Source: an uncultured candidate division Zixibacteria bacterium (GTDB lineage Bacteria; Zixibacteria; MSB-5A5; GN15; FEB-12). From it: a DNA stretch of 64,000 bases. Position 1 is the first letter of the stretch. The number at the start of each line of letters is the position of its first letter. The stretch lies in the NCBI GenBank assembly GCA_963735035.1, contig CAVTJJ010000006.1:480001-544000 (forward strand). The letters are read 5' to 3'. This document shows positions 1 through 64,000 of the stretch, piece by piece. Under the pieces are notes generated by a model. That model made no database searches. It was not told the origin of the DNA and saw nothing but the letters and a program-made list of their open reading frames with translations. A program made the translations under genes and the position numbers.

Positions 1-681
1 ATTCTCAGGAATGTTCGTGTCCAGCAAGTAGAGCGGCACCAGACCGACATTGACTTTCCAGATTTGGATCTGAACCGGGACATTGTCCAAAACGATAGAT
101 ACCCGGATTGGGTGGTCGTTTTCATCTTTGACCAGTTGCACCGGCATGTGGTACCAGTCGTTTTCTTCGTACCGTTCCTGCTGCCAGCCGTCGGCCGACA
201 GAAACTGCCTGAAGTAGCCGTACCGGTAGAGTAGTCCGACTGCGACCATTGGCAGGCCAAGGTCCGATGCCGATTTTAGAGTGTCGCCGGAAAGGACTCC
301 CAGACCGCCGGAGTAGACGGGAAGCCCGGTATCCAAACCGTATTCCAGGGAGAAATAGATGAGGTGCTCTTTTTCATAGTCGGGGTACTTGAAATGGAAC
401 CAGCGTTCCCGAGTAAGATACTCTTGATACTGATTGTAGACCCGGTCCAGGCTGGCGATAAAAGCCTCATCCTGAGCAGCTTCTTCAAGTCGCTGTTGCG
501 GCAGCTTGGAGAGCATGAAAACCGGATTCTGGTAGCATTGCTCCCACATGTCGGCGTCGAGTCGAATAAACAGCCGAACCACATCCCAACTCCAGGAGTA
601 CCAGAGATTGTTGGCTAGTTCTTCGAGCCGGGCGAGGCGTGTGGGTAGCTTAGGAAGGACGAGAAGTTGTTTTACGCGCAT
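1..681 (-). CDS. glgP: Alpha-glucan (glycogen) phosphorylase, N-terminal part; runs off the window
   Basis: Not in the ORF track; translated by hand from ATG at 681: MRVKQLLVLPKLPTRLARLEELANNLWYSW...YFSLEYGLDTGLPVYSGGLGVLSGDTLKSASDLGLPMVAVGLLYRYGYFRQ...LYLLDTNIPEN, the conserved GT35 phosphorylase motifs. Confidence 0.93.
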   Translation of the reverse strand, partial: MRVKQLLVLPKLPTRLARLEELANNLWYSWSWDVVRLFIRLDADMWEQCYQNPVFMLSKLPQQRLEEAAQDEAFIASLDRVYNQYQEYLTRERWFHFKYPDYEKEHLIYFSLEYGLDTGLPVYSGGLGVLSGDTLKSASDLGLPMVAVGLLYRYGYFRQFLSADGWQQERYEENDWYHMPVQLVKDENDHPIRVSIVLDNVPVQIQIWKVNVGLVPLYLLDTNIPEN

Positions 682-892
682 ATGTTAGTTCCATCTAAAG
701 CCTGGCGACCTGATCCGTCAGGTCTGAGGTTATTATCGTAAGAACAAACCCGGGGACACAACAAATTCCTTTTTCTGGAACCCTTTGACCAACCCCGGCG
801 ACCAGACCTGTTTTATATACTAAAATCGGCTCATTCCGCGTAAGTTTGAGCCGATCCTAGCGTTAAAGGCAAGCTTTAGGAACTTAATTGGT

Positions 893-2038
893 ATGAAACG
901 ATCAAAAAGAGTCGGAATTCTCACCGGCGGGGGCGATTGCCCCGGTCTCAATGCGGTGATCAGTGCGATTGTCAAGACTGCAGAGCATGACTACGACTGG
1001 GAAGTAGTCGGCTTCTTGGATGGATATGAAGGGGTAGTAGAGAACCGCTACATGAATCTGGGCTTGAAGGATGTGTCAGGAATTATGGCACAGGGCGGAA
1101 CGATTCTGGGAACTTCGAACCGGGCCAACCCGTTCCGTTTCCCGGTTTTGCAGGACGAAGAGTATGTCTATCTGGATCGTTCTTCTCAGGCCTTACGGAA
1201 TTTTGAAGCCCTCGGTTTGGAGATGCTGATTGCGATCGGCGGCGACGGCACCATGGCGGCTTCAGCCGAACTGATGAACAAGGGGCTGCCGGTTGTCGGA
1301 GTGCCCAAGACCATCGACAACGATCTGCGCGGAACCGATGTCACGTTCGGTTTCGATTCGGCCCTGAGTGTAGCCACGGATGCCGTCGATCGGATACACA
1401 CTACGGCGCAGTCGCATCACCGGATCATGATTGTCGAAGTGATGGGACGTTATGCCGGGTGGATCGCACTCGGCGCGGGACTGGCTGGCGGCGGTGACAT
1501 TATTCTGATTCCCGAAGTACCGTACGATGTCGACGCGATCTGTGATCGCATCAAGGCTCGGAATTCCAGAGGCAAACGATTTTCGATAATCGTGGCCGGC
1601 GAAGGTGCAAAACCGCACGGCGGCGACATGGTGATCCAGCGGCGAGTGGCCAACTCACCCGATCCAATCCGACTGGGCGGCATATCCAACCAACTGGCGG
1701 CCCAGCTCGAAGGGCTATTGAACATCGAAGCGCGCGTAACAATCCTGGGCCACCTTCTTCGCGGCGGATCACCTACCGCCTTCGATCGGATTCTGGCGAC
1801 CCGCTTCGGAGCCGAGGCGATGCGCCAGGTCGTCGAAGGCAACTCGGGCATGATGGTCTGTCTCAAGGGCACGGACGTCTCAACCGTCCCGATTCGCGAC
1901 GTGGCCGGCAACATAAGACGAGTTGGACCGGAACATGACTGGGTGCGGACCGCTATGTCGGTCGGTATTTCGCTCGGGTTCGGCCCCGAAGTGCCGGTCG
2001 AGCAGGCTTTTGAAAATGCCACGGTGGTCAAGAGGTAG
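893..2038 (+). CDS. pfkA: 6-phosphofructokinase (PfkA family)
   Basis: GILTGGGDCPGLNAVI, GGTILGT, IGGDGT, PKTIDND, EVMGR, LGHLLRGG motifs; Gly in GGDG suggests ATP as donor. Confidence 0.93.
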   Translation: MKRSKRVGILTGGGDCPGLNAVISAIVKTAEHDYDWEVVGFLDGYEGVVENRYMNLGLKDVSGIMAQGGTILGTSNRANPFRFPVLQDEEYVYLDRSSQALRNFEALGLEMLIAIGGDGTMAASAELMNKGLPVVGVPKTIDNDLRGTDVTFGFDSALSVATDAVDRIHTTAQSHHRIMIVEVMGRYAGWIALGAGLAGGGDIILIPEVPYDVDAICDRIKARNSRGKRFSIIVAGEGAKPHGGDMVIQRRVANSPDPIRLGGISNQLAAQLEGLLNIEARVTILGHLLRGGSPTAFDRILATRFGAEAMRQVVEGNSGMMVCLKGTDVSTVPIRDVAGNIRRVGPEHDWVRTAMSVGISLGFGPEVPVEQAFENATVVKR

Positions 2039-2085
2039 CTGTATTTCTTTCCCGCATAGCGCGGCTGTCATAGGAGGCAGACGGA

Positions 2086-3471
2086 TTGATCAAACTCGCA
2101 TTTCACGGGGCGGCCGAAACGGTAACCGGTTCAAAGTATTTGGTGGAGGTCGATGGCTCATCGGTATTGGTCGACTGCGGAATGTTCCAGGGCGACCGGA
2201 CGCTCAGACAGCGTAACTGGGATGCCCCCCCTTTCAACCCCAAGACTCTTGATGCGATCATCCTGACTCACGCCCACATCGATCACCTGGGATATCTGCC
2301 GAGACTAGTGCGACAGGGTTATTCTGGGATAGTGTACGCTACCCCGCCGACCGCCGACCTGGCCGGCATTTCCCTTTTGGACAGCGCCGAGCTACAAGAA
2401 GAAGATGCGGCATGGCGCAATAAGAAGAAGATCACGCGTCACGAGACCGCTTTACCGTTGTTCACGGTTGAGGATGCCGAGAAGTCACTTCAGATGTTCC
2501 GTTCGGCTCAGTTCATGACCTGGGTAAAAGTCAGCGATAGTCTGCGGTTCCGCTATCACCCGGCCGGGCACATTCTGGGAGCGGCCGCGGTAGAGATAGA
2601 GGCACGTTCCAACGGCGATCGCAAGACGATTCTCTTCTCGGGCGATGTCGGTCGGTACGGCAATCCTCTAACAGTTGATCCGGCCGAGCCGCCGCGCTGC
2701 GACTACCTGGTTTGTGAATCCACCTATGGTGGACGATTACACGAGCCGGAGGATCCACGCGGGATGTTGATTGAGCTCATCAATGATGTCGTGAAGCGTA
2801 AGAGTGTCCTGCTGATTCCGGCCTTTGCCGTCGGACGGGCGCAGCAGATCACTTACCTCATAAATGAACTGCACCAGTACAAGCTGGTGCCGAAGATCGA
2901 TATTCATATCGACTCGCCTATGGCGGTTCTCGCGACGGACGTGTATAGGAAGTACCACGGTTTTCACGGGGTGGATACGTCGAAGTTTGAAGGCACCGAT
3001 TGTCTGCTCGACGCCGACAATGTCTTCTTGCACCGCAAGCGGGAGTCATCCAAACAGTTGAATTCGCTCAAAGGCCCGGCAGTCATTATTTCGTCCAGTG
3101 GCATGCTCACCGGGGGACGTATCATGCACCACCTGATGCTGCGTATCGGCGACCCCAACACGACTATCGCGCTGGTCGGATATATGGCGGCGGGCACACG
3201 CGGCCGACAGTTGGCCGAAGGAGCAACGGAGCTGAGCATTCATAAACAGATATTCCCGGTAAAGGCGAAAGTGGTCAATTTCCACGGTCTGTCCGGCCAC
3301 GCCGATTTCTATGAAATCCTTCACTGGCTCGAACCTATGCGGGAAGCCCCCAGGAAAGTATTCGTGACTCACGGCGAGCCCGATCAGGCCGCGGCCATGG
3401 CGCAGCATTTCACGAAAGAGCGGGGCTGGGATTGTCACATCCCGAAACTCGGAGAAACCGCCGAACTCTAA
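2086..3471 (+). CDS. MBL-fold beta-CASP RNA-processing metallo-hydrolase
   Basis: GAAETVTGS, DCGMFQG, THAHIDH, GHILG, FSGD, ESTYG, PAFAVGRAQ, SGHAD, VTHGE motifs. Confidence 0.9.
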   Translation: MIKLAFHGAAETVTGSKYLVEVDGSSVLVDCGMFQGDRTLRQRNWDAPPFNPKTLDAIILTHAHIDHLGYLPRLVRQGYSGIVYATPPTADLAGISLLDSAELQEEDAAWRNKKKITRHETALPLFTVEDAEKSLQMFRSAQFMTWVKVSDSLRFRYHPAGHILGAAAVEIEARSNGDRKTILFSGDVGRYGNPLTVDPAEPPRCDYLVCESTYGGRLHEPEDPRGMLIELINDVVKRKSVLLIPAFAVGRAQQITYLINELHQYKLVPKIDIHIDSPMAVLATDVYRKYHGFHGVDTSKFEGTDCLLDADNVFLHRKRESSKQLNSLKGPAVIISSSGMLTGGRIMHHLMLRIGDPNTTIALVGYMAAGTRGRQLAEGATELSIHKQIFPVKAKVVNFHGLSGHADFYEILHWLEPMREAPRKVFVTHGEPDQAAAMAQHFTKERGWDCHIPKLGETAEL

Positions 3472-3490
3472 ACAGATTTGAGTATATCGT

Positions 3491-4382
3491 ATGTCGTTGC
3501 ATCGAACGAAGAAGGAAAAAGACGCAATTGAAGTTCTGAAGAACTCGAAGGCGTACCGGGTGGCGTATAAAGACCTCGATTTTCTCGACAGTCCATACGC
3601 CCGCCCGTCGCGGCTTCAGCTTGAACTGCTCAAGACCGAATTCGGACTCCGCCAGCAGCAAATCAGATCGACCATCGTGGTGTTTGGCGGAACGCGCATA
3701 GTTGAACCGATCGACGCCCGCCTGCGGCTGAAACAGGCCGAGAACAGACTGAAAAAGAATCCAGGCGACCGAGAGTTGAAACGCGACCTGAAGATCGCCC
3801 AGTCGATTATGACCAAATCGGCGTTCTACGATGAAGCCAGGGAATTTGCCCGTCTGGTATCGGCCGAAGGACAAATGCGTAACGGCCATGAGTATGTCAT
3901 CGTCACCGGTGGCGGTCCGGGTGTGATGGAAGCCGCTAATCGGGGGGCGTACGATATCGGCGCCAAATCGGTCGGTTTGAACATCACTCTCCCCATGGAG
4001 CAGGAACCGAACCCGTATATCACCCCCGACCTATGTTTTCAATTCCACTATTTCGCCATTCGCAAGATGCATTTCATGCTTGCGTGCGCGGGCGCTGGTG
4101 GCATTCCCCGGCGGTTACGGCACCATGGATGAATTATTCGAAGGCCTGACACTGGTTCAGACGAAGAAGGTAGCGCCGCTTCCGATCGTCCTATTCGGCG
4201 AAGAGTACTGGCGTCGGTTGATCAATTTCGACTATCTGGTAGAGCAGGGGACAATCGCGAAGGAAGACCTGGAACTGTTCGTGTACACGGACAAAGCGCG
4301 TGACGCGTGGAACTACATCAAGTGCTTCTACGACGCCGCCGACGAGAACGGCCCAGCCGAGCGATCACTCTGGCGTCATTAG
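3491..4382 (+). CDS. LOG family (TIGR00730-like) nucleotide monophosphate nucleosidase, split by a +1 frameshift near 4080
   Basis: TGGGPGVMEAANRGA and FHYFAIRKMHF in the first ORF continue as RARALVAFPGGYGTMDELFE in the second; removing one T at 4080/4081 fuses them. Confidence 0.85.
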
Positions 4383-5176
4383 ACGCATACTATTGTTTCA
4401 GAAAAGCCTCGCTTCCGAAGGTGCTCCAGCATATGCGGCCGGAGGACCGAGTTGTCGTCGCTGGCCAGGCGACGGGCTGAATGCTCTGACCAGGAGTAGG
4501 TCCCGGCGAAATTCGGGTAGCGGGACTTTTCCACTTCGCGCCCTTCGAGAATTCCTGATTCAGTTATGATGCGATCGTATTCGGCGACGGCGCCATTGAT
4601 GACCCCATCATCGTACTTCTCCGGAAAACAGAGTCCGGCCAATGGCAATCGCGGTTTGATCTGTGCGGGTCCGGCGGGATAACCCAGGGACATACCCATC
4701 AGGGGGTAAACGAGCTGCGGGAGACTGAGAAGCTCAGCCACTTCATCGGCTTTGTTCCTAATGCCTCCAACCATCACGCCGCCAAGTCCCAACGCCTGGG
4801 CAGCCGTGAGTGCCCGATCAGCGGCCAGGGCGGCGTCGACTGTGGCGACGATGAACATCTCCGCATAATCAGTGTGGCTGGAATAGTCGCGTTGATCAGT
4901 CAACCGCTTCAGACGATAAAGATCTGCACAGAAGACCAGGAACAATGGACATGCGGCGACATGAGATTGATTGCCACAACATACTGCCAGCTTCTCTTTC
5001 GTGGTCCGGTCGCGAACAGTTATGATGGAATAGGCGTGTAGGTTGGAGGAAGTAGGGGAGCGTTCGGCGGTCGCACAAATGGTACGTTCCATTTCAGGTG
5101 TGATTGCCTGTTCAGTGAACTTTCGCACCGAGGCATGGCTGCTGAGAAACTCGATCAATTCAGAAGGTTTGGTCAT
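4379..5176 (-). CDS. NADPH-dependent flavin nitroreductase (NfsA/Frp family)
   Basis: HASVRKF, SPTSSNLHAYSII, LVFCADLYR, GGVMVGGIRN, LGYP, KPRLP. Confidence 0.9.
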   Translation of the reverse strand: MTKPSELIEFLSSHASVRKFTEQAITPEMERTICATAERSPTSSNLHAYSIITVRDRTTKEKLAVCCGNQSHVAACPLFLVFCADLYRLKRLTDQRDYSSHTDYAEMFIVATVDAALAADRALTAAQALGLGGVMVGGIRNKADEVAELLSLPQLVYPLMGMSLGYPAGPAQIKPRLPLAGLCFPEKYDDGVINGAVAEYDRIITESGILEGREVEKSRYPNFAGTYSWSEHSARRLASDDNSVLRPHMLEHLRKRGFSETIVCV

Positions 5177-5190
5177 ATCTACTTTCTACA

Positions 5191-5221
5191 AGAAGAGGCC
5201 GGGTCTTTATGACCCGGCCTC
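5191..5221 (-). terminator. Intrinsic terminator-like hairpin after the Zn-protease gene
   Basis: gaggccgggtc-tttat-gacccggcctc perfect 11-bp stem, followed by ttctt on the minus strand. Confidence 0.65.
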
Positions 5222-5266
5222 GAATATACGCTCAATCTAAAGCTGCTACAAGCTACGTGTCCTGGC

Positions 5267-7936
5267 CTAGAAGCCGAAGTAGTCGCGACGAGCGTTGCGA
5301 GCCGCTTCAATCTGACGGCTCACCTCTTTGAAGTGGGCCTTCGACATGGCATCGACCGAGGTGGAATTGGCCGCGCTCTTGGCGGCCTGGTCGAGGACGT
5401 CCAGATCGTTGGCCGCCAGGGTCAGGGCGTCGGAAGGATACACCGAGGCATTGCTGAGGTAGATGCTGATGATCCTCCTCAAATGGGCGAGCTGGAGTTG
5501 GCGACGGTAGCTGTTGACGTTACTCGGATTGATGACTTCGCCCCAGATCGCCCGGCGGACATCGGTGAAGAGATCGTACATGGTGTACTTCGGATCGCCG
5601 GTCGGAGTCTGGGTCTGGGTGTTGACCAGGCGCTGCAGAGTATACGGATGATATAGATTGTTGATGGCCGTAGCCTGAACATTCAGCACCCGCTCGTGCC
5701 AGGGAAAGGCTATCGGTGAAATATAGGCTGTGCCAAGAAAATCATCCGTCTGCACCGCTTGCAGCTTGTTGAGCAGTTCCGGCGGCAGGGCAAAAGCATC
5801 GGCCGCAAAGATCTTGTCGGCGAGGAACTGTACGGCGCGTCTCTGCTCAGCGGCGGGCACCGGCGTAAAAGGCACTGTTCCTCCGGGATCGCCAACATAC
5901 GCCTTGCTATGGTACAGGCCACCGACGTAATGCACCAGATTGCGCGCGGTCTCGATGTATGAGCGCCAGCCGCCCATGAATATTGTGCGGATCTTCTCGT
6001 AACTGACACCCGGCTTCTCGAATTCCTTGATGGCGTTATTCCACAGGTCTTGTGACATCTTGATCTTCATGTCACAGAAGGCAACGGGATCATTGCCCAT
6101 GTCGTGTCGTTCGACCAGAGGATCGACCGAGTAGCCGCTGAGATCGAAATCGGTGGCGTAGGCCAGTTCCGGCGCGCTGGTGCGCGATGCGATCTCATGG
6201 AGTTTTGTCTGCACTTCTTCCGGTGTAATCTTGCCGTACTCACTGTATCCGTACTCAACCATCAAGTCATCGTATGGACCTGGAACCGAGGCGAAGAATT
6301 CACCCTGGGGCATCCCTTTGGGGGAAATCAACGGCGGGTTGTAGTCCATGATCGTGCCGGAAGTACTGTGCTCGCGAGTGAAGTTGCGGTCGCGCAGCTG
6401 TTCGAGACTGTACACGGACGAGGCTTTGAAATTGTGCTTGAACCCAAGGGTGTGGCCGACCTCGTGAGCGATAAACTCCACCAGCGCGGAATAGACATAC
6501 ACACGTGTCAGCGAATCCTTGTTGGCAAAAGTACCTTCGGTGCTCAACAGGTAGGACAGTCCAAATGAGACATCCTCTGCCAGCTCTTCGGCATAAGTAC
6601 AGCGGCGGGGATCAATTTGAGTCTGGGCCTGGTTCTTCTCAGGCGCGGCCGCCTCATCCTGAATGTATTGGCCGTCAGGTCCGATCGGCTTGACCCACTG
6701 GTCGACAAGGTTGAACCAGAAGCGCATCAGGTCTACTGAAATACTGATATCGGCGTCGTAGATTTCGCCGGTGAAAGGGTTGGCTCGACTCGGACCAATC
6801 GCGTAGCCGGCGCCGGGGGAGACCATCCAGCGAATGGTGTTGTACCGTACGTCGAGCGGGTCCCAACTAACCGTGTCGGGCATCTGCTTGGCGATAATCG
6901 CGTTGCGAAATCCGATCTTCTCGAACGACTGGTTCCAAAATTCGACCGCTTCGGCGATCGCATCGCGATATTCAGCGGGAACGTCTTTGTCGATCCAGTA
7001 GACTATCGGTTCGACCGGCTCGGAAATCCGCGCATCGGGATTCTTCTTCTTCAGATTCCAACGTTCGATGTACCGTACGTACGGTGTCTCGGCGTCGAGT
7101 TTGGTGTAGTCCTGGTAGATCGTCTGGAAGAATCCCACCCGGTCGTCAGCCACACGAGGCACGTAGTCGGTCTTGGGTAGAGACGACAGCGAATAGTGAT
7201 AGGTGTGGAAGAAGCTCTCGCCGTTTTGGAAAGTGATGCCGGGCAGCTCATGGCTGGCGCTGAAATGCAGCTTTATGTCCAGCTCGGAGTTGTTCGGAAA
7301 CGACTTGATGGAACCATAGTAGCTGTTGGCGGCGTCGAAATTGACCCCCAGCCTTAGCATCTGTCCCAAAAAATAACCCACGTTGTCGGCGTCACGGATA
7401 AACAACTCGTCGGGCTCGACCAAGAACGCCTTGGTCGAATCTTGTTGTGGCTCCGATTTTATCGGCATAACCGCTACCAGGTGGTCCGAGATGCCTTTGC
7501 TGACCGCGTCCGCCATGCTGCTCGAACTGTCTGCTCGAAAGAGCAGGTTCTTCTCGATCATCTGGATGTTCTTGCCGACCCGTCGGAAATAGAACGGGAA
7601 AGAGCGGCCCATGGGGCCGGTGTCGTAAAGTGAACCGTCGGCCGTGCTCTTGGCTGAATTGCACAGGAAATAGGGGCCGATCTGGTCGGGCTTGATAGTC
7701 ATCAGAATGCTGTTGTCTACCGTGTCGCGGTAAAACGTGAACAGACCTTCAGTTACGACTCGATCCTTAATCAATTCCTTGAAGGGTTTGAAGCCATTGC
7801 CGGGCTTTGGCCGTCCTTTTTCGGCGTCGCCCGAACGATGCGAAGCCGAGGAATGGTCGCGAATCTGGGCGTCGACCGGATTGGTCAGGAACAGACCCAG
7901 TAGCAGAAATAAGACCGTCATTCGTCCTCTGGACAT
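5267..7936 (-). CDS. Secreted zinc-dependent metalloprotease (metzincin; EcxA/DUF5117-like)
   Basis: Signal peptide; DDRVGFF, PIVYWID, HEVGHTLGFKH zinc motif, IMDY Met-turn; ATG at 7936 preceded by GGAGGA. Confidence 0.87.
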   Translation of the reverse strand: MSRGRMTVLFLLLGLFLTNPVDAQIRDHSSASHRSGDAEKGRPKPGNGFKPFKELIKDRVVTEGLFTFYRDTVDNSILMTIKPDQIGPYFLCNSAKSTADGSLYDTGPMGRSFPFYFRRVGKNIQMIEKNLLFRADSSSSMADAVSKGISDHLVAVMPIKSEPQQDSTKAFLVEPDELFIRDADNVGYFLGQMLRLGVNFDAANSYYGSIKSFPNNSELDIKLHFSASHELPGITFQNGESFFHTYHYSLSSLPKTDYVPRVADDRVGFFQTIYQDYTKLDAETPYVRYIERWNLKKKNPDARISEPVEPIVYWIDKDVPAEYRDAIAEAVEFWNQSFEKIGFRNAIIAKQMPDTVSWDPLDVRYNTIRWMVSPGAGYAIGPSRANPFTGEIYDADISISVDLMRFWFNLVDQWVKPIGPDGQYIQDEAAAPEKNQAQTQIDPRRCTYAEELAEDVSFGLSYLLSTEGTFANKDSLTRVYVYSALVEFIAHEVGHTLGFKHNFKASSVYSLEQLRDRNFTREHSTSGTIMDYNPPLISPKGMPQGEFFASVPGPYDDLMVEYGYSEYGKITPEEVQTKLHEIASRTSAPELAYATDFDLSGYSVDPLVERHDMGNDPVAFCDMKIKMSQDLWNNAIKEFEKPGVSYEKIRTIFMGGWRSYIETARNLVHYVGGLYHSKAYVGDPGGTVPFTPVPAAEQRRAVQFLADKIFAADAFALPPELLNKLQAVQTDDFLGTAYISPIAFPWHERVLNVQATAINNLYHPYTLQRLVNTQTQTPTGDPKYTMYDLFTDVRRAIWGEVINPSNVNSYRRQLQLAHLRRIISIYLSNASVYPSDALTLAANDLDVLDQAAKSAANSTSVDAMSKAHFKEVSRQIEAARNARRDYFGF

Positions 7937-8123
7937 TATCTCCTCCAATGAGGTTAATCGTGAAAAGTGTTCTTCTTGGCACATAGATTTAGACGAGCAA
8001 AAGGGCCAGTTGATGCATTTTCAAATGTTAAAACGTAGCCGGTCTCTTGGCTTCTAAGTTGGGCGGAAGGAGTCCCATTGCTGCCGATGGCCGGGCTACT
8101 ACCCTTGGGTTCCGGGAGAAGGT

Positions 8124-8816
8124 TCACGGCTCCCCTTCCTCGTAACCTGCAGATTTCTCGTGAAGAGTTCGAAGTGGAACAAACCGTACTTCGTACAGTA
8201 CCCGCTTATCCACCTGACCGTGATCCTGCTCGACCAGAAAGAGTTGCTGGTTGCCGGGGTCGACGCCAACCGGTATGATCATCCGGCCGGTGTCGCCAAG
8301 CTGCCGAAGCAAGGCCGGGGGAATTGCCGACGCGGCGGCGGTCACTATGATGGCATCGAAAGGGGCGTTCTCGGGCCAGCCCTGCGAGCCGTCTCCCGCG
8401 ATGAAAGAAATGTTCTTATAGCCGAGTTGGCTCAGGCGCCGGACTGACTGCTCATGAAGTTCCGTGATCAATTCGATCGTGAATACCTGATCAACTAGTT
8501 CCGCCAGAACGGCCGTTTGGTAGCCGCATCCGGTGCCGATTTCGAGTACCCGGGAGTTTCTTTCAAGGTGCAACTCCTGGGTCATCGAGGCGACGATATA
8601 CGGTTGTGAAATGGTCTGATCGAAGCCGATTTCAAGCGGATGATCGCCGTAGGCCCGAGTCAGGTCTTCGTCTATCACAAACTTGTGCCGAGGTACGCGG
8701 CGCATCGCCGCCAGAACGGCCTCATTGTTGATCCCGCGACGAGTCAATTGTTCGTCGACCATCCGCAATCGCGCGGACAGGAGATCATTTTCAGATAGAC
8801 CGACATCGTGGTTCAT
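8124..8816 (-). CDS. pcm: Protein-L-isoaspartate O-methyltransferase
   Basis: VPRHKFV, QTISQPYIVA, VLEIGTGCGYQTAVLA, GDGSQGWPENAPFDAIIVTAA, VRFVPL. Confidence 0.95.
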   Translation of the reverse strand: MNHDVGLSENDLLSARLRMVDEQLTRRGINNEAVLAAMRRVPRHKFVIDEDLTRAYGDHPLEIGFDQTISQPYIVASMTQELHLERNSRVLEIGTGCGYQTAVLAELVDQVFTIELITELHEQSVRRLSQLGYKNISFIAGDGSQGWPENAPFDAIIVTAAASAIPPALLRQLGDTGRMIIPVGVDPGNQQLFLVEQDHGQVDKRVLYEVRFVPLRTLHEKSAGYEEGEP

Positions 8817-8879
8817 GTGCTTGGCGAAGATAAGACGCCGGCAGGGGAAGGAAAAGCCTTAACAGCAGGGGAAATGAGA

Positions 8880-11489
8880 TTACTTGAGCATCAGCATTTT
8901 GCGTGTGACGGTGCCTTCTTCGCAGTCCAAACGATAGAAGTAGACTCCGCTGGCGGTTTCAATCCCGGTTTCGTCGCGCCCGTCCCAGGTTACGTCATAA
9001 CTACCGGGGAAGTAGAGCCGGTCGGCGAGTGACCGGACCTTCTGGCCAAGTACGTTGTAAATGCTCAGGCTTACATATTCCCGGCGCGATAAGGAGAAGC
9101 TGATCATGGTGCCGCCGTTGAACGGGTTGGGGTAATTCTGTGACACCGAGAATTCGGCAGGAAGAAGCGCGCCCGGGTCATCAACGGGGGTGGCGTCGGG
9201 CGAGTAGGCGTTAACCGAGAAAGCGGAACTGTTGGAATCGGCGTCCGTGGCGACCGCTGTCAGGACAATCGGTATCGGGGGACCGGAAGGTAGGAAGACT
9301 TCGTAGAAGCCAAGCGCGTCCGCAGTAGTGTTGCCGAGATAGGTATACCCCTCACCTGAGCCCGAGGGGTCCGGTTGACCGACATCGTAGAAATCGATTC
9401 TCGAGCCCGGTAGCGCATTGCGACCCTCAACGTACCTGGGACTGTAAGTATACAATATCCCGACCTGAGTAATTTCGGGGGGAGTAATACCGTTTTGGGC
9501 TGAATCGCGAAGGTCTATGCCCAGGCCGTCGTTATTGTACATCGAATTGCGGCGAATGAGATTGTTGCGAGTTTCCGAGCCGGTTATGTAGACGCCGGCT
9601 CCTTCATTGCCGACGATCAAATTGCACTCACGAATAGATTCGCCGCCAATGATATTGTTGTGGGCACCGGAATAGACACCGATACCGTGGCCGCGATTGC
9701 CCACGATCGTTTGATTCCCCAGGTTGGGTCCGATCAGGTTTCCTGATATTCTGTTATGAGCGGTCGAGACACCGTACATGTGAATGCCCCCCGCGTGCCC
9801 CTCTATCGGATCATGTATGCCGTTGCCCGAAATAATATTACCATCGGTGATGTCTGCACCGCCAATAACATTGTACTGTGCGCCGTCTCCGATAATCACG
9901 CCGGATGAACCGTTTTGCCTGGCGCGCACTCCGGTGGCATCCAGGCCGATAATGTTGGCCATGACCCGGTTGAAATCCGTCCCGGCTCCGATTAGAAGTA
10001 CGCCACAGTCGTAGGGGAAAGTATCCGAACCGTTTCCGGAAATAACGTTGCGGTACTCGGCCGTCAGCCCGCCTATGGTATTGGATTTCGCGCCGTCACT
10101 TATGCAGACACCTACCGAATTCCCGAGTGAACTGGTGCCTGCATAACTGAGGCCGATATAGTTCCCGATGACAAGATTGTCCTTGGTGCCTTCTCCCTGA
10201 ATTCCAACGCCGAAGCGGTAGTTGGCTGAGATGATATTGCGAAGCGCCGAAGTCGTCCCACCTACTATGTTGTAATTCGCTCCACCGTCAATAGTGACCC
10301 CATCACCGTTGGTCAACCAGCCGTTGCTTACATAACCGTAGCCTGCGCGAGACAAACCGATCCAGTTGGCCGTCAGTAGGTTGTACATCACCGTTGGGCC
10401 GGACAAATGTACGCCGCTCGCAGCGTTGCCGGAAATCAGGTTGCCGGATTCGAGTTGCGTCCCGCCGATCTGGTTGTCATGGGCACCGTCGGCGATGTAG
10501 ATACCGTCGCTCAAGTTGCCTACCGCCTCATAGCCGGCCTGGTTGGTGCCGATCAGATTGCCGTCAACGCGATTGTTCGCAACGCCGCTTCCTGCCAGTG
10601 TGATACCGTTGCCCCAGTTACCCGAGATGATGTTGCCTTCGGGAAGACTATCACCGCCGATGAAGTTGTTATTGGCGTCTCCGAGCACTGCAATGCCGTC
10701 GCGCTGATTTCCCGGGCCCGAATTACCGGTACTGTCGAGGCCGATGAAGTTTCCGGCGATGCGATTGTCTGAGGTGCCGGCAGATACGACTACGCCATAG
10801 CCCACATTTCCCGAAATGATGTTGCGGGCGCCGGTAGAGAGACCGCCGATCCAATTGAGTCGGGCTCCGTGCTCAATGGCGATACCGTTGGCATTTCCTT
10901 CAACCGTCATACCGTTGGCCGCTAAGCCGATGTAATTCCCCTCAACCGTATTGCCGACCGCCTCCGGTCCCGTGATCCTGATGGCGCAGCTGAGACTGTT
11001 GTCGAGGCCGTTGGCAATGAAGATCAGTCCGGCATTCTGAACGCCGATTCGGTTAGCCGAACCGAAGATCTCGAAGCCGTCGCCGCGAGACCGTCGCACA
11101 AGCAGGGATTGCACTGTATTGGAATCCGATTCTATGATGAAAGTATTCTGATTGATCGGGTTGGCGACCGCGTCGATTATAGGTCGACCACCCGTTCCCA
11201 CAATCATTGTACTGTTGTCCTGCAAATAGAGGGAGCCGAGACTCAAACGGATCGGGCCAATCTCAACAGGGACCAGAATAGTATCCGGGCCCGCAAGGGC
11301 ATTGGCTTCTTCGATCGCCGCTCGCAGTGTGCATTGTGAGGAATCAGGACTGATCCCGTCACTTGCTACACCATCGCCGGGCAAGGCATCGTGAGCATCC
11401 GCGTCCGAATTGACGTAGAACGTGGCAGCCGGAGCGCTTCCGGCAAGAACCGCAAGGCAGAGAGCGGCTATGAGGATGAAGAGACGCAT
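8880..11489 (-). CDS. Secreted CSLREA/right-handed beta-helix repeat protein with T9SS/FlgD-like C-terminal domain
   Basis: Signal peptide; CTLRAAIEEAN; repeated N.I.GN.IG...GN.ISGN units; C-terminal QNYPNPFN...YNVLGQKV...WDG...SGVYFYRL...RKMLMLK. Confidence 0.85.
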   Translation of the reverse strand: MRLFILIAALCLAVLAGSAPAATFYVNSDADAHDALPGDGVASDGISPDSSQCTLRAAIEEANALAGPDTILVPVEIGPIRLSLGSLYLQDNSTMIVGTGGRPIIDAVANPINQNTFIIESDSNTVQSLLVRRSRGDGFEIFGSANRIGVQNAGLIFIANGLDNSLSCAIRITGPEAVGNTVEGNYIGLAANGMTVEGNANGIAIEHGARLNWIGGLSTGARNIISGNVGYGVVVSAGTSDNRIAGNFIGLDSTGNSGPGNQRDGIAVLGDANNNFIGGDSLPEGNIISGNWGNGITLAGSGVANNRVDGNLIGTNQAGYEAVGNLSDGIYIADGAHDNQIGGTQLESGNLISGNAASGVHLSGPTVMYNLLTANWIGLSRAGYGYVSNGWLTNGDGVTIDGGANYNIVGGTTSALRNIISANYRFGVGIQGEGTKDNLVIGNYIGLSYAGTSSLGNSVGVCISDGAKSNTIGGLTAEYRNVISGNGSDTFPYDCGVLLIGAGTDFNRVMANIIGLDATGVRARQNGSSGVIIGDGAQYNVIGGADITDGNIISGNGIHDPIEGHAGGIHMYGVSTAHNRISGNLIGPNLGNQTIVGNRGHGIGVYSGAHNNIIGGESIRECNLIVGNEGAGVYITGSETRNNLIRRNSMYNNDGLGIDLRDSAQNGITPPEITQVGILYTYSPRYVEGRNALPGSRIDFYDVGQPDPSGSGEGYTYLGNTTADALGFYEVFLPSGPPIPIVLTAVATDADSNSSAFSVNAYSPDATPVDDPGALLPAEFSVSQNYPNPFNGGTMISFSLSRREYVSLSIYNVLGQKVRSLADRLYFPGSYDVTWDGRDETGIETASGVYFYRLDCEEGTVTRKMLMLK

Positions 11490-11528
11490 GTCAACCAACA
11501 AAGAATTTTGGTGCCCTGACTACAAGAA

Positions 11529-13736
11529 CTACTTCAACAATACCATCTTCCGCGTTTCGCTCGTCCGGAGTGTCGACATACGGTAGAAGTACACACCGCT
11601 GGCCACTCGCTCACCCGAGTGGTCGGTGCCGTCCCATTCTATCGAATGTTGACCGGCCGGCAAGACCTTCTCCAAAAGAGTGGCAACTCGCCGTCCGAGA
11701 ATATCGTAAACCGCGATCTCAACCCTACCCGATTGGGGTATCGTGAAGTCTATTCTAGTGCGAGGATTGAACGGATTGGGATAATTAGGTTGGAGGAATG
11801 CTGAGGCGTCAATCGAAGTCGGAGGTTCCTCCACCGGCGTCATTGTGCCGTCACGATATGAATAGAGATGAACCGCCGTTCCGTCCGATACAGCCAGAAC
11901 GGAGTCACCAAAAGCTATGTCGTGGCCTCCATAGCCTCCGTACGTAATAACCGACGGTACAGTCTGACGAATATCAAGTATCAATACCCCCTGCGGACCC
12001 ACACCATACAGCGCGTCCGGTGTGAACGTTGAGGTCTCCACCTCAATAGGTAGTGATCCCAGATAACGGATAAAGGGTAGGCCGTCGGGTGATACCAGAA
12101 TCTCGTACATCTGGTTGCCGTCGAAAGCCAGGGCTATCCCGCTCCTCCAGCCCCCACTGGGAGAATGGCGTTTGTCTACAAACTGCATGTGGTCTAGATC
12201 TTGCCTTATAGAGCCCTGCCACCAGTGGGTGGCGAAGAAACTAGGATATATCAGATAGGTATGAATCTGTTGACTGGTTGTCGTTACTATCAGGAATGAA
12301 TCTATCACAAAGGCATCGCTGACCTGTTCCGGCACCATAACAGTTTGATCTGCAGATATGTGAAGCGTATTGTCAGACGAGACCGTCACAAGGCTTATCG
12401 TTCTGTCTCCGATGAGAAGCAGCAACGAGACCGAATCGTTCGGAGTATAATCGTAGTACTTCATGCCACGCGTCGGCAGACTCGTGCCGGTGACGGATGA
12501 CAGCATCGTTACCGAGGCCCCTGAGATTCTGAGCGCCGAAGTCCGGTTGCCAATGCTAGTGTGGGTGAAAAGAACGTCCCCGCCATCAACCATGGCGTCA
12601 ACACCGATCAACGAATACAATGCCGTATCGCGTACGGCCTTGAGAGATCGGTCGAGTCGGAAGGTTTCCAGCGGATTCTGGGCGCCACCGGTGCACAATG
12701 TCCCTTGGTTGAACGCGAGTCCACCTATTGGGCCCGGATGGCTGAAGAACCGGCGGGGCTGGGGATCGTACCAGAGATTCTTGAGGTCGAATCCGGCTAG
12801 GCCGAGACTGCCCGAAATGAAAACGACGTACGGATTCCCCTCGAAGTGGCAAGTAGTGCCCAACGGTTGCAGGGCCAGGTTGGGCGGAAATGTGATCGAA
12901 ATGATTCCGCCGTTAACTGTCGACATCATTTCGAGACGCTCTTGACCGATGTCGATGGCTACAATGAAACTGTCGATGGCGAAGATTCGCTGTGGTATGA
13001 TGGTGAAACCTGCCGAATCGATCAATTCCGGATGATTCAAGAACGTCGCGCGATAGACCAAGGCCTGGTCTACCAGTGCGAGAACCAGCGTATCTCCGGC
13101 CTGAAAGAATGACTCCGCCCGTCGTGGGACCATTATACGATCAACCACCTGGCCGATACCTGACGAGGTTGGCGCGTAGCGAAGGAGGCCGTTGTAATCA
13201 TCGAGGACTATTAGATACGTGTCCTGGCTTTCGACCTGAACACAGTGAATCGGGACCAGGCTCGAATCGACAAACTGCAAGACTCCGCCGGGTTGCAAAG
13301 AGAAGTGGCGAAGTCCGTCAAACCCGCAGGCGAGGTACAGATCATTACCTACTGCCACGGCATCGTAGACATTGGTGACGAGATCGGTTTGACCTATCAG
13401 GGTCAACTCCGGCAAGTTGGACAGATCAACGAAATAGAGAATTCCAGCCGAAGTGGACACGGTGGCGAGCGTCCCGGCCACGGTAAGTTCCAGGGCCTGA
13501 TTGCCAAGCTGGAGCTGATTTACCTGTGAGAATGTCCCGCTGGCGCTGTCGAGCTGAAGCACCGCCACCCCGAAATCGGACGAGGCCAGCGCGTATCCGT
13601 CGAGAATTTCGATAGCATTGAACTGATTCCACAGGAATGAATAATCCGGGCCAGTGGCGAGATCGGCGGCGGAGGTAATGGGCGCCGGGATCGCCATCAT
13701 AAGCAGCGCAGTCAGAAATATCGGGTATCTGATCAT
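11529..13736 (-). CDS. Secreted beta-propeller-like (LVIVD-type) protein with T9SS/FlgD-like CTD
   Basis: Signal peptide; beta-rich repeats (LYLACGFDGL); C-terminal NYPNPFNP...YDILGRRV...WDG...SGVYFYRM...RKMVLLK; start overlaps the upstream stop. Confidence 0.75.
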   Translation of the reverse strand: MIRYPIFLTALLMMAIPAPITSAADLATGPDYSFLWNQFNAIEILDGYALASSDFGVAVLQLDSASGTFSQVNQLQLGNQALELTVAGTLATVSTSAGILYFVDLSNLPELTLIGQTDLVTNVYDAVAVGNDLYLACGFDGLRHFSLQPGGVLQFVDSSLVPIHCVQVESQDTYLIVLDDYNGLLRYAPTSSGIGQVVDRIMVPRRAESFFQAGDTLVLALVDQALVYRATFLNHPELIDSAGFTIIPQRIFAIDSFIVAIDIGQERLEMMSTVNGGIISITFPPNLALQPLGTTCHFEGNPYVVFISGSLGLAGFDLKNLWYDPQPRRFFSHPGPIGGLAFNQGTLCTGGAQNPLETFRLDRSLKAVRDTALYSLIGVDAMVDGGDVLFTHTSIGNRTSALRISGASVTMLSSVTGTSLPTRGMKYYDYTPNDSVSLLLLIGDRTISLVTVSSDNTLHISADQTVMVPEQVSDAFVIDSFLIVTTTSQQIHTYLIYPSFFATHWWQGSIRQDLDHMQFVDKRHSPSGGWRSGIALAFDGNQMYEILVSPDGLPFIRYLGSLPIEVETSTFTPDALYGVGPQGVLILDIRQTVPSVITYGGYGGHDIAFGDSVLAVSDGTAVHLYSYRDGTMTPVEEPPTSIDASAFLQPNYPNPFNPRTRIDFTIPQSGRVEIAVYDILGRRVATLLEKVLPAGQHSIEWDGTDHSGERVASGVYFYRMSTLRTSETRKMVLLK

Positions 13737-16700
13737 TTCACCAGTACCATCTTTCGGGTAGATTCCATGCCGCCGGCCTGGAGGCGGTAGAAGTATACGC
13801 CCGAGGCTAGTTGCGATCCGTCAAATTCAACCGTCTGACTACCCGCGGGAAGTATCTGGTCGACCAGGGTAGACACTTTCTGTCCCAGCACATTGAAGAC
13901 CTCGAGCCGGGTCTGGGTGCGAACAGGCAACTCGAAAGTAATTGCGGTGGACGGATTGAACGGGTTCGGATAGTTCTGATAGAGCCGGAATTCACGCGGC
14001 AGGGTATTCAGGATGTCTTCGGGAGCGTCGGTCGTCTCGCTGGTCTTGCTATAGACGCCGGAATTCAGGTTGTCCATCGTGATCCGAGCGCGATTGCGGC
14101 CGCCGTCGTACGATGTTTCGAAGTCCCAGATGTAAACGCAGATTCCTTCGCTGACCAGGACCATTTCTACCAGTCCGTCGCCATCGATATCATCGACCAA
14201 CGGCGCATACGGGGTGGAAAACACCATGCTGGGATCGGTCGGGGTGGAAATGGGCCATCCGGGAACCGGAGTGACGGTATGATCCAGAATGTGAATCTTC
14301 TCGCGGCCCGTGCTGGGGAAGAGGTAACCGGATCGAATCACTATCTCGGGATATTTGTCACCGACGAGATTGGCGACTATCGGTGAACTGAAAGTCGCAC
14401 CGTACCGATACGCTTCGCCGGCCGGGCGTCCCTCGATCGTGATGTACGGAGATCCGTCGGCTCTGAATATATAGAGCACGGCGATGTCGTATTCATAATA
14501 CGTAACCAGAACTTCAGGGACTCCGTCCAGATCAAGGTCGGCTGTCATCGGATAGCTTCCCAGCCAGTTCTTGATTTCCGGGAACGACTTGGGCCAACCG
14601 GGCAGGTTCTGTGTTCCTCGAGTCTTTACCCAAACAGTCGGTGAGCCGAGCGTGTCCATTCCGGAAGTGACAATCTCCGGAAGATTATCGCCGTTGAGAT
14701 CAGCCAGGACGGTGCCGTAGACATCCGTGGCCTTGATCACATATGGTAGAGGACGATTGAAAGCAGGCTGACCGGTGCGTCCTTCGAAGACGCCTACGCC
14801 GCAGTAACCGGAAACGGCCGCACAAGAAGCCACCAACTCCCGGTAGCCGTCGCCGTCGAGATCCGCCCCGCTCAGTCCATTGCCGTTATAATATGTTGAT
14901 GACGTTGGCTCGAGGTTGAACGACGCAAACCAACCCTCCAGAGAGTAGAAGTACGACTGACCGTTGAAATCGTATGCTAGCAAATTGCTGTTGTCGTCCA
15001 GAATGACGATCGCCGAGTCTTCCTGGGGATCAAGCAGTACAACGGAGGGATTGGGAGATCCATATCCCCGGCGACCGATGTATCGTTTGATCGGCCACCC
15101 GGGAACATAGGTCCCGTCAGAATTGAAGACGTGAAGGCCGCTGTCGGAGGCGCAAATGATCTCTCCGAATCCATCTCGATCTACATCGTAGACTGCAGGG
15201 ACACCGCGAGCAGGCTGTTCGTATAGGACCGGGAAACCCGGCATCGGGCGACCGTCGGAACGAAATACATTCAGCCCGTACAACGTCCCGACTATGATTT
15301 CCTGTGTGCCGTCATTGTCGAGGTCGGCCGTAGTGGCGCTCAACCCGCCCCGGCCAGTCAGGTTCTGGGGCCAGCCATGAGCAAAGGCCGACGAGAGTGT
15401 GAAGTTCACACTGTCCGCCACCGTGCCGGACAAGAAATGTCCTTCGAGATAGATTGTATACTGGCCCAGATCCACCCCGGAGGCATTCCAACTATAGATT
15501 AGCGAATCAAAATACTCGGCGCCGGTCTCGTAGAGCAACTGTCTGGCTCCTCCGTCACTTCGGTAGTACACCGATAGAGACTGGAAATCTGTTCCGTAGA
15601 CTTTTCCTTTGATGGGAATATTGTAATCGAGCGACGAGCCGGGGAGCGGCGAGGTCAATTCAAGCGCACTTCCAACTACCAGTATGATAGGAAGAAAACG
15701 GGCAGTGCCATAGTCGTCAGTCAATCTCAGAGTAACGTGTCCGATGAAACGGGGGTCGGCAAGCGTGAACAGAAGAGAGTCAACCGGGGGATGAGTGCCG
15801 GAAGCGAGCGGGTGCCAATTATTCGGGTCATTGTCCGGGGCACAGGAGAGACTCCAGCCGCCGGTGTATCCGCCAATTGCGACAGCTTTTATTCCAACTT
15901 GGCCGACATCGCGGGTGTACGGTTCAGGACCCGAGAAGTATAGTCCGCCCTGTCGCGTAATCGCAAGGGATCGTCCGATATCCAGGTACCCGTAACCGCT
16001 GATTGAATCGGGACCGGGAAGAGAATCACCTTTGCCTAACGGGTCAATCAGATCGCGCGCGCCAGCCTCGAGATCAGACAACACTTGATCCGGGGTTAGT
16101 TGAGGACGAATGGACCAGATAAGCGCGGCGGCTCCGGCCACCATCGGGGCGGCCATGGAAGTGCCATCCGCCAGGTAGTAAAGCGAGTCCGGCCCTATAA
16201 TATGCACCCCCGGTTCACCCGCCGAAGCGTACATGTCGGTTCCGGCTGCTCGAAGTGACAGGATATTCTGCCCCGGGGCGCAGATGTCCAGGTGAGGACC
16301 ACAAGTGCTGAACGACGTCACCCGGCCGTTATCGTCTCCCGCGCCGACTGCCATTACTTCATCAAACGCGGCCGGGTAGAAGATCTGTGACGTTCCGGTA
16401 TTGCCGGATGACACAAAGACAAGAACGCCATTGTCGCGGGCGAACTTGACAGCATCTTTGAGCAGCATGCTTTCAAAGGGTGTGCCCCAACTTATGTTTA
16501 TGATATTGGCCCCGGAGTTGACGGCGTACACAATGCCGGCCGCTCCGATTGTCGTCGTTCCGTTGGGACGGATCTTGACAGCCATGATTTCCGCCGACGG
16601 AGCAATCCCCACAACGCCCTGGCCATCGCGCGCGGCGGCAATAATCCCCGCGATGTGTGTCCCGTGACCGAAATTGTCGGTCGGGTCATTATCGCCACCC

Positions 16701-17413
16701 GTATCGATCATCGAAACCGTATCGCCCGAGACATCATATCCAATCGTATCGTCGATAAAGCCGTTGTGGTCGTCGTCGATGCCGTTGCCGGGAATCTCGT
16801 CCGAGTTGTGCCACAAATGGTCACGGAGTTCAGGGTGCGTGGGATCGACGCCGGTATCGACTACCGCCACTACAACTTTGGTTGCAAGAGCCGGCGGCGA
16901 CTGATAGAATGAAGACAGGTCGATGTCGCTGCCAGCCGATCCGGAGCGGAGCACGAGGAGATCGTTATTGTCTCCAGTTACCCGCTCCACTGCCCAATGA
17001 GTCTGTCCGGTGTTCCTTAGATACCATTGATGGGCGAACAAGGCGTCAGTAGGATAACCGAAGAACTCCAGCTCATAGACCGGTTCAACATATTCGACGT
17101 TCTGAGGTCCGATCTGATCCAGGATTTGTTCGGCGGTCAAGTTCGGATCGTCCACATTAATTGTGTATATGCGATTCCAGAACTCGGCTCCGTTCAGAGT
17201 CGATTTCACCTGGAGTTGAGAGACGGCATCCAGATGCTGATCGGACGATAACGCCGCACTCAAGATAGCCTTCGACGACGACGAAGCCAACTTAACTACG
17301 AATCGTCCGGGAATTGGACCGGCCGCCTGTAAAGGGTGGGCACAGATAAAGAATGTGAGGGTGGCAAACAGCGTCAGGAGTGAAATTGGAACTCGGTACC
17401 CTGGAGTGTGCAT
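13733..17413 (-). CDS. Secreted S8 subtilase with FG-GAP-like repeats and T9SS-like CTD
   Basis: Triad VAVVDTG, HGTHIAG, GTSMAAP; ADLDxDG repeats; QNYPNPFNP CTD; start uncertain (17413 or 17470). Confidence 0.9.
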   Translation of the reverse strand: MHTPGYRVPISLLTLFATLTFFICAHPLQAAGPIPGRFVVKLASSSSKAILSAALSSDQHLDAVSQLQVKSTLNGAEFWNRIYTINVDDPNLTAEQILDQIGPQNVEYVEPVYELEFFGYPTDALFAHQWYLRNTGQTHWAVERVTGDNNDLLVLRSGSAGSDIDLSSFYQSPPALATKVVVAVVDTGVDPTHPELRDHLWHNSDEIPGNGIDDDHNGFIDDTIGYDVSGDTVSMIDTGGDNDPTDNFGHGTHIAGIIAAARDGQGVVGIAPSAEIMAVKIRPNGTTTIGAAGIVYAVNSGANIINISWGTPFESMLLKDAVKFARDNGVLVFVSSGNTGTSQIFYPAAFDEVMAVGAGDDNGRVTSFSTCGPHLDICAPGQNILSLRAAGTDMYASAGEPGVHIIGPDSLYYLADGTSMAAPMVAGAAALIWSIRPQLTPDQVLSDLEAGARDLIDPLGKGDSLPGPDSISGYGYLDIGRSLAITRQGGLYFSGPEPYTRDVGQVGIKAVAIGGYTGGWSLSCAPDNDPNNWHPLASGTHPPVDSLLFTLADPRFIGHVTLRLTDDYGTARFLPIILVVGSALELTSPLPGSSLDYNIPIKGKVYGTDFQSLSVYYRSDGGARQLLYETGAEYFDSLIYSWNASGVDLGQYTIYLEGHFLSGTVADSVNFTLSSAFAHGWPQNLTGRGGLSATTADLDNDGTQEIIVGTLYGLNVFRSDGRPMPGFPVLYEQPARGVPAVYDVDRDGFGEIICASDSGLHVFNSDGTYVPGWPIKRYIGRRGYGSPNPSVVLLDPQEDSAIVILDDNSNLLAYDFNGQSYFYSLEGWFASFNLEPTSSTYYNGNGLSGADLDGDGYRELVASCAAVSGYCGVGVFEGRTGQPAFNRPLPYVIKATDVYGTVLADLNGDNLPEIVTSGMDTLGSPTVWVKTRGTQNLPGWPKSFPEIKNWLGSYPMTADLDLDGVPEVLVTYYEYDIAVLYIFRADGSPYITIEGRPAGEAYRYGATFSSPIVANLVGDKYPEIVIRSGYLFPSTGREKIHILDHTVTPVPGWPISTPTDPSMVFSTPYAPLVDDIDGDGLVEMVLVSEGICVYIWDFETSYDGGRNRARITMDNLNSGVYSKTSETTDAPEDILNTLPREFRLYQNYPNPFNPSTAITFELPVRTQTRLEVFNVLGQKVSTLVDQILPAGSQTVEFDGSQLASGVYFYRLQAGGMESTRKMVLVK

Positions 17414-17703
17414 TTTTGCGTTCAGGTCTCCTAAGACTTCAGATATCACAGAGTACAAACGATAAGTCACCCACAGACGTTTAATCCCGATTGTCGATCA
17501 TTTCGCCGGGGCCTTCGGCTACGGCTATATTTGGCCACTGACAGCGGGTTTCTCGACCAAAGGACATATCCGAACTTTCGTAAACGGAACTTCAAATCGG
17601 TGCAACGATTGGTGCAGACTCCGGTTTGTCGCGTTCCAGTCACACTCTTACTTCAATATAGGCCGGTCTGCCCGATTATCCAAGCCCGCCGATGCGGGGA
17701 GAG

Positions 17704-20185
17704 CTACAAGCATTGCGGCAGAGGACTAAGTGACACAAACAAGTGATCTATCAGCAGCGAAATGTCGCCGATCGTAATGTCAGACGAAGAGGGAGTAAGC
17801 CCTCCGGACTGATTGACGTCAGCTTCGGGATAGCAATCTAACGGAACCCCATTGATGAACAAATGTGAGATGAGTGCCGATATGTCCCCGATGGTCGGTT
17901 CGTACTGCAGATCGCCGTTGGCATCTCCTACGATACCCTGACAGCAACTGGCCGTGATAGAACCGTCATAGGACACCGGCGCGTAAGTGCCTGCATTAAC
18001 GGTGAAGATCAGACTGTGTCCGGTATAGTTGAAGACTGAAACCGGGTTGCTGCCCGTCATGCTTCCGGAACGATGAAACCAAAGCGAGCATGATCGCCCC
18101 GGTGCCGGGGTCGAGACGCTGACTTGTCAGCGACTGGACCAGGACAGAAGCCTGTTTTGAAACATCAATTCGGCTGAGAATAGACGCGGTCATCCAGGAA
18201 GACCTGAGGCCGGTGACGGTCACTGAGTCGAAAGCTATGTTCATGGTACCGGCGTAAGAAAATGGAAACTCGACCTGCGCCAGTGGAACGAAGTTACGCG
18301 CTGAGATATCAACTCGCCCGTAATCGCCGTCGAAGCGACTATTCCCGATCACCAGGGTATCGGCATAGATCGAAATCATATCAGTCACGGTTCTGGAATA
18401 GAACTGGCCGCTCGATTCAATGGTTGTAGAAACGCTAAAGGACCCGGGGGACAAGTACTCATGCGTCGGGTTTTGTAGATTGGAAGTGCCGCCGTCGCCA
18501 AAATCCCAGGCCCACGAAGTCGCCGGTCGGGCAGTCGAACCGGTGAAGTTCACTATCAAAGGAGCCGTCCCGAGGTTGATATCGGACTGAATATCGAGAC
18601 GGGCGTGGGCGACGGCGCCGTAGGCGTTAAGGAGACCGTACCCAAAGTAGATGTCGAAACCTGGGGCTCCAAGGTCGGTCGCGGTCGTCCTCAGTTGATC
18701 TTCAACTTCGGCGGGAGTTAATCCCGGCTCAACTGAGAGTACCAGGGCAGCGACTCCGGCGGCGTAGGGCGCCGAAAATGACGTGCCGTCGACGTAGGAG
18801 TAATTTCCCGAACTATAGCCGGCGAGGCCGGTACGATCGGTCGTGTAGATCGTCTGGCCGGGGGCCGCGAAACTTACTTCGGCGCCGTAACTGCTGAACG
18901 AAGCTTTGGCGCCGTATCGGTTGATCGCCGAGATGGCGTTGACCATCGAAAGGGATCCGGGGAATCCGATCGACTCGATGCCGTCATTTCCCGCCGATGC
19001 GAAATGCACCATCCCTGCATTGTAAGTGTCCTGGTATTTGGCCGCCACCGAACTCGAGTAGGGGAGACCGTTACTATTGCTGGAAATGCGGGCTCCCTGA
19101 CCCTGTCCCCAGGCCAAAGCATTTACGAGCCAACTGAATTGAAATGTTCCGCTCCCGTCACAGGGCACGTTGGCAACATTGAACTTGGCGGTCAATATCT
19201 TGCAGCCGGGGGCGGCGCCGATTGTTCCGAGGCTATTATTGATGATAGCCGCCACACATCCGCTGACGGCGGTGCCGTGGTTGTCGCAGCTATCTGGACG
19301 GTCCCCCGCCGGTGCCAGAGCCGGTGAAATCAGCGCCTCCGCCAATGTTCAAATCGGGATGAGTCAGCTCTGCTCCGTCGTCAAGGACCAGCACCTTTAC
19401 TGTGGGGCTTCCCGTCGTAATATCCCACGCCAAATCGCAATTCATGTCCATATTAACCGTGCCGCCGGACTGTCCGGTATTGTTGAGACCCCAGAGGTTC
19501 ACCCAACCCGGATCGTTGGGGGTCATGTCCTTCTTGAGGGTAGCCAGCATGTCCGGTTCGGCCCACTCGATCTTCGGGATCGCCGGCCAGCCGATTGGCC
19601 GTCGCCAGGACGTCAAAGCCGTTTCTGGAATTGCAGTGAATTCGATAAGCGCCGTCCATGTCGCCGAAATTCTCTTCGACTACATCGGTTCCAGTCGCCA
19701 GGGTCGCCAACGTCAGGCCGCCGTCCTTGCGATTTTCGGGCCGGACCCTGACCAACACGTCTGGCGTAACTATCATCCAGCCGCCGCTCGGCTGCAGCAA
19801 AACCGGGGACGCGAATTCAACGTTGGGGGATTCCAGGGCCTGAAGGACACGGCTGTTTACATCGGTGCTGCCGGCTGAGTTTTGTGAGGGTGTAACAAGC
19901 GTCCACCCGTCGACCCCGGTTTCCTGGACGTCTTGCGAGGAGAGGCCGACATTGGCCAGGGACGATTGATAGGGTGTCGCTTTGGCATGAAGGGCTGAAT
20001 TTCACCGCTATTCGATTCAGATCGAGTGTCACGTCGGCGGGGGATCCGTCGTAAACGTAAGAAGTCGAAAGTTCGGGTGGATTGATTGCGTTGGAAGTTG
20101 AGTTTGGTTGAGTTGCTCCAGCGAAGCCCGACAGTGCACCCAGGCCTGACAGGAGGATACCTAGTCCAATTGTACTGATCTTCAT
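17704..20185 (-). pseudogene. S8 peptidase + PKD + cohesin-like + dockerin-like protein, broken by about 5 frameshifts (pseudogene or assembly errors)
   Basis: Consecutive ORF fragments carry a signal peptide (MKISTIGLG), VLVLDDG, HGTAVSG, GTSFSAP, WDFGDG (PKD) and CCQGIVGDANGD...PTIGDIS (dockerin). Confidence 0.8.
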
Positions 20186-20436
20186 TGTTCCTCGTCCCTT
20201 GTGCTGCAAACGCCAGTATGGCAGGTGGGGATATTGATCGCGGTGATACGTGAGGGAGACGCCAAGATCAATGCTCCGAAATCAAATATAATCAATACGC
20301 CCTGTTCAGCAATCAGAATTCAAACGCCGACTCGAACTTATAACAGGTACATGGTTAAGTTTGTGCCCGCTTCGTCAGGCTGCTTTTCAGCACAACGGTA
20401 TTAAAGACAATGAGATGACTCCGGCAGTCAGTCGAA

Positions 20437-22287
20437 TCAAAGACACGGCGCCAACGGCGCGTTCGAGATGTACAGATGATCGATGAGCAATGTAATGTCA
20501 CCGATCGTCAGATCATTATTAGTCGGTGTCGATCCACCCGACTGGTTGACGTCGCACTCCAGAAGGCACTCCAGGGGGAGGCTGCTAACGAAGAGGTGGG
20601 AGATCAGCATCGAAATGTCAGAAATCGTCGGCTCATAACCGCCGTCGCCGTTGACGTCGCCGACAATCCCCTGGCAGCAGTTGGATTTTACCGTCCCACC
20701 GTAAGTAACGGGGACGTAAGATCCTGCGGCGGCCGTGAATCCGATGCCATAACTCGCATACGAAGTGATTTCTATCGGGACGATTCCCTTCAAGGACGGT
20801 TGCATATTAGTGAAGAAGATATTGACGACTGGTCCGAAACCGGGCTCAAGATAGGCGCTGCCGACGGCGTTAATGGACACAGCTGCTTTGTTCTGGTTCT
20901 CGACCCAACTGAGAGTACGTGAAGTCATCGAACTACTACGAAGTCCGACCGTGGAAATGGAATCGAATCTGAGGTCGAAATCGCCCGTATAGCTGATCGG
21001 AAGGGTGATGTCCTTAAGTGGCAGATAGTTACGAACGTACACCGGGACCGAAATGTGGGTGCCGTCGAACCGAGCGTCCTGGATGTCCAACGTATCGGCA
21101 TATACGGAAACGAAATTGTTGAATTGCAGCTGATACAACTTTTCGGAAGTCTGCATATCGACCGAAACGGTCCTGAGTCCGGGATCACCGTAAACGTGGG
21201 TCGGTGTGGCGCCTGCTGCTGTGCTGCCATCACCGAAATTCCAATTCCAGTCCGTGACCGATTTGTGGGTTGAGCCCGTGAAATCGACCGACAACGGGGC
21301 CGGGCCAAGAACCGGGGTGGCTTGGATCTGGAACGGAATCGCCCAGTTGTCCAGAGCCGTGTTACTCCAGCAGAGGAGTCGACCTTGCTGTTGAGGGGTG
21401 AAAGTAGTGAGACACGACTGATTAGCGTACCCCATGTAGTTTTCCGGCATGGTGTACCCCCAGAGTAAACCGGAACAGGCATCATAGCCGGGGAAATTAA
21501 CGCACGGACCCTGGTTGGTGGGTGTCGGTGGGGTATCGGCGCAAAGATCACCGATCAGCGAGCTGGCGGACTGGGGGGGTTCGTAGCACTGGCTGCAAGC
21601 TGTTACTTCGTCGACGCCATGGAAGGTATGATAGAGGCCCAACGTATGGCCGACTTCGTGAGCGAAAACCCGATTGGGCAGTTCATTCCAATGAAAGTGT
21701 CCCATGACGATGCCGCCCGTAGGCTGCAGGGCGTCGAATGACCAGGGGAAGGTGCCAAAGGAATAGCTGAATTCGACCACTGTCACCCAGACGTTGAGAT
21801 ACTTGTCGGGCTCGATGGCGGTCGCAATCTTCATATCATTGATCTCGGATTCGGCCAGACTGCGCCAGGCCGTGGAATTGATCTGATGAATCTGGTAGAC
21901 AAACTGGATACCCATCGGGGCGTAATCGGCGTTCAGTTCGGCCACTTGTCCCGCGATATGCTCCGGTGTCGAAAATGGGTTGGAGCCGTCGTCAAGCGCA
22001 ACTGTATGTATGATCATTCTTACGTACTGCATCGGCTTCGGTGATCCGGGGATCCAGGTATCACGTACTGTCGGGTCGTCACAGGGGCTGTTTTGGTCGC
22101 AGGCTTCCGGAACTGCCGCGGCGCCGAAACGGGCCCGGTATTTCTGTTCGTAGACTTTCTGAGTACCGCACCAGTCCCAGCTACCATCGGGTGGGGGGGT
22201 AAACGCCTGAGCTAATATCGTAGGGGCGCAAATACCGGTTAAGGCTGTGAGGGCGAGCAGGATGTATCCGGAGTTCTTTAGAGTCAT
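20437..22287 (-). CDS. Secreted M43 (pappalysin/ulilysin-like) metalloprotease + PKD + cohesin-like + dockerin-like domains
   Basis: WCGT cysteine switch, HEVGHTLGLYHTF, DTPP, NYMGY Met-turn; WNFGDG; CCQGIVGDVNGDGG.EPTISDIS. Confidence 0.9.
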   Translation of the reverse strand: MTLKNSGYILLALTALTGICAPTILAQAFTPPPDGSWDWCGTQKVYEQKYRARFGAAAVPEACDQNSPCDDPTVRDTWIPGSPKPMQYVRMIIHTVALDDGSNPFSTPEHIAGQVAELNADYAPMGIQFVYQIHQINSTAWRSLAESEINDMKIATAIEPDKYLNVWVTVVEFSYSFGTFPWSFDALQPTGGIVMGHFHWNELPNRVFAHEVGHTLGLYHTFHGVDEVTACSQCYEPPQSASSLIGDLCADTPPTPTNQGPCVNFPGYDACSGLLWGYTMPENYMGYANQSCLTTFTPQQQGRLLCWSNTALDNWAIPFQIQATPVLGPAPLSVDFTGSTHKSVTDWNWNFGDGSTAAGATPTHVYGDPGLRTVSVDMQTSEKLYQLQFNNFVSVYADTLDIQDARFDGTHISVPVYVRNYLPLKDITLPISYTGDFDLRFDSISTVGLRSSSMTSRTLSWVENQNKAAVSINAVGSAYLEPGFGPVVNIFFTNMQPSLKGIVPIEITSYASYGIGFTAAAGSYVPVTYGGTVKSNCCQGIVGDVNGDGGYEPTISDISMLISHLFVSSLPLECLLECDVNQSGGSTPTNNDLTIGDITLLIDHLYISNAPLAPCL

Positions 22288-22573
22288 CTGTTGGCTCCGC
22301 TTCGAGTTGACCCTTTAAGGATGCGAGTGCGTGGGAGGGTCATCAGTGGCAGGTATATTATTCAATATACTTGCCCAGGGCATTTTCGCAAAGGACTATA
22401 ACGGACTTGCAACACGAAACAGCCACGGCTGATCGGCTCAGGCCTTCAAGTGACTTACCTGTCACATCGGGCTACCCGATTTGGAGGCAATGGCGACGAA
22501 CAATCAGACGCCAATTGAGGGGCGGAAAGGCCAATGTTGGTCGCTTTAGTTGTTCGGAAACGAGAATTGAGTC

Positions 22574-22602
22574 TTGACGCAAGGTAATGAACCGAGTATA
22601 TT
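22574..22602 (+). promoter_or_regulatory. Putative sigma70 promoter of the 1230-aa gene
   Basis: TTGACG-17 nt-TATATT. Confidence 0.5.
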
Positions 22603-23089
22603 CGTGATTAGGGTACAGGGCGTCGTTCCGTTTATGGAACGATACCACGGACAGTGGGCTACATACATCTTCGAATCTACTTCCAGCACCTAAAGACGCT
22701 GGCCTCCCTGAGATAGTGCTTCTTGTTACTTCCGCACCACCGCAAGCGCAGGTGGTTACAGTGTCATGGATGGCAGCACGGAAACAGGGTTCCATTGCGC
22801 ATGTCGTTCAGAAACTTTCCGAATACCAGGCATACCACGGGTGTGGTCTGCTCATCTGACTATGTATACGCGGGCGGGGAAGTTCGGTTGCATTCGAAAA
22901 ACCAAGACAGGCTGAATAAACTGGTAACCGGAATTTGGTCATGGACCTTTGAAAGGAGGTACATCCAGGGAAAGAGGTGAGTTTTGTGACGAATTAACTC
23001 CTGTTCTGGATTAGAAAACAGGGACTACCGATTGTGAGCGTCGACTCTTTTCGGGGCGACGCCGAAACTATTCTCGAAAGGGTTCAAGA

Positions 23090-26000
23090 ATGTTAAGGAA
23101 ACTAGTAACGATTGCTTCCATCCTGTGTCTGCTGATAGTGCTGGCAGTCACAGTCGAGGCGAGGGTCGGAGTTTCGGCTGACCGTCAGGATGCGACCAAA
23201 CTTGAAAGCGTGGAACGCTTCAATGTTCGGGGAACGTATCCAATGATGTCAGTGTACTCCGATGGGGATCCCAAGACCCCCACCCAGGTCTCGGTAAATG
23301 CATCTCGCCCCCGCCAGTCGGTGGGTAGCGCTGTCGCGCCGGGCGTCGGTCCGGGCAAGGGCGTCAGTGTGGCGCTGACCTGGGACGACCATCAGGTGTT
23401 CTATCCGGTGGGCCGTCACATTCAGCATTATTGGAACGGTGCTATCGGCGAAACCGCGGAAGTTGAAGTTCACTTCTGCTATGAAATGTCAGACGACACC
23501 CTTAACAGTCCGTATGATACTCTGCCTAATCGGCAGACCGGCTACAATGTGTACAATGCTGTGGTGACATCGGGTAATTGGCCGCGCGGCCAGGACATCG
23601 GTTGTCAGTTGCAGTCAGCCGATACTATCGGATCGGCCAAGGGTGCAAACATGGTCATACGCCCCAACGGCCTTGTGACTCTGGTTGCGAACTCCCGTTT
23701 CTTTACCAAGAAGTTTCCGACCGGAACGTGGTTTGAAGATAACATGCTGTACTATCAGGGAGCACAGTGGAACTGCACTTACGATCCCAGGACGTCAATA
23801 AATGTTACCTTTATCGATTCCACGATCTACAAGCCGCTCTGGGCTCAGTCGTCTTTGGGTGGCAACCATTCCCGCTATCCGAGCATCGCGACTCAGGTTG
23901 ACGGTGGCGGCAACGTGGTTACGCACGTGCTGTTGGCCGAAAGCGAGGCCTTCGAAATCACGGGCAATCCCGGCTACTCTAATGACGTGGATTATCGGAC
24001 CTTTGCCTATTTCCGCAAGCTCGGCAACGGCCCGGCGGGAAGCTGGAGCTCCGGTGTGATCATCGACACCATTGAGCGCAACTTCGCCGATATGGTGGCC
24101 GATCCGTTTTCGGGAAGAGTCTGCATTGCTTACTCCAACCCGAGCTATTACGGCCGTCTGCTCAACAATGGTTGGGATAAGGACTGCTACTACCGTGAGT
24201 CCACCAACTACGGTGTGAGCTGGAATCCTAAAGTCAATATCACCAACTATCTGAACGCCATCGCCGGCGTTCCTCACTATTCGATGTACTACGAGACCCG
24301 TGCGCTCTATACGTCCGATGGCAACTTGCACATCTTGTTCCAGCAGACGCCGGGCTCGGCTGATCCGTATTTCGACGGCTACAACTGGTCCGATTTCAAC
24401 CAGGATATCGCCCACTGGGATCGCAACTCCAACGCCTACGTGAGAGTCGCCAATGGTACCTACATGAACGACGACTATCTTACGGGTTCGATCAATACGG
24501 TCCACTGCGGTTTCGGCGGCGACCCGGCTACCTACACTCAGTTCTTCAATCTCTCTGAGTGCGATGGCAAGCTGTACGCGGTCTGGAACCAGATTCATCC
24601 GTGGGCCAATGAAGGTGATTACAGAATCCAGCCGAACTTGTTGACCGACTGTGCCTACACCGGCCTTCGTCTCAACATGGCGAACTGGGAAATCATGATG
24701 TCGGTATCCAAGGTAGCTACGCCGACTCTCTGGGATCCGTCCCGCCACGTTTCCAACACTTTCACTCCTAAGTGCGGTCTTCCGGGTGATCCTCTGGCTA
24801 CCGGCGGCGTCTGCGGCAACGAGTATAAGCCGTACGTCGAACATTACGGTTTCGATGAAGCCGGACTCGACCTGACCTGGCCGTCGGCCGCCGTGGTTGA
24901 TATGACCCCGGCTGGTCAGCCTGCTTACGCGGGCGATTTCTACCTCAACGCCGAGTACATGGACGATCAGTTCCCCGGTGCGGCTGCGGATCTCGACGAT
25001 CGTAGTTCGAACGGTGTTTTCTCATTGAATTCGATGAAGTGGTTGCGTCTCGCTTGCGTTGAGCCGGTTGAGGCTTCTCTGATCGAAGTCAAACCGTACA
25101 ATATTACGTTCCCGACCTGGGTGCAATTTGGGACTTCCAAGTCGTTCCCGATCACGGTCAAGAACAGCGGAAACGTTACTTTGAACGTCTCCGAAGTTGG
25201 TACCTCGGGCGGCGGATGGCTCAGTGCCTCCATTACTCCGACTCCCGGCACTCCGTTCCAGGTAACGGCCGGCGTTGTGAATACCGCGACGTTTGATATT
25301 AACATCAACGCGGGCGGTATTTCCACGACTCAGTGGCTGGATGGTGTGGTCTACTTGCGTTCCGACGCGGCCAACTTCGATTCGGTCGGCATTCCGATCC
25401 ACGTTCTGGCTGCGGCCGATGTCGAGGATGTGGTGTGGGATACCGTCACGACTCACAAGTTCATGTTCGACCCGTTCTTTGAGCCCGAAGGCGCCTGTAT
25501 CGCTCTGGCGGTCAGCAACTTCGGCGAAATCGGTATCGGCGCTTACTCCAAGGGTGGCGTCAATCTCGATTACTCCGAGTCCAAACTCGAGTGCGGAACC
25601 CGTGAGCGCGATAAGATGTATCTCATGAGCGGATCGGCGTTCACTATGATGGCCACCAGCTCCGCTGGTGCGGGCGTCAAGTTGACCCAGACGTTCAATG
25701 ATGCCAACCAGCTGGACGAAACCGGATTTGATCCGATTGGTACCAAGGGCCACATTCGCGGCGACAGCACTGCGACCGGCGTGTACGATTCGGTCTACAC
25801 CGGCAAGTTCGTAAACCGCGATACCACCATTGCCATGGAGCGCTTCGTGTACGGTCCTCGCTCGACTACGCCGTCGACCGCCACTCTGAACTTCGTGGTT
25901 ATGCTGACCAAGGTTTACTCTGGAGACGGCGCGGCTCACAGTCACGTTACCATTGGTAACGCCTGTGACTTCGACGTCCCGGCTGACAGCCCACCGAACA

Positions 26001-26782
26001 ACAACAACGGTGTTTCGACGCCGGGCAGGTTTGTGTACCTTCAGGGCACCGACACTGCCGGCAGCGAGGCCTGTCAGACGAACTTGAACCGCTACGCGAC
26101 CGAAGCGTTCGGTGGCAAGTATACGCAGGCTCAAGTAAACTCTCCCTGCCTCGTCGACTCCACGTTCTACGCCTCCAGCGCCTTGTATCAACTGATAATG
26201 GAAGATACGACGCACCTTCGCAACGGTACCGCCCTCGTCCCGAAGCAGCCGAACCCGTCGGTTTGGTGGGCTGAGACCGGTGTGCCAGGGTTGAATGCCT
26301 CGGCTCTCCAGGATACCGATCTGGCTTTGATCACGACCTACGTTCAGGACTATTCCCTTGGCGCGACAGACACCCTGTATTTCTGGACGGTTCTGTCGAC
26401 CGTACGCAACGGATCGCTGACCGATCTTGAGAATCAGGTGGCTTATGCCAAGAGCTGGTTTGTTGAAAAGGTCCGTCGCTGCGTCCCGAACCCGGGCTGC
26501 TGTCTAGAAAAAGTCGGCAACGCCAACGGTACTGGCGGCGAGACTCCGACGATCGGTGACATCAGCGTGATGATCGATGCCAAGTTCATCACGGGTGCCT
26601 GTATTCCTTCTGGTCCGGGCGCCAACATCGTTTGTCTAGGTGAAGCTGACATGAACCTGTCCGGTGGTCAACACCCGACCTGTGGATCCATTACGATCGG
26701 TGACATTTCGCTGTTGATCGACTGTCTGTTCATTACAGGCGAGCCGCCGTTCGTTCGCAGCACCTGTATGTCAATAGACTAA
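23090..26782 (+). CDS. Large secreted protein (BNR/propeller-like and Ig-like regions) with C-terminal dockerin-like module; function unknown
   Basis: Signal peptide; STNYGVSW Asp-box-like motif; VKNSGNVTLNV Ig-like segment; CCLEKVGNANGTGGETPTIGDIS...EADMNLSGG...ITIGDISLLID. Confidence 0.8.
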   Translation: MLRKLVTIASILCLLIVLAVTVEARVGVSADRQDATKLESVERFNVRGTYPMMSVYSDGDPKTPTQVSVNASRPRQSVGSAVAPGVGPGKGVSVALTWDDHQVFYPVGRHIQHYWNGAIGETAEVEVHFCYEMSDDTLNSPYDTLPNRQTGYNVYNAVVTSGNWPRGQDIGCQLQSADTIGSAKGANMVIRPNGLVTLVANSRFFTKKFPTGTWFEDNMLYYQGAQWNCTYDPRTSINVTFIDSTIYKPLWAQSSLGGNHSRYPSIATQVDGGGNVVTHVLLAESEAFEITGNPGYSNDVDYRTFAYFRKLGNGPAGSWSSGVIIDTIERNFADMVADPFSGRVCIAYSNPSYYGRLLNNGWDKDCYYRESTNYGVSWNPKVNITNYLNAIAGVPHYSMYYETRALYTSDGNLHILFQQTPGSADPYFDGYNWSDFNQDIAHWDRNSNAYVRVANGTYMNDDYLTGSINTVHCGFGGDPATYTQFFNLSECDGKLYAVWNQIHPWANEGDYRIQPNLLTDCAYTGLRLNMANWEIMMSVSKVATPTLWDPSRHVSNTFTPKCGLPGDPLATGGVCGNEYKPYVEHYGFDEAGLDLTWPSAAVVDMTPAGQPAYAGDFYLNAEYMDDQFPGAAADLDDRSSNGVFSLNSMKWLRLACVEPVEASLIEVKPYNITFPTWVQFGTSKSFPITVKNSGNVTLNVSEVGTSGGGWLSASITPTPGTPFQVTAGVVNTATFDININAGGISTTQWLDGVVYLRSDAANFDSVGIPIHVLAAADVEDVVWDTVTTHKFMFDPFFEPEGACIALAVSNFGEIGIGAYSKGGVNLDYSESKLECGTRERDKMYLMSGSAFTMMATSSAGAGVKLTQTFNDANQLDETGFDPIGTKGHIRGDSTATGVYDSVYTGKFVNRDTTIAMERFVYGPRSTTPSTATLNFVVMLTKVYSGDGAAHSHVTIGNACDFDVPADSPPNNNNGVSTPGRFVYLQGTDTAGSEACQTNLNRYATEAFGGKYTQAQVNSPCLVDSTFYASSALYQLIMEDTTHLRNGTALVPKQPNPSVWWAETGVPGLNASALQDTDLALITTYVQDYSLGATDTLYFWTVLSTVRNGSLTDLENQVAYAKSWFVEKVRRCVPNPGCCLEKVGNANGTGGETPTIGDISVMIDAKFITGACIPSGPGANIVCLGEADMNLSGGQHPTCGSITIGDISLLIDCLFITGEPPFVRSTCMSID

Positions 26783-26840
26783 GCATGTCTCTTGACTGAA
26801 GTTGAGCTGGTGAAATCGCAGATTTCGCCGGCCATGAATA

Positions 26841-26872
26841 AGCGGTCATCCCAACTGGGATGGCCGCTTTCT
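26841..26872 (+). terminator. Intrinsic terminator
   Basis: agcggtcatccca-ac-tgggatggccgct followed by ttct. Confidence 0.7.
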
Positions 26873-27215
26873 CTAATAGTACGATAATTGTGCGACTCTG
26901 CGGCGTGTGGACCGTATTCCGTAAAGTTTTTACGCAATACCGCCGTAATCTTGCCGTATTGACCAAACCTGTAAATTGTGGCAATTTGTAATTGCGAACA
27001 GAGAACTTGGGACAGGATCATTGTGTCCAGGTAACCTGTTGCAGGAATGTAGTTTGGGCCATGGCGAGTCAGGCAATTTGTCTGCCTCGCCATTTTTTTG
27101 TGCCACCAAATTTCTCAGAATCCATATGTGAGATCAACCACTTTCAGTTGAAGCGAAGCCAACCTCATGGCTATGATTGAATAAATGGAGGAAGGGTGGT
27201 CATATGGAGATGAAA

Positions 27216-27289
27216 TACCGGGGGGCGGGATTGAACCGCCGACCCCCTGTTCCACAGACAGGTGCTCTAACCAGCTGAGCTACCCCGGC
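27216..27289 (-). tRNA. tRNA-His (GUG); CCA and G-1 not encoded; G1:U72, A73
   Basis: Cloverleaf GCCGGGG TA GCTC AGCTGGTTA GAGC A CCTGT CT-GTG-GA ACAGG GGGTC GGCGG TTCAATC CCGCC CCCCGGT A. Confidence 0.95.
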
Positions 27290-27301
27290 ATTCAGACAAC
27301 C

Positions 27302-27329
27302 AAGTTAGCTATTCGGCCTGACATGTCAA
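27302..27329 (-). promoter_or_regulatory. Putative promoter of tRNA-His
   Basis: TTGACA-16 nt-TAACTT ending 12 nt upstream of tRNA position 1. Confidence 0.55.
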
Positions 27330-27450
27330 GACCTGAAGTGGTTCGAGGGAGGCGAGTTCGGTTCGCGGTTCTTGATCGCGGACCGCCCCCAAAGACAAAG
27401 CCAACCGATTCCAGCCCGGTCGGCTTCTATGAATGATACATTTGATCGCG

Positions 27451-27777
27451 CTAACAGCCGCTACAGCCGCCTTCGCTGCAATCACCCGGTTGACCGGCGC
27501 GGATAATGTAGCCACCGCCTTCCGGACGGGTCACATAATCAATATTTATGGCGCCAAGATCTGACAGGGCTTTCTTCAGGTCCGGGGCAATAAATGCGGT
27601 CACGCCGTTGTTTTCCAACTTCTCAAGCTTATCGATTGACTCTTCCAGAGCCATTCCCAGGGTTGGACCGCTTCACCCATATCCTTGAAAGAATATGATT
27701 AGATGCTTTCCCTTCGCTTGAGGGGAGTCCAGCACAACCTTAAGCTGACTGCTGGCTGAATCGGTAACAGATAACAT
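27451..27777 (-). CDS. HesB/IscA-like protein with in-frame TGA at codon 35 (probable selenocysteine)
   Basis: MLSVTDSASSQLKVVLDSPQAKGKHLIIFFQGYG(TGA)SGPTLGMALEESID...GCSGC; TGA at 27673-27675 falls at the Cys/Sec site of the GxGC(U)xGP motif; GAGGA RBS upstream. Confidence 0.85.
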
Positions 27778-27933
27778 TATTTCAATTTCCTCAATCTAAG
27801 TCTCCAAACATCAACTCGAAAAATAACTCAACTGTTTCCGTAAAGCCTCAAAAAACTCAAACCGTGGTCGGAGTCATATTGTATTGATCGACTAATGCAC
27901 AAACAAAATGTAGCTCCGCCAGGTTAGGTCACC

Positions 27934-30714
27934 TTACAAACAGTTGTTCAGTCCGAGCGAAGAGCCGGTGATGAACAGGTAGTCGATCAGTATGGAAATG
28001 TCGCCGATCGTGATGTCATCACAGATCGGATTTGCGCCTCCGGACTGGTTGATGTCAGCTTCCGGCAAACAGTTGATTATACCGCTACACGAACCGGTAA
28101 TGAACTTGGCGTCAATCAACGCACTAACGTCGCCAATGGTCGGTTCATCTCCTCCCAGCGAATTGGCGTCTCCGACACGGCCGATACAACACGTCGTGCG
28201 TTCTGCCAGGACCAGCGGGTAAAGACCGTCGGTTTGTCCCGTAATGGTGTTCAGGATCGGATCGATACTTGTAGTAATATTCTCCCAGCTTCCGCCCCGG
28301 TAGGCCATCAGGACCAGGTCAGACTCGCCGGCTGTCAGGTCAGCCTCTGAATACGACAACGAGAACGTTATACTACCGATGCTATAGGCCGTAGTGGCGG
28401 GCTGATAGAATCGGGGAGAGGCAGCAGGAACAGGACCATAACCTATCGGCAAAGCCGGCCCAGAGGTCTCTACGTCGGCCCAGGTACTCCCTTTACCGCC
28501 ACACGTGGAGAACTTGACGCTTAGATTATTAGAAACGTTGACCGTTTCGTTGAGACCTTCGTCAGTGTTCCCCACCCAGAAGTCATCGACATACCAGCCT
28601 TCCGCAGTCGCGCCGCCATCGGAGCCGAAACGGAACATCAATTGAATCGGGCCTGACCACGCCGACAGGTCAAACGTCGATTGAGCCCATCCAGTGCTTC
28701 CGGCGAAGAGTCCATTGGTTCCGTCAAAATTCAGCGACGAGCCGGTTTCTATCGTCGTCTTGGGATATCCGCCTATGGGGAACAACTTCGTCCAGCTCAC
28801 GCCGTCGGTCGAAACCATGAGGATACCGCCGTCCCACGCGGAGCCGACCGTAGACCCGCATTCCGAATAGATCCGATGCCAGAATGTCAGATTCGAACCG
28901 GGAGCAAGAAGAATCGGTTTGGTAACCAGACCGCCGTCCGAACCGTCGACATATTCGACCGCCCCTGGTCCACCCGCTTTCCAAGCATAGCCGCCGCCGT
29001 GTGTACGATACGTCTCACGATGCCACTGATCATTGAAACGATCCACCACGGCGCGATGGGACCATTGGTCTTCTCCCGATTCCGCGTCGTCGGAGAAGCC
29101 GTGGGCGTTACCAACCCTGATAGCAAGAGGATAGTCTGCCGAGAAGCCGCCTTCCTCTTGAAGGCGCACGGTCAGGTTGATCATATATGGAACCGGACAC
29201 GACGGATCTATCAGTATGCTGGCGGGGGTTGTGACCGTATCAATCTGGCCGTGACTCAAGCTTGCCTTGAGCGATGTCGTAGCTACCGGGACCGTCACAT
29301 AAGGATCGGTGCTCAACAGCGTGACACTGGCGTTGTTGACTGCCCAGCCAAGATTTCGGACCACGGAACGGATGTTGACTGATTCACCCGGCTCGGCGTA
29401 AGCATCGCCGTCGCCCTGAGGCTCAACTATACTGCCTTTGTATGACATGTAAGCGCTGGCCTCGGGCTTGATATTGATAACCATGTTTTCCATGGCCGAC
29501 GGGCAAATGCCTCCGGACACCCATGAACATGACAGGTGATCTAGTACATACCACGCGGTGTTCCCCTGGCCCCAGCCATAGTTCATATGGAATTCATAAG
29601 TTACGCCGTCCGTGCGCCATCCGTCGCAGACGATCTCATGTGAGTGAATGCCGTACCAGATCGGACGACCGGCGTTGATTTCCTGCTGGATCACGCTGAA
29701 CCATCCGGCCAGATCGTAGTTCTTTCGACAAATAAGGGACAGTGACCAGTCATACTTGAAGTAGTAGGGGATGGCAAAGAGTCCGATAGATTGCGCGGCG
29801 CCCGAAGCACAGGAACCGTATGCCATATCCAGAGCAACGCCGGTTTCATAGCACAGTTCTGCCAGAGCCGCCTGCTGGGTGCCATTGCAGCCCAGGCCGT
29901 CGTCACAGCTATCACGCATGCCGGCCCAGTCATAAGGGTCAGAGAAGTCAGCCGTCAGAGTTTGAGGAGGAGTAGGCGTCCCGCCGCAACTGTTGTCGCC
30001 CGGCCAATAATAGGAGTGGCTGCCAAAACCAGCGTCGGGCCACTTCCAGAAATACATCAATTGGGATAAGGCTGTGGCCACGCATCCCACGACCGTGCGT
30101 CCGCTCTGCCCGCTGGGACAGTAGTTGTTGTAAGGGGCGCTCTGATGCCAGGAAGTAGTCAATAGTGGTCCGGCCGCATCGAGCGAAAGAGAAGCATCCA
30201 TCCGATAATCTTTTGACGACACTGCCATCTGATTCCAAAGCGAACGGTCCTTCGATCCAAACATACCGGCATCGCCCGCGGGTTGGCTATTCGACGCGCT
30301 ACCGTACGTGGCCACGAACGCGGTATACTGAGCGTAGAGCTGATCTCTCAAGAGCGCCACGATACCGCCGTTGTCAGAACCGTCGAGATGTCCTGTCGTA
30401 TTGTAGGCCTTGACGGGCGGCATTTCCATGAGCACCGGAACGATTACGAAACCGTCGGGCTGTATATTGTAGTACCGGGCCAACACGACCCCGTCCTTTT
30501 CGATTAGGCCGCTCTCGGCGATCACTGGAGTGAGACTTTCGCCCCAGGCGCCCTGGCGAGCTATCGAGCGGGTAAGCCAGTTGGCACAGACGTCCTGCAT
30601 CTGTTGTGTGGTTGCCACTTCAGCCCAGGCCGAGGCGGAGGAGAGAACGAGGACGAGTAGGGCGATTATGGTCGACCGTCCGGAGAGACGGCGGCTTGGT
30701 TCAAAGATGCGCAT
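27934..30714 (-). CDS. Secreted C10 (streptopain/SpeB-like) cysteine protease with jelly-roll domain and dockerin-like module
   Basis: PLLTTSWHQSAPYN, VVGCVATALSQ, HEIVCDG, HMNYGWG; FRFGSDG...GWYVDD; CCIGRVGDANSLGGDEPTIGDVS. Confidence 0.9.
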   Translation of the reverse strand: MRIFEPSRRLSGRSTIIALLVLVLSSASAWAEVATTQQMQDVCANWLTRSIARQGAWGESLTPVIAESGLIEKDGVVLARYYNIQPDGFVIVPVLMEMPPVKAYNTTGHLDGSDNGGIVALLRDQLYAQYTAFVATYGSASNSQPAGDAGMFGSKDRSLWNQMAVSSKDYRMDASLSLDAAGPLLTTSWHQSAPYNNYCPSGQSGRTVVGCVATALSQLMYFWKWPDAGFGSHSYYWPGDNSCGGTPTPPQTLTADFSDPYDWAGMRDSCDDGLGCNGTQQAALAELCYETGVALDMAYGSCASGAAQSIGLFAIPYYFKYDWSLSLICRKNYDLAGWFSVIQQEINAGRPIWYGIHSHEIVCDGWRTDGVTYEFHMNYGWGQGNTAWYVLDHLSCSWVSGGICPSAMENMVINIKPEASAYMSYKGSIVEPQGDGDAYAEPGESVNIRSVVRNLGWAVNNASVTLLSTDPYVTVPVATTSLKASLSHGQIDTVTTPASILIDPSCPVPYMINLTVRLQEEGGFSADYPLAIRVGNAHGFSDDAESGEDQWSHRAVVDRFNDQWHRETYRTHGGGYAWKAGGPGAVEYVDGSDGGLVTKPILLAPGSNLTFWHRIYSECGSTVGSAWDGGILMVSTDGVSWTKLFPIGGYPKTTIETGSSLNFDGTNGLFAGSTGWAQSTFDLSAWSGPIQLMFRFGSDGGATAEGWYVDDFWVGNTDEGLNETVNVSNNLSVKFSTCGGKGSTWADVETSGPALPIGYGPVPAASPRFYQPATTAYSIGSITFSLSYSEADLTAGESDLVLMAYRGGSWENITTSIDPILNTITGQTDGLYPLVLAERTTCCIGRVGDANSLGGDEPTIGDVSALIDAKFITGSCSGIINCLPEADINQSGGANPICDDITIGDISILIDYLFITGSSLGLNNCL

Positions 30715-30976
30715 GAAAGGTTTCCTTATGTCGAAAGCGGGACTTCATGTAGTCTACTCAGTAAGTACAGCCTTAAATATAAGCTCTTTTGGCTCGTTCG
30801 GGGGGCTTAATATAGGGAGTCCTGGTTTCTCTTAAGGATTTGGTCGGATTTGCGGAGGTTGGGGGAGAGGGTCTGCAAATAATAATGGCGGCCGGTGTTG
30901 GGACGAGTCGGGGAAGTCGATAGACTACAGGGGGATGGGAGTCGCGAATTTTTTTTCGAATTTTATGAGAATCCCC

Positions 30977-31005
30977 TTGACATGGTCACAGGGGTTCCGT
31001 ATCCT
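30977..31005 (+). promoter_or_regulatory. rRNA operon promoter
   Basis: TTGACA-17 nt-TATCCT with AT-rich upstream tract; boxA-like gttctttgacaac about 50 nt downstream. Confidence 0.75.
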
Positions 31006-31220
31006 GTCCGTCTGCCAGGTATGTTAATTTACATGTCAGGCGGTTTTTTTTCGCTGTTCTTTGACAACTGAATAGCCACGCTGAAGACAAGAAATTGGTC
31101 TTGTTTTCATGTCGCGGGTCCTAAATTTCGAAAGATTTTTGAGACCTTTCTAAAGTAAACCAAACGCGAATGCGTCGTTCGTGTTTTTCGGATCACTATG
31201 TATATATCGTATTTTTGATA

Positions 31221-32772
<1,552 letters not shown>

Positions 32773-32913
32773 CTAAGGAGTAGGTGTGAGGTCCGTTTTA
32801 ACGGATCGAATGCTTAGGTCGAGCGATATGTTGACATACTCATTTTTTGTTTTTCAGCGGGCTATTTGGATATAAATGTGGTCGCGTCAAGGCGACGCTG
32901 AGTACCTTCGTAT

Positions 32914-32990
32914 GGGCCTATAGCTCAGTTGGTTAGAGCGCGCGCCTGATAAGCGCGAGGTCATTGGTTCAACTCCAATTAGGCCCACCA
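32914..32990 (+). tRNA. tRNA-Ile (GAU)
   Basis: GGGCCTATAGCTCAG...CT-GAT-AA...GGTTCAACTCC...GGCCCACCA. Confidence 0.98.
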
Positions 32991-33062
32991 TGACGGCGGG
33001 CCTGACAGAGTCTTTCAGTTGGAGATGCCGGCGATCTCGCGATCGAGCGGCAAGCGTAAAGC

Positions 33063-33887
33063 ATGCCCGATGCGAAGTTTGACGCCGGCTCGTACTGGAA
33101 AGAGCGACTTCGACGCAACTTCGACCTCACTGGGGTCGGATTCAGGCGACGAAGCGCTGCCTACAACCGCTGGGTGTATCGAGTTAGATGCGAACACCTC
33201 GACGAATTGTTTAGGCGACGAGGCTGGCCGATCGAAGGAAAAACGGTCCTGGATGTCGGATGCGGCACCGGATTCTTTATCGACCACTGGCTGCAACGAG
33301 GCGCCGGACGGATTACCGGACTGGACGTCACCGAAGTCAGTGTTGAGCGACTGAAGAAACGGTTCCCGAATGTAAAGTTTGTTCTCGCCGATGTCTCTGA
33401 ACCGGGTCTCGAAGTAGACGGAACATTTGATTACGTAAGTATTTTCGATGTTCTGTACCACGTCGTAGACGATAAGAAGTTTGAGCAGGCAGTTGCGAAC
33501 CTGTCGCGACTGTGCCGTCCCGGAAGTCGAGTGATTATCACCGACATGTTCGGCAAGCGCACGGTCGAGGTAGTGAAGCACGTTCGGAATCGGTCGCAAG
33601 GCCGGTACCAGGAGATTTTCTCGAAGAACGGGTTTGAACTGCTTGAGATGAAGCCGTTGTTCTTCACTCTGATGCCCCCCTCCCGGGTGGCGAGTCGTCC
33701 GGTCTATTGGGCCGGGGCTCTGGCGTGGGAAGCGTTGACTTTCCCTGCGCGCTGGGAATGGTTGGGCGGAGTGGTAGGCGGCGGGCTCTATAGGGTCGAT
33801 TCCGGACTACGTCGACTGTTCCACAAGGGACCGTCACATCATGTCGCGGTGTTCGAGTTCAAGGGAACCGGACCAGGCCCGAAATAA
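33063..33887 (+). CDS. Class I SAM-dependent methyltransferase inside the 16S-23S spacer
   Basis: 274-aa intact ORF; VLDVGCGTG (motif I), ITGLD, ADV, FDYVSIFDVLYHV, LCRPGSRVIITD. Confidence 0.88.
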   Translation: MPDAKFDAGSYWKERLRRNFDLTGVGFRRRSAAYNRWVYRVRCEHLDELFRRRGWPIEGKTVLDVGCGTGFFIDHWLQRGAGRITGLDVTEVSVERLKKRFPNVKFVLADVSEPGLEVDGTFDYVSIFDVLYHVVDDKKFEQAVANLSRLCRPGSRVIITDMFGKRTVEVVKHVRNRSQGRYQEIFSKNGFELLEMKPLFFTLMPPSRVASRPVYWAGALAWEALTFPARWEWLGGVVGGGLYRVDSGLRRLFHKGPSHHVAVFEFKGTGPGPK

Positions 33888-33919
33888 TTGGAGTGGTACG
33901 GCAGATCGACTCGTTAACT

Positions 33920-33995
33920 GGGGATGTAGCTCAGTTGGGAGAGCGGTGGCTTTGCAAGCCACAGGTCACCGGTTCGATCCCGGTCATCTCCACCA
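33920..33995 (+). tRNA. tRNA-Ala (UGC)
   Basis: GGGGATGTAGCTCAG...TT-TGC-AA...GGTTCGATCCC...TCTCCACCA; G3:U70. Confidence 0.98.
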
Positions 33996-34153
33996 TAGTA
34001 AAGAAAAACCTTCGGGTTTTTATATAGACCGCCTCGGCGGTCGCAGGCTCTTTGACAACTTCATAGTTTTTTGGGTAAGCAAGCAATTGGTATCTTCCAA
34101 TTGGTTGCGCAGTGTTCAAAGAGCAAATAATGGGATGCTCTCAGGTAGATTTC

Positions 34154-37159
<3,006 letters not shown>

Positions 37160-37303
37160 AAAAATATCTACACTGAATGCGTCCCCATTATTCAATGGAC
37201 TCGGCGCAACCAATTGGGCGATGCTAACGCTCTTGTAGGTCGGAACCTTCATGGTTTCAACTCACGGGAAAGCAAGCCTATCCAAAAAACTATGTCATTG
37301 AGT

Positions 37304-37422
<119 letters not shown>

Positions 37423-37430
37423 TTAAATAA

Positions 37431-37465
37431 GAAGGCCCCCTCCAGCAATGGAGGGGGCTTTTTTT
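37431..37465 (+). terminator. rRNA operon intrinsic terminator
   Basis: ggccccctcca-gcaa-tggagggggct followed by a T run. Confidence 0.9.
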
Positions 37466-37538
37466 GTGTTCGGAGTTCGGGCTGCGATACCCGGCTGATT
37501 CAATATTGCATTTGAGCCGTTACAGTCTATCTTTAGGG

Positions 37539-37874
37539 ATGACACCCATCACCGATGCGCTGCTAAAGAGCTTGGCCGACACAATTGTACAGACAGCCGA
37601 CCCGGACTATGTCTATCTTTTCGGCTCGTACGCCCGTGGCGACGCCAAGCTGGATTCCGACCTGGATATACTTGTGATTGTTGACAAGCCGTTTGGTCCG
37701 AACCGGAGCCGCTTGGCCGAAATTAACAAAATCCGCAGCCGTTTGACCAAGTTCCGGATTGCGAAGGACGTGCTGGTTTACAGCGCCGATGAACTTCGCG
37801 AATGGAAAGACTCACGCAACCATGTCATCGGTCGATGCGTGCGGGAGGGACGGTTGCTGTATGCCCGAGCGTAG
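37539..37874 (+). CDS. Minimal nucleotidyltransferase (MNT; putative antitoxin)
   Basis: YLFGSYARGDAKLDSDLDILV (GSx10DxD); C-terminal EGRLLY; overlaps the HEPN gene. Confidence 0.9.
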   Translation: MTPITDALLKSLADTIVQTADPDYVYLFGSYARGDAKLDSDLDILVIVDKPFGPNRSRLAEINKIRSRLTKFRIAKDVLVYSADELREWKDSRNHVIGRCVREGRLLYARA

Positions 37875-38253
37875 GCTGGCACAGGAGCTACTGACTGTCG
37901 CGAAAACCGATCTCCGGGCAACATCAGCCATGCAAGACGGATTGGTATTTCCTGACGAGATATTCGGATTTCATGCGCAGCAGGCGGTCGAAAAGGCGCT
38001 GAAAGCATGGTTAAGTCTGTTGGATTTGGAGTATCGACGCGTACATGATCTGGACGAGTTATTTGAATTGATAGCCGAAACCGGTAATCCGATCAATGCG
38101 TCGTTTCGCACTCTGGCTGAGCTCACACCCTTTGCGGTTCAATTTCGATATGACACGTCGGCCCTGTCTCAGGGCGAATTGAATCGCGCCGACCTTGTGT
38201 TGCGGATAACTGGTTTGATTGATCATGTCGAGACTCTCCTGAATCGCGGGTAA
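37861..38253 (+). CDS. HEPN domain protein (putative toxin of an MNT-HEPN pair)
   Basis: FHAQQAVEKALKA, RRVHDL, FAVQFRY motifs typical of HEPN (PF05168-like). Confidence 0.9.
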   Translation: MPERRLAQELLTVAKTDLRATSAMQDGLVFPDEIFGFHAQQAVEKALKAWLSLLDLEYRRVHDLDELFELIAETGNPINASFRTLAELTPFAVQFRYDTSALSQGELNRADLVLRITGLIDHVETLLNRG

Positions 38254-38272
38254 TCGTCTGCGAACGCTGCGC

Positions 38273-38341
38273 TGTGGGAGAGTAGCAAGCCGCCGGTCTA
38301 AATAAGAAGGCCCCCTCCAGCAATGGAGGGGGTTTTTTTGT
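38273..38341 (+). repeat. Direct repeat of the 5S rRNA 3' end plus terminator (copy of 37397-37467)
   Basis: tgtgggagagtagcaagccgccgg...taaataagaaggccccctccagcaatggaggggg-T run present twice with about 3 differences. Confidence 0.95.
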
Positions 38342-38377
38342 CTTATGCAGCTGTAAGTCACAACCGATACTCGGAGT

Positions 38378-39124
38378 ATGGAATCTCCGCGAACAAGAAG
38401 AAAGTGGCACGGGCTATCCTGCGTTATTGTCTTCTCGTTCTACTTTCTCCAGAATCTGCTTGGACCGGCTCTTCAAGCAAAGAGCGTTGAGCTATCGGCT
38501 ATTCTCTGGATTCTGTCAGTTCTTGGGCTTACGGTTTGTTTTGTCTACATGCTTGTGTCGGCCCTCAGGGGCAGACTCAGATTCCGTCTATTGGGATACA
38601 CAGTTGCCGCTTTCCTCGGTTGCAGTCTCGTATATGGTCAATTCTCTACAGGAGCGAGGGCGCGATGTTACCTTCTTCTTAATGAAGTAGATATCGAGAA
38701 ATTACTGAAAGAAGTGTCTAAGGTATCGGCTGATCAATGGGCCGTGGGTGTTATGCAGAAATATCCCTTCATAAGACTGAGTTACTTCGACGTGATGTTT
38801 TCCGATTACAAATCCCTGAGGGCTCCGATGAATCGACTCTGTGTGTATGACATTAAGAAGCACAGCAGATATACTGAGTTGTCCGTATCCGGCTTTTCCA
38901 CGGATCGATCGGAGGAACTCACCTTGCTCTACACAAGTGATAGGGACTGCGTGGGAGTTATAGATCTGGCCACGAGTCATAGTCTTGTAAGTGAAATGTC
39001 TGGCCTCACTGACAATTGGTATTACATCGTACGTCACTACAACTCGCTGCAGGATCGCGTCGTTGTTTGGGGTTGCGATGAACAGCGACTCCCGAGATCA
39101 TCTGCCTCCTATAGATCGTCGTAA
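38378..39124 (+). CDS. Hypothetical membrane protein (about 3 N-terminal TM segments); visibly AT-richer
   Basis: 248-aa ORF with hydrophobic N-terminal stretches; no recognised motif. Confidence 0.55.
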   Translation: MESPRTRRKWHGLSCVIVFSFYFLQNLLGPALQAKSVELSAILWILSVLGLTVCFVYMLVSALRGRLRFRLLGYTVAAFLGCSLVYGQFSTGARARCYLLLNEVDIEKLLKEVSKVSADQWAVGVMQKYPFIRLSYFDVMFSDYKSLRAPMNRLCVYDIKKHSRYTELSVSGFSTDRSEELTLLYTSDRDCVGVIDLATSHSLVSEMSGLTDNWYYIVRHYNSLQDRVVVWGCDEQRLPRSSASYRSS

Positions 39125-39143
39125 GAACGGAGATCGCATTCGC

Positions 39144-39265
39144 GTCGGGTCACACCTCGCTCGTCCGCCGTGGCGCACGAGCTCTGCAAGACCCTACGCA
39201 ACAACCGGGTTGCCCGGTGCCCCGCTCGCGGCGTGCTTCGCACGCCACTCGTGAACCCGACCTAC
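39144..39265. repeat. REP-like palindromic element (GTAG type)
   Basis: gtcgggtcac...gtgaacccgacctac inverted ends; internal hairpin ggcgtgcttcgcacgcc. Confidence 0.55.
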
Positions 39266-39531
39266 CTGGACCTACCTGCAATTCGGGAGCGGCAGGGGGG
39301 GAGCCCCCTATTCAAATAGAAGGCCCTACCGCTGAATGCCCCGGTCGACTCCACAACGGGAAGCCGGTCCGTAATTTCCCTGTCTCAGATGGGCGCCGGG
39401 CACTATATTGTGGATAGATTAGGAGTCTCTCTCCGCCACCGCGCCCGTTTTCAACCTGATTCAATCTCAGGTCGCGACCCGGTCAGAGAAATTGCGGTTT
39501 GAAGTTGTTCAACAGCGAGAAGGGGTACGAA

Positions 39532-40960
39532 ATGACACGTTGTCGCTGGTATCTTAGCGGACGCGGTATCGTGCTCGCCGTGGTCGTGTTGCTGGCGGGC
39601 TGCTCATCGGACGATGACTCCAGCAAATCCCCGACCGGCCCCAAAGCGGTCGTGGCCGACTTCTACGTCAGTGTGGCGAGCGGCCAGGACAGCAACCCCG
39701 GCACCAAAACAGCACCGTTCAAAACCATTCAACGGGCGATCGATACGGTCAAGCTGGCCGGCGGGACCGTATTCGTCGCAGAGGGCCTTTACACCGAAAG
39801 CCTGGTGCTTGACGACAATGTGAAGTTGTACGGTGGCTACAAGGACGGCACGTTCGTGCGTGACCTCGCCAACGTCATTACCGTGATATACGGAACCGCC
39901 ACCGTCGTGAAAATAGTCGATGCTGACTCGATAACCATCGACGGGTTCACGATCAACTGTGCCCCCGATCCAGCTCCGGGGGGAAGCGCAATTGCCATCA
40001 GCCTGCACAACGCCGTCGCTGTCACCGTCAACGGAAATTCGATCACGGCTCTCGGCTCCACGCCGGGTTCTAATGGCTACCAACCCGAACCGCCGGTGGA
40101 ACCACCAGAGTTCCATCCGGACGGCGCTCCCGGAGGTGACGCCACGAGTGACGGCTGCATCCTCGGCGACTGCACTCCCACTGATGGCGGTCACGGAGGA
40201 TCGTCGTCAAGAGAGTGTGCTTATGGCGGTGTTGGCGGTGACGGCTGCGCTGCCTAGTTGCGGGAACGGTCGTGACGGATATTGTTTGGGTGCAGGACTT
40301 GGAGGTGCCGGCAAAGGATTTTTCGGAGGTGCCGGCGAGAACGGCTCCGACGGAGGATATGGTGGTCCGGTTGGGACAGACGGACTTGGCGGGTCGGCCC
40401 TCGTTCTAATAAACGCCGGAGCCTATGTTCCAGTCGCTGGGGACAGTGGGACGACAGGAGCTATTGGCGGCGGTGGTGGTGGTGGCGGCGGCGGTGGTGG
40501 CATCCTTGCGAAAGGCGCCAGCGGCGGCGGTGGTGGAGCGGCGGCCTTGGGAGGCCTGGGCGGCACCGGTGGCGGAGGCGGTGGAGCCTCGATTGCGATC
40601 CTGCTTTCCGGAGAATCTCAGGCCACCGTCACGAATAACGCAATTTCGACCGGCCGTGGCGGCACCGGAGGCAGCGGGGGACTCGGAGGAGAACCAGGTG
40701 AGCCAGGATTGGGCGGGCCAGGCGGAGCCGGGAATGGCTGGGGTTCGGCCGGAGGCGACGGCGGCAACGGCGGACCGGGCCAGGTCGGCGGTAACGGGGG
40801 TGGCGGAGCCGGCGGGCCGTCGATCTGCATCTGCGAATCGGCCGAAAGCAGTGCGACGCTCTCCGCAAATACGTGCACTCACGGATCCGGCGGATCTGGC
40901 GGCGGCGGCTCGGGGAATGCGGGCGCGGACGGCGAAGCGGTGGATTACAAGAAGCTGTAA
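39532..40960 (+). CDS. Lipoprotein with DUF1565/beta-helix domain and Gly-rich (PGRS-like) tail; frameshift near 40250
   Basis: Lipobox LLAGC; FYVSVASGQDSNPGTKTAPFKTIQRAID; continuation in another frame with GGGGG...GGASIAI and GGPSI motifs. Confidence 0.75.
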
Positions 40961-41062
40961 AGTCCGGTGCCACACCGCTTGCAGTGGGTTGAGATTCGTG
41001 CTGCGGGCGGCAGAGATTGAGTGGCGGCTTTGAAGCAAAACCGTCATACGCTCTGCCAACTG

Positions 41063-42142
41063 TCAGGACCCGCCTCCAGCGAGATATAACGGGATTATGA
41101 TTGGTAGAAACGTTGCGAATCCCACGAGCGCCAGTCCCTTGTGCCAAAACGGCCTGTTGTTGCGGCGTTCGATAGTGTTCGAATTTCCCCAACCGCCCAT
41201 ATAAACATATATCCCAAATCCTCGTGTGTAGTCACCGCTATATACGGAATACATAGTACCGACTTTCATCGATGCGCCAGACATGATCAGAAATGTCGCG
41301 TCGGCCCGACGAGAGATTCCGGCTGCGTTGTTGTAGGTGTATCTAAAACCTTCAAAGGGTCCGTCAAGGCGTATTCCCAGCTCAACTCCAGTTCCCTTCT
41401 TGAACAGTTTGACTGGATCTTCATACCCCTTGATATGTGAGTAAATAAGCGCTGAAGAGACAACAGGTAGCCATCGATCCCTGCCCCAGAGTGCCAACTC
41501 GCCCCCAAATCGCACGGAGTTGAGGACGTATCTTGGGGAATGGTTGATTGCGTATCCGAGGAAAAGTCCAAGTCTCTTCTGCCGATAATCGAACTGATCC
41601 TCGAGATGAAATACTATCCCGTGGGCTTCCGAATGGACGGGGGATGGGAAACCGGACTTTGTGAACCAACCCGACCCTATGGTTCCCTGTCGTCCAACGA
41701 CCTTGTTAGGTTCGAAAGATAGCCCCCCAATTGTTGTGCCAACACTATCTGTCGGCTCATTCTTGTCTTGCGACTGATAGAAGCACAAGGAGTACGACTC
41801 TGGATATTGAAAAACTGGCTCCGGCCAGAGCAATTGCCCACGCCACCCAGACTGGGTGGGCTGCCCGGTAGATTTCGAGATGATAGGACTGAGAAGCACC
41901 GCCAATGACTTAGAATCTGTGGAGAATGTTTCGCCGGGACTCGTAAAGTCTAGTCGCATTTTGACTGAATCACATGGAACGTCTTTGACAAAGAGTTCGT
42001 AGTCAATTCTCAGGGTTCTGCCGTCAAGCGATGCTTTGGCCCGGCCTCGCAATAGTTCGACATACAATGGGTTTGTTAGTCCCGTCGATGCGAAAAAGAG
42101 ACTTAGAATGAAGATCACTGAAGCTACAAGTCGTGTCAGCAT
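41063..42142 (-). CDS. Hypothetical exported protein
   Basis: Long ORF with signal peptide from MLTRLVASV and a hydrophobic C-terminus; AT-richer; no recognised motif. Confidence 0.55.
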   Translation of the reverse strand: MLTRLVASVIFILSLFFASTGLTNPLYVELLRGRAKASLDGRTLRIDYELFVKDVPCDSVKMRLDFTSPGETFSTDSKSLAVLLSPIISKSTGQPTQSGWRGQLLWPEPVFQYPESYSLCFYQSQDKNEPTDSVGTTIGGLSFEPNKVVGRQGTIGSGWFTKSGFPSPVHSEAHGIVFHLEDQFDYRQKRLGLFLGYAINHSPRYVLNSVRFGGELALWGRDRWLPVVSSALIYSHIKGYEDPVKLFKKGTGVELGIRLDGPFEGFRYTYNNAAGISRRADATFLIMSGASMKVGTMYSVYSGDYTRGFGIYVYMGGWGNSNTIERRNNRPFWHKGLALVGFATFLPIIIPLYLAGGGS

Positions 42143-42319
42143 AGTTGCTCCCTGGTTACTCGCGCAATCTGACAAAACATAGTTCGGCGAGCTTGCCGCT
42201 GTCAACAAGCGAGTAGAGGATGCCACGCTACCCTGGTGGCCTGCCCTTTAGTGAAACTATCTCTGTACGGCAACGGCGGAACCCTGTCGATTGAAAAGAC
42301 GACAACCCTTGGGTGCCCC

Positions 42320-43353
42320 CCTAAGTTCACAAACGAAGTGCAACACCTGTTAAAGGTGTTGTCATGGAACGAACATATGCACAGATCAGTCTTGGAGAGC
42401 GGTGTGAGATGGCCCGCTTATGTGGCTCGGGGCGCTCGATTCGGCAAATTGCGGCAGCTTTGGATCGCGCGCCATCGTCCATTGCTCGGGAGATAACGCG
42501 AAATCGCAGCCGACAAAGCGGTTACCTGCCCGCCTATGCCAACGACCAGAGCCGTGCCCGGCGTTGGACCGGCTCCAAATTGGATCGCCGTCCAGAACTG
42601 CGCGACATGGTAGTGATGGGACTAGCTAATGGTTTGTCTCCGGAGTTGGTCGCGGGAAGGCTGGCCGTGGAGATGGGCCGGAAGGTGATTTCCTACGAAA
42701 CGATCTACCGGTTTATCTACGCGCAGATCGCCCGTACTAAGGATTACACTTGGCGGTACTTACTGATCCGTGGCCGAGCCAGACGTAGCTGGCGAGGGTG
42801 CAAGAGAGGTCGGTCGACGTCGTCTATAGCCCTGCGGTGCCCTATCTCCGCGCGGCCGAAGAGCGCCAAGAGCCGGAAAACACCAGGACACTGGGAAGGT
42901 GATCTCATGAACTTCCGAATACCCGATCAGAGCGTCCTTGTCCTTCATGAGCGGCGCTCACGCCTGATGATGGGGGTTAAGCTGCCGGCCAAAGATGCCG
43001 CCTCGGTTGCTAAGGCCATGTGCACTCTCCTGGCACCCTTGCCGCACGCCTGGCGACAAACCATCACCTTCGATAACGGCCCCGAGTTCGGCCAACACTA
43101 CCAACTCCATGACCATGGTATCGAGACCTACTTCTGTAACACCTACTCACCATGGCAGAAAGGTGGCGTTGAAAATGGAATCGGTCGCCTCCGACGAGTA
43201 CTCCCTCGGTCAACCGACTTGACCAAACTCTCGCCGAGACGGTTCGCAGACTTCTTTCAAATCTACAATAACACGCCTCGAAAATGCCTGGACTTCCTCA
43301 CTCCAGCAGAGTTCTTTTGGCGCGAACTGTTGCACTTCAAATGTGAATCCAGC
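42320..43353 (+). mobile_element. IS30-family insertion sequence
   Basis: Imperfect 25-bp terminal IRs ctaagttcacaaacgaagtgcaaca / tgttgcacttcaaatgtgaatccag; flanked by C runs (TSD ambiguous). Confidence 0.9.
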
Positions 43354-43362
43354 CCCGGCTAA
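42364..43362 (+). CDS. IS30-family DDE transposase
   Basis: HTH (SIRQIAAALDRAPSSIAREITRN), SYETIYRFIY, GHWEGD, TFDNGPEF, PWQKGGVEN, NNTPRKCL. Confidence 0.95.
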   Translation: MERTYAQISLGERCEMARLCGSGRSIRQIAAALDRAPSSIAREITRNRSRQSGYLPAYANDQSRARRWTGSKLDRRPELRDMVVMGLANGLSPELVAGRLAVEMGRKVISYETIYRFIYAQIARTKDYTWRYLLIRGRARRSWRGCKRGRSTSSIALRCPISARPKSAKSRKTPGHWEGDLMNFRIPDQSVLVLHERRSRLMMGVKLPAKDAASVAKAMCTLLAPLPHAWRQTITFDNGPEFGQHYQLHDHGIETYFCNTYSPWQKGGVENGIGRLRRVLPRSTDLTKLSPRRFADFFQIYNNTPRKCLDFLTPAEFFWRELLHFKCESSPG

Positions 43363-43420
43363 ACCGGGGCAAGACAGACAGAGGACCGGGGCAAGACAGA
43401 TAGAGGACCGGGGCAAGACA
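43363..43420 (+). repeat. 22-bp tandem repeat, about 2.7 copies
   Basis: accggggcaagacagaYagagg twice plus accggggcaagacag. Confidence 0.85.
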
Positions 43421-43571
43421 GTATGAGTGGCGTTCACCAGACCGAGAATTGTCTTGACCCCAGCGCGTACGAAAGCATTCTTTCAAAATGCATGAATCGC
43501 GCTCAGGCTGTGCGGCCTGTCTTCCGGCAGTCAAACTAGATCAATTGCAAAGCGAACACTGAGGGTCCCCG

Positions 43572-44537
43572 ATGCGTTCATTTCATCTCGCCCGACGAGG
43601 ACTGGTCAACTACATCACGCGGCGCCCGTTCTGCGTTTCCTTCGAGATCACGCGGAACTGCAACGCCCGATGCAAACACTGCCATCTCGGGCCTCCCCTA
43701 TCAGAACACCAGATTACGCCGGACCAGATCGGAAGGATATGCCGGGAACTTCGACCCGTGCTCGCACAGGTGTCCGGTGGTGAGCCGCTCCTGCACAAAG
43801 ATGTCGAGGATATCATCCGCGCGATCCGCAATCCGGGCCATGACCCGCTCATCTTCGTGACCACCAACGGGTCACTGCTCACGCCGGAACGATTTCGTCG
43901 GCTGGTGGAAGCCGGAGTCGATGAGTATTCACTCTCGCTGGACTACCCGGATGAACGACACGACGATTTCCGGAAAATTCCGGGTCTGTTTCAGCGCATC
44001 AAACGACTCATAGAATCTCTCGACAAAGAAGAACTCAAGAGAATCACTCTGGCATGTGTGGTGCAAAGCGACAATTTTCGTGATTTGCCGAAAATAGCCG
44101 AACTCGCCCGGACCTGGGGTGTCAGGGTGAACTTCTCAGGCTACACCCGCCTTCGCACCCAAAACACAGACTATTTGATCGAAGGCGATAAGCTGGATGA
44201 ATTCAGGGTGATCGTCGAAGACTTGCGGGCGTTCAGACGTCGGCATAACACGATTCGAACTTCGGACTACGTGTTTGACAATATGATCAAGTTCTTTCGG
44301 GAGGGAAGAATCAGGAATTGTCGAGCCGGAGAACGACTTCTCGTGGTCAATCCCGACGGGACGCTGTCGCCGTGCGGATTGTTGGTTCGCGATTATCCTA
44401 CGCTGGACGCAATCCAGCGCGAGTTTACTACCAGCAATGGCTGCGATTTGTGTTACACCAGCAGCCGGGCCAACTCGGAGCGCCCGGTATGGTATCTCGT
44501 GAAAGATAACCTGAGCCAGGTGTTCGGGGGACGATAG
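43572..44537 (+). CDS. Radical SAM protein with C-terminal SPASM/twitch-like Cys motif
   Basis: CNARCKHC, SGGEPLL, TTNGSLL, SLD; CRAG...VNPDGTLSPC...CDLC. Confidence 0.9.
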   Translation: MRSFHLARRGLVNYITRRPFCVSFEITRNCNARCKHCHLGPPLSEHQITPDQIGRICRELRPVLAQVSGGEPLLHKDVEDIIRAIRNPGHDPLIFVTTNGSLLTPERFRRLVEAGVDEYSLSLDYPDERHDDFRKIPGLFQRIKRLIESLDKEELKRITLACVVQSDNFRDLPKIAELARTWGVRVNFSGYTRLRTQNTDYLIEGDKLDEFRVIVEDLRAFRRRHNTIRTSDYVFDNMIKFFREGRIRNCRAGERLLVVNPDGTLSPCGLLVRDYPTLDAIQREFTTSNGCDLCYTSSRANSERPVWYLVKDNLSQVFGGR

Positions 44538-44564
44538 CGATCATATCTTCCGCGCCGAACGTTC

Positions 44565-44785
44565 TGGGTGGCCCACCCTATGGGTGGGATTCTCTCTGTG
44601 CGGCAGGGGTAGAACCCTGCCGATCAAAATACACCAGAAAGTCGGCAGATGTGGGCATCTGCCGGGCACGTTTTCAATTCCCCTGGGTGCCCCGGCTGAA
44701 CCGGGGCAAGACGAAACTGGACAACCCTTGGGTGCCCCGGTCAAGCCTGGGCTATACAGAGATAGTGCCGGGGCAAGACATCGAG
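44565..44785. repeat. Cluster of REP-like palindromes
   Basis: cccaccc-tat-gggtggg; cggcagggg...ccctgccg; two copies of cttgggtgccccgg-like units and ccggggcaagac. Confidence 0.6.
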
Positions 44786-44944
44786 GGGTGCAGAGAATAT
44801 CGTGCCCAATTTTGTCCTCAAAGTCCTTGCGCTCTGTTCCGGCTTTCGTGTAGCTTTGGGTAGATTATGGAATCGACTCTCGCGGGACAGGGAATGGTCG
44901 TCCCTCGAAGTCGCACATGGTTCAATCACAAAAGGAGAGAGACA

Positions 44945-45445
44945 ATGCGGAAAGCATTGATCGTGTTGTTACCGGTGGCCTTTCTCATCCTGGTCGCTTG
45001 GCCGATTCAGGCTCAGGAAAAGGCTGCTCCGAAATTTCTCGACCCCGCCTACTGCTACTTCTGTCAGCCGTTGACCCAGACCGAAGGTTTGATGGACAAC
45101 CTCACCTTCGAAAACCTCAAGATCAAGAACGGCGTCGTGGCGGTGACCACCTACAAGCCCGGATGGAAAGACAAGTACAAAGCCGCCTCGGCAGAAATGC
45201 AGCAACGTTGGCAGACCTACGACCCTACCAAACCGCAGCCGATGTGTGGCCTGTGCACTGCCTGGACGAAACTGCCGATGGACAAGCTGAGCATGGAGTC
45301 GGTTGAATTCAACGGCGGTGAAATGGGCCTCACGACTTCGGCCGATCCCGCCCTTGTGGCGCAGATGCACGAAATCGCCGACAAGACCAACGCGGCTATG
45401 GCCGAAATGATGAAAGCGCCGGCTACGCCGACCGAGCTGAAGTAG
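44945..45445 (+). CDS. Small secreted protein with two CxxC motifs
   Basis: AGGAG RBS; signal peptide MRKALIVLLPVAFLILVAWPIQA; CYFC and CGLC. Confidence 0.75.
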   Translation: MRKALIVLLPVAFLILVAWPIQAQEKAAPKFLDPAYCYFCQPLTQTEGLMDNLTFENLKIKNGVVAVTTYKPGWKDKYKAASAEMQQRWQTYDPTKPQPMCGLCTAWTKLPMDKLSMESVEFNGGEMGLTTSADPALVAQMHEIADKTNAAMAEMMKAPATPTELK

Positions 45446-45459
45446 GTAGTGTGGTACAG

Positions 45460-45590
45460 TGGTTGGCGGACGTCCTCGTCCGACAACAGATTATCGTGGT
45501 GGACGAGGACGTCCACCACGCACAGCGTCAGTGGCGGGTTCGAAGACGGACCCGCCCTACAAATCTGATCCCACCCATAGGGTGGGCCAG
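45460..45590. repeat. Cluster of REP-like palindromes
   Basis: ggacgtcctcgtcc (45468) / ggacgaggacgtcc (45501); ggcgggtt...acccgccctac; atcccacccatagggtgggcc. Confidence 0.65.
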
Positions 45591-45602
45591 CACATCTCGC
45601 AC

Positions 45603-47177
45603 CTACCACCAAACCTGTGCGCCAGCGGAGTCAAGCGTGAAGATCCGTTCTTCCTCGCGGTTGGAACCTTTTGCCAACAACCAATACAGCGCCCCGGACG
45701 GCACGTTCTCAGCCACGGTTGGTTGTTCGGTGGCGGTGAATGACGAGACCAACTGCCAATCGTCACCCTTCCAATAGAAGAACTCGTATTCCTGGCCGGG
45801 GATCAGCGCCGATGGTTTGTGTCCTTCGGTTGAAGCATCCTGTTGCTTCTTAGTCGTCGCAGTCAGCTTTATCGAAATCCGCGAAGTCGTATCTGGTGTC
45901 ATCACAGATTGGCGGGCGTCGTTCCCAAGCAGAAACGCCGGGCCGTAAGGTACAATTTTCGCATTCAGATAGAGCGCCGGTAGATATGCCACACCCTTCC
46001 CCATTTCAGAGAAGATCGCGGCGTTGTCTTTCACTCGTCCCCAATAGATCGGTTTCCATTCGCCGTCGTTGAAGATGCATAGATAGGCAATATCTACCGA
46101 GTCGGGAACCGGCTGCGCGAAGGTCACCGCGACGTCGCACACTTCCATGTATTCGCGGGTAACATCGCGATACGCTTTCCCCGCCAGCCAGCCGGGGAGA
46201 GAATCCTGTTTGTGTGGCTGGAACGCCAGCACTTCCGATTGAGCCGCGAACATCTTACGATAAATTTTGGCGGCCTTCCACGTGAGTTGATACTCGCCCG
46301 GATTGGCTTCGGCCCCCATGAACGGAATGACACGCCCGTCGCCGGTTACAATCGCGTTCCAGGCGTGGTTGTTGCCATTGTTGGCCCAATAGGGGGTGTA
46401 GTCGCTGGTGACGCCTATACCCATTGATCTCATAGCAAAGATTGTGACATTGGTCATGTCCTCGCAGCGTCCGAGATGAGTCTGAAGCATTTCAGTCAGG
46501 CCGAGATCAGTCGGGTGATAATAATACCGTTCATCGAAACTGAACCAGGTCTTGATGTCTTCGTTGATGAGCCGGGCCGCTTCGATCGGATCGGATGGGT
46601 TGGTCATGCGCTTTTCGAGGTCCTTGTATTTCTCCCAGAACATTTGGCGCCATCCTTCGAGCGGTTCGTTGCTCCCGCGATAAGGGAGAACGTAATCGCG
46701 GAAATCTTCCCAGGACAGATTCTTCGCCCACGGTTTTTCGCGCCAGGCTCGGAAGGCGTAGTTGATTTGGTTGATGAGAAAATCGGCCGTTAAGATCTGC
46801 ATATCGTAGACTGGTTCGTGACGTCCGAAATCTACCGGACCGCGCACCTTTTCGATAGAATCGGCCGCTCCTTGTAACACAGTGTAGCTGGGGAATGAAA
46901 GAATATCGAACGGTATTTCCGTGCCGGTGGTATCGTGCATGTAGTATGTGACGTAGCAATGAGGCCGCATGTTGGCAATCAGGAATTCGGCGGCCTGCAA
47001 TTTCAGAGTATCGCCCTGTCTCTCATAATACTGCAGCACCTGTTCAAGGTGAGGACGGTTGCCTTTCGCGGAGTCGAGGGTCTTCTCGACTTCCGGGCCA
47101 TAGCTTGTGGCTCCGAATGAGGCGCCGGATGCTATCGAAATGGCGACGATTGTGGAGGCGAAGATTCGAATGTTCAC
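45603..47177 (-). CDS. Secreted transglutaminase-like domain protein
   Basis: Signal peptide from GTG 47177 (AGGAG RBS); AAEFLIANM, YVLPYR..NEPL, GRCEDMT, NHAWN. Confidence 0.8.
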   Translation of the reverse strand: MNIRIFASTIVAISIASGASFGATSYGPEVEKTLDSAKGNRPHLEQVLQYYERQGDTLKLQAAEFLIANMRPHCYVTYYMHDTTGTEIPFDILSFPSYTVLQGAADSIEKVRGPVDFGRHEPVYDMQILTADFLINQINYAFRAWREKPWAKNLSWEDFRDYVLPYRGSNEPLEGWRQMFWEKYKDLEKRMTNPSDPIEAARLINEDIKTWFSFDERYYYHPTDLGLTEMLQTHLGRCEDMTNVTIFAMRSMGIGVTSDYTPYWANNGNNHAWNAIVTGDGRVIPFMGAEANPGEYQLTWKAAKIYRKMFAAQSEVLAFQPHKQDSLPGWLAGKAYRDVTREYMEVCDVAVTFAQPVPDSVDIAYLCIFNDGEWKPIYWGRVKDNAAIFSEMGKGVAYLPALYLNAKIVPYGPAFLLGNDARQSVMTPDTTSRISIKLTATTKKQQDASTEGHKPSALIPGQEYEFFYWKGDDWQLVSSFTATEQPTVAENVPSGALYWLLAKGSNREEERIFTLDSAGAQVWW

Positions 47178-47269
47178 ACGGTACTCCTGTGAGGTTACTC
47201 TATCAGTAGGAATCAAGATATGGAATTGAAACACCGATGACAATATCCGGGTGAGCCCCTGCTAAGAAA

Positions 47270-47302
47270 AGAGATCGGCGATCAAAGTGATCACCGATCT
47301 CT
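47270..47302 (-). terminator. Intrinsic terminator after the M16 peptidase gene
   Basis: agagatcggcgatca-aag-tgatcaccgatctct; T-rich tail on the minus strand. Confidence 0.7.
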
Positions 47303-47329
47303 CTGTGACATCGAAATGGTTTCAGTGCG

Positions 47330-50300
47330 CTACATCGTCAGCCAGAAATCGCGCGCATAGAGCCGATACACCGGCTGCGGGCTTTCCGTGGAAGTGATGT
47401 AATCCTGAAGGAGTTTGAATTGTGTTTCCGGGCCGATCAGGAAGAACGAACCGTCGTCGCTCTGGGCGAGCGGTTTCCCGTAGCCGATAAGCACCGGTCC
47501 GTAAGTTGACGGCATCAGGTCGGTCAATTCCTGGAGAAGTCCCGGTCGTTGGCGCACTTCCAGTACCTTCTGATTGTATGCCCGGACGACATCCGGCGTG
47601 TAACCATCGGCCAGATCGGCGGCCATCGATTCTCCCCGATCTTCATACTGATTTGGTGCACGTGAGAGGCCGAATACCTGAGCAACCGAGTAGTCCAGCA
47701 AGTCAGGCGTTGGCCTGGCATTCTTCAATTCGTTGACCACGAAGCGCATCGTCTCGGACACATCAGGGCAGCGCTCGGCATAATAGCTGACCCGCCCGCT
47801 CTGCGAATTGTAGCCGTAACCGTTGCTGTACGCCAGACCGGCCGCCCAGGTCTTCATGAACAAGCCATGCGGACCATTGCCTCCATACAGCTTGCCGGAC
47901 AAACAATCCATAACCGAACTGGTGGTGGTATCATACCTTCCGGCTATGTGAGCGCTGTACAAAAGTACGCCGTTCTGCGTGGCCTCATATACGAGTCCGA
48001 CATAGACCGGTTTGGTCAGGCCCGGTTCCCGCGACGCGAGCCGTTCCACTACGCGGCGTTTGGCCGCATACTGCTGTCTGACCGAAGGCTGTTTGCCAAG
48101 TTTCGAAACCAGAGCTTCGATTTTGGGCATGGCGGCTTCACGGTCGGTGGCGTTGCTGATCATGAAGAAGCGGGCATTGTCGGAGCGACGAATCAAGTCC
48201 ATCACCGCGCTAAGCTGTGTCAGGGCAGTCTCGGGGGACATCAGCAAATCACGTTTGGCCTCGCCGCAGAGGTAGCTCCAATCGTTCGCCAGGTTGGCGT
48301 CCGGGATGTCACCCAGCGTGGCCTGGAGCGCGGTCACGAGATCCTTGGCGACAGAAGCCGAATGAGTGCCCAGGGCGCGGTATTGAGTTATCAAGTTCTT
48401 ATCAGCCGCGGACGAAGCAGCTTCGGGGGCCTTTTCCAGGCCAGTCAATGCCGCCGTCAAATCATGACGCGAATGATCGGGTCCGAGAGTTTCCAGCGCC
48501 GCTATGAACGCTGTCAGTTCCTGTCGTGAGGTCTCATCGCCGGGATCGGTCAGCATCCAGCGAAGGCGCTGCAATGAATGCACCCTTGTCAAGAAACAGT
48601 TGGCTGACATGATGAGCGGGTTTTTATCGAAACGGTACCCATTCGACGGCCCGTCGACCCAGCTCTCCTCGGATCCACGAACCCGGTTACGATTGCCCTG
48701 AATCATCTGATCGATGCGGTCAATCATGCGCGGGAGGTTGTCTTTAGAAAGATATGGCGTATAGAGTCCGGCGTTCATCCAGTCGATGGCCGCGGACAAT
48801 TCCTTTGGATTGGAACCTTCGCCGGAGATGACCAGTTCGACACGCCCGGTAGGCAAACCCACAGAGTAGTTGGCACCGAAGCCGAGTACTTCCTGACGCA
48901 GCCGCTCCATCATCTGGTCAAAGGTCAGGGTCTGACCGTCCTTAATTACGCCGATGGCATTGATGACAGACGGCACAAACGGCACGTACACCATCAGGGA
49001 TTCGGGAATGACATCAAGGCGCAGGGCCAGGCCGACCCGGGATGAAGTCATATTGTCGAAAGTGGAAGCCACCATCGGAATGCGACCGGGCAGAGTAATC
49101 ACCTTGTAGTCGAGCTGATCGTCGAGTGTCATCGGCGGGTTCTTGATGAAACCGGGCATATCGAATTTGGCGGCGGCCGAGTCCAGCTGAGCCGTCTTGG
49201 CATCGAAGTCCGCTTTGTAGCGGGCAATTGCTTTCTGTGGATCTGTTACGCCGTATTGTTTCTCCATGTCCTTGACGTAACCGTCGAGGCGCGCCTTCTT
49301 GGCGTCCTCAGCGGTCTTGAGAAGACTCGGATCGGGAATCCCACCCACGGCGTACGGCTTGACGGTCAAAAGCCGCCAGGTGTCGACGCGCTCGCGCCAA
49401 ATGTTCTTGTCGAGCGAAATAAGTGAGTCGATATAGTTGAAGGATTCGGGGAAGACCAGTGATTTGCGGAACCCCGGCACTCTCTCAAGATTCTTCATGA
49501 TTTCAACCCATCGTCCGGCAGGACCTCCTCGGAAACCGAACATGGGCGGTTGATTGAGCACGTTCACCGCCTGCTTGCGCGCTTCAACCATCCGATTGCG
49601 CGTACGAGTGTTGAATTCCTTGAGCTGCTCCGAACCGTCCGGATAGTCGTGCAGTTGGCGTATAGCGCCAATAATCATGTTTCGCGCGCTGTCCAACAGA
49701 GGCTGATTAACCAGCGCGCTCGTGACACCGGTTACGTCGAAACAAATCGGCACGCCGAAATCATCCTCGACCCAGCCGTCTACTCCGGTGGCTCCGATAT
49801 CAATCTTCTTAGTACCAGAATTTACGAACAGATTGTACAGGTCGGACGTTTCGCCACTGCCGAAAGACTGCAGAAACATCTCCAGAACCGCCCGCTCCTT
49901 GTAGTCCAAAGACAGGTCCGCGGGCCAGGAGTACAGAAGGTAGCCGGGGTCCTCGGCCTTGGCACTGGGATAAGTCGCTATCAGTGACGTACCTTCCGGA
50001 GCGGCTGCGGGTGAGGGAAAATCAAAACCGGTGAGTCCCGGAAGGGCACTCGAATCGGGAGTGCTCTGGCACCGATCGAGGGTGGCGCTCATCTGACGAA
50101 GCATCGACTCGACCCCAATCGTCTTGGGTATCGACACCACGGCTCCCATGTTGGCGAGATGGTGGGTGGCTTTGTGGAAGTCCCACATATCTTTCGGCAC
50201 CATGGTGCGCATGACTTCGGGATCGCCGCCGGAAACATCGGTCAGAGGGTGGTTCTGGCCATAGACCAATTGAAACAGCTTACGATACGTGTTGTAATAC

Positions 50301-50902
50301 GGCTTCTCGAACGAACTCACCATTTCGGTGTAGACCGTACCCTTTTCATCGATGGATAGCGTGCTGTCCTGGGGATTCTCAACCACTCCCAGATGGCAGA
50401 CCTCGCGACGGATTTCCTCGTCGGTGAAGTCAGGATGAAGCAGAGCCTGGAGCTTGGCTTCGAAGATTTGGTAGAAAGTATCATCGCCGGCGCAGGTGTT
50501 GAACTGATAGCAGGTGCGATACTGTTCGGTGTACGCGGTGCTGTTGGCGAGCGCCATATCTTCAAGCGCGGCCACATAACGTCCGCGATTCCCTTTGCCG
50601 AGCAGCAGGTGTTCACACGCATGGGGTTCGCCTCGGCTGGCCGAGATCGGAGTCTTGATCCACATGAAGGACTGAGGCACCGACTGAATTTCGAGCAGAT
50701 CGATAATGAACCCGTTCTTTTCGGACATGAAACGGGCGCCCATCGCCTTACCCGACGCGTCATCGTAGAGGTTTACGACCCGAAAGCCGTCGACTACCTG
50801 ATTAGGTTGAAGGCCCTCGAGGAACTCGTCCGCCTGTACCGGCAGGCACAGAAGCACGGCGGCCAGGGCGGCGACACACAGTATTCGCGAGATGAATTTC
50901 AT
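47330..50902 (-). CDS. Secreted M16 (insulinase/presequence-protease-like) metallopeptidase
   Basis: Signal peptide; inverzincin HACEH, NSTAYT, KGTVYTEM, SGGDP, GLAYS. Confidence 0.85.
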   Translation of the reverse strand: MKFISRILCVAALAAVLLCLPVQADEFLEGLQPNQVVDGFRVVNLYDDASGKAMGARFMSEKNGFIIDLLEIQSVPQSFMWIKTPISASRGEPHACEHLLLGKGNRGRYVAALEDMALANSTAYTEQYRTCYQFNTCAGDDTFYQIFEAKLQALLHPDFTDEEIRREVCHLGVVENPQDSTLSIDEKGTVYTEMVSSFEKPYYNTYRKLFQLVYGQNHPLTDVSGGDPEVMRTMVPKDMWDFHKATHHLANMGAVVSIPKTIGVESMLRQMSATLDRCQSTPDSSALPGLTGFDFPSPAAAPEGTSLIATYPSAKAEDPGYLLYSWPADLSLDYKERAVLEMFLQSFGSGETSDLYNLFVNSGTKKIDIGATGVDGWVEDDFGVPICFDVTGVTSALVNQPLLDSARNMIIGAIRQLHDYPDGSEQLKEFNTRTRNRMVEARKQAVNVLNQPPMFGFRGGPAGRWVEIMKNLERVPGFRKSLVFPESFNYIDSLISLDKNIWRERVDTWRLLTVKPYAVGGIPDPSLLKTAEDAKKARLDGYVKDMEKQYGVTDPQKAIARYKADFDAKTAQLDSAAAKFDMPGFIKNPPMTLDDQLDYKVITLPGRIPMVASTFDNMTSSRVGLALRLDVIPESLMVYVPFVPSVINAIGVIKDGQTLTFDQMMERLRQEVLGFGANYSVGLPTGRVELVISGEGSNPKELSAAIDWMNAGLYTPYLSKDNLPRMIDRIDQMIQGNRNRVRGSEESWVDGPSNGYRFDKNPLIMSANCFLTRVHSLQRLRWMLTDPGDETSRQELTAFIAALETLGPDHSRHDLTAALTGLEKAPEAASSAADKNLITQYRALGTHSASVAKDLVTALQATLGDIPDANLANDWSYLCGEAKRDLLMSPETALTQLSAVMDLIRRSDNARFFMISNATDREAAMPKIEALVSKLGKQPSVRQQYAAKRRVVERLASREPGLTKPVYVGLVYEATQNGVLLYSAHIAGRYDTTTSSVMDCLSGKLYGGNGPHGLFMKTWAAGLAYSNGYGYNSQSGRVSYYAERCPDVSETMRFVVNELKNARPTPDLLDYSVAQVFGLSRAPNQYEDRGESMAADLADGYTPDVVRAYNQKVLEVRQRPGLLQELTDLMPSTYGPVLIGYGKPLAQSDDGSFFLIGPETQFKLLQDYITSTESPQPVYRLYARDFWLTM

Positions 50903-51074
50903 GTAGTGAATCCTTTCCATGAACTAACCAAACACCACGCCAATAGTACGAATATACGAGGCTTTAGGGCAATGGGTTTCGGAAACGGATTCGCAGACCT
51001 ACCTGTTAACTTCTGTTAATAAACGGAGTGGAACGTTGAGAAGCGCGATACAGGTCAGTCCGACCCATGCAGAA

Positions 51075-51323
51075 CTATGAAGAATGGCGTTGGTCGCAGG
51101 CTAGTTGGTCCTTGGTGACGTAAAATTCACTGCGATAGAATTCGCAACGAGTGCAAGAATTCAGTTTGAGGGCGAAAGTGCCCATTACTTTGCCGCCGCA
51201 GAACGTGCCGGCGATACGGGCGCAGGTATGTCCGTTGGCCGGGTAGGCCGGGCAAACGCCCATCTCAGCGACTTTACTTCCGCCGGCCTCTCGGCCGCAT
51301 TTCATGTATTCCCAGCAGTTCAT
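51075..51323 (-). CDS. Small Cys-rich 'two-CW'-type domain protein
   Basis: NCWEYMKCGRE...CPA...CARIAGTFC...CTRCEFY. Confidence 0.8.
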   Translation of the reverse strand: MNCWEYMKCGREAGGSKVAEMGVCPAYPANGHTCARIAGTFCGGKVMGTFALKLNSCTRCEFYRSEFYVTKDQLACDQRHSS

Positions 51324-51412
51324 AGTCTGTGAACCAGTAGTCAAATCAACCTCATGTTCATAGTATCGGTAATTCTCGGCACAGGCATTATACTACTCAT
51401 GGCATTGCAAGT

Positions 51413-51916
51413 TCATGTGTTCAATTGCGTTAACTCGGAAAGTAACGAGAGAGAGCGGTCGTCGAGGGCACGTTGGGTGGCCAGGATGCCATCAAAGTGG
51501 TCACATTCATGCTGAATCAGTTCAGAGCGGTCATTCTCCAGGTGCCAGACAATCTCATTCCGTTGGAGGTCCATGAATCGCAAAGTACAGGAACGATGGC
51601 GGCGTACCTTCACCCGCAGACCGGGAAACGACATACAATCATCCCACAAGACAAATGTCTCCTGACTCAGGTCTTCGAGGACTGGGTTGATCAGATTATG
51701 GGGCGGGTCGGGATGCCAGTAAATCAGCCGCTTCATTACGCCTATCTGCGGGGCGGCTATAGCTCGACCGTAGCCGTGGCGTTGTTTGAAGTCCAGAAGA
51801 GTGTCGCGGAGATCATCGGCGATTGCCTTAATGCCGGCGAGTTCTTCCCGCCGAACGGGCGCACTGACCAGATAGAGCGAAGGATTCCCCAGAAGTATTA
51901 TCTCTCGAACGGCCAC
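51413..51916 (-). CDS. def: Peptide deformylase (variant motifs)
   Basis: IAAPQIG, LINP, DDCMSFPG, QHECDHFDGIL. Confidence 0.85.
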   Translation of the reverse strand: MAVREIILLGNPSLYLVSAPVRREELAGIKAIADDLRDTLLDFKQRHGYGRAIAAPQIGVMKRLIYWHPDPPHNLINPVLEDLSQETFVLWDDCMSFPGLRVKVRRHRSCTLRFMDLQRNEIVWHLENDRSELIQHECDHFDGILATQRALDDRSLSLLSELTQLNT

Positions 51917-51932
51917 GGCGATAAGGACTGTC

Positions 51933-52550
51933 TTAGTTAGAGTAGACCTTTTTCAGGTGCGGAGATTCCATGAGATCGACCGGAGCGACCACCGGCTCTT
52001 GAAGCGGGATGGAATCGCCATACCTCTCCTGAAGCTTGGCTCGTACCGCCGGATGGTCCAATTGATAGCTGCCCAGCTGGCGCGGTGAGGACAGTTCGAT
52101 TCCGGCGCCATCCCGGTAAATCTTCCAAACCAGCTCCGAGCAGTACATCTGGGAGTCGCTCCAATTGAACACCTGGTCGTAGGGTTTACCGAGGTGTTGT
52201 TCGCCAATTTGCTGCATGCGCTTGATAATATCATCGGTTAGCTGCTGACCGGAACTGTCCAATCGGGAGGCGACAAAATGCCCGCCCACTCCGAGGCGGA
52301 TCCACTCCTGCAACGGAATCGTGCGGACCGGCCCGACCGCTTCATATACGACGAAATCGCGATCCTTCTCAAAGATGATGCCGCAATGAGTATACGGTGA
52401 GCCGGTGGCCAGTTTGATCGCCTGACCCTGGGGTGATTCGAGGTCCTGAAATACAATATCACCCGCCTTCGGGGCGTAACCGGAGAAATAAGAACAGCCG
52501 ACTACAATGAAAGCGACGGCTATTAAGACGGCTGTAAGAATTCGGACCAT
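51933..52550 (-). CDS. YiiX/YebB-like permuted NlpC/P60 lipoprotein
   Basis: Lipobox VVGC; GDIVFQ, SPYTHCGI, VYEA, GKPYD, MYCSELVWKIY. Confidence 0.9.
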   Translation of the reverse strand: MVRILTAVLIAVAFIVVGCSYFSGYAPKAGDIVFQDLESPQGQAIKLATGSPYTHCGIIFEKDRDFVVYEAVGPVRTIPLQEWIRLGVGGHFVASRLDSSGQQLTDDIIKRMQQIGEQHLGKPYDQVFNWSDSQMYCSELVWKIYRDGAGIELSSPRQLGSYQLDHPAVRAKLQERYGDSIPLQEPVVAPVDLMESPHLKKVYSN

Positions 52551-52650
52551 ACTCAGACTCCCTGTACAAAATTTCCTGAGACAATAGGGGAGATGGCCCT
52601 GAGATTGTCAACAAAGAAAGGGGCTGCTGAGCACGCCTCAAAGGTATGGC

Positions 52651-54237
52651 TCAGTTGAACGGAGTCGGGCAGTACGAACTTGCTGACTGCATCACATTGC
52701 TACCACTCGGGGGCGCACCGGAAAACGAGCGATCTATATTGATCGTAACATGGCCGGCGTTAGGCGCCCAGTCCCACTGGAGAAGTTCGGCTACACTATT
52801 TCTGGTCGCATTGGCGACCACAACATTTGCCACCTGAGGGTTGTTAATGCGGGTTAGTGACAAGGACACCTCGAAGAAATTCGAATTGTTTGTGATGGAA
52901 AGGTCCTCAACCAGTCCTTGACCAGTCCAAGAAGTGCCTGTCCAGCGCCCCACAGAATCTCCGTGGTTGCCTATCACGAGTCGGTAGTCAGCACCGATGT
53001 CGCCAATTGGAATGGGCTGGACTAGGTTATTGACTGTTCGAGCTCCTGTTGTACTGTCTTGATCGACATCTATAAAGATTGCTACGTCGATGCCGGTTTC
53101 GGCATTTTTGTAATCACTCCAGCCATTATAAGTTTCGATTCGGAACTGCAGCTTCAAGTTCGTTGTACGCGCATATATCCGGCTCAGATTTCGTGGAATA
53201 GACTCATTGTTGTCCTCTACCAGCAATCGCCAGAGGTAGTGAACCGTATCGATAGCCGTCGTCGCACTGTTGCCGGTATCATCATAAGCGACAGCATAGA
53301 CTGTGTGGTTTGTTCCCAGCACCAACCCGGTCGGTTTCCAGATTCCTTCGTACGGATAAGTAGTATCGTCTGCTCCGACGATATGAGCGCCGTCGGCGTA
53401 GAATTCAACCCGGTTGATCCGATCGTTGTCCGATGCGTTCACCTTAATTATGATCGAGTCTTTGAATACCGTGTTATTCACAGGCCCCACCAGCGCGATG
53501 GTCGGAGGGACTGCATCGGCTATGGTGTGAAAATGCCAGACGTAGGGTGCAGCCAGATGATTGCCGGCACTGTCACGAACGGCCGTGGTGATAGTAGCTG
53601 TGTAGTCGCCTGGAAGCTCAAGCGGCTGGCTGGGAGTGATCGTGACCTGTTGCTTAGAGATATGTGCGAACGTGCCTGAGATATCCGGGCTGAATGTGAT
53701 GTTGGTACCATTCAATGTAGTCGTGTCCATGGCTTCGGAGAAATTCACGACGATTGAAGAGTTCACGGTCGCGGAATCGCCTTCGCCCGGATCGGTTGAA
53801 GTGACTGTCGGTCGAACCGTGTCGGCGTAGGTAGTAAACTCCCAGACATAGGCGGTTGCCAGTGCGTTCCCGGCGGTGTCTTTCGCGGCGGTCGTGACGG
53901 TGGCGTGGTAAGTGATATTTGTGTCGAGCCCGCTGGTTGGAGTCAGGGTTAGGACGTTGCCGGAATATCCAATCGTTCCGGCTGCTGAAGGATTTAGTAC
54001 CACGGTCCCGGCGACCATGGTGGACTGGTTCATCGCCTCGGAAAAAGTAACGCTGATAGCGGAATGAACGGAGACTGTCGAAGCGCCATCCGTAGGAACC
54101 GTATTCAAAACAGTCGGGGGGGTTTTGTCTTTGGGGTCGCTCTTGACCGGGCTGTCGCCGCAGGATCCAAAGCAAAGAAGCAGGCCCAGGGGGAAAAGTA
54201 CTGTTAAGACTACAATGTGAGCAAATCGGTTCATCAT
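52651..54237 (-). CDS. Lipoprotein with tandem Ig-like (SbsA/Big_5-type) domains
   Basis: Lipobox-like FGSC; repeated P.V..T.P...FSEAM...KD.AGN.LA..YVW.F.T. Confidence 0.8.
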   Translation of the reverse strand: MMNRFAHIVVLTVLFPLGLLLCFGSCGDSPVKSDPKDKTPPTVLNTVPTDGASTVSVHSAISVTFSEAMNQSTMVAGTVVLNPSAAGTIGYSGNVLTLTPTSGLDTNITYHATVTTAAKDTAGNALATAYVWEFTTYADTVRPTVTSTDPGEGDSATVNSSIVVNFSEAMDTTTLNGTNITFSPDISGTFAHISKQQVTITPSQPLELPGDYTATITTAVRDSAGNHLAAPYVWHFHTIADAVPPTIALVGPVNNTVFKDSIIIKVNASDNDRINRVEFYADGAHIVGADDTTYPYEGIWKPTGLVLGTNHTVYAVAYDDTGNSATTAIDTVHYLWRLLVEDNNESIPRNLSRIYARTTNLKLQFRIETYNGWSDYKNAETGIDVAIFIDVDQDSTTGARTVNNLVQPIPIGDIGADYRLVIGNHGDSVGRWTGTSWTGQGLVEDLSITNNSNFFEVSLSLTRINNPQVANVVVANATRNSVAELLQWDWAPNAGHVTINIDRSFSGAPPSGSNVMQSASSYCPTPFN

Positions 54238-54322
54238 ATTTTGATAACAACTCCGCCAGTCTGTATTATACAGCAAAGGGTGAGCCTATCGGGACATTTT
54301 TTGGCCATTGATCCGGGTTCTG

Positions 54323-56161
54323 TCAGGGCGAGACCAAAACGGTTCGGTTGCTTCCTACCGCGACCGACCTCCCGCCTCCAACCGCCAGGCCCTTTAGCGA
54401 ATAGTCTGTCAGACTCGCGAGTGCTTCCCAGGAGGAACCGTCCGCGGAAACTGCCATAGTGCCGCCGCGACCGCAAGCGACCAGGCGAGTGCCGGTCCAG
54501 GCAAGATCATAGAGAAAATCATGCACCGGTATATCGTAGGCCTGCCAGTGAACGGCATCGGTCGAGACATAGGCGTGTCCCTGTAGTCCGGCCGGAGGAG
54601 TATCGGTCGTTCCTACGGCGCAATAGATCGAGCCGGTCCAAACCAATCGAGAAATCGTTGGTTCAGTGTCGGTCGAATCGACCGCCGGTTTCGCCCAGTC
54701 CATGCCATCATCCGAAGTGTAAACTATTCCGGTGGCCGCCGCGAGATAGCGGGAGCCGTCCCAGATCACAGTGCGAAGAGTCACGCTGTCGCCGACGAAA
54801 TAAGGCGTCCACGCTTGACCGTCTCCCGAGAGAAAGACAGTTCCATCCTGTCCGCACGCGACGAAGTTGCCATTACCCCAGGTGATATCTTTGAGAACAA
54901 CATCCTGAAATGCGAGTGTCTTTGCCCAGGTATGGCCGTCGGCCGAAGAATATATCTCGTTTGGGACGCCATAGGCGCCACCCAACGCGGCATAGATGCT
55001 GCCGGAAAAGGCCAAACGGTCGAACCAGACTGAGGCGTGGCTGTGGGTTTCACTCCAAGTGGTACCGTTCGTGGAGCGCATGACTGTCCCTCGATCGGTG
55101 ACGGCGACAAATTCCGTTCCGTTCCAGAGGACACCCGTCATCTCGGCTCCTGAAGTGACAATGGGCAATTGATTTGGAGCCGTTCCCGCGAGGACATAAC
55201 CTCCACTGCCTCCGACCAGAACCTGGTTCTTAAATGCGCCCACACAAGTGAGGGAGAAGGGTGCTTCGGTGCTTTGCTGTGTCCATGCCGTGCCGTCGTT
55301 AGAACTGAACAAGAGGCCGTCAGGGTAGCCGAGCTGGTACCCAGTTCCCTCGCCGACTGCCACCAGAGCGCTTCCAGTCCAGAACAAATCATGGATGTAC
55401 CATGCATCGATCCCCGCCTGCACAAACCAGTTGGAGCCATTGGCAGAGCGGTAGACGTGGCAGCGATCCGTAGGACCGGCCAGGGGATCGACTGCAACCA
55501 TGTAAAAGGCGCTGTCGGCCGCGGTCACCGCCGGAAGCTGGGTATCGTCGCCAAATACCGTGGTGGCAGAATCCCAGGTGATAGCATCTTTGCTCCAGCG
55601 AACCCGGCCGTTGTCGGTGCAGGCCACCCAGGTACTATCCCTAAAGGCGACGTCAGAGAAGGCCTCAGTTGCGTCCTGACGGTGCAGAACCCAGTTGATC
55701 CCGTCGTCTGAGACATAGATCGACCCACCTTCGCCGACCGCCACAATCAGGCTGTCACTTTCTGCCAGTCCGGTCATGTTGGCGAGGTCGTCGATTCCGA
55801 CCCAGCGCCAATCGGTCCCATTAGAAGATACGATAAGTGTGCCGTTCATGCCCACCGCAACGAACAGGGAATCAAACCAGATGACATCCTGGAGTCCGTC
55901 GTTTGGTCCGCCTACCCGTCGCTGATCCCACTTGACGCCGTCGGTTGATGAGTACACGATGCCACCATCACCGACCAGCAGCGATAGATTGTCATTTGAG
56001 GCAAAAGCTCTCGGGGTGTTGGTGATACCTGTTTCGGCCAGTCGCCAGGAGGATCCGATCACGGTTGGGGTCGGCTCAGTGGCTTTTTTGTCATCACCGC
56101 AACCCCAAAATATCAGGGCAATAAAGGGCAGGCAGGCGAAAGCGGCAACGCGATGGGTCAT
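54323..56161 (-). CDS. Lipoprotein, BNR/Asp-box beta-propeller repeats
   Basis: FWGC lipobox; many VAVG..G....S.DG..W repeats. Confidence 0.85.
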   Translation of the reverse strand: MTHRVAAFACLPFIALIFWGCGDDKKATEPTPTVIGSSWRLAETGITNTPRAFASNDNLSLLVGDGGIVYSSTDGVKWDQRRVGGPNDGLQDVIWFDSLFVAVGMNGTLIVSSNGTDWRWVGIDDLANMTGLAESDSLIVAVGEGGSIYVSDDGINWVLHRQDATEAFSDVAFRDSTWVACTDNGRVRWSKDAITWDSATTVFGDDTQLPAVTAADSAFYMVAVDPLAGPTDRCHVYRSANGSNWFVQAGIDAWYIHDLFWTGSALVAVGEGTGYQLGYPDGLLFSSNDGTAWTQQSTEAPFSLTCVGAFKNQVLVGGSGGYVLAGTAPNQLPIVTSGAEMTGVLWNGTEFVAVTDRGTVMRSTNGTTWSETHSHASVWFDRLAFSGSIYAALGGAYGVPNEIYSSADGHTWAKTLAFQDVVLKDITWGNGNFVACGQDGTVFLSGDGQAWTPYFVGDSVTLRTVIWDGSRYLAAATGIVYTSDDGMDWAKPAVDSTDTEPTISRLVWTGSIYCAVGTTDTPPAGLQGHAYVSTDAVHWQAYDIPVHDFLYDLAWTGTRLVACGRGGTMAVSADGSSWEALASLTDYSLKGLAVGGGRSVAVGSNRTVLVSP

Positions 56162-56288
56162 ATTAGCTCTCCACGAATTAGGTCCAGCAATATATAGAGT
56201 GCCGAGTCGTTTACCAACCCTGCCGGAGCGCTTTTCCTTTGCGCTGAGAAGGCCTCTGCTTTAGTTTGGCATTCGAAAGGAAGCATGT

Positions 56289-56876
56289 ATGCGTCGGCAG
56301 TCGAAATCACATACCGCAAGAAGTAATCGTCATACGGATTATACTACCGATACGGCTGTCCGGGACGAAGCCTTCTTGTTTTCTCTTATTGAGAAGACGA
56401 CCGCCCCGCCCTTCCTGTTGATCCTCGACAACGTCCAGGACCCCCACAACCTGGGTGCTTGTCTTCGGAGCGCCGACGGCGCCGGTGTACAAGCAGTGAT
56501 AATTCCCAAAGACCGCTCGGTTCATCTCACGGATACGGTTCGATCTATCGCCTGCGGGGCGGCTGAGCACATACCTCTGGTCGAAGTGACCAATCTGGCG
56601 CGAGTTTTGGATCAGTTGAAAGACCAGGGGGTATGGCTGGTCGGGACCGCCGACCAGGCGCCCAAGTCACTGTACGAGCTCGACTTGACCGGGCCACTGG
56701 CACTGGTCATGGGCTCGGAAGGGAAGGGGCTTCGACGCCTGACCGCCGAAAAGTGCGATTTCCTCGCCTCGATTCCCATGTACGGCAAGGTGGAGAGCCT
56801 GAACGTGTCGGTCGCCACAGGGGTATGTCTTTACGAAGCGGTCAGGCAACGCCGTGGCCGACCCAGGACCCCATAG
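56289..56876 (+). CDS. rlmB: RlmB-like TrmH/SPOUT RNA 2'-O-methyltransferase (short N-terminus)
   Basis: [44 protein letters not shown]. Confidence 0.8.
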
Positions 56877-56955
56877 CCCACCTCTTTCTCAGGAACTACC
56901 AGACACCCCAGGCGTTCACAATCAAAACCTCGAACTAACAGACAAGGAGTTTTCA

Positions 56956-57336
56956 TTGGCCCCGATTCTCATAGCCGGTACTATAATCGTCAATCTGGCC
57001 CTGCTCTTCTATTCCATAGGAATCATTACCGAGCAGCGGCGACACCGCGTAACTCAGAGGGTCCTGACCTTTCTGGTACTCGGGGTAATTTTCGATGTCA
57101 CGGCGACCGTCTGCATGATCGCAGGATCACCCAATCCGCCTTATTCGCTCCACGGCCTGCTGGGGTATTCTTCATTGGCTGCGATGCTGGTCGAAACGAT
57201 TTCGGCCTGGCGTCATCGCTCTCGCAACGGTGATGGGGAAGTAAGCCGCAAACTGCATCTCTACTCCCGGATCGCGTATATCTGGTGGGTGACGGCCTAT
57301 ATCACCGGAGCCCTGCTGGTCATGGGTCGTCGATAA
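56956..57336 (+). CDS. Small 4-TM membrane protein (HsmA/TIGR03987-like)
   Basis: TTG start after AAGGAG; four hydrophobic helices; FDVTATVCM, HGLLG. Confidence 0.65.
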   Translation: MAPILIAGTIIVNLALLFYSIGIITEQRRHRVTQRVLTFLVLGVIFDVTATVCMIAGSPNPPYSLHGLLGYSSLAAMLVETISAWRHRSRNGDGEVSRKLHLYSRIAYIWWVTAYITGALLVMGRR

Positions 57337-57509
57337 TCCGAATCGATATCCGCCCAAAGGAACCATTTTTCAAGCTTCGTGTTTCACAACGTAAGATGGA
57401 CAAAGAAGTGTCCATCTTCGAACTGTGCTAAGAAACGGACTGTTCATAGGTACACCGTCTCTGATAGCAGGCGAGACGATGAAGTGATGGTTTCTATAGG
57501 AGGTGCAAG

Positions 57510-58094
57510 ATGTTAAGACGCACGTTGTTAGCAATCGCGGTACTGACTTTGATCAGCGTCTCGGTCCAGGCCGATCAATGGCAGATTGACCCCGCCCATT
57601 CAAGCGTGAATTTCCAGGTTACCCATCTGGTGATTTCCAAAGTTAATGGCAAGTTCAGTGATTTCGCGGGTACCCTCAATTTTGACGGCAAGGATGTCTC
57701 GACGGGGAGTGTCGAAGTGACCGTCAAGACGGCCTCCGTCAACACCGGGGTGGACCAGCGCGACACCCACCTCAAGTCACCGGACTTCTTTGATGTCACC
57801 AAATTTCCGGAGATGACTTTCAAATCCAAGAAGATCATCAAGGGCTCCGGTGCGACTTTTCAGTTGGTCGGCGATTTGACCATGCACGGGGTCACCAAGG
57901 AAGTGACTTTCGATTGTGAGTTCTACGGCATGGCCGAAATGATGGGTGCGAAGAGGGTCGGCTTCAGCGCCAAGACCCGGATCAACCGCCAGGACTATGG
58001 CGTGTCCTATAATAAAGTGCTCGACACCGGCGGCCTGATGGTCAGCAATGATGTCGATATCAGTATCGAGCTCGAATTGAGTAAAGTAGGCTAA
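57510..58094 (+). CDS. yceI: YceI family protein
   Basis: WQIDPAHSSVNF, RDTHLKSPDFFD, GDLTMHGVTK, INRQDYG. Confidence 0.93.
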   Translation: MLRRTLLAIAVLTLISVSVQADQWQIDPAHSSVNFQVTHLVISKVNGKFSDFAGTLNFDGKDVSTGSVEVTVKTASVNTGVDQRDTHLKSPDFFDVTKFPEMTFKSKKIIKGSGATFQLVGDLTMHGVTKEVTFDCEFYGMAEMMGAKRVGFSAKTRINRQDYGVSYNKVLDTGGLMVSNDVDISIELELSKVG

Positions 58095-58106
58095 TTTCCG
58101 AGGGTT

Positions 58107-58146
58107 GCGGGCCGGTCCGACAGAAGGATCGGCCCGTCCTTTTTCT
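58107..58146 (+). terminator. Intrinsic terminator
   Basis: gggccggtcc...ggatcggccc followed by a T run. Confidence 0.65.
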
Positions 58147-58275
58147 CCTCCTGCCGGTCCAAATCCGTTTGACAGTGTTGGGGGATTATAATATCATGGT
58201 TTTCTTGACCCGGTGACCCCTGGTGGGGCCATCTTGTGGTTTGGACTGGTTTGTAGTTTTCCTGGAGGTTTGACA

Positions 58276-60355
58276 TTGAAGGAATTCACTACCGAGAATA
58301 TTCGCAATTTCTGTCTGGTCGGACAACGCGGCTGCGGCAAGAGCAGTCTGGCCGATGGTATAGCGTTTCACACCGGAGCCAACAACCGAATTGGACGTGT
58401 CGACGACGGCAGTTCGTACTTTGACTACAACGAAGCGGAGGTGACGCGCAAGTCGACGATATCAGCCAAGCTGATGGCGTCAACCTGGAAGAATCGCAAG
58501 CTCAATCTGCTCGACTGTCCGGGGCACGCCGATTTTGTCGGGGAATTGCTTTCGGGTGTGGCGGTGGCCGAATCAGCAGGGTTCTTGCTGGATGCGGTCT
58601 CAGGTGTCGAAGTGGGCACGCAACTCCAGTGGCGGATGATGCCTGCCCGGCTGGCCCGGTTCTTCTATGTCAACAAGATGGACAAGGAAAATGTGAATTG
58701 GCCGGCCACGGTCGGATCGATTCAGAACGCTTTTGGTAACCGGGCGGTCCCGGTGCAGATGCCTATGGGCCAGTCGGAATCGTTCACCGGTGTCATCGAT
58801 CTGGTTAACATGAAAGCCTATACCTACGCCGGCGGCAAACAAGTCGAAGGCGATATACCGGCCAATTTCAAGGCCGAGGCCGAGTCGATGCGCGAAAAGC
58901 TGGTGGAAACGGCCGCCGAGTCGGATGATGCTCTTCTGGAGAAATTCTTCGAAGAGGGGACTCTCGAAGTAGCTCAGATAATTCAGGGCATCCGCTCCGG
59001 ACTGGTCAAAGGGACGTTGTTCCCGATTCTGTTTCGGCTCCGCATCGAAGGATATCGGGACGCCGGCTCTTCTGGATTTTGCGATGGAATATCTTCCGGC
59101 CCCGAATCAGGGTCCAATGCCGGCGGCGGTGGCCACCGGTACCGATCAAACCGTAGAGGTCAAGACCGACCCGAACGGCCCGGTAGTGGCGGCCATTTTC
59201 AAGATGGTCACGGAAGGACATCTCGGCGAAATGACCTGGTTCAAGGTCTTCTCCGGCACTGTCCAGCCAGGTTCTGAATTACACAACCAGCAGACCAGCG
59301 CGAACGAAAGACTTACCCAGATCTATACCCTCCAGGGAAAGAACCGTATCGATTCACCGGCGCTGCATGCGGGTGATATTGGTGTGGCCGTAAAACTGAA
59401 AGATACTCACGCAGGTAACACGCTTACGACTAAGGACGCCAAGGTCAGCATCAAACCGATTACGTTCCCCAAGCCGGTAATGGATGTGGCCATTCGACCC
59501 AAGAAGAAGGGCGACGAAGAAAAGATCGCTTCCGGCTTGACCAAGCTGCACAGCGAGGATCCCACGTTCGAGTTGAAAGCCGATGCGGCGCTTAAGCAGC
59601 AGGTACTTTATGCTCAGGGCTCGACTCACATTGAAGTGCTGATGGATAAGTTGCAGAAGCGGTTCGGTGTCGAGTGTGAGTTAATGAAGCCGAAAGTACC
59701 GTATCGCGAAACGGTCATCTCCAAATCTGAAACCCAGTATCGGCACAAGAAGCAGAGCGGCGGGCGCGGTCAGTTCGGCGACGTTCACATCCGGATCGAA
59801 CCCAATGTTCGAGGCGGCGGATTTGAATTTCTCGACGAAATCAAGGGTGGTGTCATCCCCGGCAAGTTCATTCCGGCCGTGGAAAAAGGCATTGTCGAGG
59901 CGATGCAAGATGGCAATCTGTGCGGCGCCCCGATAGTAGATGTCAAGGTCGCCCTCTATTTCGGCTCCTACCACGACGTCGATTCCTCGGATATGGCCTT
60001 CAAGATTGCCGGTCTGATGGCATTCCGCGACGGTTATATGAAAGCCAAGCCGGTCATTCTGGAGCCGATCTGCAATATCGAGGTCCTGGTGCCGGACGAG
60101 TTCACGGGCGACGTTATGGGCGACCTGTCGTCGCGTCGCGGTAAGATCGCCGGGATGGAGCGCGAGGGTTCGTCGCAGCGTATCAAGGCCACCGTGCCCC
60201 AGTCGGAACTGTATCAGTACTCGGTCGATTTGCGGTCGATGACTCAGGGTCAGGGGTTCTATTCGATGGAATTTGATCGCTACGAGCAAGTGCCTCACGA
60301 AATCGCTCAGAAGATCATTGCCGAGGCCCAGGCCGCCAAACAGGCCGAATCATAG
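58276..60355 (+). CDS. fusA: Elongation factor G paralog (EF-G2-like), +1 frameshift at 59032-59034
   Basis: DCPGH, NKMD, YRETV, KKQSGGRGQFG, GSYHDVDSSDMAF, LRSMTQG; removing one T gives LFGSASKDIGTPALLDFAMEYLP and fuses the two ORFs. Confidence 0.88.
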
Positions 60356-60391
60356 GGGTACGACGGGATTCTTAGGCAATAGACACGCCTT

Positions 60392-60420
60392 AGGCGGGCC
60401 GGTGACGGCCCGCCTTTTTT
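60392..60420 (+). terminator. Intrinsic terminator
   Basis: aggcgggcc-ggtgac-ggcccgcct followed by a T run. Confidence 0.8.
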
Positions 60421-60454
60421 GTATTAATGTGATGCGTTCTTGCCGAACTTGTTA

Positions 60455-60483
60455 TTGACAGATGAACAAATGGGCAGTAGTCT
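60455..60483 (+). promoter_or_regulatory. Putative lexA promoter
   Basis: TTGACA-17 nt-TAGTCT; a TATAAT also lies at 60497. Confidence 0.5.
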
Positions 60484-60520
60484 GCCGGTGGATGTGTATA
60501 ATACTCCGAAAGGCGGCATT

Positions 60521-61138
60521 ATGACCCGGCCGGAACTTACCGAGCGTCAGCGACTCATACTCGACTTTGTCGAAAATCTGATCACCGAGAAAGGGCAAGC
60601 CCCGACTATCCGTGAGATCGGTGAAAAGTTCGGCATCAGTTCTACTAACGGAGTCAGGACGCATCTGGATGCGCTGGTCAGGAAAGGCTACCTCAAGAAG
60701 TCCGACAATATTTCCCGGGGGTTAGAGATGACTCGTCGTTTCTCCGCGGGTACGGGTCGTATACCTCTGGTGGGTCTGGTGCCTGCCGGTCAGCCGATCG
60801 ATTCGGCGGAGAATATCGAAGGGGAGATCGTCCTGGACATTTCATTCCTGCCCAAAGGAGATTCGTTCAGTCTCACGGTCAAAGGCGATTCCATGGTCGA
60901 GGCGGGGATACATGACAAGGATGTGGTGATTGTGCGCAAGCAGAGTGTGGCCCAAAAAGGTGATATTGTCGTAGCTCTTATCAACGGCGAGGCGACGGTT
61001 AAGCGTTATTTCCCCGAGGGTCAAAGCATTCGTCTGCAGCCGGAGAATGCCGCCTACGAGCCGATTTATGTCAATCGAAAATCGGGTGACTTTATGATAG
61101 CCGGTAAAGTGGTGGGACTGCTGCGCCGAATTGCGTGA
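60521..61138 (+). CDS. lexA: SOS repressor LexA
   Basis: LTERQ...PTIREIG...HLDALVRKGYL; VPAG cleavage site, VKGDSM, ATVKR. Confidence 0.96.
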   Translation: MTRPELTERQRLILDFVENLITEKGQAPTIREIGEKFGISSTNGVRTHLDALVRKGYLKKSDNISRGLEMTRRFSAGTGRIPLVGLVPAGQPIDSAENIEGEIVLDISFLPKGDSFSLTVKGDSMVEAGIHDKDVVIVRKQSVAQKGDIVVALINGEATVKRYFPEGQSIRLQPENAAYEPIYVNRKSGDFMIAGKVVGLLRRIA

Positions 61139-61151
61139 TCGCTGATTGTGC

Positions 61152-61439
61152 TCAGGCTACGGTTGTGCTGAACTGATGTTTGGCGCCGGCGCGTTCTTCG
61201 TGGACCACTCGTCGGTAGAACTCACACATATGACAGGGAGTGCCGTTGCATACGGGTAGTCGTGACAGGCAGTTGGTCTCGCGGACCATCCAACAGGCGC
61301 GTCCCCCGGCCACACCGCCATTGGTGCCGTCAAAAGCCATGGCTGTAGCGGTCGGGCATTCTCCCATCGTGCCAACCATAAGTCCGCCCTTTTCCCGACC
61401 GCAGTTTCTGTATTCCCAGCAGTTCAACTTGCGCTCCAT
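61152..61439 (-). CDS. Small Cys-rich 'two-CW'-type domain protein
   Basis: LNCWEYRNCGRE...CP...GTNGG...GRACW...CHMCEFY. Confidence 0.85.
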   Translation of the reverse strand: MERKLNCWEYRNCGREKGGLMVGTMGECPTATAMAFDGTNGGVAGGRACWMVRETNCLSRLPVCNGTPCHMCEFYRRVVHEERAGAKHQFSTTVA

Positions 61440-61454
61440 TGCGGACTCTCCGAC

Positions 61455-63605
61455 TCAGTGTTCGATTACCCGCATTACGGCCGCGAATTGAGGATCGTCG
61501 TTCATCTGTTGCACCTGGGTTGGCGTGGCGCACTTGATGAACTTTTCGTAGTCTTTCTGGGCTTCCTTGAATTCACCCGCGCCGTAATGACTCAACATCA
61601 GGTACTGATGAATGACCGGATTGTTGGCGTCGAGAGATCTCGCATCTTTGAAATGCTTGATAGCCTTATCGAATGTTCCCTGGTTGTACCGGGCTCTCCC
61701 AAGACCGATATAGGCGTCGAGGTTCTTCTTGTCGACCCGAGTGACCGCGTCGAAATCGGCTATTGCGGCCAGGGATTCGTTGCGAGCGAGGTAGAGGGTG
61801 CCGCGCCCGAGCAGGGCCGGGACACTCTTGGGGTCGGCTTTCAGTGCTTCGGCATAGGCTGAAAGTGCCTGACCGTAGTCGTTACGGACACGCATGATCT
61901 CGGCGGCCCGCACATAATCGTCGTGGGCCGAGGGGTTGTTCTTCAGAGCACGATAGACTTCGCCTCTCTTGGAATAGGCCTCGGCGTAGTTCGGATTGGT
62001 TTCTACGGCCTTGTTCAGGTCGGTCAGAGCGGACGACAAATCGTTCCTCTCGATGGCGCTGACGGCCGTCTGGTAATATTCCACTTCAGGCCGGACCACC
62101 GGTTTGCGCTCCGCGACTGCCGGGACGAGGGTCAACGCAAGACTGGCCGGTTTATCGGTTCTTAGATCGACTGTTCCACTTACCGTCTGGTAACCGTCTT
62201 TCGATACCGTATAGGTGTGGCGACCCGGTTTCAGCCGGTTGTAAGTGAGATTTCCCGCACCGAGGACAGAACCGTCAAGCGTCAACTTGGCGCCGTCGAC
62301 ACTGGCCGCCAGAGTCAGCCTGGCAAAACTGGAATTTGAAGCGGCTTTGGTCTCAGCGGAATTCGAGGCTGCCTCTCTTGATGAAGCTGGAGGCGTCTGT
62401 CCCGCGATCGGCTCGAACGATTTGGGCGATGTGCCCCCGGCAGAATTCGCAGAGTTTATGGTTGGTGATGTCGGCACTGAGGCGGCCGGTTTCAGCGTCA
62501 CGGTGGTGACATTCTTATCGGCCACGGTAGTGTAGTCCTGCGCCAAGACCGTTTGTTCTTTGACGTACTGTATCTGATAGCTGCCTGCGTTCAGGGGATC
62601 GGTCTTGAAGAATCCCTGACCATTGACTTCGTAAGTCTTACCAAGTTCCGGGAATCGTACTTCGCCGCCGGTAAGGACGGGATGTCCGTCCGCGCCCAGC
62701 ACCACTCCGATCACCCGGCCGTCGCCAATGTCGGCGCTGGAGCTAAACAGCATGCCAAGGATTAGAACAACTATGCTGGCGGCCACCGTTATGGCAATCG
62801 CGATCGTATTGATCGAAAACTTCTTGGGTTGCAGGGTGTACTCGCGTCCGGCAACGAGCATCTCATCGCCTTCATGTAACTCCTGCTGGCCGGTAACCTT
62901 AATGTAACCTTTGGCAAAGTAGGCTACGCCTCGGGAACGTTTCGACATCCGCGGCGAATCCCCTGATAGTCCCAGGTCAGCCGCATCGGGACGGAATTCT
63001 TTGTTCCTCTTCGGCGGGACAATCGGCTCGGTGGCGAAACCGGTTCCGCGAACCGGGACGGATACGTCCGCGTCCGACGACGGACCGTGACCTATGGCAT
63101 TCATCAGTTGCTGTTTCTCATCATCGGAGAGGTAATTGGAGGTCTTGGATTCGGCCCGCATGCGATGTGAGATTTCTTTGATCTGCTCTTCTGAGAGACG
63201 CTCGATCTTGTCGCGTGCGTCCTCAGCAGCTTTGGCATCGCTCTGTGGGACCGAAGCGGTCGGCTTCTCGACCGGTGTGGTTGCTGGTTGTGGTATCTCC
63301 GGCTCCGGAACGGCGAAATATGAATCATGACTGGGTCGGTCGAACGCTTCTTCTTTGCGAGCGCCGGCTTCGGCTTGCATGAGATCAGCCGGTGATTCGA
63401 TCCCCAGGTTATCACCTGGTGTGGGCTGAAAGCCACCAACCATTTCGGTCCCTTGCTCGTGTGCTTCGGTTACCACGAAGTCGAGATCGTCGGTATCTGC
63501 CGATTCATCGAGTTTCGCTGGCTCCGGGCTCGGAGTCTTTGGGGTGTGTTTGGCTTTCTCAGCTTCTGAAGCTTGGGTCGTTTCGGGAGTGTTTTCTAGT
63601 ACCAT
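61455..63605 (-). CDS. Bitopic membrane protein: acidic N-terminus, TM helix, carboxypeptidase-regulatory-like, PEGA and TPR domains
   Basis: TM IAIAITVAASIVVLILGMLF; GAKLTLDG...PGRHTYTVSKDGY; TPR motifs AYSKRG, ALLGRG, AYIGLG. Confidence 0.8.
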   Translation of the reverse strand: MVLENTPETTQASEAEKAKHTPKTPSPEPAKLDESADTDDLDFVVTEAHEQGTEMVGGFQPTPGDNLGIESPADLMQAEAGARKEEAFDRPSHDSYFAVPEPEIPQPATTPVEKPTASVPQSDAKAAEDARDKIERLSEEQIKEISHRMRAESKTSNYLSDDEKQQLMNAIGHGPSSDADVSVPVRGTGFATEPIVPPKRNKEFRPDAADLGLSGDSPRMSKRSRGVAYFAKGYIKVTGQQELHEGDEMLVAGREYTLQPKKFSINTIAIAITVAASIVVLILGMLFSSSADIGDGRVIGVVLGADGHPVLTGGEVRFPELGKTYEVNGQGFFKTDPLNAGSYQIQYVKEQTVLAQDYTTVADKNVTTVTLKPAASVPTSPTINSANSAGGTSPKSFEPIAGQTPPASSREAASNSAETKAASNSSFARLTLAASVDGAKLTLDGSVLGAGNLTYNRLKPGRHTYTVSKDGYQTVSGTVDLRTDKPASLALTLVPAVAERKPVVRPEVEYYQTAVSAIERNDLSSALTDLNKAVETNPNYAEAYSKRGEVYRALKNNPSAHDDYVRAAEIMRVRNDYGQALSAYAEALKADPKSVPALLGRGTLYLARNESLAAIADFDAVTRVDKKNLDAYIGLGRARYNQGTFDKAIKHFKDARSLDANNPVIHQYLMLSHYGAGEFKEAQKDYEKFIKCATPTQVQQMNDDPQFAAVMRVIEH

Positions 63606-63828
63606 AGGTCTCTGACAGAGTTAGGGTTCCGTACCACTTATCTATCGGCGGAGGGCAAGGAAATCTTAAATGAATGCCGGGGGCTCTACGTCGTAGGGGT
63701 GAGCGTCCCATAGGTTGACAATCCAAAATCTGGCTTGACAGCCGGCTGGAAGGCGGCCTATATTCGCTCTCTGTAATGCTTAAGGAGTTTTGAGCTGCGT
63801 TTGGTTACTCCCCAGGAGGAAGGGTTAG

Positions 63829-64000
63829 ATGTCCATGCTTAAGAGCCGTCTGCTGGTTATCATTTTCGTCATTGGCGCGCTGACCATAATGCTTAGCTGC
63901 AGCCAGACGGATAATGTTGTTTCCCCTAAGTCGTTGACCAAGGTGTGGTTAGACGTTCAGCGCCTCCCCACTCCGCCGGCTGGAATGATGTACGGACTGT
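63829..64000 (+). CDS. Lipoprotein, N-terminal part; runs off the window
   Basis: AGGAGG RBS; MSMLKSRLLVIIFVIGALTIMLSC; TTGACA-18 nt-TATATT at 63735-63764. Confidence 0.7.
   Translation, partial: MSMLKSRLLVIIFVIGALTIMLSCSQTDNVVSPKSLTKVWLDVQRLPTPPAGMMYGL

Follow-up and report, generated by a model that had tools for sequence, protein, structure and literature searches.

A methyltransferase gene between the two spacer tRNA genes of the single rRNA operon of a Zixibacteria bacterium

Bacterial rRNA operons are usually regarded as containing rRNA and tRNA genes only. In Escherichia coli, the tRNAs of the thrU-tyrU-glyT-thrT-tufB operon are co-transcribed with an mRNA and separated from it by tRNA processing, and ORFs in introns or intervening sequences of rRNA genes, such as those of homing endonucleases, are mobile or selfish and lie within the rRNA gene itself. 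For mitochondria, the abstract of PMC5474008 describes tRNA cleavage as driving the maturation of mRNAs. Unlinked rRNA genes are defined, in excerpts of a preprint by Brewer et al. (10.1101/705046), by a 16S-23S distance above 1500 bp, against a mean 16S-23S spacer (ITS) of 418.7 ± 169.7 bp, and ORFs called inside rRNA operons are, according to a section of PMC3203614, usually dismissed as annotation errors. Our full-text search of the literature outside subscription journals returned no paper in which a bacterial rRNA (rrn) operon has a protein gene between its spacer tRNAs. Here we describe such a gene in the window, a stretch of 64,000 nt from an uncultured Zixibacteria bacterium (assembly GCA_963735035.1, contig CAVTJJ010000006.1, positions 480,001 to 544,000). 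Our best explanation, which we consider probable, is that it is a real, selected gene for a class I SAM-dependent methyltransferase (MTase) that is now part of the bacterium's single rRNA operon.

The window annotation gives a complete rrn operon, all on the plus strand, in the order 16S, tRNA-Ile, ORF, tRNA-Ala, 23S and 5S. Upstream of 16S, a candidate promoter (30977..31005; TTGACA, 17 nt, TATCCT), which is a consensus match only, precedes a leader element read from the sequence, GTTCTTTGACAAC (31056..31068), which we take to be a boxA. The 16S rRNA gene (31221..32772; model match, 1606 bits) is followed by a spacer (32773..32913) that holds the 3' arm of the 16S processing stem; pairing of this spacer with the leader (31039-31217) is predicted at -88.4 kcal/mol, compared with -59.9 ± 4.9 in 200 shuffles. 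Next come tRNA-Ile(GAT) at 32914..32990, with its 3' CCA genomically encoded at 32988-32990, a 5' untranslated stretch of 72 nt (32991..33062) and the MTase gene of 274 aa (33063..33887), an assignment drawn from the ORF, family profiles, a structure model and dN/dS. A 3' untranslated stretch of 32 nt (33888..33919) leads into tRNA-Ala(TGC), whose CCA is also encoded (33920..33995). The segment 34029..34059 comprises, from its sequence and stem folding, what is presumably a spacer hairpin (GACCGCCTCGGCGGTC) and then GCTCTTTGACAAC (34047-34059), which we again take to be boxA-like. The predicted 5' arm of the 23S processing stem (34062..34118), the 23S rRNA gene (34154..37160; model match), the predicted 3' arm of the same stem (37196..37294) and the 5S rRNA gene (37306..37422; model match) complete the unit, together with an operon terminator read from the sequence as a G+C-rich hairpin followed by seven T (37435..37466); this terminator is usable on both strands, and the scan lists its hairpin for the minus strand.

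Co-directional tRNAs border the coding stretch on either side within a single transcription unit, and, because of where the stem arms map, the stretch lies outside both the 16S and the 23S processing stems. The first-pass annotation, made from the window sequence, had described a 274-aa class I SAM-MTase ORF 72 nt after tRNA-Ile and 32 nt before tRNA-Ala, placed outside both processing stems and followed by a second boxA after tRNA-Ala; coordinates and Pfam agree with this account, as do the stem arms mapped by pairing and the boxA-like element at 34047-34059. The distance from 16S to 23S is 1381 nt. The host genome assembly consists of 6 contigs (3.6 Mb), in which the spacer DNA occurs once and the single 16S found is the window copy.

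Transcription of the gene with the rRNA precursor, followed by release through tRNA processing, is in our judgement the most likely mode of expression. RNA polymerase starting at the rrn promoter would read through the MTase gene, and RNase P, cutting where tRNA-Ala begins, and the processing of the tRNA-Ile 3' end would jointly free an mRNA of about 0.93 kb consisting of the 72-nt leader, an 825-nt CDS and the 32-nt trailer. Synthesis of the message would then be tied one-to-one to rRNA synthesis, in the logic of mitochondrial tRNA punctuation, and from this we infer production of the message at rRNA-promoter rates and its coupling to growth. Should the gene be expressed in this way, the locus would represent a bacterial counterpart of mitochondrial tRNA punctuation and a natural way of tying protein synthesis to ribosome synthesis. 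As in mitochondria, a protein-coding stretch is directly flanked by co-directional tRNAs in a precursor that also gives rise to rRNAs, and a promoter or terminator of its own was not found for the coding stretch. Unlike the mitochondrial case, the host is a free-living bacterium, the protein gene takes up just one slot of an rrn operon that is canonical in other respects, boxA and RNase III-type stems included, and processing at the tRNA borders is a predicted step.

The tufB operon offers the parallel of a bacterial precursor that would, as proposed here, combine tRNAs with a translated message. The tufB operon is not an rRNA operon, however, and its mRNA comes last and has a terminator of its own, whereas the message described here is internal, has a tRNA on each side, and is followed by 23S and 5S genes that depend on read-through. 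The locus resembles rRNA intron ORFs in that a protein gene is embedded in an rRNA transcription unit, but it is located between two spacer tRNAs, encodes a housekeeping-type enzyme and lacks a mobility signature. With unlinked rRNA genes, as defined in the excerpts of Brewer et al. (10.1101/705046), it shares the presence of non-rRNA DNA that widens the 16S-23S distance; unlike them, it retains intact operon signals and keeps the two genes less than 1500 bp apart. On that definition, the window operon would be scored as 'linked' and missed because its ITS of 1381 nt is shorter than 1500 bp, and the same would happen to such cases generally in any ITS-length survey with a 1500-bp cut-off.

Intact orthologues in the same slot and orientation were found in five other genomes, at amino acid identities to the window protein of 79% (G002), 69% (G001), 55% (G080), 54% (G014) and 40% (G018). 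Together with the window genome (G000), these carriers represent four genera of one family, f1, and G014 is a one-contig genome with one 16S. Comparison of the ITS across relatives and rrn copies, a search for sequence spanning both junctions, and dN/dS had all been proposed as checks in the first-pass annotation, and each supports the gene. The ITS comparison gave the six f1 genomes with the same slot and the single 16S of the host. The tRNA-Ile/gene junction is bridged by contigs of four public sequencing runs from four studies; these derive from close relatives rather than from this strain. No run contained more than 0.20 of the sampled words, and the contigs belong to relatives at about 89-98% identity. 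One of the runs, the metatranscriptome X5, yielded a 660-nt contig matching 32930-33590 and a 589-nt contig matching 33640-34224, the latter extending from the gene through tRNA-Ala and the spacer to the start of 23S; these are assembled contigs, RNA libraries can hold DNA, and a contig across genes does not show a single transcript. A joined tRNA-Ile/gene and gene/tRNA-Ala/23S form therefore exists in an RNA library. dN/dS is 0.20 between G000 and G002 (dS 0.67) and 0.11 between G000 and G001, deeper pairs being saturated; the gene is under purifying selection and has been long retained. The MTase gene is thus real rather than misassembled, the original observation is confirmed, and in several genera a protein gene has become a stable component of the only rrn operon, maintained by selection.

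The encoded protein is a class I (Rossmann-like) SAM-dependent methyltransferase by family models, motifs and fold alike. Its Pfam matches are to Methyltransf_25 (1.8e-18; 67.4 bits, cut-off 27), Methyltransf_11 (61.5 bits, cut-off 21.2) and Methyltransf_31 (59.5 bits, cut-off 27). Four residues are invariant in 84 aligned sequences: G66, G68 and G70, which we take to form the glycine-rich motif I, and D88, presumably the acidic residue that ends strand 2. The structure model (pLDDT 95.5) shows a class I fold whose N-terminal part is helical and whose last strand is preceded by a two-helix hairpin, and the seven-stranded alpha/beta fold is borne out by at least 500 Foldseek matches at E <= 0.001 and Z scores of up to 21.1. 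A structure search had been suggested in the first-pass annotation as a route to the substrate class, and here it was of no help: the neighbours form a flat list, with Z of 17-21 for 50 unrelated class I MTases and Foldseek TM of about 0.5, matches in the Atlas carry generic names only, and the structure searches did not narrow the substrate.

By sequence, the best solved relatives found with the family profile are plant phospho-base N-methyltransferases (5wp5, E 1.1e-17; 5wp4, 1.9e-15), in an alignment that covers the core only (profile positions 47-193). The protein shares with phosphoethanolamine/phospho-base N-methyltransferases a core that includes a D-x-x-x-H stretch after strand 4, and the nematode and plant enzymes reach Z of 19.6 and 18.5; unlike them, it has an N-terminal Y-W...G-V-G...Y-N-x-W motif, conserved in its own family, and the C-terminal two-helix hairpin. 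H133 aligns with a His of the second domain of the plant enzymes, a residue that we assume to be catalytic. Dozens of unrelated class I MTases tie structurally with the phospho-base enzymes. No transmembrane segment was predicted (top 19-residue hydropathy 0.69). Members of the wider family (31-45% identity) are found in Gemmatimonadota, Actinomycetota, Chloroflexota and other phyla, with none of these copies in an rRNA context; only 4 of 80 wider-family loci are in such a context, all four from Zixibacteria, and among the matches listed for metagenomes 0 of 80 loci adjoin rRNA and none exceeds 45% identity. Upstream neighbours of the non-rrn relatives (n = 74) include 23 Ser/Thr kinases, all in Gemmatimonadota, nine glycosyltransferases from six phyla, two Wzy_C proteins, two polysaccharide deacetylases, two GDPD proteins and one UDP-glucose dehydrogenase. 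Our best guess is that the acceptor is a small molecule, a lipid or an envelope glycan, perhaps a phosphoethanolamine-type amine.

A phylum-wide survey puts this locus in a broader setting. Queried with the end of 16S joined to tRNA-Ile, 110 of 285 genomes gave a match, and loci were examined in 97, the survey passing over a few matched genomes on very short contigs (such as G148 and G007). Both tRNAs were present in 80; 6 loci were cut by contig ends, and in 11 of the 97, from families f5, f9 and f10, neither tRNA-Ile nor 23S was present within about 2.5 kb after 16S. A co-directional ORF occupies the slot in 14 of the 80, and there are four types of cargo: (i) the window-type MTase in six f1 genomes; (ii) a 222-aa Methyltransf_23-type protein in four f13 genomes (dN/dS 0.07-0.18), found in these 4 of 285 genomes and nowhere else in the phylum; (iii) a 243-aa Methyltransf_25/11-type protein in one f17 genome (G256), with relatives outside the rrn context in f6 and f16; and (iv) a 414-419-aa signal-peptide protein in three f7 genomes (dN/dS 0.21-0.35), with a weak porin-like match to PopA (6.6e-15) that is below the cut-off. 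These cargoes, too, are under purifying selection, with dN/dS between 0.07 and 0.35. Rfam confirms the order 16S end, tRNA-Ile, ORF, tRNA-Ala and 23S in f13 and G256. The f7 case is not an intact operon, because further secreted-protein genes follow the slot gene and no 23S is present within 1.5 kb. The other MTase groups are 22-32% identical to the window protein, with only the core motifs in common, and judged from their sequences the slot MTases may reflect either very old common descent or repeated capture. The slot between the spacer tRNAs looks like a recurrent place for expressing a protein together with rRNA. Repeated use of the slot across the phylum was not visible from the window sequence alone.

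This recurrence bears on what the enzyme methylates. Because methyltransferases recur in the slot, an RNA or ribosome target stays in play, and we regard rRNA, tRNA or the ribosome as a serious second candidate. On such a reading the MTase would act on rRNA, the spacer tRNAs or ribosomal proteins, and its rrn location would mean functional coupling rather than a mere site of expression. Three sequence-distinct class I MTases, with 22-32% identity between groups, in the same slot of f1, f13 and f17 genomes would be hard to obtain by chance if the captures were independent; moreover, the six ITS-encoded proteins are basic (pI 8.3-9.8), Pfam FtsJ is matched at 37.4 bits (cut-off 24.1), and tRNA and cap MTases are among the structural neighbours at Z of 17-19, tied with many others. 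However, the FtsJ score is below those of five generic MTase families, the NCBIfam rRNA MTase models fall far short of their cut-offs (RlmA 31.6 vs 303; TlyA 24.6 vs 250), and profile searches of Pfam and NCBIfam found no RNA-binding domain. By sequence, the protein is closest among solved structures to phospho-base and other small-molecule MTases, the non-rrn relatives often adjoin envelope genes, just 12 of the phylum's 285 genomes have the gene, and the fourth cargo type is porin-like. Taken together, we consider action on the operon's own products possible, if on present evidence rather unlikely.

Slot occupancy is associated with a feature of the preceding tRNA. The tRNA-Ile gene encodes CCA in 14 of 14 carriers but in 14 of 66 non-carriers among the 80 surveyed genomes, and within f1 in 6 of 6 carriers as opposed to 2 of 30 non-carriers. 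These are related genomes, and the association includes only two contrasts between carriers and non-carriers, both in f1 (the clade of five genomes, and G018 against G140); CCA is frequent among the f14, f17 and f20 non-carriers as well. In the host genome, 20 of 49 tRNA genes encode CCA, so both routes to a tRNA 3' end must exist there. An encoded CCA is an anti-determinant for RNase Z. By blocking this enzyme it may change how, or how fast, tRNA and message separate, and a CCA-bearing tRNA-Ile would remain attached to the message until a different nuclease cleaved the two apart. The tie between slot and CCA offers a concrete, testable handle on tRNA 3' processing and the fate of an mRNA. It is conceivable that the spacer-tRNA junction of Zixibacteria is a reusable slot that gives one-to-one transcription with rRNA and tRNA-punctuated mRNAs, in which CCA is a precondition or an adaptation (for example, with the tRNA capping and stabilising the message through the RNase Z block) and into which MTases acting on the nascent ribosome were recruited at least three times; we offer this combined model as a speculation and hold it to be doubtful.

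Returning to the transcription of the window gene, the alternative to a shared precursor is that the MTase gene is an independent unit with its own non-consensus promoter, and possibly with Rho-dependent or weak termination, such that 16S-tRNA-Ile and tRNA-Ala-23S-5S are effectively separate. The consensus scan, which covers only sigma-70-type hexamers and intrinsic terminators and would leave other promoter types in the 141-nt and 72-nt spacers undetected, found no promoter-like or terminator-like site between 16S and 23S (32773-34153); across 30500-38000 it returned three promoter-like sites (5.1 expected) and seven terminator-like sites (7.2 expected), all outside that interval. This bears out the first-pass remark that neither signal was evident, and the scan's restriction to these signal types is itself a point in favour of a separate unit. 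In the four other carriers scanned (all but G002), there is no plus-strand promoter-like site from tRNA-Ile to the start codon and no plus-strand terminator-like site from the stop codon to tRNA-Ala, so a promoter-like site is present at the matching place in none of the five carriers scanned. The leaders of the six carriers show no common motif by eye, and the 3' untranslated stretch is only 18-42 nt in all six, with no hairpin, both of which argue against a separate unit. The second boxA could serve a restart after tRNA-Ala, but a spacer boxA downstream of the tRNAs is the normal bacterial layout. The X5 contig over the 3' part of the gene and 23S has a depth of 76.3, compared with 11.3 for the 5' contig, as a separate start might produce. 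Formation of the 23S stem requires read-through from no further upstream than its own 5' arm and is neutral on the question. We judge an independent unit to be improbable. Co-transcription with release by tRNA processing, the mode that the first-pass annotation had put forward, fits the anatomy, including the lack of spacer signals, the short 3' untranslated stretch, the absence of a significant fold in the untranslated regions, the retained boxA and 23S stem, and the RNA-library contigs; the release step itself is a prediction.

The first-pass annotation had seen no strong SD, and indeed no SD-like 4-mer is present at -18..-5 of the start, which is unremarkable because just 38% of the long ORFs of the host genome (559 of 1483; background 9%) are preceded by one. 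An in-frame stop lies two codons upstream of the ATG at 33063, which is the only usable start because the open frame has only 275 codons. Folding is not significant in the leaders of three genomes (z -0.40 for the window, -0.90 and -0.25) or in the window trailer (z +1.64). Lacking both an SD-like motif and hairpins to protect its ends, the message may be translated poorly or have a short life. Pairing between the 5' and 3' untranslated stretches was considered and rejected (-23.9 kcal/mol vs -20.8 ± 3.4 in shuffles).

In the 36 f1 genomes with both tRNAs on one contig, tRNA-Ile and tRNA-Ala are 7-32 nt apart in 30 and 909-987 nt apart in the 6 carriers, and the insertion is derived since 30 of 36 have just 7-32 nt between the tRNAs. 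A 16S-only tree does not resolve the carriers, which are resolved once 23S is added: in the tree of 16S plus 5'-23S, five carriers form one clade (97/96) and G018 is sister to the non-carrier G140 (100/99). A host tree that unites the six carriers is rejected (AU p about 1e-5), G018 contributing only 189 nt of 16S. In the protein tree, ten Zixibacteria copies form one clade (100/98) in which G018 branches first, and the clade of five carriers (96/97) is nested in a grade of four f17 copies, each found at an ordinary chromosomal location and flanked by unrelated genes; a topology in which the six rrn copies are monophyletic is rejected by a narrow margin (AU p 0.029). These trees are most simply read as lateral acquisition with two separate placements into the same slot; given that the deep nodes of the host tree do not resolve, a single old insertion that was cleanly lost several times is also possible.

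These observations bear on the suggestion, also made in the first-pass annotation, that the gene is a passenger inserted at a tRNA end, and on the stronger version in which such DNA is neutral or selfish and has persisted without benefiting the host. This suggestion was right on origin, because relatives have only 7-32 nt between the tRNAs; the derived insertion adjoins a tRNA 3' end, the gene is patchily distributed (12 of 285 genomes in the phylum), and nesting of the five-carrier MTase clade among non-rrn copies of another family suggests lateral acquisition. It does not hold for a neutral or recent insertion: dN/dS is 0.1-0.2, the ORF is intact in 6 of 6 carriers from four genera that span 40-79% protein identity, and composition and codon usage are native to the host (gene GC 0.566 vs genome 0.561 ± 0.026; codon score at the 30th percentile; GC3 typical). 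The slot contains the MTase ORF alone, with no integrase, transposase or repeat scar; no phage match was found, and all plasmid matches are below 33% identity. We therefore regard a passenger as very improbable, and favour a gene retained by selection within the operon. Two candidate traces of insertion were rejected. The flank similarity noted in the first pass (ttggag...cggc.gatc..tcg) proved to be chance, as the flanks share only TTGGAG and local alignment of the 72-nt flank with the 32-nt one gives a score of 12, a value reached by 409 of 1000 shuffles. An integrative element at the tRNA 3' end was likewise set aside, there being no integrase or transposase and, at the far border, no repeated tRNA 3' end above chance.

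Misassembly at the tRNA and rRNA repeats, which the first-pass annotation had named as one of two findings that would overturn the observation and which is a fair concern since rRNA operons are difficult to assemble in MAGs, can be dismissed given the identical layout in six genomes (one of them single-contig), the contigs from four other studies that span junctions, and the concordance of gene tree and host tree for five carriers. Spacers of 1.3-1.7 kb are to be met among 16S-ITS-23S amplicons from this phylum.

In four genomes of family f13, the two spacer tRNAs of the rrn operon, tRNA-Ile and tRNA-Ala, flank the gene of a 222-aa class I methyltransferase that differs from that of the window (L244, 661-1326; L245, 1424-2089, minus strand; L256, 564-1229; L287, 411-1076). 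A search of 285 Zixibacteria genomes returned this type in none beyond those four, and its dN/dS is 0.07-0.18. A third slot methyltransferase, of 243 aa, lies at the same tRNA-Ile/tRNA-Ala position in one f17 genome, G256 (L261, 1524-2252, minus strand), and its relatives in f6 and f16 have no adjoining rRNA. About 110 nt 3' of the non-rrn homologue of this G256-type enzyme, the f6 genomes carry a degenerate tRNA-like element (L295, 1326-1387; L296, 202-263; both minus strand). It matches positions 6-65 of the Rfam tRNA model with a score of 46.7 bits, was not called as a tRNA by ARAGORN, and resembles the spacer tRNA-Ala in its 5' half.

The slot can also hold a gene of another kind, as all three f7 genomes carry there, after the 16S, a porin-like gene with a signal peptide, encoding 414-419 aa (L284, 812-2053; L285, 793-2049; L286, 1778-3019, minus strand). 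In one of them, G065, tRNA-Ala is followed by two further secreted-protein genes and no 23S is found within 1.5 kb, so the 16S seems to be unlinked in this genome. Neither tRNA-Ile nor 23S occurs within ~2.5 kb past the 16S end in 11 genomes of f5, f9 and f10 (L247, L249-L251, L262, L263, L271, L272, L277, L279 and L281), whose rRNA genes may be unlinked. Across the surveyed loci, the 3' CCA of tRNA-Ile (window 32988-32990) is genomically encoded in all 14 genomes with a protein gene in the slot and in 14 of the 66 non-carriers; for the spacer tRNA-Ala, the corresponding counts are 3/14 and 9/66.

Homologues of the window's methyltransferase also occur outside rrn operons. At 23 Gemmatimonadota loci (within L035-L098), a Ser/Thr protein kinase gene lies on the same strand immediately 5' of the homologous methyltransferase gene; the kinases are 637-758 aa long, and the synteny is conserved and restricted to the Gemmatimonadota lineage. 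The non-rrn homologue in G250 (L109) has no ATG, GTG or TTG close to its conserved N-terminus; an in-frame ATC 6 nt after an AGGAGG may serve as an unusual start codon. Outside the window, ARAGORN called two further tRNAs in the window's own genome, one with anticodon CTA, labelled Pyl (C2:21792-21864), and a tRNA-SeC (C6:279330-279426).
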